Assembly: GCA_028692765.1 (NCBI GenBank)
Contig: JAQUWT010000005.1
Coordinates: 1 to 60,956, forward strand
Source of the DNA: Patescibacteria group bacterium
GTDB lineage: Bacteria; Patescibacteriota; Patescibacteriia; Patescibacteriales; UBA12465
Direction of reading: 5' to 3'
Length of the DNA: 60,956 nt
Shown: positions 1-60,956 of the stretch, in pieces
Layout of the letters: each line of letters starts with the position of its first letter
Position numbering within the stretch: the first letter of the stretch is position 1
Position numbers and translations under genes: made by a program
The notes under the pieces: model-generated
Database searches by the model: none
Told to the model about the DNA's origin: nothing
The model's input: only the letters and a program-made list of their open reading frames with translations

Positions 1-386
1 TTAAAAACAATCAAACAATCGGGCTTAAGCGCCGCCGCCATTGCCTCCCAACTGTCTTTAATCATCGCCCAATAATTATTTTCCCGCCCCTGCCCCAAAT
101 GCTTGCGCCCTTCCGACCCCGAAATAAATATCAAAAAAATAATTATCCAGCGCTGGCCGGTAGCCGCCGCGGCTTGGCCTAAAAGATTGTACCGCAATCA
201 CGGTTGTTCCGCCTGCACCACCGACCGGAAGCAACGGCCATATTTGAAATTATGCGCTTTCTGCCGGACGGACGCTTAGCCGCCGGTTATCAGCCCCTTA
301 TTATCGATGCCTTGACCAAAGCCGGTCTCGGCCTGATTAATATCGAAGATGTCGCCGCTTGGGCAGAAATGAATAAAAAATTATGA
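1..386 (+). pseudogene. 3' remnant of a PilB/GspE-type (type II/IV secretion) ATPase, disrupted by an in-frame stop and a frameshift. It is also truncated by the left window edge.
   Basis: Frame 1 reads ..AIASQLSLIIAQ*LFSRPCPKCLRPSDPE..LYRNHGCSAC, with TAA at 73-75. The homologous continuation HHRPEATAIFEIMRF..IIDALTKAGLGLINIEDV is in frame 3 (ORF 204..386). The CxxC..CxxC tetracysteine and GR-x-IFE-like motifs are typical of the GspE C-terminal domain. Confidence 0.5.
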
Positions 387-1042
387 AGACGATTTGCGTC
401 ATCCCCGCCTACAACGAAGACCGACGCTTAGCCGGCGTTATCGCCAAGGTCCGGCCGCTGGTTGACGCCGTGGTCGTAGTGGACGATGGTTCCAAAAAAA
501 AGATTGAAGGGCTGGCAGAACTTGCCGGCGTTTTTGTCTTAAGGCATCCGATTAACCGCGGCCAAGGAGCGGCTCTGCAAACCGGCTCCGATTACGCCCT
601 AAAATTAGGCGCCGATATTATTATCCACTTCGACGCCGACGACCAATTTGCCGCCGCGGAAATTCCGGAAGTGATTGCGCCTTTGTTAAGCCAAGAAGCC
701 GATGTCGTCTTCGGCTCCCGCTTCTTGGGAAAAAAATCAAACATCCCCAAAATTAAAAAATATATCGTGATGCCGCTGGGTCGTTTCGCTAATAGGCTCT
801 GGGGAGTACGCACCAGCGATCCGCAAAGCGGTTTCCGGGCCTACACCAGAAAAGTGGCGCAAAGCTTCCGCATTGAAAACGACCGCATGGCCCACTGCAG
901 CGAAATCCTGATTAAGCTCAGCCAAGCCGGATGGCGCATCCAAGAAATACCCATTACCGTCACCTATCACGAATACGGACAAAAACTCGGCGGCGGCTTC
1001 CGTATCTTAAAAGATTTATTCCTGCAAAAAATCAGACAATAA
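383..1042 (+). CDS. Family 2 glycosyltransferase (polyprenyl-phosphate sugar synthase-like)
   Basis: VIPAYNE, VVVDDGS and FDADDQ (DxD) GT-A motifs in a 219 aa ORF. Its ATG overlaps the upstream TGA (ATGA). Confidence 0.8.
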   Translation: MKTICVIPAYNEDRRLAGVIAKVRPLVDAVVVVDDGSKKKIEGLAELAGVFVLRHPINRGQGAALQTGSDYALKLGADIIIHFDADDQFAAAEIPEVIAPLLSQEADVVFGSRFLGKKSNIPKIKKYIVMPLGRFANRLWGVRTSDPQSGFRAYTRKVAQSFRIENDRMAHCSEILIKLSQAGWRIQEIPITVTYHEYGQKLGGGFRILKDLFLQKIRQ

Positions 1043-1069
1043 AAAAAGGGGTGAACTTTAGTTCACCCC
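1041..1069 (-). terminator. Rho-independent terminator between convergent genes
   Basis: GGGGTGAAC-TTTA-GTTCACCCC hairpin (1048-1069). It is followed on the minus strand by a T7 run (A7 at 1041-1047 on plus). Confidence 0.6.
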
Positions 1070-1098
1070 CTTCCTGGAACAAAAACCTCCCAAACTTG

Positions 1099-1581
1099 CT
1101 ACCAGGGAATCAGTGTTGGCAAGAAGTAATCGCCTGCGACGATAATCGCCGTGATGAGAACAAACCAAAGCGGTGCCAACCATAATACCCCCATTTTTCC
1201 CGATTCTTTCCAAGCAGAAACGAAATCGATAATAGAAATGATGAAAGATAGTACAAATATCAGTACAGTAGCCAATAATGTAATTTTATCATCATTTAAG
1301 TTCTGAAACCATCCGCTGGAAAAAATTTCAGCGTCAAATTTCGTCCAAGTAAACAACGAATACCCGGACACTGAAAGGAAAGAGAGGCGTAAAGGTAAAT
1401 TGTTATCCGACATGATACTCGGAAAAATGAGCCAAATAAAGGCAACACTTCCGATAATGGCAGCAAACATGTCTTTCCCCTGAATATAAGTATTAGGGTG
1501 AGAAAACAAAATTCTTAATAGGGCATAAAAAATCACAAACCACACCAGCCCTTTGATGTGATTTTCAAAAAACTTTTTCAT
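1099..1581 (-). CDS. Hypothetical polytopic membrane protein
   Basis: 160 aa ORF with about 5 hydrophobic segments. It is visibly AT-richer than its neighbours, and I recognise no family motif. Confidence 0.55.
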   Translation of the reverse strand: MKKFFENHIKGLVWFVIFYALLRILFSHPNTYIQGKDMFAAIIGSVAFIWLIFPSIMSDNNLPLRLSFLSVSGYSLFTWTKFDAEIFSSGWFQNLNDDKITLLATVLIFVLSFIISIIDFVSAWKESGKMGVLWLAPLWFVLITAIIVAGDYFLPTLIPW

Positions 1582-1661
1582 CTTGAGGATTATTTAGTGA
1601 AACATTATAATGAACTGCAAATCATATAATCATAAAACGATAATTAAATTTTGTCAATCAT

Positions 1662-1982
1662 ATGCTTCAACAAGTCATCGCTCTCGCTTTTATCGCTATT
1701 TTCATCTGGCGCCTAAGCCTGCAAAAAAAGAAAAAACAAATCGGTAATAATGAGTTTGTTCTTTGGCTGGTTTTTTGGTTAATGGGAGCCTTGGCCATTA
1801 TTTTTATCCGCTCACTTGATAAAATTCTGGTCAATCTCGGATTTTCCGGCTCCGGTATAAATTTTTTGCTCTATCTGGCCGTTATCAGCCTATTTTATTT
1901 AGTGTTCAAGCTCCGCCTAAAAATCAGTAAACTGGAAAAAGATTTAACCGACTTAGTGAGAGAAATCACTCTAACAAAATAA
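1662..1982 (+). CDS. Small membrane protein, DUF2304-like
   Basis: 106 aa with 3-4 TM segments and a C-terminal amphipathic KISKLEKDL tail. This architecture and its placement beside GT2/GT4 genes fit DUF2304. Confidence 0.55.
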   Translation: MLQQVIALAFIAIFIWRLSLQKKKKQIGNNEFVLWLVFWLMGALAIIFIRSLDKILVNLGFSGSGINFLLYLAVISLFYLVFKLRLKISKLEKDLTDLVREITLTK

Positions 1983-1995
1983 AAGGAATGCCACT

Positions 1996-3174
1996 ATGAA
2001 AATTGCCCAAATCGTCTGCGCCTTCCCTCCCTATGCTGGCGGTATCGGCCAAAGTGCCTACCGTCTTGGAGAGATTTTAAGCCGCGAACATCAAGTTTCT
2101 ACTTTTACCTTAGCGCCGGCGAAGGAAAAAAACCCAAAAAAACCGGAGGCCAAACAAAAAATTATTTTTATGCGCCCATATCTGCGCTCCGGCCATGGCG
2201 CTTTCCCCATATTTCTACCCTTCCGGCTGCTATCTTTTGACTTAATCTATCTCCATTACCCTTTCTTCGGCGCTGATGCTTTAATTCTGCTACTAAGCCG
2301 CCTGCGCCGGAAACAAAAACTGATTATTCATTATCACATGGACACGCCCGCCCTGCCCGGATTAAAAAAAATCCTCGCTTTGCCCTCGCGCCTAATTCTG
2401 CCTAAACTGGTTAAAAAAGCGGAAAAAATTATAGTCTCCAGTCGAGATTACGCCGATAGCGGCCATTTAGCCAAAACCGCCAGACTTTATCCGGAAAAAA
2501 TCAAAGCCATACCTTTCGGCGTAGAAACCGACATTTTCCGGCCAAAAATTTCAAGCGGCACCAGCAAGGTAGCCAAGCAAGCGGCCGCTCTCGTCAATTT
2601 TGTTAATCGCCGTTTCATCAAAAGAGGCGGACACACGCTTTTGTTTGTCGGCGGCCTTGATCAGGCGCATTATTTTAAGGGCTTAAATATATTATTGCAA
2701 GCAATGAAGGCGATTACCAGTTCCGTCACCCTCAATATCATCGGCACCGGCGAATTAAAGGCTCAATACGAAGAAGAAGCCAAATCTTTAGGCTTGAGTA
2801 ATAAGGTTAATTTTTTAGGGCGGGTCAGCGAAGATGACTTAATCCGCCAATATCAAAATGCCGACCTCCTCATTCTTCCTTCCATCAACGAACACGAAGC
2901 CTTCGGCCTGGTCTTGATAGAGGCGATGGCCTGCGGGGTGCCGATTATCGCCAGCCGCCTGCCGGGCGTACGTAGCGTCTTTGAAGATGACAAGCAAGGC
3001 TATTTTTGCGAACCGGGCAATACCCGCGATTTAGCTGAAAAAATAGACCGGCTCTGCCAAGATGAAAATAAACGGCAAGCGATGGGAAAAGCGGCCAGAA
3101 GCTTGGCTGAAGATAAATATGGCTGGGAAAAAATTGCCGACCAGATATTAGACGAATTTTCAGGCAATAAATAA
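1996..3174 (+). CDS. GT-B glycosyltransferase, family 4
   Basis: C-terminal LPSINEHEAFGLVLIEAMACGVPIIAS (EX7E-type motif); 392 aa. Confidence 0.85.
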   Translation: MKIAQIVCAFPPYAGGIGQSAYRLGEILSREHQVSTFTLAPAKEKNPKKPEAKQKIIFMRPYLRSGHGAFPIFLPFRLLSFDLIYLHYPFFGADALILLLSRLRRKQKLIIHYHMDTPALPGLKKILALPSRLILPKLVKKAEKIIVSSRDYADSGHLAKTARLYPEKIKAIPFGVETDIFRPKISSGTSKVAKQAAALVNFVNRRFIKRGGHTLLFVGGLDQAHYFKGLNILLQAMKAITSSVTLNIIGTGELKAQYEEEAKSLGLSNKVNFLGRVSEDDLIRQYQNADLLILPSINEHEAFGLVLIEAMACGVPIIASRLPGVRSVFEDDKQGYFCEPGNTRDLAEKIDRLCQDENKRQAMGKAARSLAEDKYGWEKIADQILDEFSGNK

Positions 3175-3177
3175 TAT

Positions 3178-4230
3178 ATGATTATAGGTATCGCCAACAA
3201 TCTTTTGGGAGAATACGGACGCGGCAGCGGCGCGGAAGTAATCGCGGAAAATATGGCCGCTGATTTCCGTCGACAAGGACATCAAGTTTTTATTGTTACC
3301 ACCAAGCCGAAAGGGGCAAAAAATAGCGACAGTGATGATATTTATTATCTTGAATCCAACTACCACCGTTTAAAAGACTGGCCGGCTTCCAAAAAATTCC
3401 TATGGCACGCCGGCCAACTGGTTTTGCCTGGAAATTGCCGGCAAATTAAAAAAATACTGCAAGATAGGAAGCCGAATTTATTTATCACCCATAATCTCGT
3501 CGGCCTCGGCGCCTGCCTGCCCCGCCTCTTAAAAAAATATGGCATCCGGCACGAACATGTACTTCACGACATCCAGCTTCTGCATCCATCCGGCTTGATG
3601 TACTGGGGGCAAGAAAAAATAATCAGTAGCCCGGCCGCCAAAATCTACCAAGCATTTACCAAATATTTATTAAAAAATGCCAGCCTCATCATCTCCCCTT
3701 CCCGCTGGCTCTTAGCGCTCCACCGCCAGCACGGATTCTTTGCCAATCAAGCCAAGGAAATAAGGCCAAATTTTAACTTAAAAAAAATCACTCCCCCCGC
3801 TTTAAAAAAACCTGTAAAATTTGTCTTCACCGGCCAGATAGAAAAACATAAAGGCATTAAAATCCTGCTATTAGCGTGGCAACAAGCGGCTCTCAGCCCA
3901 GAAACAGCTAAACTGATTATCGCCGGAGACGGCTCTCTCGCTAAGTGGCTTGAAAAAGAAACGGCCTCAATAGATAATATCGATTATGTCGGCCGTCTTG
4001 ACCGCAGCGGCATTGCCGCGCTCTTGGATGAATCCGATGTGTTAGTCCTGCCTTCCCTGGTTTATGAAAATTCTCCCACCAGCATCTGGGAAGCGGCGGC
4101 GGCCGGACGGCGCGCGATTGCTTCCGATATCGGCGGCATTCCGGAATTAGCACCCTATCTCGACTTAAGCTTAATTCCTCCCGATGATGTTTCCGCTTTG
4201 GCAAAAGCGATGAAAACAATTATTGATTAA
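3178..4230 (+). CDS. GT-B glycosyltransferase, family 4
   Basis: LPSLVYENSPTSIWEAAAAGRRAIASDIGGIPE motif; 350 aa; 3-nt gap to the upstream GT. Confidence 0.8.
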   Translation: MIIGIANNLLGEYGRGSGAEVIAENMAADFRRQGHQVFIVTTKPKGAKNSDSDDIYYLESNYHRLKDWPASKKFLWHAGQLVLPGNCRQIKKILQDRKPNLFITHNLVGLGACLPRLLKKYGIRHEHVLHDIQLLHPSGLMYWGQEKIISSPAAKIYQAFTKYLLKNASLIISPSRWLLALHRQHGFFANQAKEIRPNFNLKKITPPALKKPVKFVFTGQIEKHKGIKILLLAWQQAALSPETAKLIIAGDGSLAKWLEKETASIDNIDYVGRLDRSGIAALLDESDVLVLPSLVYENSPTSIWEAAAAGRRAIASDIGGIPELAPYLDLSLIPPDDVSALAKAMKTIID

Positions 4231-4232
4231 TG

Positions 4233-4264
4233 CAAAAAAAACCTCCGCGTCGTCGGAGGTTTTT
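4233..4264. terminator. Bidirectional rho-independent terminator
   Basis: AACCTCCG-cgtcgt-CGGAGGTT hairpin flanked by an A run (upstream) and a T run (downstream), between convergent genes. Confidence 0.7.
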
Positions 4265-4288
4265 AAATTATAGACAAATTATTTATTC

Positions 4289-5311
4289 CTACGCCTGAAA
4301 TCCGCGCAAGCGCTTCTGAGCCTGAAGGGCGAATATCGTCTTCTTCAATCCATTCTCCAGGGTCACAACCGGCATCCAGCCTAAATTTTCCCGAGCCAGC
4401 CTGATATCGGGCAAAACCAATTCGCTCATAAATAAGCGCGCATCATTATAGACGATGCTGGCCTCGGAATTAGTCGCCTTGATAATCATCATCGCCAAAT
4501 CGGTCAAATTGACGTCAACATCGGAGCCGATATTTATCGGACCCGCTTCTTTAGAATTCATTAATTTAAGGGCGGCATCGACTACGTCATCGACGTAACA
4601 GAAAGATGAAGAAAATCTGTCATCGCCGAAAATTACCAAATCTTTTCCGTCTAAGGCATTATTGATAAAATCAGGAATCATCTGATCGTCATTAAGCTCC
4701 ATGCGCGGGCCATAGACGCGGAAGAGCCGGATAATCTTGGCATCAAGCCCGAAAACTTCATGATAGTTTGACACTAAAGTTTCGGCAAAACGCTTACCCT
4801 CGTCATAAGAACTGCGCGAAGAAAGATGATCGACAATACCTAATTCGTTTTCCGACACTTTGCGGTCTCCCGCTCCAGCCTGGCGCGGACCATAGACAAC
4901 CGAAGAAGAAAACTGCATAAATTTAGCCTTGGAGGCTAAAGCCAAATCAAGCAAGTTAATCACGCCCAGAGAATTGGCGGCTAAAGTAGCCACGCGATTT
5001 TCCAGAAAACGACGAGGCGACATCGGGCAAGCTAAATTATATATTTCCTGCAGGCCCTGAAATTCTAATTTAAATTTCTTCAATTCCGGTAAGGCCGACC
5101 AATCGAGGGACTTGGAAATATCATGATTAATGAAAACAAAATCCGGATTGGAAAGAAGGTGGTCGATATTACTCTCGCTGCTGCTGGAAAAATTATCGAC
5201 ACAGATGACCTTACAGGTTTTTACCAGTTCGTCGCAAAGATGAGAGCCGACAAAACCGGCGCCGCCGGCCACGAGCACGTTCTTTTTTTCAAAAATTACT
5301 TGTTTGGGCAT
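4289..5311 (-). CDS. NAD-dependent sugar-nucleotide epimerase/dehydratase (UDP-glucuronate decarboxylase-like extended SDR)
   Basis: VAGGAGFVGSHL Rossmann motif and a YDEGKR (YxxxK) catalytic motif; 340 aa. Confidence 0.8.
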   Translation of the reverse strand: MPKQVIFEKKNVLVAGGAGFVGSHLCDELVKTCKVICVDNFSSSSESNIDHLLSNPDFVFINHDISKSLDWSALPELKKFKLEFQGLQEIYNLACPMSPRRFLENRVATLAANSLGVINLLDLALASKAKFMQFSSSVVYGPRQAGAGDRKVSENELGIVDHLSSRSSYDEGKRFAETLVSNYHEVFGLDAKIIRLFRVYGPRMELNDDQMIPDFINNALDGKDLVIFGDDRFSSSFCYVDDVVDAALKLMNSKEAGPINIGSDVDVNLTDLAMMIIKATNSEASIVYNDARLFMSELVLPDIRLARENLGWMPVVTLENGLKKTIFALQAQKRLRGFQA

Positions 5312-5358
5312 ATGATTATAAAACGGATATAAATAAAAATTTAAGCGATAAAAACAAG

Positions 5359-7386
5359 CTAATTAACAAAATTTACTACGCCGACATTCACCCCGCCGCT
5401 AAAACTTTCCGAAAAAGCGTAGAATGACTCCATCAAATCACCCTTGCCGCTGAATACACGCACATGAGGAGCGGCGCCCGGTTTGGCACCAACCACAATA
5501 TCGGCACTGCCATCGTTATCCAAATCGCCGGCAGCGACGCTGAAACCTCCCTGCCAATTTCGTCCATAGGCCATAAAAGTTTTTTTAAGTTCGCCTTTAT
5601 TGGAAAAAATCCGGAGCCAGGGCTCACGGCCGACACCGGGGGCGATAATGATTTCATCTTTATTACGATCAGCGCGCCCGTCAACATTAGCGACCGCCAC
5701 TTGCAAACCGCCTTTAAAGTTTTTTTCAAAAGCGAAAAACTGCCCCTGCAAATGCCCGCGTCTATCGAAAATTTTTACCTCAGGCGCGCCTCCCTGTCCG
5801 GGAACAGCAATAATTTCTGCCGCCCCTTGGCCGTCGATATTACCGGCTGCCACATTGACGCCTCCGCGAAAATTCTTGGCAAAAGCGAAAAACTGCCCCT
5901 TCAACAAACCTTTGTGGTCAAAGATGCGAACGTGCGGACCGCCGCCGGCACCAGCGCCGACCACTATTTCCGCCAAGCCGTCATCATTAACATCGGCGAC
6001 AGCTAAACTGAAGCCGCCTTTAAAATTACGGTCGTAGACTAAAAATTTACCGCGTAAATTACCGTCCGGACCGTAAATACTGACATATGGCTCCTGTCCG
6101 GCGGGAGCGGCACTAATAATTTCATCTTCACCGTTGCCATCAACATCGCCGGCGGCAAAAATACCGCCAGCCGCCTCAGATAAAGGCCAGGCATTTAAGA
6201 CAACTCCGCTTTTATCGCGTATTTCCAAACTACTGCTAGCAGTAGCAGTAGCCGGATTAATCATTAATCGGGCGAGATGGGAATATAAGCCCTCTTGAGC
6301 AACCGTCACCGCCCTTTCCAAATTAACGCGCCCCGAACCGAGTTGGCCGAGATAATTAGGGTTAAGGCGACTGATATTATCAGTGGTCTGCAAAAGTATT
6401 TTTACAATTTCAAAAGGGCGCAATTGAGGATTAGCTTCGGCGATTAAAGCCAAGGAACCGCTGATGACCGGAGCGGCCATTGAGGTTCCGGACCAAAAGC
6501 CGTCATAATATTTGTCAGGGTCATTCGGATTGCCGCCATGCGTAATGGTGCTATAGAAACTGACGCCGGGAGCGGCAATATCGACGCACTTGAAACCATA
6601 GCTGGAAAAATCAGTTTTTTGGTCAAGAGCATCGGTGGCAGCCACGCCTATCACCATATTTTCGCCATTTTTGCCGTCATAGCAAGCCGGATAAATCGGC
6701 GTCTTATCAGTATTATAAGCTTCGCCGTCTTGCTGTTCATTGCCGGCGGCCGCCACGACGATAACGCCGGCGTCATAAGCGCGCTGGATAGCATCCTGCA
6801 AAGCCTGGCTATAAGTAAAACCGACAAAACTCAAATTAATAATATCCGCGCCATTGTGAACGGCATAATCAATCGCTCTGACTACTGCCCCGATGTGCCC
6901 CTCGCCCTTATCATTTAAAGCGCGCAGGGGCATAATTTTCGCTTTCCAGGTAACGCCACTGATGCCTTGATGATTATTGCCGACGGCCGCGATTATTCCC
7001 GCTACCATCGTACCGTGAGAAATACCTGACTCCGTCCAGCCTTCGTCGAATTTAGGAGAAGGATCGGGCAAGTTCTGGACAAAGTCCCATCCGGAAACAT
7101 CGTCAATAAAACCGTTGTAATCGTCATCAATCTGATTATCAGGAATTTCCTGAAGGTTTATCCAAATATTATCGCGCAAATCAGGATGATTAATCTCGAC
7201 GCCGGCATCAACCACCGCCACCGTGATATTCGGGCTGCTGTTAATTTTTTCCCAAGCGGCCGGGGCCTTAATACGCGACAGATACCACTGGTTGCCATAA
7301 TAGGAATCGTTCGGCAAAAAACTGGCGCCGGCTACCGGCGCCGCCAAAAGCAAAAATACAAAAAAAGAGGCGAAAAATGCTTTCAT
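5359..7386 (-). CDS. Secreted subtilisin-family (S8) peptidase fused to a C-terminal FG-GAP/VCBS-type repeat region
   Basis: Signal peptide present. The Asp (VAVVDAGV), His (HGTMVAGII) and Ser (GTSMAAPVISG) triad motifs are present. About 5-6 repeats follow, of the form GD(V/L)(D/N)xDGxxEI(I/V)..P.V.I(F/Y)..G.L...F.A(F/Y)..F.GG. Confidence 0.85.
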   Translation of the reverse strand: MKAFFASFFVFLLLAAPVAGASFLPNDSYYGNQWYLSRIKAPAAWEKINSSPNITVAVVDAGVEINHPDLRDNIWINLQEIPDNQIDDDYNGFIDDVSGWDFVQNLPDPSPKFDEGWTESGISHGTMVAGIIAAVGNNHQGISGVTWKAKIMPLRALNDKGEGHIGAVVRAIDYAVHNGADIINLSFVGFTYSQALQDAIQRAYDAGVIVVAAAGNEQQDGEAYNTDKTPIYPACYDGKNGENMVIGVAATDALDQKTDFSSYGFKCVDIAAPGVSFYSTITHGGNPNDPDKYYDGFWSGTSMAAPVISGSLALIAEANPQLRPFEIVKILLQTTDNISRLNPNYLGQLGSGRVNLERAVTVAQEGLYSHLARLMINPATATASSSLEIRDKSGVVLNAWPLSEAAGGIFAAGDVDGNGEDEIISAAPAGQEPYVSIYGPDGNLRGKFLVYDRNFKGGFSLAVADVNDDGLAEIVVGAGAGGGPHVRIFDHKGLLKGQFFAFAKNFRGGVNVAAGNIDGQGAAEIIAVPGQGGAPEVKIFDRRGHLQGQFFAFEKNFKGGLQVAVANVDGRADRNKDEIIIAPGVGREPWLRIFSNKGELKKTFMAYGRNWQGGFSVAAGDLDNDGSADIVVGAKPGAAPHVRVFSGKGDLMESFYAFSESFSGGVNVGVVNFVN

Positions 7387-7427
7387 ATCATCTCTATCAT
7401 AACATATTTATCAGACAATTCAAAGAT

Positions 7428-7447
7428 AAAAAAAACGGGCTTAGCCC
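7428..7447 (-). terminator. Short rho-independent terminator after the GT4 gene
   Basis: On the minus strand, GGGC-TAA-GCCC is followed by G and T8. Confidence 0.45.
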
Positions 7448-7451
7448 ATTT

Positions 7452-8663
7452 TTATTTCTCAGTTAATATCTTCAAAGTTTCCCTGGCTGATTGTTCCCAA
7501 CTGAATTTATCCGCCCGCGCCAGACCCTTAGAGATTAAGGTTCGGCGTAAATTTTCATTACCGGCGATATCGGCCAAAGCGGCGGCCAACTCATTCTTAT
7601 CGCGCGGATTGAAGTAGATAGGCGCCTCCCCTAAAATTTCTCTCAAAACAGGGATATCGGAAACTAGAGCCGGCACGCCGCAAGCCATCGCCTGTAAGAC
7701 GGGGATGCCGAATCCCTCATGTAGAGTAGGAAAGACAAAGGCTAGGGCGGCGCTGAAAATAACCGGCAAATCTTCTTCCGCTACCCAGCCGGGCATCAAA
7801 ACTTGGCGGCTAAGATTATATTCTTCAATAATATATTTAACCTCATCATAGCCGAAGCCGGCATTGCCTATCAAAACCAAGTTGATATTGCTATGGGGAT
7901 TAGTCTCTTTAAATAAAGCAAAAGCCTCGACGAGGGCCTGGGTGTTTTTCTTCTTTTCCAAGCGGCCGACATACAGGAAAAAGGGCTCCTCCAGGCCGTA
8001 TTTTTCTAAAATCAGGCGGCGTTCTTCTTTGTCGGTACGGGTAAAATAAAGTTCGCGCGCATAACCGTTATGGACGACCTTAATCTTATCCGCATATTCC
8101 GGAGAATAAACATCAAGAATTTCTTGACGAGTAAATTCGGAAACAGCGATAATCGTGCTTGCATGCTTTAAGGCATAAGCCGTCGACCAGGCCAGATAAT
8201 CGAAAGAATTTGATTCATAGCGCCCGCGGGTAAGCAGACGCGTCAATAAGTTTAAAAAACGCTTGCCTGTTTTTGATTCCAAACGCAATCCCCGACGTTG
8301 ATATAAGCCGCCTTCGCGCAAAAATGCGATATCATGAATGGTGTTGACCGTATGGCGCGCTTGAAATAAAGGCAAGGAATGAGCGGGCACGAACAGCACA
8401 TCGGGACGTCTGATAATCATTTCCCAAGACAAGCGGCCAAGTGTCCAAAAATAACGCCAAGGCCAATAGAGGCGGCGAAATTGAAAATTTGGATAAGGAG
8501 CAATAGCGGCCTGCAAATCCGGAGAAGCTTCCTTGTCCAAATAAAGAATATATTTATTGTCGCGATCAAGACGGGCCAGATGCTCAATGATATAAAAAGA
8601 ATACCATTCTGTTCCCGTTCGCAAAGATCGATTGGCGCGAGAAGCGTCGATGCCGATAACCAT
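7452..8663 (-). CDS. GT-B glycosyltransferase, family 4
   Basis: FVFPTLHEGFGIPVLQAMACGVPALVSD motif; 403 aa. Confidence 0.85.
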   Translation of the reverse strand: MVIGIDASRANRSLRTGTEWYSFYIIEHLARLDRDNKYILYLDKEASPDLQAAIAPYPNFQFRRLYWPWRYFWTLGRLSWEMIIRRPDVLFVPAHSLPLFQARHTVNTIHDIAFLREGGLYQRRGLRLESKTGKRFLNLLTRLLTRGRYESNSFDYLAWSTAYALKHASTIIAVSEFTRQEILDVYSPEYADKIKVVHNGYARELYFTRTDKEERRLILEKYGLEEPFFLYVGRLEKKKNTQALVEAFALFKETNPHSNINLVLIGNAGFGYDEVKYIIEEYNLSRQVLMPGWVAEEDLPVIFSAALAFVFPTLHEGFGIPVLQAMACGVPALVSDIPVLREILGEAPIYFNPRDKNELAAALADIAGNENLRRTLISKGLARADKFSWEQSARETLKILTEK

Positions 8664-8674
8664 ATGGGCAAAAA

Positions 8675-9682
8675 CTATTTGGTGGCCAAAATACTGCGCT
8701 TATAAGAATCAAGATTATCTAAAGCGATACCCGTACCTTTGGCTACGCACAATAAAGCGTCATCAGCGATATAGGCAGGCACGCCGGTAGTGCGAGCCAC
8801 CAGCTGATCAATATTGCGCAGCAGGGCGCTGCCGCCGGACAAAATTATGCCTTTGTCCATAATGTCAGCCGCCAATTCCGGCGGGGTCTTCTGCAAAACG
8901 CGCTTGGCGGCGGCGATAATCGCTTCCAATTCATTCTGGATAGCCTCGGTCACATCATCGCTGGAAACGGTGATGCTGCGAGGCAGACCGGTAACGATAT
9001 CCCGGCCCCTGATTTCCATATAAAGCTTATCTTCAATATAGAGGGCCGAACCGATATTAATCTTTATTTCTTCCGCTGTCCGTTCGCCGATGGCTAAATT
9101 ATATTTTTTACGGATATGTTCTAAGATAGCGGCATCGAATTTGTTGCCGCCGACGCGCACTGAAGTTGAAGCCACGATGCCTCCCAGAGAAATCACTGCC
9201 ATTTCCGCCGTACCGCCGCCGATATCGATAATCATATGACCGGTAGCCGAACCGATAGGGATATCGGCGCCGATAGCGGCCGCTACCGGCTCTTTGATAA
9301 TATAGGCGGCTTTAGCGCCGGCGGCGATAGTCGCTTCGATAACCGCCCGTCTTTCCGTCGAAGAAATGCCAGCCGGCACCGCTACCATCACTTCCGGACG
9401 AAAAAGGCGGACCCCGCCCAATGTCTTATTGATAAAATAACGAATCATGGCCTCGGTGGTCCGATAATCGGCAATCACGCCGTCTTTTAAAGGACGGGCG
9501 GCGACAATTGTATCCGGCGTCCGCCCCAACATGTCCTTAGCCTCATTGCCGACCGCCAGAATTTTATTGTCGTCAATAGAAACAGCCACCACCGAGGGTT
9601 CGTTAATCACGATGCCGCGACGGGGCAGATGCACTAAGGTATAAGTTGTGCCCAAATCAATACCGATGCGTTTTATAAACAT
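8675..9682 (-). CDS. mreB: Actin-like rod-shape protein MreB (second paralog)
   Basis: GIDLGTTYT phosphate-1 and DIGGGTAEMAV phosphate-2 motifs; 335 aa. By eye it is about half identical to the 14505..15551 copy. Confidence 0.85.
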   Translation of the reverse strand: MFIKRIGIDLGTTYTLVHLPRRGIVINEPSVVAVSIDDNKILAVGNEAKDMLGRTPDTIVAARPLKDGVIADYRTTEAMIRYFINKTLGGVRLFRPEVMVAVPAGISSTERRAVIEATIAAGAKAAYIIKEPVAAAIGADIPIGSATGHMIIDIGGGTAEMAVISLGGIVASTSVRVGGNKFDAAILEHIRKKYNLAIGERTAEEIKINIGSALYIEDKLYMEIRGRDIVTGLPRSITVSSDDVTEAIQNELEAIIAAAKRVLQKTPPELAADIMDKGIILSGGSALLRNIDQLVARTTGVPAYIADDALLCVAKGTGIALDNLDSYKRSILATK

Positions 9683-9780
9683 AAATTAGACTAAAATAAA
9701 ACAAAAAATTTCAGAAACCGAGCTTCCTCCTATAAAACTATATGTTACCCCAAATTCTTTGGCCGGTCAAATGGTAAATA

Positions 9781-10209
9781 TTATTCTTCGTAAGTATCCG
9801 CGGCCTCATTCTCTTCATCTTTAGCCTGATTACCGATGATTTTTTTCACTTTTTCCGCGAATTCATAAGTGTCAAAATCATCCTTGATAAAATAATAGTC
9901 GGCCCCCAGTTCTAAACTGCGGTTTTTGCTGTCCTCGTCGCTTAAATCGGTAAAAATAAAAATTGGCAAATCTGACAATTCTTCATCCTCCTTAATTCTC
10001 TTTACAATTTCAAAACCGTCAAGCTTGGGCAAAATTAAATCTAAAATCATATAATCAGGAGAAAAAGACCGAATATTATCCAGCAATTCTTCCAACTCCT
10101 CTTCCCCTTCGCTTGATTCGACGATAAATTCATCGGCGCTGAACTGCGCCTCCAGTCCGTAAAGGATGTTAACGTCATCCTCGAGAATAAAAATTTTTTT
10201 ATCAGCCAT
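9781..10209 (-). CDS. Stand-alone response-regulator receiver domain protein
   Basis: KKIFILEDD acidic pocket and ILDLILPKLDG phospho-acceptor region, with an acidic C-terminal tail and no output domain. The start is set at MADKK; the longest ORF extends to 10230. Confidence 0.7.
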   Translation of the reverse strand: MADKKIFILEDDVNILYGLEAQFSADEFIVESSEGEEELEELLDNIRSFSPDYMILDLILPKLDGFEIVKRIKEDEELSDLPIFIFTDLSDEDSKNRSLELGADYYFIKDDFDTYEFAEKVKKIIGNQAKDEENEAADTYEE

Positions 10210-10254
10210 ATAATTATTTATTAGACTCAAAGACTAAAAGTCATTGAACCGTAT

Positions 10255-11235
10255 TTAATTTTTTGTCTTGGCATTTACAATCGGCCGCCACCAATCCTCG
10301 TGCCGGCGATACCAATCGACGCTGTCAGCCAAACCCTGCTCGAAAGCGATGAGCGGCTCCCATCCCAAGTCCCTTTTCGCCTTGCTAAAATCAATGGCAT
10401 AGCGCAAATCATGTCCAGGACGGTCGGCCACATAGTTAATCATGTCCTCGCCTTGGCCGAAAATAGATAGTAATTTCTTGGTAATCTCCAAATTACTGCG
10501 CTCGCTGTCACCCCCTAAACAATAAGTTTCTCCGATTTTTCCTTGGTGCAAAATTAAATCGACGCCGCGGTTATGATCATCTACATGAATCCAATCACGC
10601 ACATTGCTTCCCTGCCCATAAACTGGCAATTTTTTGCCGTCAATCAAATTGGTAATAAAAAGAGGAATTAATTTTTCCGGATATTGGTAAGGGCCGTAAT
10701 TATTCGAACAATTGGATATAGTCACCGGCAAGGCATGAGTGTGAAAATAAGCTCTCACTAAATGGTCGGAAGCGGCTTTGGAGGCGCTATAGGGAGAACG
10801 CGGGTCATAGGGAGTATTCTCGTTAAAACGGCCGCCGTCAAAAGGTAGGGCGCCAAAAACTTCATCGGTCGAGATATGATGGAACCTGACGCCGCCGTGA
10901 TTTTTGGCCGCGTCCAGCAAGACGCGTGTTCCTTCGACATTGGTGCGGACGAAATCAGCGCTATTTACGATAGAACGGTCGACATGGCTTTCGGCGGCAA
11001 AGTGCACAATCGTATCGACTCTTGCCACCAAGCTATCAACTAAATCGATATCGGTAATATCGCCCCGGACAAAACTATAGGCGCTATTTTTCTCAACATC
11101 GCGCAGATTAGCCAGATTGCCGGCATAACTTAAAACATCCAAATTGATAATTTCATCATCCGGATGATTCTTCAGCCAATAATGAATGAAGTTGGAACCG
11201 ATAAAGCCGGCGCCGCCGGTCACTAATAATTTCAT
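10255..11235 (-). CDS. rfbB: dTDP-glucose 4,6-dehydratase
   Basis: LVTGGAGFIGSNF and YSASKAASDHL (YxxxK) motifs; 326 aa. Confidence 0.9.
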   Translation of the reverse strand: MKLLVTGGAGFIGSNFIHYWLKNHPDDEIINLDVLSYAGNLANLRDVEKNSAYSFVRGDITDIDLVDSLVARVDTIVHFAAESHVDRSIVNSADFVRTNVEGTRVLLDAAKNHGGVRFHHISTDEVFGALPFDGGRFNENTPYDPRSPYSASKAASDHLVRAYFHTHALPVTISNCSNNYGPYQYPEKLIPLFITNLIDGKKLPVYGQGSNVRDWIHVDDHNRGVDLILHQGKIGETYCLGGDSERSNLEITKKLLSIFGQGEDMINYVADRPGHDLRYAIDFSKAKRDLGWEPLIAFEQGLADSVDWYRRHEDWWRPIVNAKTKN

Positions 11236-11238
11236 AGA

Positions 11239-11634
11239 CTAAGATTTTAATTGAGCACAAATTGCCTCCGCTTCCCCGGGAGCGTAAGCTTCCTTACGCC
11301 ACAAAGGCAAATTATCGCCGGCAATACGGGGGATAACATGAAAATGCAAATGAGGAATCTCCTGGCCGGCGACCGGGTCATTATTTTCAGAAACGTTGTA
11401 ACCGGCATAAGCCAGCTTTTCCTTCAACATTAAGCCGCATTTTTTTACCGCTGTAATCAAAGATTGTAATTCTTCCTCAGGAATCTCTTCCAAATTAGCA
11501 TAATGCCGCTTGGGAATAACTAAAATATGGCCCTTATGTACGGGCGCAATATCAAGGAAAGCTAAAACTCGGCCGTCTTCATAAACTTGGAAAGACGGAA
11601 CTTCTCCGGATACTATTTTACAGAAAAGACACAT
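11239..11634 (-). CDS. HIT-family nucleotide hydrolase/transferase
   Basis: Histidine-triad motif HLHFHVIP and an N-terminal CLFCKI zinc-binding motif; 131 aa. Confidence 0.85.
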   Translation of the reverse strand: MCLFCKIVSGEVPSFQVYEDGRVLAFLDIAPVHKGHILVIPKRHYANLEEIPEEELQSLITAVKKCGLMLKEKLAYAGYNVSENNDPVAGQEIPHLHFHVIPRIAGDNLPLWRKEAYAPGEAEAICAQLKS

Positions 11635-11638
11635 AATT

Positions 11639-12091
11639 CTAATTTATTTTATAGGGGCTCTCGGGATTCTGTTCCCAGCGGATTTCGTCGATTTCATCTT
11701 GTTTTAAAACGCCTTTATAAAGTTTATCCGGCAAATTAATCGAAAGCGCGGGCACCTCGGAAATGCATTGATAGCCATGGACTACTCCCGGCGGCACCAG
11801 AACGGAACAGGGATTATCCTCGCCCACTTCAATTTCCATTTTTTCGCCTTTGGTGGCCGAATCGGTGCGGCGGTCCCAAAGATGCAAACGAAATCTTCCC
11901 GGACCGATAAAAACAAAGAAATCGCTCTGATAGACATGTTCATGGGGGCCGCGAACTACGCCGGGCAAAGTCAAGCTAACATAAGACATCGCCGGAGCGG
12001 AATCGCTCTCGTCGCGACGATATATCTCCATCAGCCAGCCGCGGTCATCGCTAAATTTTTTTATTTCCTTAATAATCACTCCTTTAATCAT
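11639..12091 (-). CDS. rfbC: Cupin-fold sugar-nucleotide epimerase, dTDP-4-dehydrorhamnose 3,5-epimerase-like (short form)
   Basis: 150 aa with DDRGWLMEIYR and RGPHEH..Q.DFF motifs, resembling RmlC. It is shorter than classical RmlC. Confidence 0.6.
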   Translation of the reverse strand: MIKGVIIKEIKKFSDDRGWLMEIYRRDESDSAPAMSYVSLTLPGVVRGPHEHVYQSDFFVFIGPGRFRLHLWDRRTDSATKGEKMEIEVGEDNPCSVLVPPGVVHGYQCISEVPALSINLPDKLYKGVLKQDEIDEIRWEQNPESPYKIN

Positions 12092-12126
12092 ATATTTAAA
12101 ATAATAAATGGGTTCAAACTAAAAGT

Positions 12127-13110
12127 CTATTTTACTTTGCGCAAATCCAACAATCCGTTTTGCGCGCCAAAATTGGCTATTTTGGCAGCGGTATTTTTTG
12201 CTCCCAGATATAAAGCGCGCCTAATATCGCCGCCGCTCAATTCTAAGCCGGCAACGAAAGACGAGTTAAAGACATCGCCGACGCCGGTAATATCAACCCT
12301 CTTCTTCTCCGGCAAAACCGCTTGATGATAAAAAGTGTGGCCATCATAGACATCCGCCCCATCTTGACCGCCGGTAATCAGCACGATTTCCGGACCGGCC
12401 GCTTTCAAAGCGACTAAGAGATTCTTGACGCTGTTTAAAAAAGCCGGACTCTGTCCACGATAGCGGGAATCGCTCAGCACCAATTCAATCGCCTCATCCT
12501 TGTTAAGACAGAAAACTGCCGTTCTCTTGAGAAAAGAAGCTATTTTTTTCAAACCCGCTTGATACTGGGAAGCTCCGGGATTCCAAGCGATTTTCGGATG
12601 AGAAAGAGAAAAAATTTTCTTGGCCGCCGGCAGCCAATCGCCGGACAAGGAAGCGAGATAGAGCCAATCAGCCTGATTTAAAATCTTTTCTTCCTGCCTC
12701 CTTATCCGCAAATCATTATTGGCGGCTCGACTGGTAAAAATTATCCGCTCACCCCCGGGAGCCACAAGAATAAAAGACATCCCGGTTTCCAGTTTCTTGT
12801 CTGCAGACAGCAAAGAAGTAGCGACGCCATGCTGGCGCAGGTTCGCCACAATCGCCCGGCCGCCCTCGTCTTTACCCACTCGGGCTAAGCAAGCGGTTTT
12901 AAATCCGGAAACGGCAAAATTGACAGCTGCATTAGCAGCGCCGCCGCCGAACAAATTATGAAAGCGATCAATTTTTATTTTCGCCCCGTATTCAAAAGCT
13001 AACAGTTTCTGCCGTAACACATCGCGGTGATTGTCAATCAAAATCCCCTCATCGGTTAAAAAAGTGATGTCGCGAGTCGCCCCGCCGACAGTAATGATTT
13101 GATATTTCAT
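12127..13110 (-). CDS. PfkB-family carbohydrate kinase
   Basis: GGGAANAAV N-terminal motif and C-terminal DITGVGDVFNSSF (DTxGAGD-like) motif; 327 aa. Confidence 0.8.
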   Translation of the reverse strand: MKYQIITVGGATRDITFLTDEGILIDNHRDVLRQKLLAFEYGAKIKIDRFHNLFGGGAANAAVNFAVSGFKTACLARVGKDEGGRAIVANLRQHGVATSLLSADKKLETGMSFILVAPGGERIIFTSRAANNDLRIRRQEEKILNQADWLYLASLSGDWLPAAKKIFSLSHPKIAWNPGASQYQAGLKKIASFLKRTAVFCLNKDEAIELVLSDSRYRGQSPAFLNSVKNLLVALKAAGPEIVLITGGQDGADVYDGHTFYHQAVLPEKKRVDITGVGDVFNSSFVAGLELSGGDIRRALYLGAKNTAAKIANFGAQNGLLDLRKVK

Positions 13111-13141
13111 AAAATAAAACTTGATTCTATCATAACACGAA

Positions 13142-13681
13142 TCAATGTCTTTTCAAAAAAAACGGTTTCAGCCGCCGACCGGCCAAAGCAAGCAAATTAA
13201 AAAACAAACCGACCAAGACAAGGCTGATAAGAATGGTAGCGGCTAAATCTTTCCAAAAATAATCCGACAGCAAGAACAGTTTGCCGGCTGATTCCGACCA
13301 ACCGAAAATCAGCAGCAAAAAATTATAACTTAACGCCTCGACCACCACGGCGATGAGCGTAAGCAATAAAAAAGCATAGAGCGAACGGTTGGTCAGCCAA
13401 TTTTCTAACACTAAATAAACGACAGCGGCGCTAGAGAGTAAAGACAATAAAGCGACGCCGAAAGGATGAAAGCCTAAAACGTCCAAAAACCAACCGGAGG
13501 CCAAAGCCAAAAACCAAACTTGATCCCTGTTGAAAATCAAAAAGGCGGAAATAATAGCCGCGATTACCAAATTTACATTATTCCAGGGCGACGACCAGGC
13601 GCTTACCAAGGAAAATTGAATGATGGCCAAAAAACCGGAAAATATAAAGAGGGCAATATATGTCAAAATCTTCCGTGTCAT
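13142..13681 (-). CDS. mreD: Rod-shape protein MreD-like polytopic membrane protein
   Basis: 179 aa with 5-6 TM segments, immediately downstream of mreC (3-nt gap). It ends in TGA. Confidence 0.6.
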   Translation of the reverse strand: MTRKILTYIALFIFSGFLAIIQFSLVSAWSSPWNNVNLVIAAIISAFLIFNRDQVWFLALASGWFLDVLGFHPFGVALLSLLSSAAVVYLVLENWLTNRSLYAFLLLTLIAVVVEALSYNFLLLIFGWSESAGKLFLLSDYFWKDLAATILISLVLVGLFFNLLALAGRRLKPFFLKRH

Positions 13682-13684
13682 AAA

Positions 13685-14497
13685 TCAAGGCAAAATAACC
13701 GAAACTATAGTCAAACTACGCAAAGAGGAAAGAGGTTCGATAGTAACATCTTGCCAAATCTCATTGCTCTGCTTATTGACTTGGGCAACGCGACCGATGA
13801 CTAGACCGCGGGGGATATCGCCACCCAGGCCGGAAGTGATGATAATATCGCCCTGACTGATATCCTCAAGCTGAGGAATATAATTCATTTTAATAGTTAG
13901 GCCCAATTCTCCTTCAGCCAAACCGATAGTCTTAGCGCTATTGATAATCGCCGCCGGCAATTGGCAATCAGTGCCGGTAGTTAAGCAAGCGCGAGCGCTA
14001 TGATCTTTTACCTCAACTATTTTTCCGATAATCACACCGCTCTCGTCAATGACGCCCAAACCAGGACGCAAACCTTCAGAAGACCCTTTATCCAAAACTA
14101 TATCCTGGGCATCTTCGGCCGATTCAAATAGATTCTGCCGGGAAACAATATTAGCGCTTAAGACCCGATAATCATTAGCGTTGACAAAGTCTAGCTGCAT
14201 TCTCAATTTTTTGTTCTCCTCCTCTAAAAGCTGAAGCTTGGCCTGATCAACAATAGCGGCCGCCAAATCGGCTTTTGCTCTATCAAGCTGCTCTAATAAA
14301 ACGGAAGTATCGGCAGCGGACTCTGGCCGTCCGCGCGACCATTCCCCCACTCTTTGCAAACCGGCGGCAAAAGGCTTGATTGCTAAAAACAAATAATTTT
14401 CCAAAGGGCGGGTCAAGCCGGAAAAATGTAAAATAAAAATCATGGCTAAAGCAGCCAGCCAATACCAGACTTTTCTTGATTTCCAAAATAAACGCAT
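13685..14497 (-). CDS. mreC: Rod-shape protein MreC
   Basis: N-terminal TM segment, a coiled coil (LLEEENKKLRMQLD) and a beta-rich C-terminal part with GDIIITSGLGGDIPRGLVIG. It lies between mreB and mreD and ends in TGA. Confidence 0.8.
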   Translation of the reverse strand: MRLFWKSRKVWYWLAALAMIFILHFSGLTRPLENYLFLAIKPFAAGLQRVGEWSRGRPESAADTSVLLEQLDRAKADLAAAIVDQAKLQLLEEENKKLRMQLDFVNANDYRVLSANIVSRQNLFESAEDAQDIVLDKGSSEGLRPGLGVIDESGVIIGKIVEVKDHSARACLTTGTDCQLPAAIINSAKTIGLAEGELGLTIKMNYIPQLEDISQGDIIITSGLGGDIPRGLVIGRVAQVNKQSNEIWQDVTIEPLSSLRSLTIVSVILP

Positions 14498-14504
14498 AAC
14501 TCAG

Positions 14505-15551
14505 CTATTTATCCAGAGAAACATTGCCTAAAGTGACTTTAGCCAGCAACTCGGCATCGCTGATTAAGATACCGGCGCCGCGCACGACGCAAGTAAGGGG
14601 GTCGTCGACTATTTTTACCGGAATCTTGGCGGCTAAAGAAATGGCTTGATCTAAACCGCGCAACAAAGCGCCGCCTCCGGAAAGATAGACGCCGCGCTCA
14701 TAAATATCAGAAACCAGTTCCGGCGGAGTTGTCTCTAAAATAGTCTTGATATTTTCGATAATCTTGCTAACAGTGCGACCGATTGCCTCACGAATCTGTT
14801 TATCGTTAACAATAATGGCTTTGGGCAAACCGTTAATCAAATCTCTTCCCCGCACTTCCATTTCTTGCGATTCGCCGCCGGCGATGGCGGAACCAATCTT
14901 AATTTTAATTTCTTCCGCTAATTGCTCGCCGATGAGAATATTAAATTCCTCGCGGATATATTCGATAATATTGTTGTCAAATTCATTGCCGGCCAGGCGC
15001 AGAGATTTCCAAGTGACGACGCCGCCTAAAGAAATGACGGCAATTTCCGTGCTGCCGCCGCCGATATCGACCACCATTGTGGCCGTCGCTTCCGTCACCG
15101 GCAAATGGGCGCCCACGGCCGAAGCCATTGCTTCTTCCACTAAATAAACTTTACGCGCGCCGGCAGATTTGGCCGCGTCTTCGACCGCCTTTTTTTCCAC
15201 TTCGGTCAAATCTAAAGGAATGCCGATAACGACTCGAGGACGAGGAAAGAGGGCAAAATGCTCCCGGTGGACTTTACCGATAAAATACTTGAGCATTTTT
15301 TCCGTGACTTCAAAATCAGAAATAACGCCGTCAACCAAGGGCTTAACCGCTTCGATATGGGCCGGAGTCTTGCCTACCATTTTTTTAGCCGCCTCGCCCA
15401 CTTCCAAAATTTCATTGGTGCGCTTGTTGATGGCCACCACCGAGGGCTCGTTAATAATCAAGCCTTTCTCGCTCATCACCACCAAAGTGTTCTTCGTGCC
15501 CAAATCAATGCCGAGGTCATGGCTGAATTTTCCGATAAGTTTATTAAACAT
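14505..15551 (-). CDS. mreB: Actin-like rod-shape protein MreB
   Basis: GIDLGTKNT and DIGGGSTEIAV motifs; 348 aa; heads the mreBCD cluster. Confidence 0.92.
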   Translation of the reverse strand: MFNKLIGKFSHDLGIDLGTKNTLVVMSEKGLIINEPSVVAINKRTNEILEVGEAAKKMVGKTPAHIEAVKPLVDGVISDFEVTEKMLKYFIGKVHREHFALFPRPRVVIGIPLDLTEVEKKAVEDAAKSAGARKVYLVEEAMASAVGAHLPVTEATATMVVDIGGGSTEIAVISLGGVVTWKSLRLAGNEFDNNIIEYIREEFNILIGEQLAEEIKIKIGSAIAGGESQEMEVRGRDLINGLPKAIIVNDKQIREAIGRTVSKIIENIKTILETTPPELVSDIYERGVYLSGGGALLRGLDQAISLAAKIPVKIVDDPLTCVVRGAGILISDAELLAKVTLGNVSLDK

Positions 15552-15561
15552 AGTTTAAGTA

Positions 15562-17007
15562 TTAATAACATTTGGCAAACAGCCAATCATGTTTAGCCGG
15601 CTTGCCGCTGATAAAGCATTTATCATTCTTCGGGGCCTCCGTTTCTTTGCCGGCAAGTAAGACGCGGGAAACTAAGCCGTATTTTTCTTTCAGCTGTCTT
15701 TCGGTTTCAGGGTCTTCACTCCAGCTGGCTTCAAACCAGCCGCTTTCCTCGCCGATTTCATCCCAGTTTTCAATCCGGCGGATATTTTTTTCAGAAAAAG
15801 CCAAAGCTTGATTATATAAATTAGCGTGTATCTCCGCCATTAATTTTTCTAAACGGCCAGGCAATTCAAGCAAAGCGATATCTTCCTTGGAATCATTGTC
15901 GCGCCGAAAAATCGTGACCGTGCCGTTATCGGCTTCACGGGAACCGATTTCCAAGCGTACCGGCACTCCCCGCACCTCCCAGTAGTTGAACTTGAAACCG
16001 GGCGTCTGCGCATCGCGCAAATCGGTCTTGACCCGATATTTATCTTTAAGGCTATCATTTAACTGCCGGCAATATTGCAACACTTTATCTCGAGAGGAAT
16101 CATCTTTATATATAGGCACGATGACCACTTGTATAGGCGCGATATTTGGCGGCAGACGCAAACCGTTATCATCGCCGTGGACCATCACTACTGCTCCGAC
16201 CGAACGCCAAGACAGGCCCCAGCTATTTTGATGGCCCCAATGGGACTCGCCGTCGGCGCCAAGATATTTAACATCAAAGACTTCGGCAAAATTCGTGCCC
16301 AAATAATGGCTGGTGGCTCCTTGAATGGCTTTTCCGTCTTTCGCCATAACCTCGGCGGTCAGAGTCATAACGGCGCCGGCGAATTTTTCGCTCTCCGACT
16401 TGCGGCCGGCAAAAGTGGGGATAGCCAAAAAATTATAAAGTGATTGATAAATATCCAGCATTTTCTTGACCTCTTCCCTGGCTTCTTCTTCCGTGGCAAA
16501 AACAGTATGCCCTTCCTGCCATAAAAACTCGCTCCAGCGCAAAAAAGCACGCGGCCGCTTCTCCCAGCGGACGACATTAGCCCATTGATTCAAGCGCAAA
16601 GGCAAATCTTTATAACTCTGTATCCATTTGGCATAAGTCTTGTACATCGCCGCTTCGCTGGTGGGACGGATAGCCAATTTATTGACCAGCTCTTCCCCGC
16701 CGGCGTGGGTAACCACCGCCAATTCGGGAGAGAAGCCCTCAACATGATCTTTTTCCGCCTCCAAATTTTCTAAAGGGACAAAAATGGGGAAATAAACATT
16801 CTCGACGCCGTCAGCTTCTAACTGGCGGCTCAATTCCGCTTTAATCAGCTCCCAGATTTTCAGGCCATAGGGCCTGACAACACCGCAGCCTCTCACCTCG
16901 GATGCTTCCGCCAATTCCGCTTCTCTGACAACATCCTGATACCAGGCCGGAAAATCGACCGCTTGTTTAGTAATTGTTTTCTTTTCATTTTTACCCATAT
17001 AATTCAA
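15562..17007 (-). CDS. proS: Prolyl-tRNA synthetase, archaeal/eukaryotic-type architecture
   Basis: 481 aa class II aaRS with no bacterial INS editing insertion. The C-terminal Zn-type domain ends in a terminal Tyr (..FAKCY). Confidence 0.9.
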   Translation of the reverse strand: MNYMGKNEKKTITKQAVDFPAWYQDVVREAELAEASEVRGCGVVRPYGLKIWELIKAELSRQLEADGVENVYFPIFVPLENLEAEKDHVEGFSPELAVVTHAGGEELVNKLAIRPTSEAAMYKTYAKWIQSYKDLPLRLNQWANVVRWEKRPRAFLRWSEFLWQEGHTVFATEEEAREEVKKMLDIYQSLYNFLAIPTFAGRKSESEKFAGAVMTLTAEVMAKDGKAIQGATSHYLGTNFAEVFDVKYLGADGESHWGHQNSWGLSWRSVGAVVMVHGDDNGLRLPPNIAPIQVVIVPIYKDDSSRDKVLQYCRQLNDSLKDKYRVKTDLRDAQTPGFKFNYWEVRGVPVRLEIGSREADNGTVTIFRRDNDSKEDIALLELPGRLEKLMAEIHANLYNQALAFSEKNIRRIENWDEIGEESGWFEASWSEDPETERQLKEKYGLVSRVLLAGKETEAPKNDKCFISGKPAKHDWLFAKCY

Positions 17008-17027
17008 TTCATTTAAACATTAATCAA

Positions 17028-17612
17028 CTATGATTTTCTGGCTAATTTCTTCAAAGCCGCTTTAACGCGCTCACCGCTGTCATTAAGGGCCTCATCCAAG
17101 CCGTTTAAGGCCGCACGCGCGTCTGCCAAAGAATAGCCGAGACTCATTAAAGCATCTAGTTCGTCGCCCAGACCAGCCGGTAAATCGGCGGTAAGAGAAG
17201 CCCCATCCAGGCTTTTCCCGATTTTATTCTTCAACTCCAAAACTAAGCGTTCGGCCGTCTTTTTACCGATACCGGATACTTTAGTCAATAAAGCGGCGTC
17301 GCCTCTGACAACTGCCTCGCGCACGTCATCGGGACTAGCAATGGCTAGAACGCCTAAAGCCGATTTCGGCCCGACACCGGAAACGGAGAGCAATAAAGAA
17401 AAAAGATTTAACTCATTAAGAGACCGGAAACCATACAAGTCGGAAGCATCTTCTCTCACTTGGTGAGAAATATACAATTCACTCTCTTCCCCTGTTTTCA
17501 GAGATGACAAAAAAACTTCGCCGACAAAAACTTGGTAGCCGACATTATTTACTTCTAATATTAGATAATTGTTGCTTTTAGCCAAAATTCGACCCTTAAG
17601 ATAGGCGAGCAT
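17028..17612 (-). CDS. ruvA: Holliday junction DNA helicase subunit RuvA
   Basis: MLAYLKGR start, two HhH motifs (GVGPKSALGVL, GIGKKTAERL) and a C-terminal domain III. Confidence 0.92.
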   Translation of the reverse strand: MLAYLKGRILAKSNNYLILEVNNVGYQVFVGEVFLSSLKTGEESELYISHQVREDASDLYGFRSLNELNLFSLLLSVSGVGPKSALGVLAIASPDDVREAVVRGDAALLTKVSGIGKKTAERLVLELKNKIGKSLDGASLTADLPAGLGDELDALMSLGYSLADARAALNGLDEALNDSGERVKAALKKLARKS

Positions 17613-17687
17613 ATACTTTTAGTATAATATATCTGCTAATTTAATTAAATCTTGACAGAAATACATGATAATGATTAAGAACTTGCT

Positions 17688-17711
17688 AAAAGCTCCGCCT
17701 AGAGGCGGAGC
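17688..17711 (-). terminator. Rho-independent terminator after the NIF3-like gene
   Basis: On the minus strand, GCTCCGCC-TCTA-GGCGGAGC is followed by TTTT. Confidence 0.65.
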
Positions 17712-17716
17712 TATGA

Positions 17717-18667
17717 TTAAAAACGCTTTATCCTAATCAGTCCGGAAATGGGAATAATTTCAATTCCCTGTTTCTCGATTTCATCAAGGAGAAGATTCAT
17801 GCCCAAAGAATCAGAGGACATATGGCCGGCAATAATGACATTGATATGATATTTTTCTGCTTCCTTGCGATGTTCTTCTTCCATGTGCATGCCAATAATT
17901 GTGCCGATGCCATACTGCGCCATCTTCTCGTAGATATCTTTGGAGCCGGAAGTACCGCCGGTGAATTCGGTCACTACTACCTTGCCCAGACTGCGTTCAG
18001 GCGCTCCCGCAAAAATTTTTGGTCCGGCCTTTAATTTTTCCGCGGCGGCATACTCGGGGATAGTCTTTAAAAAATCTACCAATTCGCTGACTGTTTCCAA
18101 TTCGGCACCCTTATCTTCAATCGCTTTAATCACGAATTGAGCGGACATATTATCGGCCGGCGTGTGCAAACACATAAAATCAAGGCCAAGCAAGCGTGAC
18201 ATATCAATCACCCGTTCATGATTAATCGGACTAAGACCGCGGGTCACTTCGGAAATTCGCGACTGGATAACCGACTCCGCTATATTAATCGGGACGCCGT
18301 ATTTAGCCAGCACTTGAGCCTGCAAATGCATGACGGTTGATAAGTCAGCCAAAGCTACGCCGTGAGGATGATGGGCAATAACTAAATCAATATCTCCTTG
18401 TTGCTTGGCGTATAATAATTCCGCGCCCTCAATATCAATACCGGCTAAAATTTTCTTCACCGGTTTATCGCCATTAGAAAATAAAATCCGAGAATCAGAA
18501 TAGGGATTGCTTAAAGATTCTAAATCAAAGCCAGCTTTTTCTTTATCATTCATTTCTTCATATTTCTTTTTTGCTTTAATCAATGATTGGCGCACATAAT
18601 CTTCTCCCCGTAAATCGTGCTTAATGCCTTCATTGATAGCCAATTGATATATTTCTTGCGTAGTCAT
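17717..18667 (-). CDS. NIF3/DUF34-family dinuclear metal-centre protein
   Basis: DLVIAHHPHG and C-terminal NVIIAGHMSSDSLG motifs match the two conserved NIF3 metal-binding regions; 316 aa. Confidence 0.6.
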   Translation of the reverse strand: MTTQEIYQLAINEGIKHDLRGEDYVRQSLIKAKKKYEEMNDKEKAGFDLESLSNPYSDSRILFSNGDKPVKKILAGIDIEGAELLYAKQQGDIDLVIAHHPHGVALADLSTVMHLQAQVLAKYGVPINIAESVIQSRISEVTRGLSPINHERVIDMSRLLGLDFMCLHTPADNMSAQFVIKAIEDKGAELETVSELVDFLKTIPEYAAAEKLKAGPKIFAGAPERSLGKVVVTEFTGGTSGSKDIYEKMAQYGIGTIIGMHMEEEHRKEAEKYHINVIIAGHMSSDSLGMNLLLDEIEKQGIEIIPISGLIRIKRF

Positions 18668-18679
18668 AAATTTGATAAA

Positions 18680-19591
18680 TTAATTTCCTCTTAACTTGGC
18701 AATCCGCTCGGCCACCGGCGGATGCGTCATCCACATTTTTGCAAACCAGGAAACTTGATTTTTTTCCTCCTTGCCTTTAAAGGGGGAGACGATATACATA
18801 TGGGCGGTCGCCCGATTGGCGGCTTCCAGCGGTTCGCGGTCAGCGCTGATTTTTTCTAAAGCCCTGGCCAAGCCTTCCGGATAACGGGTTAAAAGAGCGG
18901 CATCGGCATCGGCGGCAAATTCCCGCTTTCTAGATACCGCTAACTGCAAAAGCTGGGCGAAAATGGGTGCGAGAATGGAAAAAATAATTGCCAGTACCAG
19001 CATGATTACTCCCAGCTGATTATTATTGTTGTCGTCATTACTGCGGCGTCCGCCAAAGAATGACCAGCGCCGGAACCAATCAGCCAGCAAAACTACAATA
19101 CCGACAAGCACGGTGGCGATGGTGGAAATAAGGATATCGCGATTGCCGATATGGGATAATTCGTGGGCGATAACGCCTTCCAGTTCCGTTTTTTCCAATT
19201 TTCCCAAGATACCGCTGGTAAGGGCAATAGCGGCGTGCTGCGGATCACGGCCGGTGGCAAAGGCATTGGGGGCGCTGTCTTCAATAATATAAATCTTGGG
19301 CAAAGGCAGGCCGGCGGTGATACAAAGATTCTCTACCAAGCGATAAAGTTCGCGGCCGTTATTTTTATCCACTTCTTTAGCACCCGACATCGATAAAACA
19401 ATCTTGTCGCTATACCAATAGCTGATAAAATTCAGCAGGATGCTAAAAATAACGGCGGCCGGTAAAATTCCGGGAGCCTCCATAGCTTGGGCGAATATAT
19501 AGCCGACCAAAATAATAAAGATGAAAAACCCGGTCATCAAGAACCAGGTTTTTCTTTTATTAACGGCGCTGTAATTATACAGATTGAACAT
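18680..19591 (-). CDS. htpX: M48 membrane zinc protease HtpX
   Basis: HELSHIGNRD (HExxH) between TM segments, and a downstream EFAADADAA glutamate motif. Confidence 0.9.
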   Translation of the reverse strand: MFNLYNYSAVNKRKTWFLMTGFFIFIILVGYIFAQAMEAPGILPAAVIFSILLNFISYWYSDKIVLSMSGAKEVDKNNGRELYRLVENLCITAGLPLPKIYIIEDSAPNAFATGRDPQHAAIALTSGILGKLEKTELEGVIAHELSHIGNRDILISTIATVLVGIVVLLADWFRRWSFFGGRRSNDDNNNNQLGVIMLVLAIIFSILAPIFAQLLQLAVSRKREFAADADAALLTRYPEGLARALEKISADREPLEAANRATAHMYIVSPFKGKEEKNQVSWFAKMWMTHPPVAERIAKLRGN

Positions 19592-19608
19592 ACGACAAAT
19601 AATACGTC

Positions 19609-20367
19609 TTATTTATTCTCATTATTCATCTTCTTGGCGAAGCCGTCGAAAGCCTTTAAAACTTCGAGAGGCGTCATGAAAACAATGGTATTGGATTGGT
19701 CGGAAGAAATATCGTTGATTGACTGCAAGGTGCGCAAATGCAGAGCCCCCGGAGTTTCGGCCAAAGTCTTGGCGGCGGCGGCAATGTTGGCGGCGGCGGC
19801 CAATTCTCCTTCGGAATTAATGATAACCGCTCTCTTTTCTCTCTCTGCCTCCGCTTGTTTAGCGATAGTCCTCTCCATCGATTCCGGCAAAGACACGTCT
19901 TTTAACTCGACATTATTAACCTTAATCCCCCATTCATCAGTCTCGGCGTCGACAATTTCCCGAATGCGATCGGCAATCTTCTCGCGTTGTCCTAATAATT
20001 CATCCAGAGTCGCTTCGCCGACGATGTTGCGCATCGTTGTCTGGGCATATTGAGAAATCGCATATTTAAAATTTTCCACCTCGATAATCGCCTTCTCGGC
20101 CGCCGCTACTTTATAATAAATAACGGCATTGACGGTCACCGGTACATTATCGCGGGTAATCGCTTTCTGATCGGGTACGTCCACCGCCTTCACGCGGATA
20201 TCGACTTTATGGAAAGTCTGGAAAACCGGAATTAATAAGCGCCAACCAGGCTGCATGACGTAGGAATAGCGGCCCATGGTAAAGACAACACCGCGTTCGT
20301 ATTGATTAACCTGCTTTAAAAAAGCCAGCAAGAGAACGCCGATAACAATGATTAGATAAATCCACAT
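19609..20367 (-). CDS. SPFH/band-7 (stomatin/prohibitin-like) membrane protein
   Basis: N-terminal TM segment, YERGVVFTMGRY and an SPFH core, then an Ala/Glu-rich coiled coil (AKQAEAEREKRA). Confidence 0.85.
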   Translation of the reverse strand: MWIYLIIVIGVLLLAFLKQVNQYERGVVFTMGRYSYVMQPGWRLLIPVFQTFHKVDIRVKAVDVPDQKAITRDNVPVTVNAVIYYKVAAAEKAIIEVENFKYAISQYAQTTMRNIVGEATLDELLGQREKIADRIREIVDAETDEWGIKVNNVELKDVSLPESMERTIAKQAEAEREKRAVIINSEGELAAAANIAAAAKTLAETPGALHLRTLQSINDISSDQSNTIVFMTPLEVLKAFDGFAKKMNNENK

Positions 20368-20420
20368 ATAATTAGTTAAGCCTAGCGCTAAAAGCGCGTC
20401 CGCTTATAATAAATAAAGCT

Positions 20421-20978
20421 CTAGAATTTTACCGCCACCGTTTCTTTTTCCGCTTCTGCCGCTTCGAAGAAATTATAAGCCTTGAAGCCTAATTGCTTGG
20501 CGAAAATATTGGTCGGAAAAACCTGCAATTTCGTATTGAAATCGCGGACATTAGTATTATAGAAGCGACGGGAAGCCATAATCTTGTCCTCGGTGTCGGT
20601 TAAATCACGTTGTAATTCCAAGAAATTCTGGTTAGCTTTTAAATCAGGATAGCTTTCTGCTAAAGCAAAAATGGATTTTAAAGTTGAAGACAAAGCATTT
20701 TCCGCCTCAAGCACCGCTTTGGGGTCGCGGCTATCTTGCGCCTGCATGGCGGCATTCCTGGCTTTAATCACATTTTCCAAAGTTCCCTGCTCATGAGCGG
20801 CATAGCCTTTAACCGTTTCCACCAAATTAGGAATTAAATCGTGGCGGCGTTTTAATTGAACGTCGATATCGCTCCAAGCTTCATCCACCCGATTTTTTGA
20901 GCGAATCAAGCCGTTATACATCGCTATCAATATTAAAGCGAGCAAAACGACAATACCTAAGATAATCCAAGTAGTCAT
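20421..20978 (-). CDS. lemA: LemA-family membrane protein
   Basis: N-terminal TM segment with YNGLIRSKNRVDEAWSDIDVQLKRRHDLIPNLV and a FYNTNVRDFN motif. Confidence 0.9.
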   Translation of the reverse strand: MTTWIILGIVVLLALILIAMYNGLIRSKNRVDEAWSDIDVQLKRRHDLIPNLVETVKGYAAHEQGTLENVIKARNAAMQAQDSRDPKAVLEAENALSSTLKSIFALAESYPDLKANQNFLELQRDLTDTEDKIMASRRFYNTNVRDFNTKLQVFPTNIFAKQLGFKAYNFFEAAEAEKETVAVKF

Positions 20979-21074
20979 AAAAAGGAAGCGGATAAAAAGG
21001 AAAAGTCCTTTTTATCGGCAAATTAATGAATTAGCTTGATAATTATAGCAAAATTATGCGATTTTGTCCAAAAC

Positions 21075-23990
21075 CTAAAGTTTAATAATCTGAATAGAAA
21101 TCTCTACCTGCTCTAAATTTAGAGTCTTCTCGGCCGTCGGATTGCCCCGCTTTCCCTGTTCAAGGCTGGCGGCAATGGTGGCCTTTTTCAACTCTTCGCT
21201 CCAGCCGGCCAGCCAAGAGAATGTTTCCTCACTGCCCTCAATCCGAATTTCTATCTTATCATTAATGGTAAGGCCGGCTTCTTTACGCAGAGCATTAATC
21301 GTCCTAATCAATTCCCTCTTATTGCCCTCCAATTGCAACTCCGGAGTAATGGCCGTATCTAAAAGCACCTGCAACTTATCTTCTCCGCCGGACCAAATCA
21401 CTTTTTGAACATTAAGCTCTTCGGCAATCAAATCAAGATAATCTTGATTAAGGGCGCCGCCGCCGCTCACTTTCAATTCGGCCAACATCTGCCTGATTTT
21501 AATGCCGGCCGCATCGCGGGCGGCTAAACCATGCTCCACCGCCTGCCGCGCCAAAGACATCGCTTCTAACACGGCGCTTTCGCTTTGGCTTAAATTTCCT
21601 AAATCCGGCCAAGACTCCAAATGCACCGATTCTCCTCTATTTTGGAAACTATTGCCGGAAACTTCCTGCCAGAGGCGCTCCGCCACAAAAGGCAGGAAAG
21701 GCGCCATAATCTTGGCTAATTCCAATAAGACAAAGCGCGTCATCGCCAAAGCCGCCTGTTTGTCCTTTTCGTCCTCGCTCTTAAAGCGGTCACGGCTGCG
21801 GCGCAAGTACCAGGTGGAAAGTTCATCGATAAATTCCGTAATCGGCCGCATCGCTTTAGGGAGATTATAGGCTTCCATAGCGGCCGTCACTTCAATATTT
21901 AAAACTTTCAATTTCGCCAAAATCCAAGTATCAAGAATATTATCCGCCGCCACTTCTCGGCCGTCATATTCACCGGCATAAGCTTCATAGAAGCGATAGA
22001 CATTCCACAGCGTCATCACGTTCTTGCGCAAAGATTCTTGGACGCCTTTTTCCGAAAAATTCAAATTCTCCGCCTGCATTACCGGCGAAGACAGAAGATA
22101 GGCGCGCAGAGCGTCGGCGCCGTATTTTTCCATTATCAAAGAAGGGTCGGGATAATTCTTAAGCTTCTTCGACATTTTCTTCCCATCCTCGGCCAGAGCA
22201 ATACCGTTGACAATCACGTTTTGGAAGGCATGGCTGTCTCTGATGCCGCCGGCGATAACGTGCAGATAATAGAACCACGCTCTGGTTTGATCGGCGCCTT
22301 CGGCGATAAACTGAGCGGGAAAATTCTTCTCCAATTTCTCTTGATTATCAAAAGGATAATGCAATTGAGCATAAGGCATGGAGCCGGATTCAAACCAGCA
22401 ATCAATCACATCGGGAATGCGCTTCATTTCCGCTCCGCATTCCGGGCAGGCAAAGGTCAAAGAATCAACCTTGTCCTTATGGATGTCATCGATATGCTGG
22501 CCGGTTTTTTCTGCCAATTCTTTCACTGAAGAAACGACGTGGCGATGGCCGGCCGGACACTCCCAAATCGGAATAGCGCTCGCCCAAAAACGCTGGCGGG
22601 AAATCGACCAATCACGGGCTCCTTCCAGCCAATTACCAAAACGACCGTTCTTGATATAATCCGGCGACCAATTAATAGCCTTGGCCGTTTCCAATAACTT
22701 ATCCTTAATCTTGGTCACGCCCACAAACCAAGAGGAGGTGGCATAATTGATTAAAGGCGTGTCGCAGCGCCAGCAATGCGGATAGCTGTGCTCATATTTT
22801 TCTTTACTGAAAAGAAGATTGTGCGCCGCCAAATATTTAATGATTTCCACATCGGTCGCCATGTGGTTCTCGAGAGGCTTAACGTGCAGACCGGAAAAAT
22901 CTTTAACTTCCGCCTTGAACATGCCGTCTAAACCGACGTGCTGGATAAAAGGCAAAGACTCCCGCTTGCCTAAATTCATATCGTCCTCGCCGAAAGCGGG
23001 AGCGATATGGACCACGCCGGTACCGTCTTCCGTGGTCACGAAATCGGCCGCATAAATCTTCCAGCCATTATCTCGATTTTCTAAATTCTTATCTTCGGAG
23101 TAATAATTAAAGAGAGGTTTGTAGGATTGGCCGAGAAGATTTGAGCCCTGAAAAGAATCTAGAGTTTCATATTCTTTATCTTTAAATATATCCTCCAAGC
23201 GCGCCTTGGCTAAAATATAATTAAAGCCATCAAACTTAACTTTCACATACTCAATCTCCTTCCCTACCGCCAAAGCCACGTTGCCGATTAAAGTCCAAGG
23301 AGTGGTCGTCCAAGCGAGAACATATGTTCCCGGCTCATCGACTAATTCAAATTTGGCAATCGCCGATAAATCTTTAATATCCTTATAACCTTCCGTCACT
23401 TCCGATTGTGATAAAGTCGTCTCACAGCGCGGACAGATATGCATGGAACGATAATCTTTATAAATCAAGCCCTTATCCCAAAGCTGTTTGAAGGTCCACC
23501 AGATACTTTCCATGTACTCCAAATCCATGGTCTTATAGGCATTGTCAAAATCAACCCAGCGGCCGAGGCGGGTAATCACCTTCTCCCATTCTTCAGCATA
23601 GGTCAAAACTTTGGAGCGGCACAAATCATTGAATTTACCCACGCCCAATTCTTCGATATCCTTTTTGCTTTTGGTGCCCAATTCCTTTTCCACGATATTT
23701 TCAATCGGCAAGCCGTGGCAATCCCAGCCCCATTTGCGCTCGACGTGATAGCCGCGCATTGTTTGATAGCGCGGAACAGCATCTTTCATTAAGCTGGCGA
23801 CCAAATGACCGTAATGCGGGGTGCCGGTAGCAAAGGGCGGACCGTCATAAAAGACATAATCGCCTTTGGGGGAATCTTTGACTAAAGATTTATCAAAGAT
23901 GCCGGCTTCTTTCCAAAAAGATAGCACGGACTCCTCTGCTTCCGGAAAACTTATATTAGCCGCTTGATTATTATTCTGTTCGTTAGACAT
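21075..23990 (-). CDS. ileS: Isoleucyl-tRNA synthetase
   Basis: PFATGTPHYGHL (HIGH) and KMSKKLKN (KMSKS) motifs plus a CP1 editing domain; 971 aa. Confidence 0.95.
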   Translation of the reverse strand: MSNEQNNNQAANISFPEAEESVLSFWKEAGIFDKSLVKDSPKGDYVFYDGPPFATGTPHYGHLVASLMKDAVPRYQTMRGYHVERKWGWDCHGLPIENIVEKELGTKSKKDIEELGVGKFNDLCRSKVLTYAEEWEKVITRLGRWVDFDNAYKTMDLEYMESIWWTFKQLWDKGLIYKDYRSMHICPRCETTLSQSEVTEGYKDIKDLSAIAKFELVDEPGTYVLAWTTTPWTLIGNVALAVGKEIEYVKVKFDGFNYILAKARLEDIFKDKEYETLDSFQGSNLLGQSYKPLFNYYSEDKNLENRDNGWKIYAADFVTTEDGTGVVHIAPAFGEDDMNLGKRESLPFIQHVGLDGMFKAEVKDFSGLHVKPLENHMATDVEIIKYLAAHNLLFSKEKYEHSYPHCWRCDTPLINYATSSWFVGVTKIKDKLLETAKAINWSPDYIKNGRFGNWLEGARDWSISRQRFWASAIPIWECPAGHRHVVSSVKELAEKTGQHIDDIHKDKVDSLTFACPECGAEMKRIPDVIDCWFESGSMPYAQLHYPFDNQEKLEKNFPAQFIAEGADQTRAWFYYLHVIAGGIRDSHAFQNVIVNGIALAEDGKKMSKKLKNYPDPSLIMEKYGADALRAYLLSSPVMQAENLNFSEKGVQESLRKNVMTLWNVYRFYEAYAGEYDGREVAADNILDTWILAKLKVLNIEVTAAMEAYNLPKAMRPITEFIDELSTWYLRRSRDRFKSEDEKDKQAALAMTRFVLLELAKIMAPFLPFVAERLWQEVSGNSFQNRGESVHLESWPDLGNLSQSESAVLEAMSLARQAVEHGLAARDAAGIKIRQMLAELKVSGGGALNQDYLDLIAEELNVQKVIWSGGEDKLQVLLDTAITPELQLEGNKRELIRTINALRKEAGLTINDKIEIRIEGSEETFSWLAGWSEELKKATIAASLEQGKRGNPTAEKTLNLEQVEISIQIIKL

Positions 23991-24020
23991 AAGCTTGATT
24001 AAAATAAATAAACTAAATAT

Positions 24021-24680
24021 TTATTCTTTCCGCCACTTGCGGCTGTAAGGATAAATATCTTCATAAGGACGACTAACACCGTCATCGCTACCCGCATCAG
24101 TCTCCTGATGTTTAGAGACAAAAGGTTTTTTGCTACCGACCTTATGTTTTTCTGGTTTATTCTTCTTAGGGTTGCTAAGAGACTTGAAATGTAAATTATT
24201 TCTTTCTTTTTTAATAGCGTCCAAATAAGCCAAATACAGCGAGGCAGAAGCTCTAAATTCCGGTTCATCAGCCAAATGGGGATTAACTATTTTCCAATAA
24301 ATTTTTTGCTTTGCTGGGCCGGGCATAGCCGCTTCATACTCGGCGCGAAATGCGCTCATCCGCTTATCATAGGCCATAATTTCCGGAAGAAAATCCTGAA
24401 AATCAGATAAAGATAAATCCGGACGCCTTAGAAAATTCCTAATTTTTTCTTCTCTAGTCGGAGCACCCTCAATATTATTAGGAACGCTCAGAATTTCCTT
24501 TAAAGCCCCTTCGCTCTTAATAGGCTCTTCCGGCACCTCATCTTCACCTACCTTGTCTGGTTCCACTTCCGCCTCTTCCTTATTTTCCAGATAATTATAA
24601 GAGTGATTTTCTGTCTGAATCTCATCACGCTCGTTGGCGTGATCAAAAATATGTAAAAAATTTAATTGTTTTTCCGGCAT
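24021..24680 (-). CDS. Hypothetical protein with an acidic N-terminus and a basic C-terminus
   Basis: 219 aa ORF in the AT-rich islet. I recognise no motif. Confidence 0.5.
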   Translation of the reverse strand: MPEKQLNFLHIFDHANERDEIQTENHSYNYLENKEEAEVEPDKVGEDEVPEEPIKSEGALKEILSVPNNIEGAPTREEKIRNFLRRPDLSLSDFQDFLPEIMAYDKRMSAFRAEYEAAMPGPAKQKIYWKIVNPHLADEPEFRASASLYLAYLDAIKKERNNLHFKSLSNPKKNKPEKHKVGSKKPFVSKHQETDAGSDDGVSRPYEDIYPYSRKWRKE

Positions 24681-24707
24681 ATTTTGAGTGAATTTAATAT
24701 TTTATAA

Positions 24708-25349
24708 TTACACCTCTTTGGTTATCTGGCCGGCAATATCAAAAATAATCTCATTAGCTTCATCAACATTGATTTTCTCACCGACTTTATTAGCTTCTAT
24801 CTTTGAAAAAAAGTCAGAAATGTTAATTGATTTTAATTTATTATAAATAATATTGGCATTATCTTCAGGCTTAAGCGTATTATAAATAATGATATTATTT
24901 TTATTAAAATCATTATACAATTCCAAAAAAGAATTAAAGTCTGGAAGCATACCTTTCTGTTTATAAATCTTAAATTCCGATTCTAATCTTTCTAAAATAT
25001 CTGGTCGATATTTTTGCAACCTATCCCATCCCCGGACAAAAGCGTCTTTTTCTCTGACTATATTCTCTGCCGCCTCATCTGTCTGCTTATTAATATCAAG
25101 ATTAAAATCTTCCTGGCGTAGATGGCCTAATTCGTGAATAATAACATTCCAAGAATAAAAAATATCTCCATCTGGATACCTAACTTGAAAATTATGTCCA
25201 TCTTCAAGTGTGCGACCGGAACCCTGACACTCTAACGGCCATCCGAGAGATCTTAATTTCGGAGAAATTTTTTTTGGCAATTCAGATAAAGGTATAATAT
25301 TTTCTCTTTTAATTTTAAATTTTTCTTGTCTAATGGCCTCAAAATTCAT
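24708..25349 (-). CDS. Putative zinc metallopeptidase (HExxH, ImmA/IrrE-like)
   Basis: NVIIHELGHLRQ is the only recognisable motif; 213 aa; AT-rich. Confidence 0.45.
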   Translation of the reverse strand: MNFEAIRQEKFKIKRENIIPLSELPKKISPKLRSLGWPLECQGSGRTLEDGHNFQVRYPDGDIFYSWNVIIHELGHLRQEDFNLDINKQTDEAAENIVREKDAFVRGWDRLQKYRPDILERLESEFKIYKQKGMLPDFNSFLELYNDFNKNNIIIYNTLKPEDNANIIYNKLKSINISDFFSKIEANKVGEKINVDEANEIIFDIAGQITKEV

Positions 25350-25377
25350 ATTCTTTTATATTAACAAATCAGATTAA

Positions 25378-25737
25378 CTAGTAAGAACCAAGAACGCAAA
25401 CGATTAAATTAAATATTGGTGACTTCTTAAAAGGCTCGGCCTTAGGCGAGGAAATAGATTGAATAATTCGCAAAATTCCTTCCGTATTAGCACAATCAGT
25501 CGCATATTTCTTACCATCAATAGATGCTAATTTCAGTTGTCCCCAATTTGGGGACGACTGAAAATCTGGAAATTCTCTTGTTTTTACTTTCTCCCAATAC
25601 TGACGAGGACTTGGACTTTCACTTAATACTTCACAGACATCAACAACTGAAAACCACCATTCTTTTTTGTAAATGATTTTTCTAACCTTCTTTCCCTGAA
25701 ATAAACTAATGTGATGTTTGTTAACTTGTTTTTTCAT
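25378..25737 (-). CDS. Bro-N domain protein (phage antirepressor-type DNA-binding domain)
   Basis: SLFQGKKVRKIIYKKEWWFSVVDVCEVL matches the Bro-N core pattern (F..vR....e.WF...DVc..L); 119 aa. Confidence 0.55.
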   Translation of the reverse strand: MKKQVNKHHISLFQGKKVRKIIYKKEWWFSVVDVCEVLSESPSPRQYWEKVKTREFPDFQSSPNWGQLKLASIDGKKYATDCANTEGILRIIQSISSPKAEPFKKSPIFNLIVCVLGSY

Positions 25738-25804
25738 AGTTTTAATGATTAGTTAATAATACTAACCATTATAACGAAAACGTAATGAAGAAAACTTAAA
25801 ATTT

Positions 25805-26434
25805 TTATAAAATAACTTCCTCGCTATCACCAAAAAAACTTATTTTATTTTCTTCCAGCAAAAAACACTGGTCATCCTTTAAAACTTTTAAAGGCAAAGA
25901 CAAAGTTTTTGCCTTTTGCATAATTTCTATTTTTTTATCATCCGTAAAATGGCATTTTATTAAAAAAGGAAAGTAATTTAAGGCTCTGAAATCGGTGAGG
26001 CCGTGCCTATCCCTGTCTTTCTTCCAGCCGCCAACCTCAATAGTCGGGCACATAATATACGAACCAGAACTGCAGCCGATATAATTTAATCCTTGTCCTA
26101 AAAGTTTGCCAAGAATCGCGTCAAACCCTGTTTCCCTAACACTTTTCAATAAATAAAATGGATTGCCGCCTGAAACCTGAATAACATTACGGTCGGCGAA
26201 AAAATTCATAATTTCCGCCTCAGTTTTTCCATTAATATCAAAATGCTGGAAATCAATATCGGAATCTTTCATTAATTCAAAATATTCTTCCATATACTTG
26301 AGATATTCCTCATCCTTAACAGCCTTAAGAGCCGTATCGATAAACCCGATTCTTAAATTCTTTCTTTCTATATCAAGTAAACTATAACCTTTATCTAATA
26401 GAAATTTTTCCTTAGAAGCTAATATTATTTTCAT
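25805..26434 (-). CDS. Peptidase E / S51-family (class I glutamine-amidotransferase-like fold) protein
   Basis: IQVSGGNPFYLL and YIGCSSGSYIM (nucleophile Ser region) motifs; 209 aa; begins 3 nt after the secA stop. Confidence 0.6.
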   Translation of the reverse strand: MKIILASKEKFLLDKGYSLLDIERKNLRIGFIDTALKAVKDEEYLKYMEEYFELMKDSDIDFQHFDINGKTEAEIMNFFADRNVIQVSGGNPFYLLKSVRETGFDAILGKLLGQGLNYIGCSSGSYIMCPTIEVGGWKKDRDRHGLTDFRALNYFPFLIKCHFTDDKKIEIMQKAKTLSLPLKVLKDDQCFLLEENKISFFGDSEEVIL

Positions 26435-26437
26435 ATA

Positions 26438-29179
26438 TTACTGCCCGCAGCATTTCTTATACTTCTTCCCACTGCCGCAAGGACAGGGGTCATTGCGGCC
26501 GACAGTCTTACCAGATTCATCCTTGGCTTTTTCCCTGACCAAGTCAAAATTATCTCGCTTGGCGCTTAATTTTTCCATCTCTTTGGCTGCACCTTCCAAT
26601 TTAAGATTCTTCGGCTGTTCGCTCTGCGATAAATTTAAGAGGGCCGCCGGCGCCATTTTTAAGGCGTCACCGGTACGATAAATGGAATAGACCAATTGCT
26701 GGCGGATAAGGTCGAGCAGTTCATGATAGAGGCGATAGGCTTCTTTTTTATATTCCACCAGCGGATCGCGCTGGCCATAGCCGCGCAAACCGATGCCGCG
26801 GCGCATATAATCCATGGTTTCCAAGTGATCGACCCACATCTGGTCGATTGAGCGCAAAAGCATGCCCTTGGCTACTTCCACAAAATCGATTCCGGCTTGG
26901 GTAAAATCGGAAACTAAGAGATTATAGGTATCGGCGGCTAATCCTTCCGCATAATCTAAAACCTTTTGGCGGCCGGCATCGCCGCCTTCTCCGGCCAGTT
27001 CTGTAAGCTTGTCTTCCTGCCCGGAAACATTGAGCATCGCCTGCAAGGTCTCCGCTATTTCCTTCAGATTCCAATCGCCGCTCTTATCGCCGGCAGTATG
27101 GAAGACCACCACTTTAGCGATTTCTTCCTTGACCTGTGCGTCTACAAGAGCATTAAGTCTAACTAAGGGAGAATCTTCGCCTTCTTTAGTTTCCGCCTCC
27201 GAGGCCTCCAATATTTCCCGGCGCCGGCGATAAATCGCTTCACGGTGCTTATTGATAACATCATCGTATTCGACTAGATGCTTGCGGAGATCAAAGTTAT
27301 TCCCTTCCACCTTCTTCTGGGCTGATTCCAATGATTTGGAAATCATGCCGTTTTCAATCGGCACATCCGGCGGCAATTTCAAAGTTTTCATCATCGCCTT
27401 CATCCGGTCGCCGCCAAAAATCCGCATCAAATCATCTTCAGTGGAAACGTAGAATTGAGAAGAACCGGGGTCACCTTGGCGACCGGCGCGTCCGCGCAGC
27501 TGATTATCAATACGGCGAGATTCGTGCCTCTCCGTGCCAATCACGTGCAAACCACCGAGCGCTTTCACTTTCTCCTGCTCCGCTTTTGCTTCGGCCACGG
27601 CCGATTCATCATTAGTGTCAGGATTACCGCCGAGAATAATATCAACGCCGCGGCCGGCCATATTAGTGGCCAAAGTGATGGCGCCGGAACGTCCCGCTTG
27701 AGCGATTATCTCCGCTTCTTTCTGATGATTTTTGGCATTTAACATTTGCGGACGCAAACCTTCGCGCTCCATCATGTTGGCTAAAAGCTCATTCTTTTCG
27801 ATAGAAATGGTACCGACCAGAACCGGCTGCCCTTTTTCATTACGCGCTTTAATTTCCCGGATAACGGCGGCAAACTTATCTTCTTCCGTGCGATAGATTA
27901 AATCGTTCAAATCCTTGCGGATATTGGGTTTATTAGTGGGAATGACCACGGTTTCAAGCTTGTATATCTTATAGAACTCTTCCGCTTCGGTTAAGGCCGT
28001 ACCGGTCATGCCGGAGAGCTTGTCATACATGCGGAAAAGATTTTGAAAAGTAATGGTAGCCATCGTCTGCGATTCTTTCTGCACTTTTACTCCTTCCTTC
28101 GCTTCAATTGCCTGGTGCAAGCCTTCGCTATAGCGCCTACCCTGCATCAAGCGCCCAGTGAATTCGTCAACGATAATAATTTCTCCGTCCTTAACCACAT
28201 AATCGCGGTCGCGCTTAAATAAAACCATCGCTTTTAAAGCCTGTTCCAGATGATGGACGTCCTTGACGCCGCCGGATACATAGATATTGCCGACGCCCAG
28301 CCACTCTTCAATCTTATTAATCCCGGCTTCGGTCAGAGTCGCCGCCTTCAGCTTCTCATCAATATTATAATCTTCATTTTCGGTTAAACGCTGCACCAGC
28401 TGAGAAAATTTCATGTATTTATCCGTCGACTCTTCCGCCGGCGCGCTGATAATGAGCGGGGTGCGAGCCTCATCGATTAGAATCGAATCGATTTCATCAA
28501 CGATGGCATAATGCAAGGAGCGCTGAACGGTCTGGCCTAGAGTATAGGCCATATTATCGCGCAAATAATCAAAACCGAATTCATTGTTGGTGCCGTAAGT
28601 GATATCGCAATAATAGGCATCCCGGCGAGAAATCGGCCGAAAGTGGCGCAAACGTTCATCATATTGGCTTTCATCGCTGTACTCAGGATCATACTTGAAA
28701 GCGGCATCATGGACGATGACACTGGTACTTAAACCAAGAGCGTGATAGAGCGGCGCCATCCAGCCGGCACCGACGCGAGCCAAATAATCGTTCACGGTAA
28801 TCAAATGTACGCCTTGGCCGCTTAAAGCATTAAGATATAAAGGCAGAGTTGCCACTAAGGTCTTACCTTCACCGGTTTTCATTTCCGCAATCTGGCCGCG
28901 ATGCAAAACCATGCCGCCGATTAACTGTACGTCGTAATGTCTCTGGCCCAAAATTCTTTTGGAAGCTTCGCGCATATTGGCGAAAGCTTCCGGCAAAATT
29001 TCATCTAGACTCAGACCTTGTTTGATTCTTTCCTTAAATTCCAGGCTTTTGGCCAAAAGTTCCTCATCGCTTAAAGCCTGGAAAGACGCTTCTAATCCAT
29101 TAATCTTTTCCACGGTTTTTCGCAATTCTTTGATAATTTTTTCATTCGGATCTCCGAAAATTTTGTTGAGCAAATCCAT
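26438..29179 (-). CDS. secA: Preprotein translocase ATPase SecA
   Basis: MKTGEGKTLVA Walker A, DEIDSILIDEARTPLIIS and the C-terminal zinc motif CPCGSGKKYKKCCG; 913 aa. Confidence 0.97.
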   Translation of the reverse strand: MDLLNKIFGDPNEKIIKELRKTVEKINGLEASFQALSDEELLAKSLEFKERIKQGLSLDEILPEAFANMREASKRILGQRHYDVQLIGGMVLHRGQIAEMKTGEGKTLVATLPLYLNALSGQGVHLITVNDYLARVGAGWMAPLYHALGLSTSVIVHDAAFKYDPEYSDESQYDERLRHFRPISRRDAYYCDITYGTNNEFGFDYLRDNMAYTLGQTVQRSLHYAIVDEIDSILIDEARTPLIISAPAEESTDKYMKFSQLVQRLTENEDYNIDEKLKAATLTEAGINKIEEWLGVGNIYVSGGVKDVHHLEQALKAMVLFKRDRDYVVKDGEIIIVDEFTGRLMQGRRYSEGLHQAIEAKEGVKVQKESQTMATITFQNLFRMYDKLSGMTGTALTEAEEFYKIYKLETVVIPTNKPNIRKDLNDLIYRTEEDKFAAVIREIKARNEKGQPVLVGTISIEKNELLANMMEREGLRPQMLNAKNHQKEAEIIAQAGRSGAITLATNMAGRGVDIILGGNPDTNDESAVAEAKAEQEKVKALGGLHVIGTERHESRRIDNQLRGRAGRQGDPGSSQFYVSTEDDLMRIFGGDRMKAMMKTLKLPPDVPIENGMISKSLESAQKKVEGNNFDLRKHLVEYDDVINKHREAIYRRRREILEASEAETKEGEDSPLVRLNALVDAQVKEEIAKVVVFHTAGDKSGDWNLKEIAETLQAMLNVSGQEDKLTELAGEGGDAGRQKVLDYAEGLAADTYNLLVSDFTQAGIDFVEVAKGMLLRSIDQMWVDHLETMDYMRRGIGLRGYGQRDPLVEYKKEAYRLYHELLDLIRQQLVYSIYRTGDALKMAPAALLNLSQSEQPKNLKLEGAAKEMEKLSAKRDNFDLVREKAKDESGKTVGRNDPCPCGSGKKYKKCCGQ

Positions 29180-29302
29180 ATATTTATATTAAGCGCTACA
29201 ATGACAAAAATTACGCCAAAAGCGCTGTTTTCAGTATAATATGCTTTGCGTATTTAATAAATATTGACTTATACATAATAACGTGTCAAAAAGCCAAAAG
29301 TA

Positions 29303-29335
29303 AAAGCCCGCTATCGTCATTGATGGCGGGCTTTC
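29303..29335 (-). terminator. Rho-independent terminator after the nrd operon
   Basis: AAAGCCCGC..GCGGGCTTT hairpin, followed on the minus strand by TTACTTTTGG. Confidence 0.6.
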
Positions 29336-29349
29336 CCCTAATTTTTTTA

Positions 29350-31029
29350 TTAAGCCTGGCAAGATTGGCAATTTTGCAAATCTTTCAAGCGCCCAAACTG
29401 CTGGGCGGCATTGACGCTGTGCTGGTAATAGAGAGTCTTGATGCCGAGCTGCCAAGCATACATGTATAAAGCATTGACTTCTTTCACGGGCACGGCGGGA
29501 TTAATCGCCAGATTCAATGACTGGCCTTGGTCGATATATTGCTGGCGCGCGGCCGCTTGCTCGATGACTATCTTCTGATTGATTTCCTGGAAAGTTTTGA
29601 AAACTTCTTTCTCTTCCAAGGACAAAAATTCCAAATGCTGGACCGAACCGTCATTGTCGCGGATGCTATGCCAGACTTCTTTGGAATTCTGACCCTTCTC
29701 GGCCAATAATTTTTCCAGCTGCTTATTCTTAATCGTCACTTTCATCTTATCAATATCTTTTACATAGCAATTCGACCAAATCGGCTCGATGCTTTGGGAA
29801 ACCTGCCCCAAGATAAAGGCAGAGGAAGTAGTGGGGGCGATGGCCATTAAAGTCGTATTGCGGCGGCCATAGCCTTTCAATACTTCCGGTTCGCCGTATT
29901 CGGCCGCCATCTTTTTCGAAGCTGCTTCCGCTTGTTCGCGGATGTCCTTAAATATAGCGACATTAAGACGGGCACTTTCCTTCCCCTCCCAAGGCAGCAT
30001 CTTGCTCTGCAACAGCGAATGCCAGCCTAAAACCCCCAGACCCAAAGCGCGATTGGCGACGGCAAAATTATAGGCGCGCTCCATAAAGCTGAAAGATTGG
30101 CGCTTTCTGGCATCGCCGCTGTCGCGTAAAGCTTCCAAGCGGCTAATAAAATCACTCATCACCGCGTCCAAGAAATATACCAAAGTTTCGACGGCATCCG
30201 TATCTTTCCATTCATCGTAATGTAAGAGATTTAAAGAAGACAAATCACAGACGAAAGACCACTCTTCGTTGGAGGGCAATAAAATTTCCGAGCAGAGATT
30301 ACTAGCCTTAATCTTCAAGCCTTTATCTTTATAGACATCGACCGTATTATTATTGACCGTATCGGTAAAGAAAATATAGGGATAGCCCATCTGGCTGCGG
30401 CGCTGTAAAACTTTGGCCCACAAAGCTCTTTTATCCGCATCGCCGGCTTCCATCGCTTTCATCCAGGCATCGGTCACGGTTACACCGTAAGTCATTTCTT
30501 GAATCGGATTGCCTTCCGTGCCGATGTTTAAAAATTCGTCGGCATCGGGATGCTCCAAGGGCAGATAAGGGGCGAAGTGGCCTCTTCTGACCGAACCCTG
30601 GCTGACGACATTGACCAAAGTTTCAAAGAGCTGCATAAAATGAACCGCTCCGGAAGAATGGCCGTTATCCTTAATCGGCGCGCCGCGATGGCGCAAATCG
30701 CCGAAATAGCCGGCCGTGCCGCCGCCATATTTGCTCATCATCCCCACCTCCGCCTGCGTAAAGAGAATCTGCCCCATATCGTCGCCCAAATATGAAGAAA
30801 AACAGCTGATAGGAAAACCTTTGGACAGGCCGAAATTCGACCAAATCGGCGAAGCCAGGGAATAATAGCCGCGCGCCATGTAGTCATAGAATTTATCGGC
30901 AAAACCGGGTTTATTTAAAATCTTTTCCGCCGTCTCGGCGATATCCCGAATCCGCTGCTCAGCGCTAAGACCGGGATTAAGATAGCCCTTAGCCAAAAAA
31001 GAGCGGGAGTATTCATTTAACCATTGCAT
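29350..31029 (-). CDS. nrdA: Class I ribonucleotide reductase alpha subunit, short form without an ATP-cone
   Basis: The NLCSEI active-site cysteine region and C-terminal redox cysteines (CQSCQA) are present. The 559 aa protein starts directly in the catalytic core. Confidence 0.85.
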   Translation of the reverse strand: MQWLNEYSRSFLAKGYLNPGLSAEQRIRDIAETAEKILNKPGFADKFYDYMARGYYSLASPIWSNFGLSKGFPISCFSSYLGDDMGQILFTQAEVGMMSKYGGGTAGYFGDLRHRGAPIKDNGHSSGAVHFMQLFETLVNVVSQGSVRRGHFAPYLPLEHPDADEFLNIGTEGNPIQEMTYGVTVTDAWMKAMEAGDADKRALWAKVLQRRSQMGYPYIFFTDTVNNNTVDVYKDKGLKIKASNLCSEILLPSNEEWSFVCDLSSLNLLHYDEWKDTDAVETLVYFLDAVMSDFISRLEALRDSGDARKRQSFSFMERAYNFAVANRALGLGVLGWHSLLQSKMLPWEGKESARLNVAIFKDIREQAEAASKKMAAEYGEPEVLKGYGRRNTTLMAIAPTTSSAFILGQVSQSIEPIWSNCYVKDIDKMKVTIKNKQLEKLLAEKGQNSKEVWHSIRDNDGSVQHLEFLSLEEKEVFKTFQEINQKIVIEQAAARQQYIDQGQSLNLAINPAVPVKEVNALYMYAWQLGIKTLYYQHSVNAAQQFGRLKDLQNCQSCQA

Positions 31030-31073
31030 AATATTTTATAAATAATTAATTAGAAAATAGACATATCATCAAT

Positions 31074-32369
31074 CTAAAAGAGATCGTCGCCAGTAATGCT
31101 CTGGCTGCGCTTATTATAATTAATCGAGCGCTTGACGAAAAAATCTCCGTGCTTGGTGGTCACGATTTCTTCATCGAACCATTCCGTTTCTTCCAATAAC
31201 TTTTCATCGACCGGAAAAATCCTTTCCAAGCCGATGCTGTCTAGCGAATTGTTCAAGCGGTTCTTGATAAATTCGATAATGACAGCCTTGGGTAAAAATT
31301 CCAATTCTCCGGCATCCAGAATCCAATCAAGCACTTTCTTTTCCGAATCGAAGGCGACGCGGCAAGCCTGGATAATCTTTTCTTTAAAACTGTCGTCAAA
31401 CCATTCCGGATGTTCGGCTTTAATCAGATTAATCACCTCGATGCCGAACATGCCGTGGATTTGCTCTTCCTTGGAGGTCGCTTCGACGGCGTTGGAAATG
31501 CCTTTAAATAAATTCTTATGCTTATTGAAGGACATCATTATCAGGAATTGGGAAAACAAAGAAACGTGCTCGATAAACAAAGAGAAAAGCAGAATGGCCA
31601 AAGCGTATTCTTTGTTATCTTCGCTCTTGGCGGTGCTGATTGAATATTCAAGATATTCCACCCGCTCCATTAGAACCGGCATTTCCTTAATGCGGGCAAA
31701 TTCCTCATTCAGGCCGAGGATTTCCAAAAGATGGGAATAGGCATCCATGTGCCGCACTTCGCTTTCGGCAAAAGTGAAGCCGACCGCGGCGATTTCCGGC
31801 TTCGGCATCTTCTTGTAAATATCCCCCCAGAAAGCTTTAACCGCCACCTCTATCTGAGCGATAGCCAGCATTGAATGCTGGATGGCTTGGCGCTCGACCG
31901 GAGTGACCCTGGTCTTAAAATCCTGAATATCGCTCAGATAATTAAATTCCGTATGTATCCAATAGGAATGGCGAATAGCGCTGACGTATTCGTACAGCTC
32001 CGGATATTCGTAAGGTTTGAGATTAGTCCGCTTCTTAAAAATATCGCGGCGGCGCATCGCCGAGCGCTTGTCGCGATAAAGGATATAGGCCTTGGCGGCC
32101 TCTTTGAAGGGGCTAGCCATCAAAGCTTGTTCGGCCAAATCCTGAATTTTTTCGACACTAAGATGGCCGCCTTCAATAACGGCCGCCTCGGCGCGCGCGG
32201 CCACTTGCGACGCCAAAAAGGAAGCGTCGTTTTCTTCTCCCTGCCCGGCGGCGGTCAGAGCCTTGCCGATGGCAACAGCGATTTTTGCTTCATCGAAAGC
32301 GACGACGCTGCCGTCTCTTTTCTGCACGGAAAAAGAATATTTCCGCTGATTGTCTTTTATTTCATCCAT
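31074..32369 (-). CDS. nrdB: Class I ribonucleotide reductase beta (radical-generating) subunit with an N-terminal ATP-cone
   Basis: Residues about 12-100 carry the ATP-cone signature (VQKRDGSVVAFDEAKI..VEKIQDLAEQAL..AYILYRDKR). A ferritin-like R2 core follows, with IAQIE, ESEVRHMDAY (ExxH + Tyr), IEH and EEQIHG ligand motifs. Confidence 0.85.
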   Translation of the reverse strand: MDEIKDNQRKYSFSVQKRDGSVVAFDEAKIAVAIGKALTAAGQGEENDASFLASQVAARAEAAVIEGGHLSVEKIQDLAEQALMASPFKEAAKAYILYRDKRSAMRRRDIFKKRTNLKPYEYPELYEYVSAIRHSYWIHTEFNYLSDIQDFKTRVTPVERQAIQHSMLAIAQIEVAVKAFWGDIYKKMPKPEIAAVGFTFAESEVRHMDAYSHLLEILGLNEEFARIKEMPVLMERVEYLEYSISTAKSEDNKEYALAILLFSLFIEHVSLFSQFLIMMSFNKHKNLFKGISNAVEATSKEEQIHGMFGIEVINLIKAEHPEWFDDSFKEKIIQACRVAFDSEKKVLDWILDAGELEFLPKAVIIEFIKNRLNNSLDSIGLERIFPVDEKLLEETEWFDEEIVTTKHGDFFVKRSINYNKRSQSITGDDLF

Positions 32370-32398
32370 AAAAATAAAAATCTTTTAATAAATACATA

Positions 32399-32417
32399 TA
32401 ACTACATATAGAGTAGT
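32399..32417. promoter_or_regulatory. NrdR-box-like palindrome 1
   Basis: ACTAC-ATATAGA-GTAGT inverted repeat. The 16-mer TAACTACATATAGAGT resembles the acaCwAtATaTwGtgt consensus. It lies just downstream of the predicted -10. Confidence 0.55.
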
Positions 32418-32428
32418 AATTAATGATT

Positions 32429-32457
32429 ATTATACTATATATTGTATTCACTCGCAA
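32429..32457 (-). promoter_or_regulatory. Sigma70-type promoter of the nrd operon
   Basis: The minus strand reads TTGCGA-N17-TATAAT, about 60 nt upstream of the nrdB ATG. Confidence 0.6.
32432..32447. promoter_or_regulatory. NrdR-box-like palindrome 2
   Basis: ATACTATATATTGTAT is a 14/16 self-complementary match to the NrdR box consensus. It sits between the -35 and -10 elements. Confidence 0.65.
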
Positions 32458-32480
32458 GCACGAAAAAATAAGGCAAAAAT

Positions 32481-32508
32481 AAAAAAACGGACGCCATGCT
32501 AGCGTCCG
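32481..32508 (-). terminator. Rho-independent terminator after hpf
   Basis: On the minus strand, CGGACGC-TAGCATG-GCGTCCG is followed by T7. Confidence 0.75.
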
Positions 32509-32539
32509 CTTCCTACTTATCCCCAGAAAAATTATTTTT

Positions 32540-32863
32540 TTATTTCCCGCGCTTCTGATCGCGCAGCTTCTCGCGGTGGCTGATAATGATTTCTTCCAAA
32601 TGATCTTTTACCTTATCAATCGCCTTATATAAATCGGTTTCGGTCTTCTCTACCCTTAAAATTTCGCGGGGAATCTGCAAATTTATTTCCGCTCGGAAAA
32701 TCTCGCCCTTATTCTGGCCGCCGACTGATTTTTCCAATTCCATATCGCAATTGATAACCGGGGTATCGCCCAGATATTTCTCCAACATATCCGCTTTTGC
32801 CTGAGCATAATCGCGAATAGCATCCGTTAATTCCAAATGAGTGGTCTTGAGATTAATCTTCAT
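32540..32863 (-). CDS. hpf: Ribosome hibernation-promoting factor / RaiA family (short form)
   Basis: MKINLKTTHLELTDAIRDYA start and an S30AE-family pattern; 107 aa. Confidence 0.85.
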   Translation of the reverse strand: MKINLKTTHLELTDAIRDYAQAKADMLEKYLGDTPVINCDMELEKSVGGQNKGEIFRAEINLQIPREILRVEKTETDLYKAIDKVKDHLEEIIISHREKLRDQKRGK

Positions 32864-32890
32864 ATATTTATATATTAATTAATTGTCTTC

Positions 32891-34033
32891 TTAAAATAAA
32901 CGCACAATATCCTTATAAGTGACCACAACGATTAAAGCAATCAGTATCCAAAAGCCGATAGTGTGTATCCAGGCTTCCACCGACTGCTTCACCGGCTTGC
33001 CCTTCAGCTTTTCAATCGCAACAAAGAGGATGCGCCCGCCGTCAAGCGCCGGAAAAGGCAGAATATTGATTAAAGCCAAATTTAAAGATAAAAGTGCCAT
33101 AAACTGTAGAAGATAAGTAAAACCGAGGCTGGCGACTTGTCCGGTTAAAGTGGCAATACCGACCGGACCGGCTACCTGGCCGCTCACGCCGGCACCGACA
33201 AACAAGTCCCTAATCAAAGTAGCAAAAGCGACGATAATTGCCCAAAACATCCAGCCGGTAGCCTTGAAGCCTTCCCAAATAGCGATAAAGAAGGGGTAGC
33301 GGATTTTACCGGAAGCATAAATAGATACGCCGATTCCCGGCTTACCGGTACTGGTAATAATTTCCGGCGTAATCGATATATGCTTTTCTTCATCTCCGCT
33401 TTTAATCAAAAAATCAGTCGCCAAGCCATTATTTTCCGCCACCAATGCCTGTAAATTCTCGTTGCTTGAAAGCTCCTGGCCGTTAACGGCCATAATAATA
33501 TCCCCGGATTGGAGGCCGGCCGCCGCCGCCGGCGATTGCGGCAGAGCTTCCATGACCCAAACTTGCGCTTGAGTAATACGCGCCGAAGGTCCAGCCTCAT
33601 CCAAAGATTGAGGCAGTCCGAACATATAGCCAAGAGATAGAAGAAAAAAGGCTAGCACGATATTCATGATGACGCCGGCTGCTAAAATTAAGGCGCGCTT
33701 CCACAAAGATTTGGCGGCAAAGCTGTCTTTTTCCTGCTTGCCGTCGCCATTTTCCCCCTTGATTCTGACAAAACCGCCAATCGGCAGCCAATTCAAGGAA
33801 TAAACGGTGCCGGCCGGCTCCTGTTCAAGAGGTAATTCCTCCAAAGATTTGTTACCCCAAAAATGCCGACGCTTGCCTTGCTTGTCCTTATAAAAACCGA
33901 AAGCCCGCGGCGGAAAGCCGAAACCGAATTCTTCGGCCTTGACGCCCAATTTCCGCGCCGTCCAAAAATGGCCGAGTTCATGTACAAAAACCAGCACGGA
34001 AAGGACTAATATAAAAATAAGAGCTGTAATCAT
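32891..34033 (-). CDS. rseP: M50 site-2 protease RseP/RasP
   Basis: HELGHF at the N-terminus, a central PDZ region (GLQSGDIIMAVNG) and the NILPFPALDGG motif. Confidence 0.9.
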   Translation of the reverse strand: MITALIFILVLSVLVFVHELGHFWTARKLGVKAEEFGFGFPPRAFGFYKDKQGKRRHFWGNKSLEELPLEQEPAGTVYSLNWLPIGGFVRIKGENGDGKQEKDSFAAKSLWKRALILAAGVIMNIVLAFFLLSLGYMFGLPQSLDEAGPSARITQAQVWVMEALPQSPAAAAGLQSGDIIMAVNGQELSSNENLQALVAENNGLATDFLIKSGDEEKHISITPEIITSTGKPGIGVSIYASGKIRYPFFIAIWEGFKATGWMFWAIIVAFATLIRDLFVGAGVSGQVAGPVGIATLTGQVASLGFTYLLQFMALLSLNLALINILPFPALDGGRILFVAIEKLKGKPVKQSVEAWIHTIGFWILIALIVVVTYKDIVRLF

Positions 34034-34042
34034 AATAAAAAA

Positions 34043-34597
34043 TTAGATTTCCATAATATCTTTTTCCCGGCGGTCGCGCGCCTCCTTAATTTCCTCATTC
34101 TTCCTAGCGACAAATTCATCCAATTCTTTCATCGCCCGGAATTTTTCATCTTCCGATATTTCTTTATCCGTTTCCGCCTGTTCAATCTTAGTCTTCACTT
34201 CCTCCCTGAGCTGGCGCAAAGAAATTCTGGTTTTTTCCATTTTTTCATTCAACTTTTTGACAGTATCGCGGCGATTCTCTTCCGTTAAAGAAGGCACGGA
34301 TAAGCGAATCTTATCGCCTTCATTAACTACGCCCAGACCGAGGTCGGCTTCAATAATGGCTTTTTCTATCGCTTTGGACACCCCCTTGTCCCAAGGGGAG
34401 ACGGTGATACTGCGGGCATCGGCCACGGCGATATTAGCCACGGCATTAAGAGGGTTCATAACGCCGTAGGCTTCAACTTGGATGCCGTCTAAAACCGCGG
34501 GATTGGCCCGGCCAGTGCGCAAAGTAGTGATATCGCGCTTGAAAAAATCTGTAATATCTTCAAAATCAGCTTGTTTATCCGTTAAAAAAATATTCAT
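34043..34597 (-). CDS. frr: Ribosome recycling factor
   Basis: TLRTGRANPAVLDGIQVEAYG and LTEENRRDTVK motifs; 184 aa. Confidence 0.95.
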   Translation of the reverse strand: MNIFLTDKQADFEDITDFFKRDITTLRTGRANPAVLDGIQVEAYGVMNPLNAVANIAVADARSITVSPWDKGVSKAIEKAIIEADLGLGVVNEGDKIRLSVPSLTEENRRDTVKKLNEKMEKTRISLRQLREEVKTKIEQAETDKEISEDEKFRAMKELDEFVARKNEEIKEARDRREKDIMEI

Positions 34598-34610
34598 AAA
34601 GTTAAATTAA

Positions 34611-35723
34611 TTATTGTAATTTTTTAGTGCCCAAATAAATAATACTGGGGTTATTGCGATCAACGAGCAAATCCCAACCGGCGCGAGAAGTACTCAGCTT
34701 CTTCGTGGTCCAAGTTACGCCGCCGTCGCCGGAGCTGAAGAAAGTAGTATTGGTTACATAATAAATTTCGTCGGAATTTTGCGGATTGACGGCAACAGCG
34801 TTAATAATAGCGTCTTTCTCCGGAGTAATCAACTTGATATTTTCCCAAGTCATGCCTTTGTCGGGCGAACGGACAATCGCTTTTTCGGAAGCCAAAAATA
34901 GAGAGCCGTCGGCGGCGCAAGTGACAATATCGCGGAAATTAGAACCAAGATTAAAATCTTTCAGGATGCTGCCGAGGTCGGTCCAATTTTCCACGGCAAA
35001 ATTCCTATCAATAGCCGCCGAATCGGCAGCGTCAGTTACGGTGTTGGAATTGAAGCTGTAAATATTGTTCTTCGCCGTGGCGACAAAAATAAGGCGGCTG
35101 TCCTGAGGAGAAACAATCAGACGGGCAATGCTTTCATTCAGGCGCTGAATCGTCCGCCAGGAAGAGCCCTGGTCAATGCTTTTAATGATATCGCCGCGGG
35201 AAGTACCGATATAAATATTATTGTTATTATAATAATCGACCGCGATGGCAGTCACGCCCACGCCGGGATTGTTATCGTAATAAGTTTGCTGCCAAGAACG
35301 CCCGCAGTCATTGGAACGATAGAGACGATTAGTAATAGCTGCATATAAAGTGCACTTGACTTTCGGATCAACTTTAACATCGTTAATCGTCCCCTGCCCC
35401 AAACTTTTAGCTTCGTTCCAGCCATTATTGATATTATAGGTATAATACAAACCTTTGCCGACCGTTCCAAAATAGACCGCGCCGCTATCTTGCGGATCAG
35501 CCGTTAAAACACTGGTATCGACGCCGCCCAGATTACGCGGCTGGCCGGTAATGGTGGGCACGAGCGCCATCTGCTTCCAAGTCTTGCCTTTATCCATGCT
35601 CAGCCAAACGCCGCCGTCGGAATTGGAATTGGTGGAGACGCCGTCGGAGCCGATTGATAGGGTGCAAGCGGAAGTTAAAGCTGCAACCGCGATAAGAAGG
35701 ATGAAGATTTTTAGATAACGCAT
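34611..35723 (-). CDS. Lipoprotein with BNR/Asp-box repeats (beta-propeller, Ycf48-like)
   Basis: Lipobox LTSAC. Five SxDxGxxW-type Asp-boxes are present (SMDKGKTW, SNDCGRSW, SIDQGSSW, SPDKGMTW, SGDGGVTW). Confidence 0.75.
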   Translation of the reverse strand: MRYLKIFILLIAVAALTSACTLSIGSDGVSTNSNSDGGVWLSMDKGKTWKQMALVPTITGQPRNLGGVDTSVLTADPQDSGAVYFGTVGKGLYYTYNINNGWNEAKSLGQGTINDVKVDPKVKCTLYAAITNRLYRSNDCGRSWQQTYYDNNPGVGVTAIAVDYYNNNNIYIGTSRGDIIKSIDQGSSWRTIQRLNESIARLIVSPQDSRLIFVATAKNNIYSFNSNTVTDAADSAAIDRNFAVENWTDLGSILKDFNLGSNFRDIVTCAADGSLFLASEKAIVRSPDKGMTWENIKLITPEKDAIINAVAVNPQNSDEIYYVTNTTFFSSGDGGVTWTTKKLSTSRAGWDLLVDRNNPSIIYLGTKKLQ

Positions 35724-35727
35724 AAAG

Positions 35728-36708
35728 TTAAAAATAAATAGCTAAGCTTTCTAAGATATTTTTAGGATTGACCGACCCTTGAAGATAGCGGCGGGCTTGA
35801 ACAAGCTGCCTTAAGCGGTCAAGGACCGATTCCGCCGATAAGTTAAAATTGCTTTGCCACGACTCCGCAAGAGAGGGATAGCGCAGATATTCTTCCTGCC
35901 CCAAGGAAAGCAGCAAAGCGTCGCGCCATAAACTCTCCCAGATATCCAGCCACAAAGACGCATCTTCGACGCTAAGCTTGTCGCCGCCACTCTCCCGGTT
36001 GATAAAATCTAAACGGGAAGCTAAATCAGATTTTAAAAAAGTAAAAAGCTGATTGACTAGTTGAAAATAATCGTGATAAGAATCTTGATTTTCCGCCCAA
36101 TGCAAGGCCTGCAAAGGCCTGCCTAAAGAAGCGGCCGCCAATTCTTTGGCTGTCGAACGCTTGATATCAAGACTGGCCAGAAGATAGTCGTAGACGGCGG
36201 CGCTTTTTACCGGCTGAAAATAAAGGACTTGGCTGCGAGAAATAATCGTAGGCAAGAGCGACTCCAGCTTCTCGGTTAATAGAATAATGACCACCTGGGT
36301 CCGCGGCTCCTCCAGAGTCTTCAATAAAGCGCTCTGCGATTCGGCGGATAAAGTCTCCGCTTCCTTAACAATACCTATCTTATAGGAATTCATAAAAGAA
36401 CTGAGTCCGAGGCGTTTGATAAAATTCCGAGTCGCCTCCACGCCTATCGCCTGCTTGTCGGCATCCTTTTCCAGAATATATAAATCGCTGTTCAAACTTT
36501 CAAAATTACCGCTAGCGTCACTGCGGCGATCAGATTGCCATAGATTACGGGCAAAAGCTAAAGCCAAGCTGGATTTGCCTAAATCTCTTGGTCCGGCAAA
36601 AATATAAGTTTGCGCCAATTTACCGGAAATTAGGCTCTTGTCCAAGAAAGCGACCGCCTTATCCTGGCCAATCGGCGGCCAATCAAATCTGTCTTTAGTA
36701 TCGGCCAT
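35728..36708 (-). CDS. holB: DNA polymerase III delta-prime subunit
   Basis: AAA+ clamp-loader pattern: YIFAGPRDLGKSS, LLKTLEEP and SRSQVLYF (sensor); 326 aa. Confidence 0.8.
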   Translation of the reverse strand: MADTKDRFDWPPIGQDKAVAFLDKSLISGKLAQTYIFAGPRDLGKSSLALAFARNLWQSDRRSDASGNFESLNSDLYILEKDADKQAIGVEATRNFIKRLGLSSFMNSYKIGIVKEAETLSAESQSALLKTLEEPRTQVVIILLTEKLESLLPTIISRSQVLYFQPVKSAAVYDYLLASLDIKRSTAKELAAASLGRPLQALHWAENQDSYHDYFQLVNQLFTFLKSDLASRLDFINRESGGDKLSVEDASLWLDIWESLWRDALLLSLGQEEYLRYPSLAESWQSNFNLSAESVLDRLRQLVQARRYLQGSVNPKNILESLAIYF

Positions 36709-36712
36709 AAAA

Positions 36713-39526
36713 TTATTGCCCCACGCTAATCTTGCTCAAATCCTGATTACTGATGCCTAAGCTCAAATAACGCATAATTTGAAAAGCTAAATCGCCATTG
36801 CCAAGATAGTAGCGCTTGCCGTCCTGGGGATTAACATACCAAGCCTCGCCGTTTTTCTGTACCTGGAGCAAAATTTTGCCCTTCTGCTTAGCGGCGAAAC
36901 TGAAATCATAGGACAAAGCGCCGGCGCCCAGGGGATTATAGCCGGCCCGAAGTTCTTCTCCGTCTAAATAGCCGTCGCCGTCGCTGTCGCTGTTACTAGG
37001 ATTACTGCCGATAGATACTTCCAAGCCGTCAGGCAAAAGATCGCCATCGCTATCATCGCCGGCAAAACGGCTGTCAACGCCAATCGGAATTTTTCTTAAA
37101 TCATCATCCGTAATACCGACGCCGGTCTGGCGCATTATCTGATAAGCGGCCGCGCCGTCAGCCAAATAATAACGCTTGGAATTTTTAGGGTTAAGATACC
37201 AAGCCTGCCCCTTATCTTCCACTTGCAGCAGGATATAACCGGCTAAGCGTTTTTCCAAAGAACCGGAAGCGGTCGAGGACGAAGCACTGGAGCTGGATGT
37301 AGAAGTAAGGCTCATGGCCACCGATAAAGCCGGGCGGCTCAGAGAAAATTTCTGTCCGGCTTCTATTTGCTGGGCTTTTTCCATTTTCAAGCTGACAGTC
37401 TTGATTTTGCCGTTCTGTGCCCAAAAAGCCTGGCCGTATTCCGTCTTGTTCTTATCGATATATGACAATAAATAGGGTCCGTCGGCCAGAAGCGCTTCTC
37501 CTTGTTTATTGGCCGCCAGCTTGATGCTGCCGACTTCTTTATCTTTATAAAAATAGCCGCCGCTTTCATACAAGGAATATACTTTCAAAACGGTATTGGC
37601 CGGCATCAATTCCCCCAGAGCGCTGGCCAAAGTGGCACGCGTGACACTAAGGCTTAAATTCGCTTTGTTCGCCTGACGATCTTTGATGACGGCATTCCAA
37701 AAAATATTATTGCGCTTAAAGGCATCGGCAACAACCAAAGCATAAGTGCCGGCCGGATATTCCAAATGCAGGTTACCGGAACTATCGGTCTTGCCGCTGC
37801 TTAATAAATCGCCCAAAGAATAAGCGGAACCGTTCACTGTCTGGGCATAAAGCTTGACTTCCGTATTAGCGGCCGCTTGGCCGGCAGCAGATTTAACGCT
37901 CAGAGATAAATCACTGAAAACATATTCGAAGGTAGCATTTTTATTGGCGTCGATGGCGATATTATAGGCGTCAAACACGCTTTTATTAACGGTAGCGGAA
38001 AAAATATAGAGGCCGCGCTTAGTTTGATTGAAAGGATGGGCGGGGGCTACATAAATAATGGCCGCCCCGTTACTGCCGGTCTTCAAAGTGGCAATCAGCT
38101 TCTTTGTATCTTTAACCGGACGATTATCGGCGTCGAATGATTCTTCATACAGAGAAAAAGAAAAATCTTTTTTCAGATTCCCGCTGGCGTCGCGCAGAAC
38201 TACTTTTAAATAAGGCAAGCTCTTGGTAATTGTCCGGTCATAACCGCACACGAAACGGGCGGCATCAAAAAACCAAAACTCGCCCAAATCGCTCTTTTTA
38301 TCATAAGCTTTAAGAGCATAGCTTTTGCGCGGATCCGGCTTGAAACTCAGCTCGGCTTTGCCGGCGCTGTTGGTCGTACCGCTGCCTATCTTTTTGCCGG
38401 CGATAGGACGGGCAAAAACATCAACATCCTGTTCGTAAATTTCATATTTAAAGCCGCTTAAAGCCTCGCCGCCCATGCCTATCAAATTAACGGTCAATTT
38501 GGAGGTGTCAGAGCAAGTTTCCGTACCCGATTGCCAAGAACTGCCAACCTGCCAATCATATTCATTTAATTGTCCGTCTAAAATCTCCACATCCCAGAGA
38601 TAGTCATACTGGCCATTGCTGCCCTTGACGCCCAGAACATAAACGCCGGCCGGATATTCAAAAATGCCATAACCATCATCGCTGGTCTGAAATTCCCCCA
38701 CTTTATCTCCCTGGATTTCGTCATTATTGCCGTCAATTCCCTGTTCATATACCTCCACTTTAGTCTTTCCCGGAAATAAAGCCCCGGCAACGGTCCTTAA
38801 AGTCACTTTAACGGCACTGGAGTAATATTCGGAATTGGTCAGCAATTCATCTCTCACCTTAATATCATAGAGATCAAATTTATGGCCATTGCGCGTTAAT
38901 TCCAAGACATAATCATCGCTCCGGCTGCCATCAAGGCTGCGCACACTCCCCTGGGGCACATAGATGCGGGCGCCGCCGCTCGTGCCGGTATTTAAAGTCG
39001 CGACCAAATCTTTAGTTTGTTTAATAGGATTGCCGTCTAAATCATAATTCTGCGTATAAACATTGAAACTGGTGTTATATAACAAATTCCCGTCATAGTC
39101 GCGCAAAACAAAATTAATTCCGCTTAAAATTTTCTCAATGCTCAGCTGCTGGCCGCAGCTTAATTCCAAATTATAATACCAATAACTGGTAACATCCTTG
39201 GTAATTGATTGAATTTTTAACGCATAAATACCGCTCTCCGCATTGCTGTTGCGGAATTTTAACGTAGCGATACCAGTGCTGGTATTAGCACTGGCGCTAG
39301 CCGCCCTAGTCCCCGGCTTAGGCTTGCCGTTAGCGTCGGTAACTTGATAATAGAGCTCGGCCTTGATGCCGGAGATATAAGAACCGCCGGGATCACGCGC
39401 CACGACATCCAGCTTAGTGTCCAGATTGCAAACGGCGGCGGAAGCGGGCAAAGCCGCTGCCAAAAAAAACAAGAAAGCCGCGGCCGCTACAAAAGAGAAA
39501 AAATAAGATTTGGCAAGAAAATTCAT
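36713..39526 (-). CDS. Large secreted surface protein with an internally duplicated module of about 300 aa, thrombospondin-type-3-like Ca-binding repeats and a twice-repeated C-terminal motif
   Basis: Signal peptide ..ALPASAAV. Modules starting at VCNLDTKLDV.. and TCSDTSKLTV.. align along their length (..YALK..CG..LRD.GN..L(V/I)ATL(N/K)TG). DSDGDLLPDGLE / DSDGDGYLDGEE repeats are present. ILLQV(E/Q)..G.AWY(L/V)NP...KRYYL occurs twice. Confidence 0.8.
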   Translation of the reverse strand: MNFLAKSYFFSFVAAAAFLFFLAAALPASAAVCNLDTKLDVVARDPGGSYISGIKAELYYQVTDANGKPKPGTRAASASANTSTGIATLKFRNSNAESGIYALKIQSITKDVTSYWYYNLELSCGQQLSIEKILSGINFVLRDYDGNLLYNTSFNVYTQNYDLDGNPIKQTKDLVATLNTGTSGGARIYVPQGSVRSLDGSRSDDYVLELTRNGHKFDLYDIKVRDELLTNSEYYSSAVKVTLRTVAGALFPGKTKVEVYEQGIDGNNDEIQGDKVGEFQTSDDGYGIFEYPAGVYVLGVKGSNGQYDYLWDVEILDGQLNEYDWQVGSSWQSGTETCSDTSKLTVNLIGMGGEALSGFKYEIYEQDVDVFARPIAGKKIGSGTTNSAGKAELSFKPDPRKSYALKAYDKKSDLGEFWFFDAARFVCGYDRTITKSLPYLKVVLRDASGNLKKDFSFSLYEESFDADNRPVKDTKKLIATLKTGSNGAAIIYVAPAHPFNQTKRGLYIFSATVNKSVFDAYNIAIDANKNATFEYVFSDLSLSVKSAAGQAAANTEVKLYAQTVNGSAYSLGDLLSSGKTDSSGNLHLEYPAGTYALVVADAFKRNNIFWNAVIKDRQANKANLSLSVTRATLASALGELMPANTVLKVYSLYESGGYFYKDKEVGSIKLAANKQGEALLADGPYLLSYIDKNKTEYGQAFWAQNGKIKTVSLKMEKAQQIEAGQKFSLSRPALSVAMSLTSTSSSSASSSTASGSLEKRLAGYILLQVEDKGQAWYLNPKNSKRYYLADGAAAYQIMRQTGVGITDDDLRKIPIGVDSRFAGDDSDGDLLPDGLEVSIGSNPSNSDSDGDGYLDGEELRAGYNPLGAGALSYDFSFAAKQKGKILLQVQKNGEAWYVNPQDGKRYYLGNGDLAFQIMRYLSLGISNQDLSKISVGQ

Positions 39527-39625
39527 AAAAATAAATTTAAAATCTAATCTTATTAAAAAATTAGATTTTCCAGTTTATCAAAAAAATCTTTTTTAATTAT
39601 ATCACACCTTTGAGGCGGAGCCAAA

Positions 39626-39650
39626 CAAAAAACAGGCTTTTAGGCCTGTT
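39626..39650 (-). terminator. Rho-independent terminator
   Basis: On the minus strand, ACAGGC-CTAAAA-GCCTGT is followed by TTTTTTGTTT. Confidence 0.7.
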
Positions 39651-39658
39651 TTTTGAAA

Positions 39659-41008
39659 TTATGGCAAGAGGAAACTTTCGTTAATATTACTGATAGAAGG
39701 CGCCAGCGAAAGATTGTAGCTCGTTCCCACCGCGGTCAAGCTGCTTAACTCCAGGTCAACGCTCCGGCCGCTCTGATAATCCGGGTCCAAATTGGCGCTG
39801 ACGCTAAGCTCAAGACTGTCTCCGGCCGACAAGCGCAAATAATTAACATCGAAAATTATCTGGCCGTCCTCCATGTGGCTGGCAGTGGCAATCAATTGAT
39901 TGCCCCGTCTTAATTTAAACAGCTCTAAATCATTCTGGGAGGCGGAACCGTTATTTCTAAAAATAAGCTGCCTGATATAAACATCTTCATTGCCGCTGAT
40001 TTCGGATACCCGGAACTTGCCTAGGTTTTTGGCGCTGCCATTAGCACCCAAACTCATCTCTTCGGCCACTACGGTGCCTAATATATGGCCGGCATCAAGC
40101 AGCTTGAATTCCGTACCGACAAGAGGAAAATTTCCCGAAAGCGCCAAATTACTGGTCACGGCCTGGGCGTTTTCCAATTGCAAGCGCATTGTCTGATTCT
40201 TCACATTATCTAAATAATTTAAATCTAAGAGCACTTTCAACTTGATAGTATTGCCGGCGGGAACATAAAAAGAATTCTGGCGGAAACGGAAAGTCAGCCG
40301 GCGGTCATGATAACTGCTGCTGCCTTCGATTTTTTCACCGGTATTGGCATTAACCAAACTGACGCTACCAACTAAAGCATCGGAATAAATGCCAGATAAT
40401 TTAAAAGTTATGTCTTGAAATAGAGCCGCTTCATCGCCGGCGGTAAAAGATAAGAGCATAACTTGATTATCGCGAGTGCCGGCCACCAAAGGATTCCCCG
40501 ACTGAGAATTATCTAATAAAGTTTGAGAAACGCTCAAACCGGCGCTTTTTTCCAAGCCGGCGGCCTCATAAGAATCTTCAGAAGCATACTGCGATAACTC
40601 AAAATCACTGACAGTAATCGGCAAGACATTTTCCAGATTATAATTAATGATATCCTGCAAAGTGTTCATTTTTACCTTCTCGCTGCCGCGAATATAATAT
40701 AAATCATCGCTCTCGGCGCTTTTAATCAGCCGCGCTTCCGGCCATTTAGCCAATTCTTCCGGGCTAATGGTTTTTACCTCCGACCAGTCATTGCCATAGT
40801 CTAAAAAAACCGCTTCGTTGATATAAGCTTTACGTTGAGAAGTGGCATGGCTAAGAAAATAGACTGTGCTTTCTCCCGGCACTTTTACCTGATTAATATC
40901 CGAGCTTAAAGCATTAGCTTGGCTGATATTAAACAAAAAAAGTGAAGCAAATATCAGGGTTAAGCCAAAAAATTGATAAATATAAGTTTTTTTATTAAAT
41001 TTAAGCAT
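39659..41008 (-). CDS. Secreted/anchored hypothetical protein
   Basis: The start is set at MLKFNKK, giving an N-terminal signal/anchor (the longest ORF extends to 41104). The protein is beta-rich, with no motif I recognise. Confidence 0.6.
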   Translation of the reverse strand: MLKFNKKTYIYQFFGLTLIFASLFLFNISQANALSSDINQVKVPGESTVYFLSHATSQRKAYINEAVFLDYGNDWSEVKTISPEELAKWPEARLIKSAESDDLYYIRGSEKVKMNTLQDIINYNLENVLPITVSDFELSQYASEDSYEAAGLEKSAGLSVSQTLLDNSQSGNPLVAGTRDNQVMLLSFTAGDEAALFQDITFKLSGIYSDALVGSVSLVNANTGEKIEGSSSYHDRRLTFRFRQNSFYVPAGNTIKLKVLLDLNYLDNVKNQTMRLQLENAQAVTSNLALSGNFPLVGTEFKLLDAGHILGTVVAEEMSLGANGSAKNLGKFRVSEISGNEDVYIRQLIFRNNGSASQNDLELFKLRRGNQLIATASHMEDGQIIFDVNYLRLSAGDSLELSVSANLDPDYQSGRSVDLELSSLTAVGTSYNLSLAPSISNINESFLLP

Positions 41009-41179
41009 AAAAATATTGAAATTTAGGCATTTTTTACCTAGACAAATTATATCACTTTTTGAAATTAGTGTCAATAGTAGATAGTGACATCGCAACAAAA
41101 ACATTTAGAAAATTAGAAGATAAAATTAGCTAAAAATAATTGCCTTTTCAGGCTTTTATTGATATGATTCAAATATAAT

Positions 41180-42517
41180 ATGGGAAAAAACTTAAAAAAA
41201 TTCATTTTTTTAGGAGGCGACATCATTGTTTTACACGCTGCCCTCGCTTTTACCCTGTTTGTCCGCTACCGCCTTTTTAGCGGCATCGACGGCATCAGCC
41301 CTTATTGGCAGGCCCACTGGCATTATTTCTGGGGGGTGTTCTTTATTTTTATTTTAGTTTTCTATATCAATAATCTCTATAGCCTGCGCCAAATGGTCTC
41401 GGCTCGCAGTTTCCTGCGCAAGACCGTCAACAGCGTCATCAGTGCCGCCCTCCTCTCCGTCATCTATTTCTACATCTACCCGCGAGTCGACATCGCCCCC
41501 AAAACTAATCTTGCCATTTTCTCTGTCTCGGCGCTTATCGGCTTTCTCGGCTGGCGCCGCCTTGCTTATTGGCTGATTAAAGCCGACACCTGGCAAAATA
41601 ATATCGCTCTTATCGGTTCGACAAAAAAGATGGAGGAATTAAAGCAGGAATTAGAGGCCAAGCCCGGGCTCGGCTACCGCGTTTCCCTCATTATCAGCGA
41701 GACTTCCGACTTGTCCGATTTGGAAAACAAAATTTTAAACAAGGACATCCGCCTCATCATCTTAGCGGACGATTTCCCGGCAGGAAAAGATTGGCGCAAT
41801 GAGCTCTTCCCTTTGCTCCGCCACAAAATCAGCTTTAGCACCTACAATAATTTCTACGAACAACTCAAACAAGCGGTGCCGATAAGCAGTATCGGCCAAA
41901 ATTGGTTTTTAGAGAATTTAAAAGAAGGGGAAAAAAATTATTTTGATTTCTTCAAGCGCAGCGCCGACCTAATCGGAGCCAGTTTTTTGTTTCTTGCCTT
42001 GCTGCCCATATCAATTCTGGCGGTCATAGCGGTAAAATTCAGCAGCCCGGGACCAATAATTTTCAGCCAATACCGCCTAGGTTTAAACGGACGCCGATTT
42101 AAGCTGTATAAATTCCGGACAATGAGGGTTGAAGGCAATAATTTCGCCATGACGGAAAAAAATGACCGGCGCATCACCGCCAGCGGCCGTTTTCTGCGCG
42201 CCAGCCGTCTTGATGAGATTCCTCAGCTTATAAACATCATCAAAGGAGAGATGAGCTTCATCGGTCCCCGCCCGGAAAGACCGGAATTAGCGGCCAGCCT
42301 ATCCCAAGCAATTCCCTTCTACGACACCCGCCTGCTAATCAAGCCGGGGCTGACTGGCTGGGATCAAATTTCCGGAGAATACCATTCCGCCACCGCCGCC
42401 GATACCATGAAAAAACTACAGAACGATTTATATTACATCAAGCATCGTTCTCTTTATTTAGACCTATCAATCGCCCTTAAAACCGTCGCCACCGTGCTGG
42501 GACGGAAAGGGAGATAA
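41180..42517 (+). CDS. Polyprenyl-phosphate sugar phosphotransferase (bacterial sugar transferase, WbaP/EpsL-like initiating enzyme)
   Basis: Four to five N-terminal TM segments. The C-terminal catalytic domain carries KFRTM, DEIPQLINIIKGEMSFIGPRPERPE and PGLTGWDQI. Confidence 0.88.
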   Translation: MGKNLKKFIFLGGDIIVLHAALAFTLFVRYRLFSGIDGISPYWQAHWHYFWGVFFIFILVFYINNLYSLRQMVSARSFLRKTVNSVISAALLSVIYFYIYPRVDIAPKTNLAIFSVSALIGFLGWRRLAYWLIKADTWQNNIALIGSTKKMEELKQELEAKPGLGYRVSLIISETSDLSDLENKILNKDIRLIILADDFPAGKDWRNELFPLLRHKISFSTYNNFYEQLKQAVPISSIGQNWFLENLKEGEKNYFDFFKRSADLIGASFLFLALLPISILAVIAVKFSSPGPIIFSQYRLGLNGRRFKLYKFRTMRVEGNNFAMTEKNDRRITASGRFLRASRLDEIPQLINIIKGEMSFIGPRPERPELAASLSQAIPFYDTRLLIKPGLTGWDQISGEYHSATAADTMKKLQNDLYYIKHRSLYLDLSIALKTVATVLGRKGR

Positions 42518-42525
42518 TCTCATCT

Positions 42526-43212
42526 ATGATAATAATGGACAAGATAAACCTATTAAAAAAAAATCCGAAAATGATAATTTTTTGGATTTATAAAATAATT
42601 AACCACATAAAAAAAACTCCATTAAATAATGGGGAAAGATATGACCCAAATATACTAAAAAAATTTGGCATTGAAGACCCACACCAAGCGGCCCGTTATC
42701 ACTTCGCTAAAACCATTACTAAAAATAAATCGGTTATTGATATCGCCTGCGGGACCGGCTATGGCAGCGCCATACTAGCTGATGAGGCCAATAGTGTTAT
42801 TGGTGTTGATATTTCTCCAATATCAATCGCCTACGCCAATAAACATTACAAAAAAGAAAAAATTAATTTTATTATAGATGATTTTTTTTCATGCCAGCAA
42901 AAAGCTGATGTGGCTATTTCCTTTGAAACTATTGAACACCTAAAATCAGACTTGAACAAGACCGTAAACCATCTTCTCCTACTGGCCAATGAGTTGGTAA
43001 TATGCAGCGTTCCTTATGAAGAAGAAGCTGGTCATAATAGGCATCATTTCCATTTTAAAATTAATGAAAATAATTTTAATTTTTTAAATAATAAATATAA
43101 ATATTATTTCTTATATCAAACGCCGGATGGCGACATAAATGCAGAAAAAAAGGGAGATACTGTCTCATTAATCCTAATTATCCAGAAAGCAAACACCTCT
43201 GTTATTTCTTAA
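42526..43212 (+). CDS. Class I SAM-dependent methyltransferase
   Basis: Motif I VIDIACGTGYGS and motif II-like DVAISFETIEHL; 228 aa; very AT-rich. Confidence 0.75.
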   Translation: MIIMDKINLLKKNPKMIIFWIYKIINHIKKTPLNNGERYDPNILKKFGIEDPHQAARYHFAKTITKNKSVIDIACGTGYGSAILADEANSVIGVDISPISIAYANKHYKKEKINFIIDDFFSCQQKADVAISFETIEHLKSDLNKTVNHLLLLANELVICSVPYEEEAGHNRHHFHFKINENNFNFLNNKYKYYFLYQTPDGDINAEKKGDTVSLILIIQKANTSVIS

Positions 43213-43236
43213 AAACGCCGACCAAATAATTTTAAT

Positions 43237-44043
43237 ATGATTTATTCAATCATCATAATTAATTATAAAACCAAAGAGTTGACAGCCGAGTGCATCCAAA
43301 GTTTATTTAAACAAATCAAAACAATAAAATTCGAAATTATCGTTATTGATAACGCTTCAGGTGACGGTAGTGTAAAATTCTTACAAGAAAAATTTGGCGA
43401 TACAATAAAATTAATCACCAATGAAAACAATCTAGGTTTTGCCGGTGCTAATAACCAAGGAGCCGCTCTTGCTAAAGGGGACATTTTTCTTTTTTTAAAC
43501 AGTGACACTATTATTGAAAAAAACTTTTTTCATGACTATTCAGACATTTTAAAACAAAACAAACAAATTGGCATTATCTCCCCCCGCCTTTTAACCGCCT
43601 CGGGCGAAAATCAAAAATCAGCCTTCGGGCGCTTCCCTAATATTTTTAGATTGATAACGCAAAAAACAAAAATCGATCCGATATTGGACGAAAATAAAAA
43701 ATATAATATAGTCGACTGGGTGAGCGGCTGTGCGCTGATAATTAGACGCGATTTATTCGAACAAATAAAAGGCTGGGATGAAAAGTTTTTTCTATACTAC
43801 GAGGATGTAGATTTATGCAAAAGAGTAAAAAATTGCGGCTATCTGAGCGCGGTGGCCAATAAAACAACGATTATCCATTTGGGCGGGCAGAGCCTAGCAC
43901 AAAGCTTAAAAAAACACCGGCACTATTTCCGTTCCCAAGATTATTATTTCCGAAAACACTACGGTTTTATTACTTCTCTCATCCTTAAATTAGCACGGCT
44001 TCCCTACGAACTGATAATTATAATCAAAAGCGTCAAAAAATAA
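43237..44043 (+). CDS. Family 2 glycosyltransferase
   Basis: SIIIINYKT, VIDNASGDGS and LFLNSDT motifs; 268 aa; AT-rich. Confidence 0.85.
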   Translation: MIYSIIIINYKTKELTAECIQSLFKQIKTIKFEIIVIDNASGDGSVKFLQEKFGDTIKLITNENNLGFAGANNQGAALAKGDIFLFLNSDTIIEKNFFHDYSDILKQNKQIGIISPRLLTASGENQKSAFGRFPNIFRLITQKTKIDPILDENKKYNIVDWVSGCALIIRRDLFEQIKGWDEKFFLYYEDVDLCKRVKNCGYLSAVANKTTIIHLGGQSLAQSLKKHRHYFRSQDYYFRKHYGFITSLILKLARLPYELIIIIKSVKK

Positions 44044-44050
44044 ACATCTT

Positions 44051-45139
44051 ATGAAAATAGTCATCAACGCCCTCCCCTATTTCAGCTACCAAGGAATTGA
44101 ATATTTTTTGGCAAATTTAATCCAAGCCTGGCCGGCAAATAAAGACGATGAAATAACAATTCTAGCCAATGAAATCTCCGCCAGATTTTTTGAATCCTGG
44201 CCGGATAATTTCAAACTGGAAATAATCAAATTTAAAAAAATCGATAAACTATCGATTTTTATTTTTCAACAATTAAAACTCGGACGCCTGCTCAAAAAAA
44301 GAAAAACTGATTTATTGTTCTGTGCTTCTTTAAATTGCCCCTGGCTATATGCTAAAAAAATAGTCACAATCCACGACGCTGCGCCTTTCGTAATTAAAGG
44401 TGAAAGCGGCCAGATAGGAAAAATGTACTGGAAAATATCTTTATTTTTTGCCAAACACTTTTCCCTTCACATACTGACCGTATCTGAGTTTTCCCGCCAA
44501 GAATTGATTGAAAAATTGAAAATTAATAAAGACAAATTAGACATAATTTATCCGGCTCCGCCGATAATAACGACATCGTACAAAAATCAAGCAGAAATAA
44601 AAAATCCCTACGTCATCGTTATCGGCAACGCGCGTTTTAGAAAAAATTTACAAGTCCTCTTCAAAGCTTATTCACTAATTAAAAACGAATTCTCCGATTT
44701 ACTGCTGATAGTTATAGGAAAAATGGATAAAGAAATGAAAATATTAGCCAATTCCAGCCAAGACCCAAATATTCAATTCACAGGGTTTGTAAGTGATGAA
44801 AAAAAATATAAATTATTAGGAGGGGCTAAAGCCCTTATCTTCCCCTCTTTATATGAAGGCTTCGGTTCTCCGAACCTAGAAGCACAAATTATTGGCACTC
44901 CAGTTATCTGTTCGGACATACCGCCTTTTAAAGAAGTAACTGGCAATAGCGCACTATTCTTCGACCCTATGTCTCCAGAAAAATTGGCAGAAGCGATTAA
45001 AAAAATTATCCTCAGTCCGGAGTTAGCCGATAATTTGCGCCATCAAGGGGCAATTAACTGCCAACGTTTTGATTGGCGGGAATCAGCCAAAAAACTCTCG
45101 GAAATAATCCATCTCTATGAAAATCCTGCAGATAAATAA
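44051..45139 (+). CDS. GT-B glycosyltransferase, family 4
   Basis: IFPSLYEGFGSPNLEAQIIGTPVICSD motif; 362 aa; AT-rich. Confidence 0.85.
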   Translation: MKIVINALPYFSYQGIEYFLANLIQAWPANKDDEITILANEISARFFESWPDNFKLEIIKFKKIDKLSIFIFQQLKLGRLLKKRKTDLLFCASLNCPWLYAKKIVTIHDAAPFVIKGESGQIGKMYWKISLFFAKHFSLHILTVSEFSRQELIEKLKINKDKLDIIYPAPPIITTSYKNQAEIKNPYVIVIGNARFRKNLQVLFKAYSLIKNEFSDLLLIVIGKMDKEMKILANSSQDPNIQFTGFVSDEKKYKLLGGAKALIFPSLYEGFGSPNLEAQIIGTPVICSDIPPFKEVTGNSALFFDPMSPEKLAEAIKKIILSPELADNLRHQGAINCQRFDWRESAKKLSEIIHLYENPADK

Positions 45140-46214
45140 ACTATACCACCCTGTAATCGGCGGTATCGAAACGGTTGTTAAAAATATTGCCGAAGGCTTG
45201 AATAATCACGCTGATTTTAAAATTGAAGTTCTGGCTTGCCAAGAAAAAGGAAAAAGGAGTATTGATAATCTCAATGGCATAAAAGTTCATCGCGCCGCTT
45301 CCTGGGGAAAGAAATTAGGGATGCCCTTATCTTTGGATTTTTTCAAACTATTTTGGCGGATAAAAAATGACTACGACCTTTTTATCTTGCACTACCCCTT
45401 CCCTTTAGCCGCCTTTATCACCCCCTTCATTCCCAAGAAAAAATTAATCATCTACTACCATTCCGATATCGTCCGCCAAAAGCTGGGCGCCGTCATTTTT
45501 GCTCCCTTTATCAAATATAGCTTGAAAAAAGCAAAAATAATCTTATCCGGCAGCCATAACTTAATTCAGTCATCCCCCTATCTGCGCCAAGTGGCCAATA
45601 AATGTGAAATTCTGCCCTTCGGCTGTGAAATTAAATACAATCAAGAAGATGAAAGGCAGGCAAAAGACCTAAAAACAAAATATGGAAAAGATGAAGTGCT
45701 CTTATTGGCTGTCGGGCGCTTAGTCTACTATAAGGGCTTTGAATACGCTATCAGAGCAATGGAAGGGATACGGGCTAAATTGCTCATTATCGGCGCCGGA
45801 CCGGAAAAAGATAAACTGGAGCAATTGATTACAAAATTTAATCTGCAAGAAACTATAAGCATTATTGCTCCTCAACCCGATTTAAAACCTTTTTTTCTGG
45901 CCGCGGACATCTTTCTCTTCCCTTCAACCGAGCGCAGCGAAGCCTTCGGGCTGGTCCAGCTGGAAGCGCTGGCGGCCGGCAAGCCGGTAATCAACACTTA
46001 TCTGCAAACTGGAGTCGAAGAAGTCAGCCTCAATAACATCAGCGGCCTGACAGTTGAAGCTAAAAACGACAAGGCCCTGCATCAAGCAATCGACACTCTG
46101 GTTAAAGACCGAACACTACGAGAAAAGCTGGGAGATCAAGGGCGGCAGCGCTATCAAGAATTATATACTCTGACTAGATTCACCGATAATCTCCGCAAAA
46201 TCCTTGAACAATAA
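45117..46214 (+). CDS. GT-B glycosyltransferase, family 4
   Basis: LFPSTERSEAFGLVQLEALAAGKPVINT motif; 365 aa; overlaps the upstream gene by 23 nt. Confidence 0.85.
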   Translation: MKILQINKLYHPVIGGIETVVKNIAEGLNNHADFKIEVLACQEKGKRSIDNLNGIKVHRAASWGKKLGMPLSLDFFKLFWRIKNDYDLFILHYPFPLAAFITPFIPKKKLIIYYHSDIVRQKLGAVIFAPFIKYSLKKAKIILSGSHNLIQSSPYLRQVANKCEILPFGCEIKYNQEDERQAKDLKTKYGKDEVLLLAVGRLVYYKGFEYAIRAMEGIRAKLLIIGAGPEKDKLEQLITKFNLQETISIIAPQPDLKPFFLAADIFLFPSTERSEAFGLVQLEALAAGKPVINTYLQTGVEEVSLNNISGLTVEAKNDKALHQAIDTLVKDRTLREKLGDQGRQRYQELYTLTRFTDNLRKILEQ

Positions 46215-46223
46215 TTTAAGCCT

Positions 46224-46259
46224 AAAAAAAACAGCCTCTGTCTAAAGAAGCTGTTTTTT
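46224..46259. terminator. Bidirectional rho-independent terminator
   Basis: A8, then the ACAGCCTCT..AGAAGCTGT hairpin (one mismatch), then T6, between convergent genes. Confidence 0.65.
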
Positions 46260-46269
46260 AATATTTAAA

Positions 46270-48060
46270 CTATTTTACCCTTTTTGCTCTCTGTCTATCG
46301 ACCTCTGTCAAATGCTGTTTGCGCAGACGGATGCTAAGCGGCGTAATTTCCAAATATTCATCTTCATTCATCACGCCCAAGCCGAATTCGATACTTAAAG
46401 GCACGGGCGGCGTCAACTGAATTGCTTCGTCGGAACCGGAAGCGCGGACATTGGTCAGCTGCTTGCCTTTAATCGGATTAACCGCCAAATCATTGCCCTT
46501 GGAGACATTGCCGATAACCATGCCCTCATAAACTTCGGTATTGGGCCCGATATAAAGGACGCCCCGCTCTTGCAGATTCCACAGCGCGAAGGCCAAAGCT
46601 TTGCCGGTAATCATGGAAACCATCGAGCCTAAATCATTCTTTTCAATCTCGCCGGCATAAGGTTGAAAGCCGAGCACCTGGGCGCAAAGAATGCCTTCGC
46701 CCCTGGTATCGACGATGAATTCGTTGCGATAGCCCAATAAGCCTCTGGTTGGAACGGCGAAAGTCAAACGGCTCTGGCTATTGTGGGTTTTAAAGTCGAG
46801 CATTTTGCCGCGACGTTTGGAAATCTTTTCAATAACCGTGCCGGAAAGATTTTCCGGGATATCAATGGTAACCTCTTCAAAAGGCTCCGATTTCACGCCG
46901 TCGATATCTTTAATAATAACCTGCGGCTGGGAAACTTGAAGTTCATAGCCCTCGCGGCGCAGATTTTCCAATAAAATCGCAATATGAAGTTCGCCGCGAC
47001 CAAAGACCCGATAATAGCTGGTTTCGGAAAAATCAATTTTCAAACCGACATTAACTTCCAATTCTTTTTCCAATCGTTCTTTCAATTGGCGGTTGGTGAC
47101 AAACTTGCCTTCTTTGCCGGCAAAAGGAGAATTATTGACCAAAAAATTCAAAGCGATAGTCGGCTCGTCAATCTTAATGGCGGGCAAAGCTGGCTGGTCG
47201 GCATGCTCGGCAATCGTCTCACCGATATAAATATCCGGCAAACCGGCTATCATCACAATATCGCCGGCTTCCGCTTCCGCCACCTCTTGGCGGCCGAGAC
47301 CTTTAAAGGTAAAGAGCTTGGTAATCTTACCGGCTTTAGTGCTGCCATCTAAATCTTCAATAAAAACTGTCTGAGCGGCTTTAATCTTTCCTTCATATAC
47401 CCGGCAAATAGCGCAGCGCCCCAAGAAATTATCATAGGCCAGGTTAAAAGGTTGGGCTAAAAGAGGCTGAGCCAAAGCTTCCGAAGAAGAGGCGGGGGCA
47501 ACATGTTCTAAAATCAAATCAAGTAAAGGGTTTAAATTATCCGATTCATCCGCTAATTCTTTTTTGGCGATTCCCTGCTTGGAGGCGGCATAGATTACCG
47601 GAAAATCCAACTGAGCATCGCTGGCGCCCAAATCTAAAAACAATTCATAGACCATTTCCACTACTTCCGCCGGGCGGGCGGCCGGCTTGTCAATCTTGTT
47701 AATCACCACAATCGGCAGTAGACCTAATTCCAAAGATTTTTTCAGAACAAATTTTGTCTGCGGCATCGGCCCCTCTTGAGCATCAACCAATAGCAAAACA
47801 CAATCAATAGAACGTAAAATCCGTTCCACCTCCGAACTAAAGTCGGCATGTCCGGGCGTGTCCACGATGTTAATCTTTGTATCCTTATAAAAAACGGAGG
47901 TATTTTTGGAATAGATGGTAATACCCCTTTCTTTTTCCAAGGCATTGCTGTCCATACTTACCTCATCCCCGGCAATACCGGTCTGACGCATCAAAGCATC
48001 GGTAAGGGTGGTTTTACCGTGGTCAACGTGGGCGATAATAGCAATATTGCGAATTTCCAT
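46270..48060 (-). CDS. typA: Translational GTPase TypA/BipA
   Basis: AHVDHGKTTL (G1), DTPGHADF (G3) and NKID (G4) motifs with an EF-G-like domain order; 596 aa. Confidence 0.95.
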   Translation of the reverse strand: MEIRNIAIIAHVDHGKTTLTDALMRQTGIAGDEVSMDSNALEKERGITIYSKNTSVFYKDTKINIVDTPGHADFSSEVERILRSIDCVLLLVDAQEGPMPQTKFVLKKSLELGLLPIVVINKIDKPAARPAEVVEMVYELFLDLGASDAQLDFPVIYAASKQGIAKKELADESDNLNPLLDLILEHVAPASSSEALAQPLLAQPFNLAYDNFLGRCAICRVYEGKIKAAQTVFIEDLDGSTKAGKITKLFTFKGLGRQEVAEAEAGDIVMIAGLPDIYIGETIAEHADQPALPAIKIDEPTIALNFLVNNSPFAGKEGKFVTNRQLKERLEKELEVNVGLKIDFSETSYYRVFGRGELHIAILLENLRREGYELQVSQPQVIIKDIDGVKSEPFEEVTIDIPENLSGTVIEKISKRRGKMLDFKTHNSQSRLTFAVPTRGLLGYRNEFIVDTRGEGILCAQVLGFQPYAGEIEKNDLGSMVSMITGKALAFALWNLQERGVLYIGPNTEVYEGMVIGNVSKGNDLAVNPIKGKQLTNVRASGSDEAIQLTPPVPLSIEFGLGVMNEDEYLEITPLSIRLRKQHLTEVDRQRAKRVK

Positions 48061-48092
48061 AAAATAAATAATGATTTTTGGCCGTTTAAAGC

Positions 48093-48117
48093 AAAAATTA
48101 CGCCGAGGGCGTAATTT
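48093..48117 (-). terminator. Hairpin terminator after the 705-aa gene
   Basis: AAATTACGCC-GAG-GGCGTAATTT perfect hairpin. The T-rich tract on the minus strand is partly inside the stem. Confidence 0.5.
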
Positions 48118-48168
48118 GGCCTTGCTTATTGATAATAATTGATTTGCAGGAAATAGTCAAATATAAGG

Positions 48169-50286
48169 CTAATGACTACTATTTTCCGATAAAGCCGCTA
48201 AATCAACCGCTTGAAAACCTAAATTATCTGCCACAACATTAAGCGTCATTGATTGATTAAATTTCTGAACATTTTTACCGCCGCCAACTTTCAAATCAGA
48301 GGCCTCCTGTTGAGCAAAAACGGCTGTAATATCATCGTCCTCCCAAGCGTGCATTAAAACCGCTAATTTTTCCTTTTCATGTTTAATCTTTTCATTAATT
48401 TCTTCCAATTTTTCCTGGGAGGTCAATAGACTCTTTTGAGAAGAAGGAGTATTAGCTCTTGCGGCGAGGCGTGAAAGCAAATCCTCTTGCCGCTGCTGCT
48501 GTGATTCCAAGGCACTAATTCTCTTACTGGCAGTATTATATAAAAAATTAATTTTGGGAGCGATAGCCGCCATTGCCTGGTCTTCATAGCCCCTCTCTAA
48601 ATCATCAAGAGAAATTTGCCTAATTGCTTTATTCTTATCATCGCCGTAATAGAAATAAACACTGGCGTTTTTCTTGGCTGCCAAACTGCGAATTTTTTGA
48701 ATTTTTTCCCAAGAGACTTCCTGAATAGCTTCATCTGTCATAATGAAAAGCGCATTCTTTTCTTGGGCCTTCATTTTGCCTAAAGCAGTATAAGCGACAT
48801 CAAGAGCCCTTTCTTCCCAATTGCCTTCATACTTTATCTCTCTGATTTTTTCCGCTACCTCTTCCGGACTATCTAGCTGCTTTATCCCGTCTAATCGATT
48901 AGAAAAAGTAGCAAAATTAACTTTTAAGTCATTAAAATTCTGCTTTTCTATCACCTGCGCCATGTATGGATAGGAATTGCCGACGGACGGACTATTATCA
49001 AACAGCAAATAAACATTATCGTACTCATTAATTTTAAATAATTCCGGCGGCAAATCAGATAATCTAGGGCTGACTTCATGGCCGCCCTTAATTTTATTGT
49101 CCCTTGTCTTCATTCTATTGATGAAATCTATTTTCGGCACAGCCACCGAAAATGATATCCGCCGGCAATCATCTAATAATAATTTATATTTTTCCGGGTC
49201 ATGAGATTTTATGGACGCCACTTCTTCTGACGTATACTTTTGCCCGGTTGCCGGATTATCCAAATCAGTAATATAAGTAACTCCTTCTTCAGGTCCGGTT
49301 GGCGAAAGCGGCATCTCATGAAAAAAGGCCTTACTCCGAATCTTCTCGGCTAAACTGTCAGGCAGCTTATCAAATTTATAATTTTGCAAAGTTTCAGTGA
49401 GCAGTTTATCTAAAGCTGCCAGCCTAGCTCTAGTTAAATCGGCATTACTGCCGTTCCAATTACTGGTAGGACGTTCATCACTGGAACCGAATAGCTTAAA
49501 ATCAGAGGCGATAATTTCTTGAGCATTATCGGGAGTAATTTTACTTAAAAAAACTTCAAAATCAGCAATAATAGCCTGAGGATTAATAATATCAGCCTTA
49601 TCGGTGGCAAAATAGTTTGATAACTCCAAACTGGCTAGTCGCGTAGATTCTTCTAACTTTATATCCAGAGGCTTAGCATCGTTCGGGTGATAGTTTTCCG
49701 AGCTGACGCTGTTGAAATCTTTAGCGGATAAATGGTAGGTTTTGTCTGGATTAGGTTCATGGTTAACATCATTTTTAATCTCCTTGCTCGTTTTTACCCC
49801 CTCTTTCAAATTATCATGATGTTCAGCTCCTTGGGCTAAAGGCGCAAATTTAGCTAAAAGCATTAAAGCGACAAAAGCAGCTTTAACCGAATTATTATTA
49901 GCAAAACGATGAAATATACTTTGTTCAAATTTTCCATCTTCTTCTAGAGAATCAAGAGCATCAGCAATCTGCGACATAATCTCTCCACCTTTAGCAGTCA
50001 AGGCCATTTCCTGTCCAGATAAAAACTCATGCAGATTTTCCGGGCTCATACCGGTAATGCGAAAGACAGCCTCTGGAGATAAACTGTTGCCCATCTCTTT
50101 CTGAATACTGATAGCCTCCCTTAAATCTCTTAAATTATCACTAAAATCAAAGCTACCAGCTTTTTTTTCGCCGCCACCAGTCGATGCCACCTCGGCTGAA
50201 CTTGGTACCTCAGCTATATCCGGTATATTGAGGTCTTTTTCGCCGCTAGGCGAAATCTGTTCTTTTTTGCGTAAAAAATGAAACAT
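48169..50286 (-). CDS. Large hypothetical protein with an OmpA-C-like segment, a vWA-like (MIDAS) domain and a C-terminal coiled coil
   Basis: Residues about 225-300 read FATDKADI..LFGSSDERPT..GSNADLTRARLAAL (OmpA/MotB-like). Residues about 424-525 read LLFDNSPSVG (DxSxS) .. LFIMTDEA (vWA-like). A Gln/Glu-rich coiled coil spans about 590-645. Confidence 0.6.
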   Translation of the reverse strand: MFHFLRKKEQISPSGEKDLNIPDIAEVPSSAEVASTGGGEKKAGSFDFSDNLRDLREAISIQKEMGNSLSPEAVFRITGMSPENLHEFLSGQEMALTAKGGEIMSQIADALDSLEEDGKFEQSIFHRFANNNSVKAAFVALMLLAKFAPLAQGAEHHDNLKEGVKTSKEIKNDVNHEPNPDKTYHLSAKDFNSVSSENYHPNDAKPLDIKLEESTRLASLELSNYFATDKADIINPQAIIADFEVFLSKITPDNAQEIIASDFKLFGSSDERPTSNWNGSNADLTRARLAALDKLLTETLQNYKFDKLPDSLAEKIRSKAFFHEMPLSPTGPEEGVTYITDLDNPATGQKYTSEEVASIKSHDPEKYKLLLDDCRRISFSVAVPKIDFINRMKTRDNKIKGGHEVSPRLSDLPPELFKINEYDNVYLLFDNSPSVGNSYPYMAQVIEKQNFNDLKVNFATFSNRLDGIKQLDSPEEVAEKIREIKYEGNWEERALDVAYTALGKMKAQEKNALFIMTDEAIQEVSWEKIQKIRSLAAKKNASVYFYYGDDKNKAIRQISLDDLERGYEDQAMAAIAPKINFLYNTASKRISALESQQQRQEDLLSRLAARANTPSSQKSLLTSQEKLEEINEKIKHEKEKLAVLMHAWEDDDITAVFAQQEASDLKVGGGKNVQKFNQSMTLNVVADNLGFQAVDLAALSENSSH

Positions 50287-50319
50287 ATTTTTGTTCTTTA
50301 ATCATATTATACTAAAAAA

Positions 50320-50901
50320 TTAAGGGAAAAACAATAAAAAAGAGCCCTCTGAAAAGAAGGCTCGAAATAGTTTCTCGGTAATTACTACCAGAAATTTGCC
50401 GATAACCCCCCCGCCTGTTATCGTAAAATGTAATAAATGCAAACCAGGGGCCGAAACGGAGTCGTTGCCGCTTAAATATACTAAAGCGCTTAAATCAGGC
50501 TCGACAACCAGGTTGTCAGCCCGATAAGAAGCTCCAGGCGGCAAAGAAATGGCCATATTACCGAACTCCAACAGCACATTATGTTCAGAGTTGTTGTGCA
50601 GAAATATCGGCAACTTAGTGCTCTCAGAAAAAACATAAATTCCGTCCGATAAAGCTAAGTGGCAAAAACCGATTTTCCGTACTGTCTGATAATCTGCCCT
50701 CTCTTGCAAATAGGCATAATAGTTCGAATCAATTACTTCTGCCTGATGCGACTCGTGGGCAGAGATGATAAATCCAGCTCCGCCAGACACAGATAGAAGC
50801 ATGACATCTTCGTCTTCATAGTTACATATAACCTGAGCCTGTGAAGCGGCTAAGCCAAAACAACAAGCGACGGCAACGAAAAAAAATCTGAAAATTTTCA
50901 T
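50320..50901 (-). CDS. Secreted hypothetical protein
   Basis: The start is set at MKIFRFFFVAVACCFGLAASQAQV (signal peptide); the longest ORF extends to 50952. The last 14 codons run through a terminator-like hairpin. Confidence 0.5.
   Translation of the reverse strand: MKIFRFFFVAVACCFGLAASQAQVICNYEDEDVMLLSVSGGAGFIISAHESHQAEVIDSNYYAYLQERADYQTVRKIGFCHLALSDGIYVFSESTKLPIFLHNNSEHNVLLEFGNMAISLPPGASYRADNLVVEPDLSALVYLSGNDSVSAPGLHLLHFTITGGGVIGKFLVVITEKLFRAFFSEGSFLLFFP
50331..50363 (-). terminator. Rho-independent terminator overlapping the 3' end of the 50320..50901 ORF
   Basis: On the minus strand, AGCCTTCT-TTTC-AGAGGGCT (one G:U pair) is followed by CTTTTTTATTGTTTTT. Confidence 0.55.
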
Positions 50902-50985
50902 GATATTTTTGCTTTTAAGTTGACAAATGAACGAATAAAAAGATATTACCAATAAAATATATAATTGTCAATAAAAAATGGTAAT

Positions 50986-51968
50986 GTGCACACACATATT
51001 GCACTTTCTGCTAATCTAGAGCCATATGCCCAAAACTATGCCCAAATCCACTGGCGAGGAGAAATATCGCTGGATTAAGCCAATCCTGGACAAAGAGATA
51101 TCAATCAAGCAATTTGCCAAGGTCTGCCCGTTCAGCGAGCGGGCCATAAAGTACTGGCTGGCCAGATATCGGGAGTACGGACTGGGAGGATTAGATAATA
51201 AGTCGACCAGGCCGAAATCTCAACCGAATGAAACGCCAATCAGGACAAAGGAGCGAATCGTTGAGCTACGCCATAAGAACAGGCTCTGCGCCCAAAAACT
51301 ATGATATAAACTGAAGAAGGAGGATATAGATATAAACGTCAGGACGATAGGCAAAATTATCAAAGCCGAAGGGCTGGTCAGGAAATACCGCGTCAGAAAG
51401 CTGCAGTATAAATATATCAAGCCGACGCTAAGACCCGGCGATTTGGTGGAGATAGATATTAAATATGTGCTAGGCAGAATAAGGGGAAAACGATATTATC
51501 AATATACGGCCATAGACTGCGCTACCAGGTGGAGACACCTGGAGATATATGAGAACGGGGACAATGACAGCTCGCTCAGATTCCTGGAACAAGTGATTAA
51601 AACCGCCTCCTTTCCCATCAGAGCTATCAAGACGGATAACGGGACTTGTTTCACTAATCGCTATGTGGGCTATCTGAAATCGAGTTCGCCCCATGAGCCC
51701 AGGTTCCATCCGCTGGATGAGAGGTGCGCCGAGCTCGGCATCGTCCACTATCTCATTGACCCAGGCAAACCGGCTCAGAATGGAAAAGTGGAGAGGAGTC
51801 ATCGGACAGACCAGGAGATGTTCTACGACCGCCATCGTTTCGATACTCTGCGGAGCTTGCAAATCAGTCTCAGGAAGTGGAATAATTATTATAATAATCT
51901 AGAACATTGCGCCCTAGATGGCCTGAGCCCGAATGAGGCTCTGGCGAGAGTGCAAAATGTGTGTGCTT
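50986..51968 (+). mobile_element. IS481-family-like insertion sequence (about 0.98 kb) with terminal inverted repeats
   Basis: IRL GCACACACATATTGCACT (50988-51005) matches the reverse complement of IRR at 51949-51966 (GCACACACATTTTGCACT) in 17/18 positions. It encloses a single HTH + DDE transposase reading frame. Confidence 0.7.
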
Positions 51969-51970
51969 AA
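51026..51970 (+). pseudogene. IS481-like DDE transposase interrupted by one in-frame TGA
   Basis: ORFs 51026..51304 (HTH part) and 51443..51970 (rve core: EIDIKYV, IKTDNGTCF, PAQNGKVERSHRT) are in the same frame. That frame is open throughout except for TGA at 51302-51304 (..LCAQKL*YKLKKEDIDINVRTIGKII..). Confidence 0.7.
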
Positions 51971-52041
51971 AACAAATATAATAAAAGACATCTCCAGCAA
52001 ACAAAAAACATCGGGATCTAACCGATGCTTTATTGTGTCCG

Positions 52042-52128
52042 CGGAGAGTAAGGGATTCGAACCCTTGATACCGGTTAGGGTATACCCGCTTTCCAAGCGA
52101 GCGCACTCGACCACTATGCGAACTCTCC
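52042..52128 (-). tRNA. tRNA-Ser (anticodon GGA), type II with a long variable arm; CCA is not encoded
   Basis: The minus strand reads GGAGAGT-TC-GCA..TGC-G-CTCGC-TTGGAAA-GCGGG-[TATACCCTAACCGGTATC]-AAGGG-TTCGAAT-CCCTT-ACTCTCC-G. The cloverleaf was folded by hand, and the anticodon loop is UU-GGA-AA. Confidence 0.9.
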
Positions 52129-52149
52129 AAGATGCTATCTAAGATAGCA

Positions 52150-52875
52150 TTATTTCAATTGTCTTTCAATAACTTGTTTTAAACCCTCAATTTCATCGCC
52201 GTTGGAATCGACAAAAGCCTCATAAGGGCGGGCGCCGACAATCATTTCATCACCGACAAAAACTGTGGGCGCTCCATAGACAGAAAAATTACCGGCATCA
52301 AGCGATAGCTTACCTATTCTTTCTTTTTTTTCGGGATTAGTCAAGCACCCCTGAAAATCCTCCTGATTCAAGCCTATTTCTCCGGCCAAACTATTAAGCT
52401 TCTCAGCGTTAAGCTGATTAGCATGTACCGATTGAAAAAGCATATCCCTAAATTCCTCTCCCTTTCCCTGGGTAAAGGCGCAGCCTACCGCTTGCGCCGC
52501 CTCGTCGGATAAATCCGTGTGGCTGAAATTAAAAGGCCGATAAGCAAGCCTGACTCTATCGCCAAACTCCGCCCGTGCCTGTTTTAAAACATCGGCGAAA
52601 TCGGCACTAAAGACATCGCCGTAGTCTTCATAAACAATAATGTCCAAACTATTCCCATTACCGGAAACAAAATCATCTTCGCTAATAACCGGAAAATTGG
52701 CAGCGGCATAACTCTGCTGATTGCCAGAAAGTTCTGATTCCGTCTTCATTTCTGAGGCTTCCAATAAATCTTGCTTTTCCTCAATGTGATTATTGAAAAA
52801 AAGTATCAAGCCGAATACGGCTAACGCCGCTAAAATAAAAATAAAGATTACGCGGACGGTTTTTTTTGTTTCCAT
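52150..52875 (-). CDS. Membrane-anchored DsbA-like thioredoxin-fold protein lacking the CxxC active site
   Basis: The start is set at METKKT, followed by a TM segment (the longest ORF would overlap gatA). DsbA/BdbD-family pattern: IIVYEDYGDVFSADF, where CPxC is expected, and a cis-Pro loop YGAPTVFV. Confidence 0.65.
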   Translation of the reverse strand: METKKTVRVIFIFILAALAVFGLILFFNNHIEEKQDLLEASEMKTESELSGNQQSYAAANFPVISEDDFVSGNGNSLDIIVYEDYGDVFSADFADVLKQARAEFGDRVRLAYRPFNFSHTDLSDEAAQAVGCAFTQGKGEEFRDMLFQSVHANQLNAEKLNSLAGEIGLNQEDFQGCLTNPEKKERIGKLSLDAGNFSVYGAPTVFVGDEMIVGARPYEAFVDSNGDEIEGLKQVIERQLK

Positions 52876-52897
52876 AATAATGGGCAGAGACGGACGC

Positions 52898-54364
52898 TTA
52901 AAGATTAGGGCGGCGCTCTTGATAATTATTAATTTTTTCCCAAGCGGCGGCCGCTCGCAAAACAGACTCTTCCCTGGCCATCGGGCCGATAAACTGCCAG
53001 CCAAAAGGTAATTCTTTGCCTCCAACCTCGACAAAACCGCCAGGCACGGAAATAGCCGGCAAACCAGCTAAAGAAGCGCCAGATAAATAAATATCTTCCA
53101 AATACATCGCTAAGGGGTCATTGACTTGCGCTCCCAGCTTAAAGGCGGGATGGGGAGAAGTCGGAGTGAAAATGACATCTACCTTTTGGAAAGCCTGGGC
53201 AAAATCAGCCTTGATTAAATCCCTGACTGCCTGCGCTTTCTTGTAATAGGCGTCGGCATAACCGGCGCTCAGGGCAAAAGTGCCGAGCATGATTCTTCTT
53301 TTGGCCTCCGGACCAAAACCATGACCGCGGTTAGCTCTATAAAAAGACAAGAGATTGTCGGACCCTTCTTCTGCCAGGCCCCAGCCGATGCCGTCAAAAC
53401 GGGCAAGATTGGAGCTTAACTCGCTGGGCGTAATTACATAATATACCGGTACGCTGTATTGATTATAGGGTAAATCAATATTGACAATATCCGCTCCCGC
53501 TTTTTTAAATATTTCCAAAGCGCGCAGTGCCTCGGTCCGCAGGCCTTCATCCAAACTACCCTCCAGATAAGCGGGCACGATTCCGATTTTCAAGCCTTTA
53601 AAACCTTGGGATAAAGACAAGCGGCTATCTTCCAGCGGCGCCGCTAAAGTGGTGGCATCGAGCTTATCCCGACCGGCAATTACCTCTAAAACCATAGCGG
53701 CGTCCTCAACTGTCCGCGTCAAAGGACCGATAGTGTCGGTAGATGAAGTCATCGATAGCAGGCCGAAGCGAGATACTCGGCCATAGCTTGGCTTCAAGCC
53801 TACCAAATTGCAAAAACTGGCTGGCTGGCGAATGGAACCGCCAGTATCGGTACCGAGAGCAAACAGGCATAAGCCGGCGGCTACCGCCGCGGCGCTGCCC
53901 CCCGAAGAACCGCCCGGTACCCTGCTTAAATCCCAAGGATTCTTAGTGGGACCGAAGGCCGAATTTTCCGTGGAAGAACCGTGGGCAAATTCATCAAGGT
54001 TAGTCTTACCCAGCATTACCGCTCCCGCCTCTTTCAGCTTTTTAATGACGGTAGCATCATAAGGGGCGATGTAATTCTCTAACATCTTGGAAGCGGCGGT
54101 GGTTTTTAAACCTTTAGTCATTAAAATATCTTTAGCCAGATAAGGAATGCCGAGTAAAGAGCCGCGCTCGCCATTTTTGAGACGCTCATCCGCCTCCTCC
54201 GCCGCCGCTAAGGCGCCCTGCTCGTCCACTAACAAGCAGGCGTGGAGCTCGGGGTCAAGCGCGTAAATGCGCGCCAAACAAGCTCTCGTTAATTCCAGAG
54301 AACTGATGTTGCCCTTATCTAATTCTTTCCGCGCCAAAGCGACGCTAAACATCTGTCCATCCAT
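52898..54364 (-). CDS. gatA: Glutamyl/aspartyl-tRNA amidotransferase subunit A
   Basis: Amidase signature GGSSGGSAAAVAAG with the Ser-cisSer-Lys context; 488 aa; directly follows gatC. Confidence 0.95.
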   Translation of the reverse strand: MDGQMFSVALARKELDKGNISSLELTRACLARIYALDPELHACLLVDEQGALAAAEEADERLKNGERGSLLGIPYLAKDILMTKGLKTTAASKMLENYIAPYDATVIKKLKEAGAVMLGKTNLDEFAHGSSTENSAFGPTKNPWDLSRVPGGSSGGSAAAVAAGLCLFALGTDTGGSIRQPASFCNLVGLKPSYGRVSRFGLLSMTSSTDTIGPLTRTVEDAAMVLEVIAGRDKLDATTLAAPLEDSRLSLSQGFKGLKIGIVPAYLEGSLDEGLRTEALRALEIFKKAGADIVNIDLPYNQYSVPVYYVITPSELSSNLARFDGIGWGLAEEGSDNLLSFYRANRGHGFGPEAKRRIMLGTFALSAGYADAYYKKAQAVRDLIKADFAQAFQKVDVIFTPTSPHPAFKLGAQVNDPLAMYLEDIYLSGASLAGLPAISVPGGFVEVGGKELPFGWQFIGPMAREESVLRAAAAWEKINNYQERRPNL

Positions 54365-54365
54365 A

Positions 54366-54644
54366 TTATAAAACCCTTTTTACCTTTAAAAGCCCGTGCT
54401 CTAGGTCTCCTTGGCTTAAAGCTTGGCCATTCTCTTCCACATCCCAATCTTCGACAACATCTTCCCGCCAGACATTATGCAAAGACGCCGCCATTTCCGG
54501 CGCCGCGGCGGTCACCGCTTGCAACTGATCGATATAGGCAGTGATGTCAGATAATTGCCGACCATAAGACGCTAATTCAGCCGCACTTAATTCTAAGCGG
54601 GCGAGATTAGCGATATGTTGGATTTCTGCGTCTTTAAATTGCAT
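54366..54644 (-). CDS. gatC: Glutamyl/aspartyl-tRNA amidotransferase subunit C
   Basis: 92 aa with IQHIANLARLELS and the ..WREDVV.. pattern. It ends 1 nt before the gatA start. Confidence 0.9.
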   Translation of the reverse strand: MQFKDAEIQHIANLARLELSAAELASYGRQLSDITAYIDQLQAVTAAAPEMAASLHNVWREDVVEDWDVEENGQALSQGDLEHGLLKVKRVL

Positions 54645-54690
54645 AAAAGTTTAGAAAAAGGTTATCGGTCTTTTGTTATGATACTCTTCT

Positions 54691-60956: not shown

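Follow-up and report, generated by a model that had tools for sequence, protein, structure and literature searches.

A probable class Id ribonucleotide reductase operon with an ATP-cone on the radical-generating subunit in a Patescibacteria genome

The window, that is the whole stretch of 60,956 nucleotides of Patescibacteria DNA analysed here, contains a bicistronic nrdB-nrdA operon on the minus strand, with both open reading frames exactly at the coordinates originally predicted (Table 1). The gene for the beta subunit, nrdB, comes first and that for the alpha subunit, nrdA, second. Only 44 nt separate the stop of nrdB from the start of nrdA, so a missed cone exon upstream of nrdA is impossible. 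A cone-bearing NrdB followed on the same strand by a cone-less NrdA is found in 79 of 80 related loci, and beta before alpha is also the order reported for ribonucleotide reductases (RNRs) that carry the cone on beta (PMC9669993). When positions 29150-32600 were scanned, the predicted promoter of the operon was the top-scoring promoter-like site. The hairpin that follows nrdA has a minimum free energy of -21.1 kcal/mol (z-score -3.72), and none of 200 shuffles was equally stable.

Table 1. Genes, domains and predicted regulatory elements of the nrdBA locus; positions are those of the window.
Feature	Position	Strand	Description	Basis
nrdB	31074..32369	-	431 aa; class Id (NrdBi) radical-generating subunit with N-terminal ATP-cone	Pfam and 5OLK match
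nrdA	29350..31029	-	559 aa; class Id catalytic subunit (NrdAi) without a cone	TIGR02510 and 6DQX match
ATP-cone of NrdB	32061..32330	-	residues 14-103	Pfam PF03477
Ferritin-like metal-binding core of NrdB	31206..32030	-	residues 114-388	Pfam PF00268
Promoter of the nrdBA operon (predicted)	32429..32457	-	sigma-70-type, TTGCGA-17 nt-TATAAT	10/12 matches
NrdR box 1 core (predicted)	32435..32444	.	CAATATATAG	exact fit to palindromic core CWATATATWG
NrdR box 2 core (predicted)	32402..32411	.	CTATATGTAG (operon strand)	one mismatch to core
Intrinsic-terminator-like hairpin	29298..29339	-	3' of nrdA, followed by U-rich tract	folding energy versus shuffles

The fusion of an ATP-cone to a ferritin-like core, which had been proposed from the sequence, is borne out by the profiles: the cone scores 73.7 bits (cut-off 25.8; 76.9 bits in a six-frame search) and the core, matched by Ribonuc_red_sm, 190.3 bits. 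The ATP-cone and RNR chain profiles place a cone on NrdB and none on NrdA. A true start downstream of the cone finds no support: no ATG other than that at 32369 lies upstream of the cone, and the cone is kept as protein across 82-84 aligned homologues. The next in-frame start is a GTG at codon 15, and even then the K17-R18 motif would survive. K17, R18, F25, K29, E73, Q76, D77, E80, L83, K93, Y95, I96, Y98 and R99 are all present and are invariant or nearly so in the homologues. Taken together, the profile match, the K-R motif and the helix 3/4 residues point to an overall-activity site on NrdB. Most of the residues that form the cone-cone interface in Leeuwenhoekiella blandensis (D73, M80, K89, I92/I93 and R95) are also recognizable here, as D77, M84, K93, I96/L97 and R99, while the position of L. 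blandensis D77 is occupied by Q81. The published interface residue "Asp76" is Glu76 or Asp77 when the 5OLK chain is counted.

The identity between 5OLK and the NrdB of the window is about 75% in the core but only about 42% in the cone. Also within the genus the cone varies more than the core, with an average identity of 0.50 where the core has 0.85-0.90; in Flavobacteriaceae the corresponding cone identity is 0.74, and in the remaining Patescibacteria 0.72. Nonsynonymous differences make up a proportion (pN) of 0.25-0.36 in the cone and 0.03-0.09 in the core, given here as a raw proportion since the synonymous proportion (pS) is saturated at 0.74-0.96 and dN/dS of the cone is unusable. Further, the window departs from the family consensus at several strongly conserved positions of the cone, for instance L70 (Pro in 70/83) and A79 (Val in 80/83). 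Such numbers could be taken to mean that the cone in this genus is a decaying remnant that no longer switches activity, with control left to NrdR alone. We consider this improbable. All 21 family-invariant cone positions, including K17-R18, F25, K29 and the interface residues of helices 3/4, are retained in the window and in every member of the genus, none of which has lost or truncated the cone. In addition, the Pfam score lies far above its cut-off and pN stays well below the saturated pS. The cone of this genus diverges, relative to the core, about twice as fast as in Flavobacteriaceae and other Patescibacteria, and some loosening of its role is conceivable.

The core carries the metal ligands E174, E204, H207, E267, E302 and H305, in the pattern E/E/H/E/E/H, and these are invariant in 84 homologues, as are K178 and W181 on helix B, Y211 and T298. 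Their published equivalents in L. blandensis are E170, E200, E263, E298 and H301 together with K174, W177, Y207 and T294. The best solved relative is L. blandensis NrdBi (5OLK; 591 bits, E 1e-176), which aligns over residues 15-431 with the cone included, followed by 6CWO at 316 bits. The protein contains a single cysteine, C336, with none in the cone, and it ends in ..DDLF. By its closest relatives and its metal-site residues NrdB is a class Id beta subunit (NrdBi), and work on L. blandensis, Facklamia ignava and Flavobacterium johnsoniae suggests manganese as its metal.

The motifs quoted in the original prediction do occur: E174 is the last residue of IAQIE, and E204, H207 and Y211 lie in ESEVRH-MDAY. 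A qualification concerns this tyrosine: in class Id the retained Tyr does not store the radical, and the oxidising equivalent resides on a Mn2(IV,III) cofactor (PMC6754362). Tyr211 does occupy the radical position, as expected of an enzyme in the style of class Ia or Ib, in which a tyrosyl radical is paired with a di-iron site or a dimanganese(III,III) site. However, the same Tyr is kept in the NrdB of L. blandensis and F. ignava, which show no tyrosyl radical and have a Mn-dependent activity. The hallmarks of class Id, Glu as first ligand with Lys178 and Trp181 on helix B, are invariant, and structures of classes Ia, Ib and Ic reach at most 85 bits, against 316-591 bits for class Id. A tyrosyl radical enzyme is therefore very improbable.

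NrdA lacks a PF03477 cone, as had been proposed, but it does not start directly in the catalytic barrel: a short all-alpha N-terminal domain (Ribonuc_red_lgN, residues 4-70) precedes the barrel domain. It passes TIGR02510, "NrdE-prime", with 768 bits (cut-off 602), and its best structures are the class Id alpha subunits 6DQX (710 bits, end to end) and 6DQW. When aligned with 6DQX, the key residues are the catalytic cysteine triad C76, C246 and C261 together with N244 and E248. Y534-Y535 form the Tyr-Tyr pair of radical transfer, and the C-terminal redox pair is C554-x-x-C557 in a tail of the canonical form, CQSCQA. In a tblastn-anchored comparison of the tails at 73 related loci, 13 had a variant without the C-terminal cysteines. 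These share the operon type and fall with the NrdB of the window in one clade of 84 NrdBi rows that carry a cone, and all are found among the 13 rows of a clade labelled Kaiserbacteria/Nomurabacteria.

In general the operon closely resembles NrdAi/NrdBi of L. blandensis (5OLK, 6SF4/6SF5; Rozman Grinberg et al. 2018, PMC5794259, and 2019, PMC6754362), in agreement with the architecture first suggested for it: the match to 5OLK includes the cone, NrdA matches 6DQX/6DQW, beta comes before alpha, the first ligand is Glu and the Tyr is retained. Both systems have an N-terminal cone, a short linker, an NrdBi core and an NrdAi that lacks a cone and measures about 560 aa, and they share the metal ligands, the Lys and Trp of helix B, the non-radical Tyr, the ..DDLF tail and most of the cone-cone interface. 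All hosts of a cone-bearing NrdB are reported to have another RNR (PMC5794259), and this holds here as well, although the second enzyme is class III (nrdD-nrdG) in the window's genome and class II in L. blandensis. A further difference is the host, an 880-kb Patescibacteria genome and not a flavobacterium. The operon of the window lies under a predicted tandem NrdR operator. The enzymes of F. johnsoniae and Actinobacillus ureae (6CWO-6CWQ for beta; 6DQW and 6DQX for alpha) belong to the same subclass and share the minimal alpha, but the PDB entries of their NrdB, with chains of about 307-344 residues, align to the core only, residues 108-431, and this core is more distant (316 bits as compared with 591). 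NrdB of F. ignava combines glutaredoxin, ATP-cone and NrdBi (PMC6187632); the cone on a class Id beta is common to both, while the glutaredoxin domain is absent from the NrdB of the window. Here free thioredoxin presumably acts as reductant.

The predicted NrdR box 1 lies between the -35 and -10 hexamers of the nrdBA promoter, and box 2 is located 33 bp from it, downstream of the -10 hexamer. Boxes of NrdR operators are usually 31-32 bp apart, as compared with the 33 bp seen here. The whole 880-kb genome holds only three such pairs, each spaced 33 bp, and the second of them precedes nrdR-nrdD. In eight of ten orthologous loci of the same genus a pair with 33-bp spacing is present at about -75/-42. 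The NrdR of the genome scores 192 bits with TIGR00244 (cut-off 124.65). From the tandem predicted boxes and the presence of an nrdR gene, the nrdBA operon appears to belong to the NrdR regulon. The third pair, at C13:81168/81201, is situated between two genes and has no link to an RNR. By eye we take one neighbour, a small gene, to be a metal-sensor repressor; the other looks MarR-like. As an operator of an RNR this pair was discarded, and it is probably a chance match or another operator.

The genome also encodes nrdR-nrdD-nrdG, and NrdR, NrdD and NrdG all pass their NCBIfam cut-offs. As the class III enzyme (nrdD-nrdG) is sensitive to oxygen, the class Id operon would be the oxygen-tolerant alternative. 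A genome-wide search found ATP-cones in NrdB, NrdR and NrdD only. Genes for thioredoxin and an Fe/Mn superoxide dismutase are present, and the latter shows that the organism encounters superoxide. A gene resembling thioredoxin reductase reaches 316 bits, below the cut-off of 343.

We read the locus, with a probability of roughly 0.88, as the operon of an aerobic class Id (NrdAi/NrdBi) RNR controlled both through its cone and by NrdR. For the metal identity, the dATP-induced tetramerisation and the repression by NrdR, this reading draws on work on L. blandensis, F. ignava and F. johnsoniae, and the mechanism of the L. blandensis ATP-cone NrdB is published (PMC5794259, PMC6754362). By analogy, NrdB most likely builds a dimanganese cofactor that superoxide would oxidise to Mn2(IV,III), the radical initiator, with the conserved Tyr probably not storing the radical. 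NrdA would be a minimal catalytic subunit with a specificity site and no overall-activity site, and the thioredoxin system of the genome would re-reduce it through the C-terminal CxxC. With ATP on the cone, beta2 would form the active alpha2beta2. With dATP, probably two per cone, the cones would pair and turn beta2 into an inactive beta4, which may then enter non-productive alpha2beta4 or alpha4beta4 complexes. In addition, binding of NrdR to the two boxes over the promoter would repress transcription.

Among characterised relatives those of flavobacteria are the nearest. The family has a patchy distribution over the phyla, and near-identical copies occur in some public bins labelled archaeal, Bacillota or Pseudomonadota. 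An operon foreign to this genome, from a mis-binned flavobacterial or phage fragment, would fit these observations. Nevertheless, such an origin is hardly credible, as the contig is 61 kb long and even in G+C, with the locus in its middle, between frr-rseP-hpf and secA, and the order frr-rseP-hpf-nrdB-nrdA-secA recurs in five other assemblies of the same genus. In agreement with this, NrdB falls in a supported clade with the copies from its own genus. In the FastTree tree of NrdB, for which 80 loci were picked by their similarity to a Patescibacteria query and whose root rests on long branches, the Flavobacteriaceae make up a single clade next to or within rows labelled Patescibacteria.

Among the species sampled, the cone-bearing NrdB architecture is found in 10 of 15 further members of the genus, in 4 of 400 other Patescibacteria species and in 34 of 201 Flavobacteriaceae, and public genomes contain more than 580 species-level matches. 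It had been suggested that this form would be notable in a CPR genome, which is overstated: the trait is a minority one, yet hundreds of Patescibacteria examples exist in public databases. The cone on NrdB was published for a marine flavobacterium (eLife 2018, PMC5794259). We found no paper joining ribonucleotide reductase, Patescibacteria and ATP-cone, and among the listed papers naming CPR groups none with "NrdB"; a paper on the oxic adaptation of CPR makes no mention of RNR. Little is new here, as both the architecture and its mechanism have been in print since 2018, and public databases already contain many Patescibacteria examples without a label. The public records consulted name the gene generically as "subunit beta", and the annotation should read class Id NrdBi with ATP-cone.

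Within the genus the slot between hpf and secA is either empty or occupied by the nrdBA operon or by another class I operon. The promoter regions of the two operon types have the same layout, with weak similarity outside the consensus elements. It is possible, although we regard it as doubtful, that class I RNR operons are interchangeable cassettes in one NrdR-controlled slot, and that the cone is partly released from constraint once under NrdR. The beta-cone class Id operon would then have displaced, or been displaced by, the alpha-then-beta class I operon. That the alternative operon is ancestral to the slot is not supported, as it is located elsewhere in three further genera of this family.

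The slot polymorphism is a tidy case of RNR replacement by horizontal transfer, and the exchange of cassettes, if true, would provide a natural series on the degree of allosteric control still required in an ultra-small genome. An 880-kb genome of the episymbiont type keeps three ATP-cone sensors, NrdR, NrdD and NrdB. Together with the presence of both oxygen-sensitive and oxygen-tolerant RNRs, these sensors argue that the organism produces its own dNTPs across oxygen regimes.

Both open reading frames of the original prediction were recovered at its positions, both on the minus strand, with an intergenic gap of 44 nt. The proposed arrangement, a class I RNR with an ATP-cone on the beta subunit and a cone-less alpha, is borne out by Pfam: the cone match of NrdB exceeds its cut-off, while in NrdA the only domains are the barrel and, at residues 4-70, a short all-alpha N domain, and no ATP-cone is found. 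Against the curated model for short alpha chains, TIGR02510 'NrdE-prime', NrdA scores 768 bits, above the cut-off of 602. In a six-frame search of the 880-kb assembly, which is 99% complete, there are exactly three ATP-cones, that of NrdB and two on contig 17, and the barrel domain is found in this nrdA only. The start codon of nrdB is not doubtful, since the ATG at 32369 is the sole one upstream of the cone and the cone is kept as protein in all homologues examined.

Features of the nrdB-nrdA operon in the window
Feature	Position	Strand	Basis or remark
nrdB, 431 aa	31074-32369	minus	ORF
nrdA, 559 aa	29350-31029	minus	ORF
ATP-cone of NrdB	residues 14-103 (32061-32330)		Pfam, 73.7 bits (cut-off 25.8)
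Small-chain RNR domain of NrdB	residues 114-388		Pfam, 190.3 bits
Hairpin and U-run ending the upstream hpf	32514-32482
Promoter TTGCGA-17-TATAAT	32457-32429		predicted, upstream of nrdB
NrdR box 1 core	32435-32444		match to palindrome CWATATATWG, between -35 and -10 hexamers
NrdR box 2 core	32402-32411		match to CWATATATWG, 33 bp beyond box 1

Comparison with solved structures supports the class Id-type (NrdAi/NrdBi) reading. The best match of NrdB is the Leeuwenhoekiella blandensis NrdB 5OLK (591 bits, residues 15-431, cone included), followed by a cone-deleted construct of the same protein (6SF4) and the class Id NrdB of F. johnsoniae (6CWO, 316 bits), while class Ia, Ib and Ic proteins reach at most 85 bits. 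For NrdA, the two class Id alpha structures give full-length alignments, 6DQX at 710 bits and 6DQW at 603 bits. With the offset from the 5OLK chain to the published numbering checked on six named residues, L. blandensis E170, K174, W177, E200, Y207, E263, T294, E298 and H301 correspond to E174, K178, W181, E204, Y211, E267, T298, E302 and H305 of the window NrdB. These residues, together with H207, which completes the ExxH motif, are invariant across 84 aligned cone-bearing homologues. NrdA retains C76, N244, C246, E248, C261 and Y534-Y535, and its C-terminal tail is CQSCQA.

The family's cones share 21 positions that vary little or not at all, and the window keeps all 21. They include K17-R18, F25 and K29, and in helix 3/4 D77, E80, M84, K93, I96 and R99; the helix 3/4 residues correspond to D73, M80, K89, I92 and R95 of the L. 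blandensis cone-cone interface. Relative to the core, the cone diverges about twice as fast in the genus (window, L008-L016 and L022) as in Flavobacteriaceae or other Patescibacteria: at a core identity of 0.85-0.90 its identity is 0.50, compared with 0.74 and 0.72, respectively. Cone and core differ in the proportion of nonsynonymous differences, 0.25-0.36 versus 0.03-0.09, respectively. Despite this fast divergence, all family-invariant or functional cone positions are intact in the genus.

Of 15 other species in the genus, 10 have a cone-bearing NrdB of full length, at 78-87% identity. Among 45 species sampled in other genera of the family and order none was found to have it, and an even draw of 400 other species across the phylum gave 4; an NrdB of some kind occurs in 75 of those 400. 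Among 201 sampled species of Flavobacteriaceae, 34 have the cone-bearing form and 12 a cone-less NrdBi. The nearest public relatives are labelled Parcubacteria, Falkowbacteria or Patescibacteria group bacterium. More than 583 relatives came up when one genome per species was scanned; in the best 80 of these, Patescibacteria of many classes are interleaved with Flavobacteriaceae at 63-69% identity, and a cone-less NrdA with the same start residue follows NrdB on the same strand in 79 of the 80 loci. The protein database contains thousands of matches, and the best 120 are nearly all two-domain (cone and core) proteins with generic names. In a FastTree tree, the window NrdB groups with those of its genus at support 99, and this group is nested in a larger clade, also at support 99, that comprises 84 cone-bearing sequences; the sample is biased, and the direction of transfer between phyla is not readable from it.

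Cone-bearing NrdB also occurs in bins labelled Woesearchaeota, Methanosarcinales, Algicola or Clostridiales (L029, L031, L035, L042, L095), either as mis-binned contigs or by very recent transfer. The copies in L029 (Woesearchaeota bin) and L042 (Algicola bin) differ very little from ones of Patescibacteria or Flagellimonas, L031 groups with L035, and L095 is on a long branch.

A variant in which NrdA lacks any C-terminal cysteine and the NrdB cone has a Cys pair is present in 13 of the 73 loci with a complete nrdA end, all in one clade and not including the window; a tail-less NrdA without the cone cysteines is found in none of the 73. The clade is labelled Kaiserbacteria/Nomurabacteria, the Cys pair is conserved (..MCVQA...KKC.DG..), and named members are L037, L049, L057, L060, L064, L072, L075, L083, L087, L089, L090 and L093. 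Many NrdBi representatives of 560-820 aa (P0122, P0124, P0127, P0130, P0131 and others) align to the query in two or three blocks with gaps between them, a pattern that would fit inteins or other insertions within NrdB. The window nrdB has no such insertions.

The slot between hpf and secA (window 29180-32540) is polymorphic in the genus. The class Id operon occupies it in the window and, among the same-genus assemblies with flanks read, in at least five others, and the order frr-rseP-hpf-nrdB-nrdA-secA is common to the window and five of these. In three other species (G013, G002 and G005; loci L102, L103 and L104) it is filled by a different class I operon, alpha-then-beta, whose genes, read in G013, encode an 818-aa NrdA (NF005101, 1136 bits) and a 329-aa NrdB. 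In G011 (L105) the slot is empty. The alternative operon is sited elsewhere in other genera of the family.

Downstream of nrdA, a U-rich tail follows a stable hairpin (-21.1 kcal/mol, z-score -3.7); next comes secA with its own promoter-like site. Just past secA, in an AT-rich gene islet at 24001-26000, G+C falls to 0.33 from about 0.46 elsewhere. Taken together, the promoter, the predicted NrdR boxes, the flanking hairpins and the promoter-like site of secA mark the unit as a bicistronic operon under predicted NrdR control.

Allowing at most one mismatch per CWATATATWG core, just three pairs of cores 20-45 bp apart exist genome-wide, each with a spacing of exactly 33 bp. Besides the pair at nrdB, a second one immediately precedes nrdR-nrdD on contig 17; the NrdR, NrdD and NrdG genes there score above their NCBIfam cut-offs. 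Of 10 orthologous loci in the genus, 8 have such a box pair with equal spacing at about -75/-42, and the promoter of the alternative operon in G013 and G005 shows its elements in the same succession, -35, box 1, -10 and box 2. The third pair (contig 13, 81168-81210) neighbours a divergent small gene, by guess a metal-sensor repressor, and a MarR-like-looking gene; having no RNR link, it may be another operator or chance.

By homology with characterised enzymes (PMC5794259, PMC6754362), NrdB would bear a Mn2(IV,III) cofactor made with superoxide, and its conserved Tyr would not hold the radical. ATP would favour beta2 and an active alpha2beta2 complex, while dATP would pair the cones into inactive beta4, alpha2beta4 or alpha4beta4 complexes. 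Thioredoxin would recycle NrdA via the C-terminal cysteines. Elsewhere the genome encodes a thioredoxin, an Fe/Mn superoxide dismutase and a thioredoxin-reductase-like gene scoring slightly below the curated cut-off.

The literature already describes an ATP-cone on NrdB, genes ordered beta-then-alpha and the presence of another RNR alongside; we found no papers discussing the cone-bearing NrdB form in Patescibacteria. As a confirmed observation with a supported interpretation, the window operon is a fresh example of an already published RNR type.
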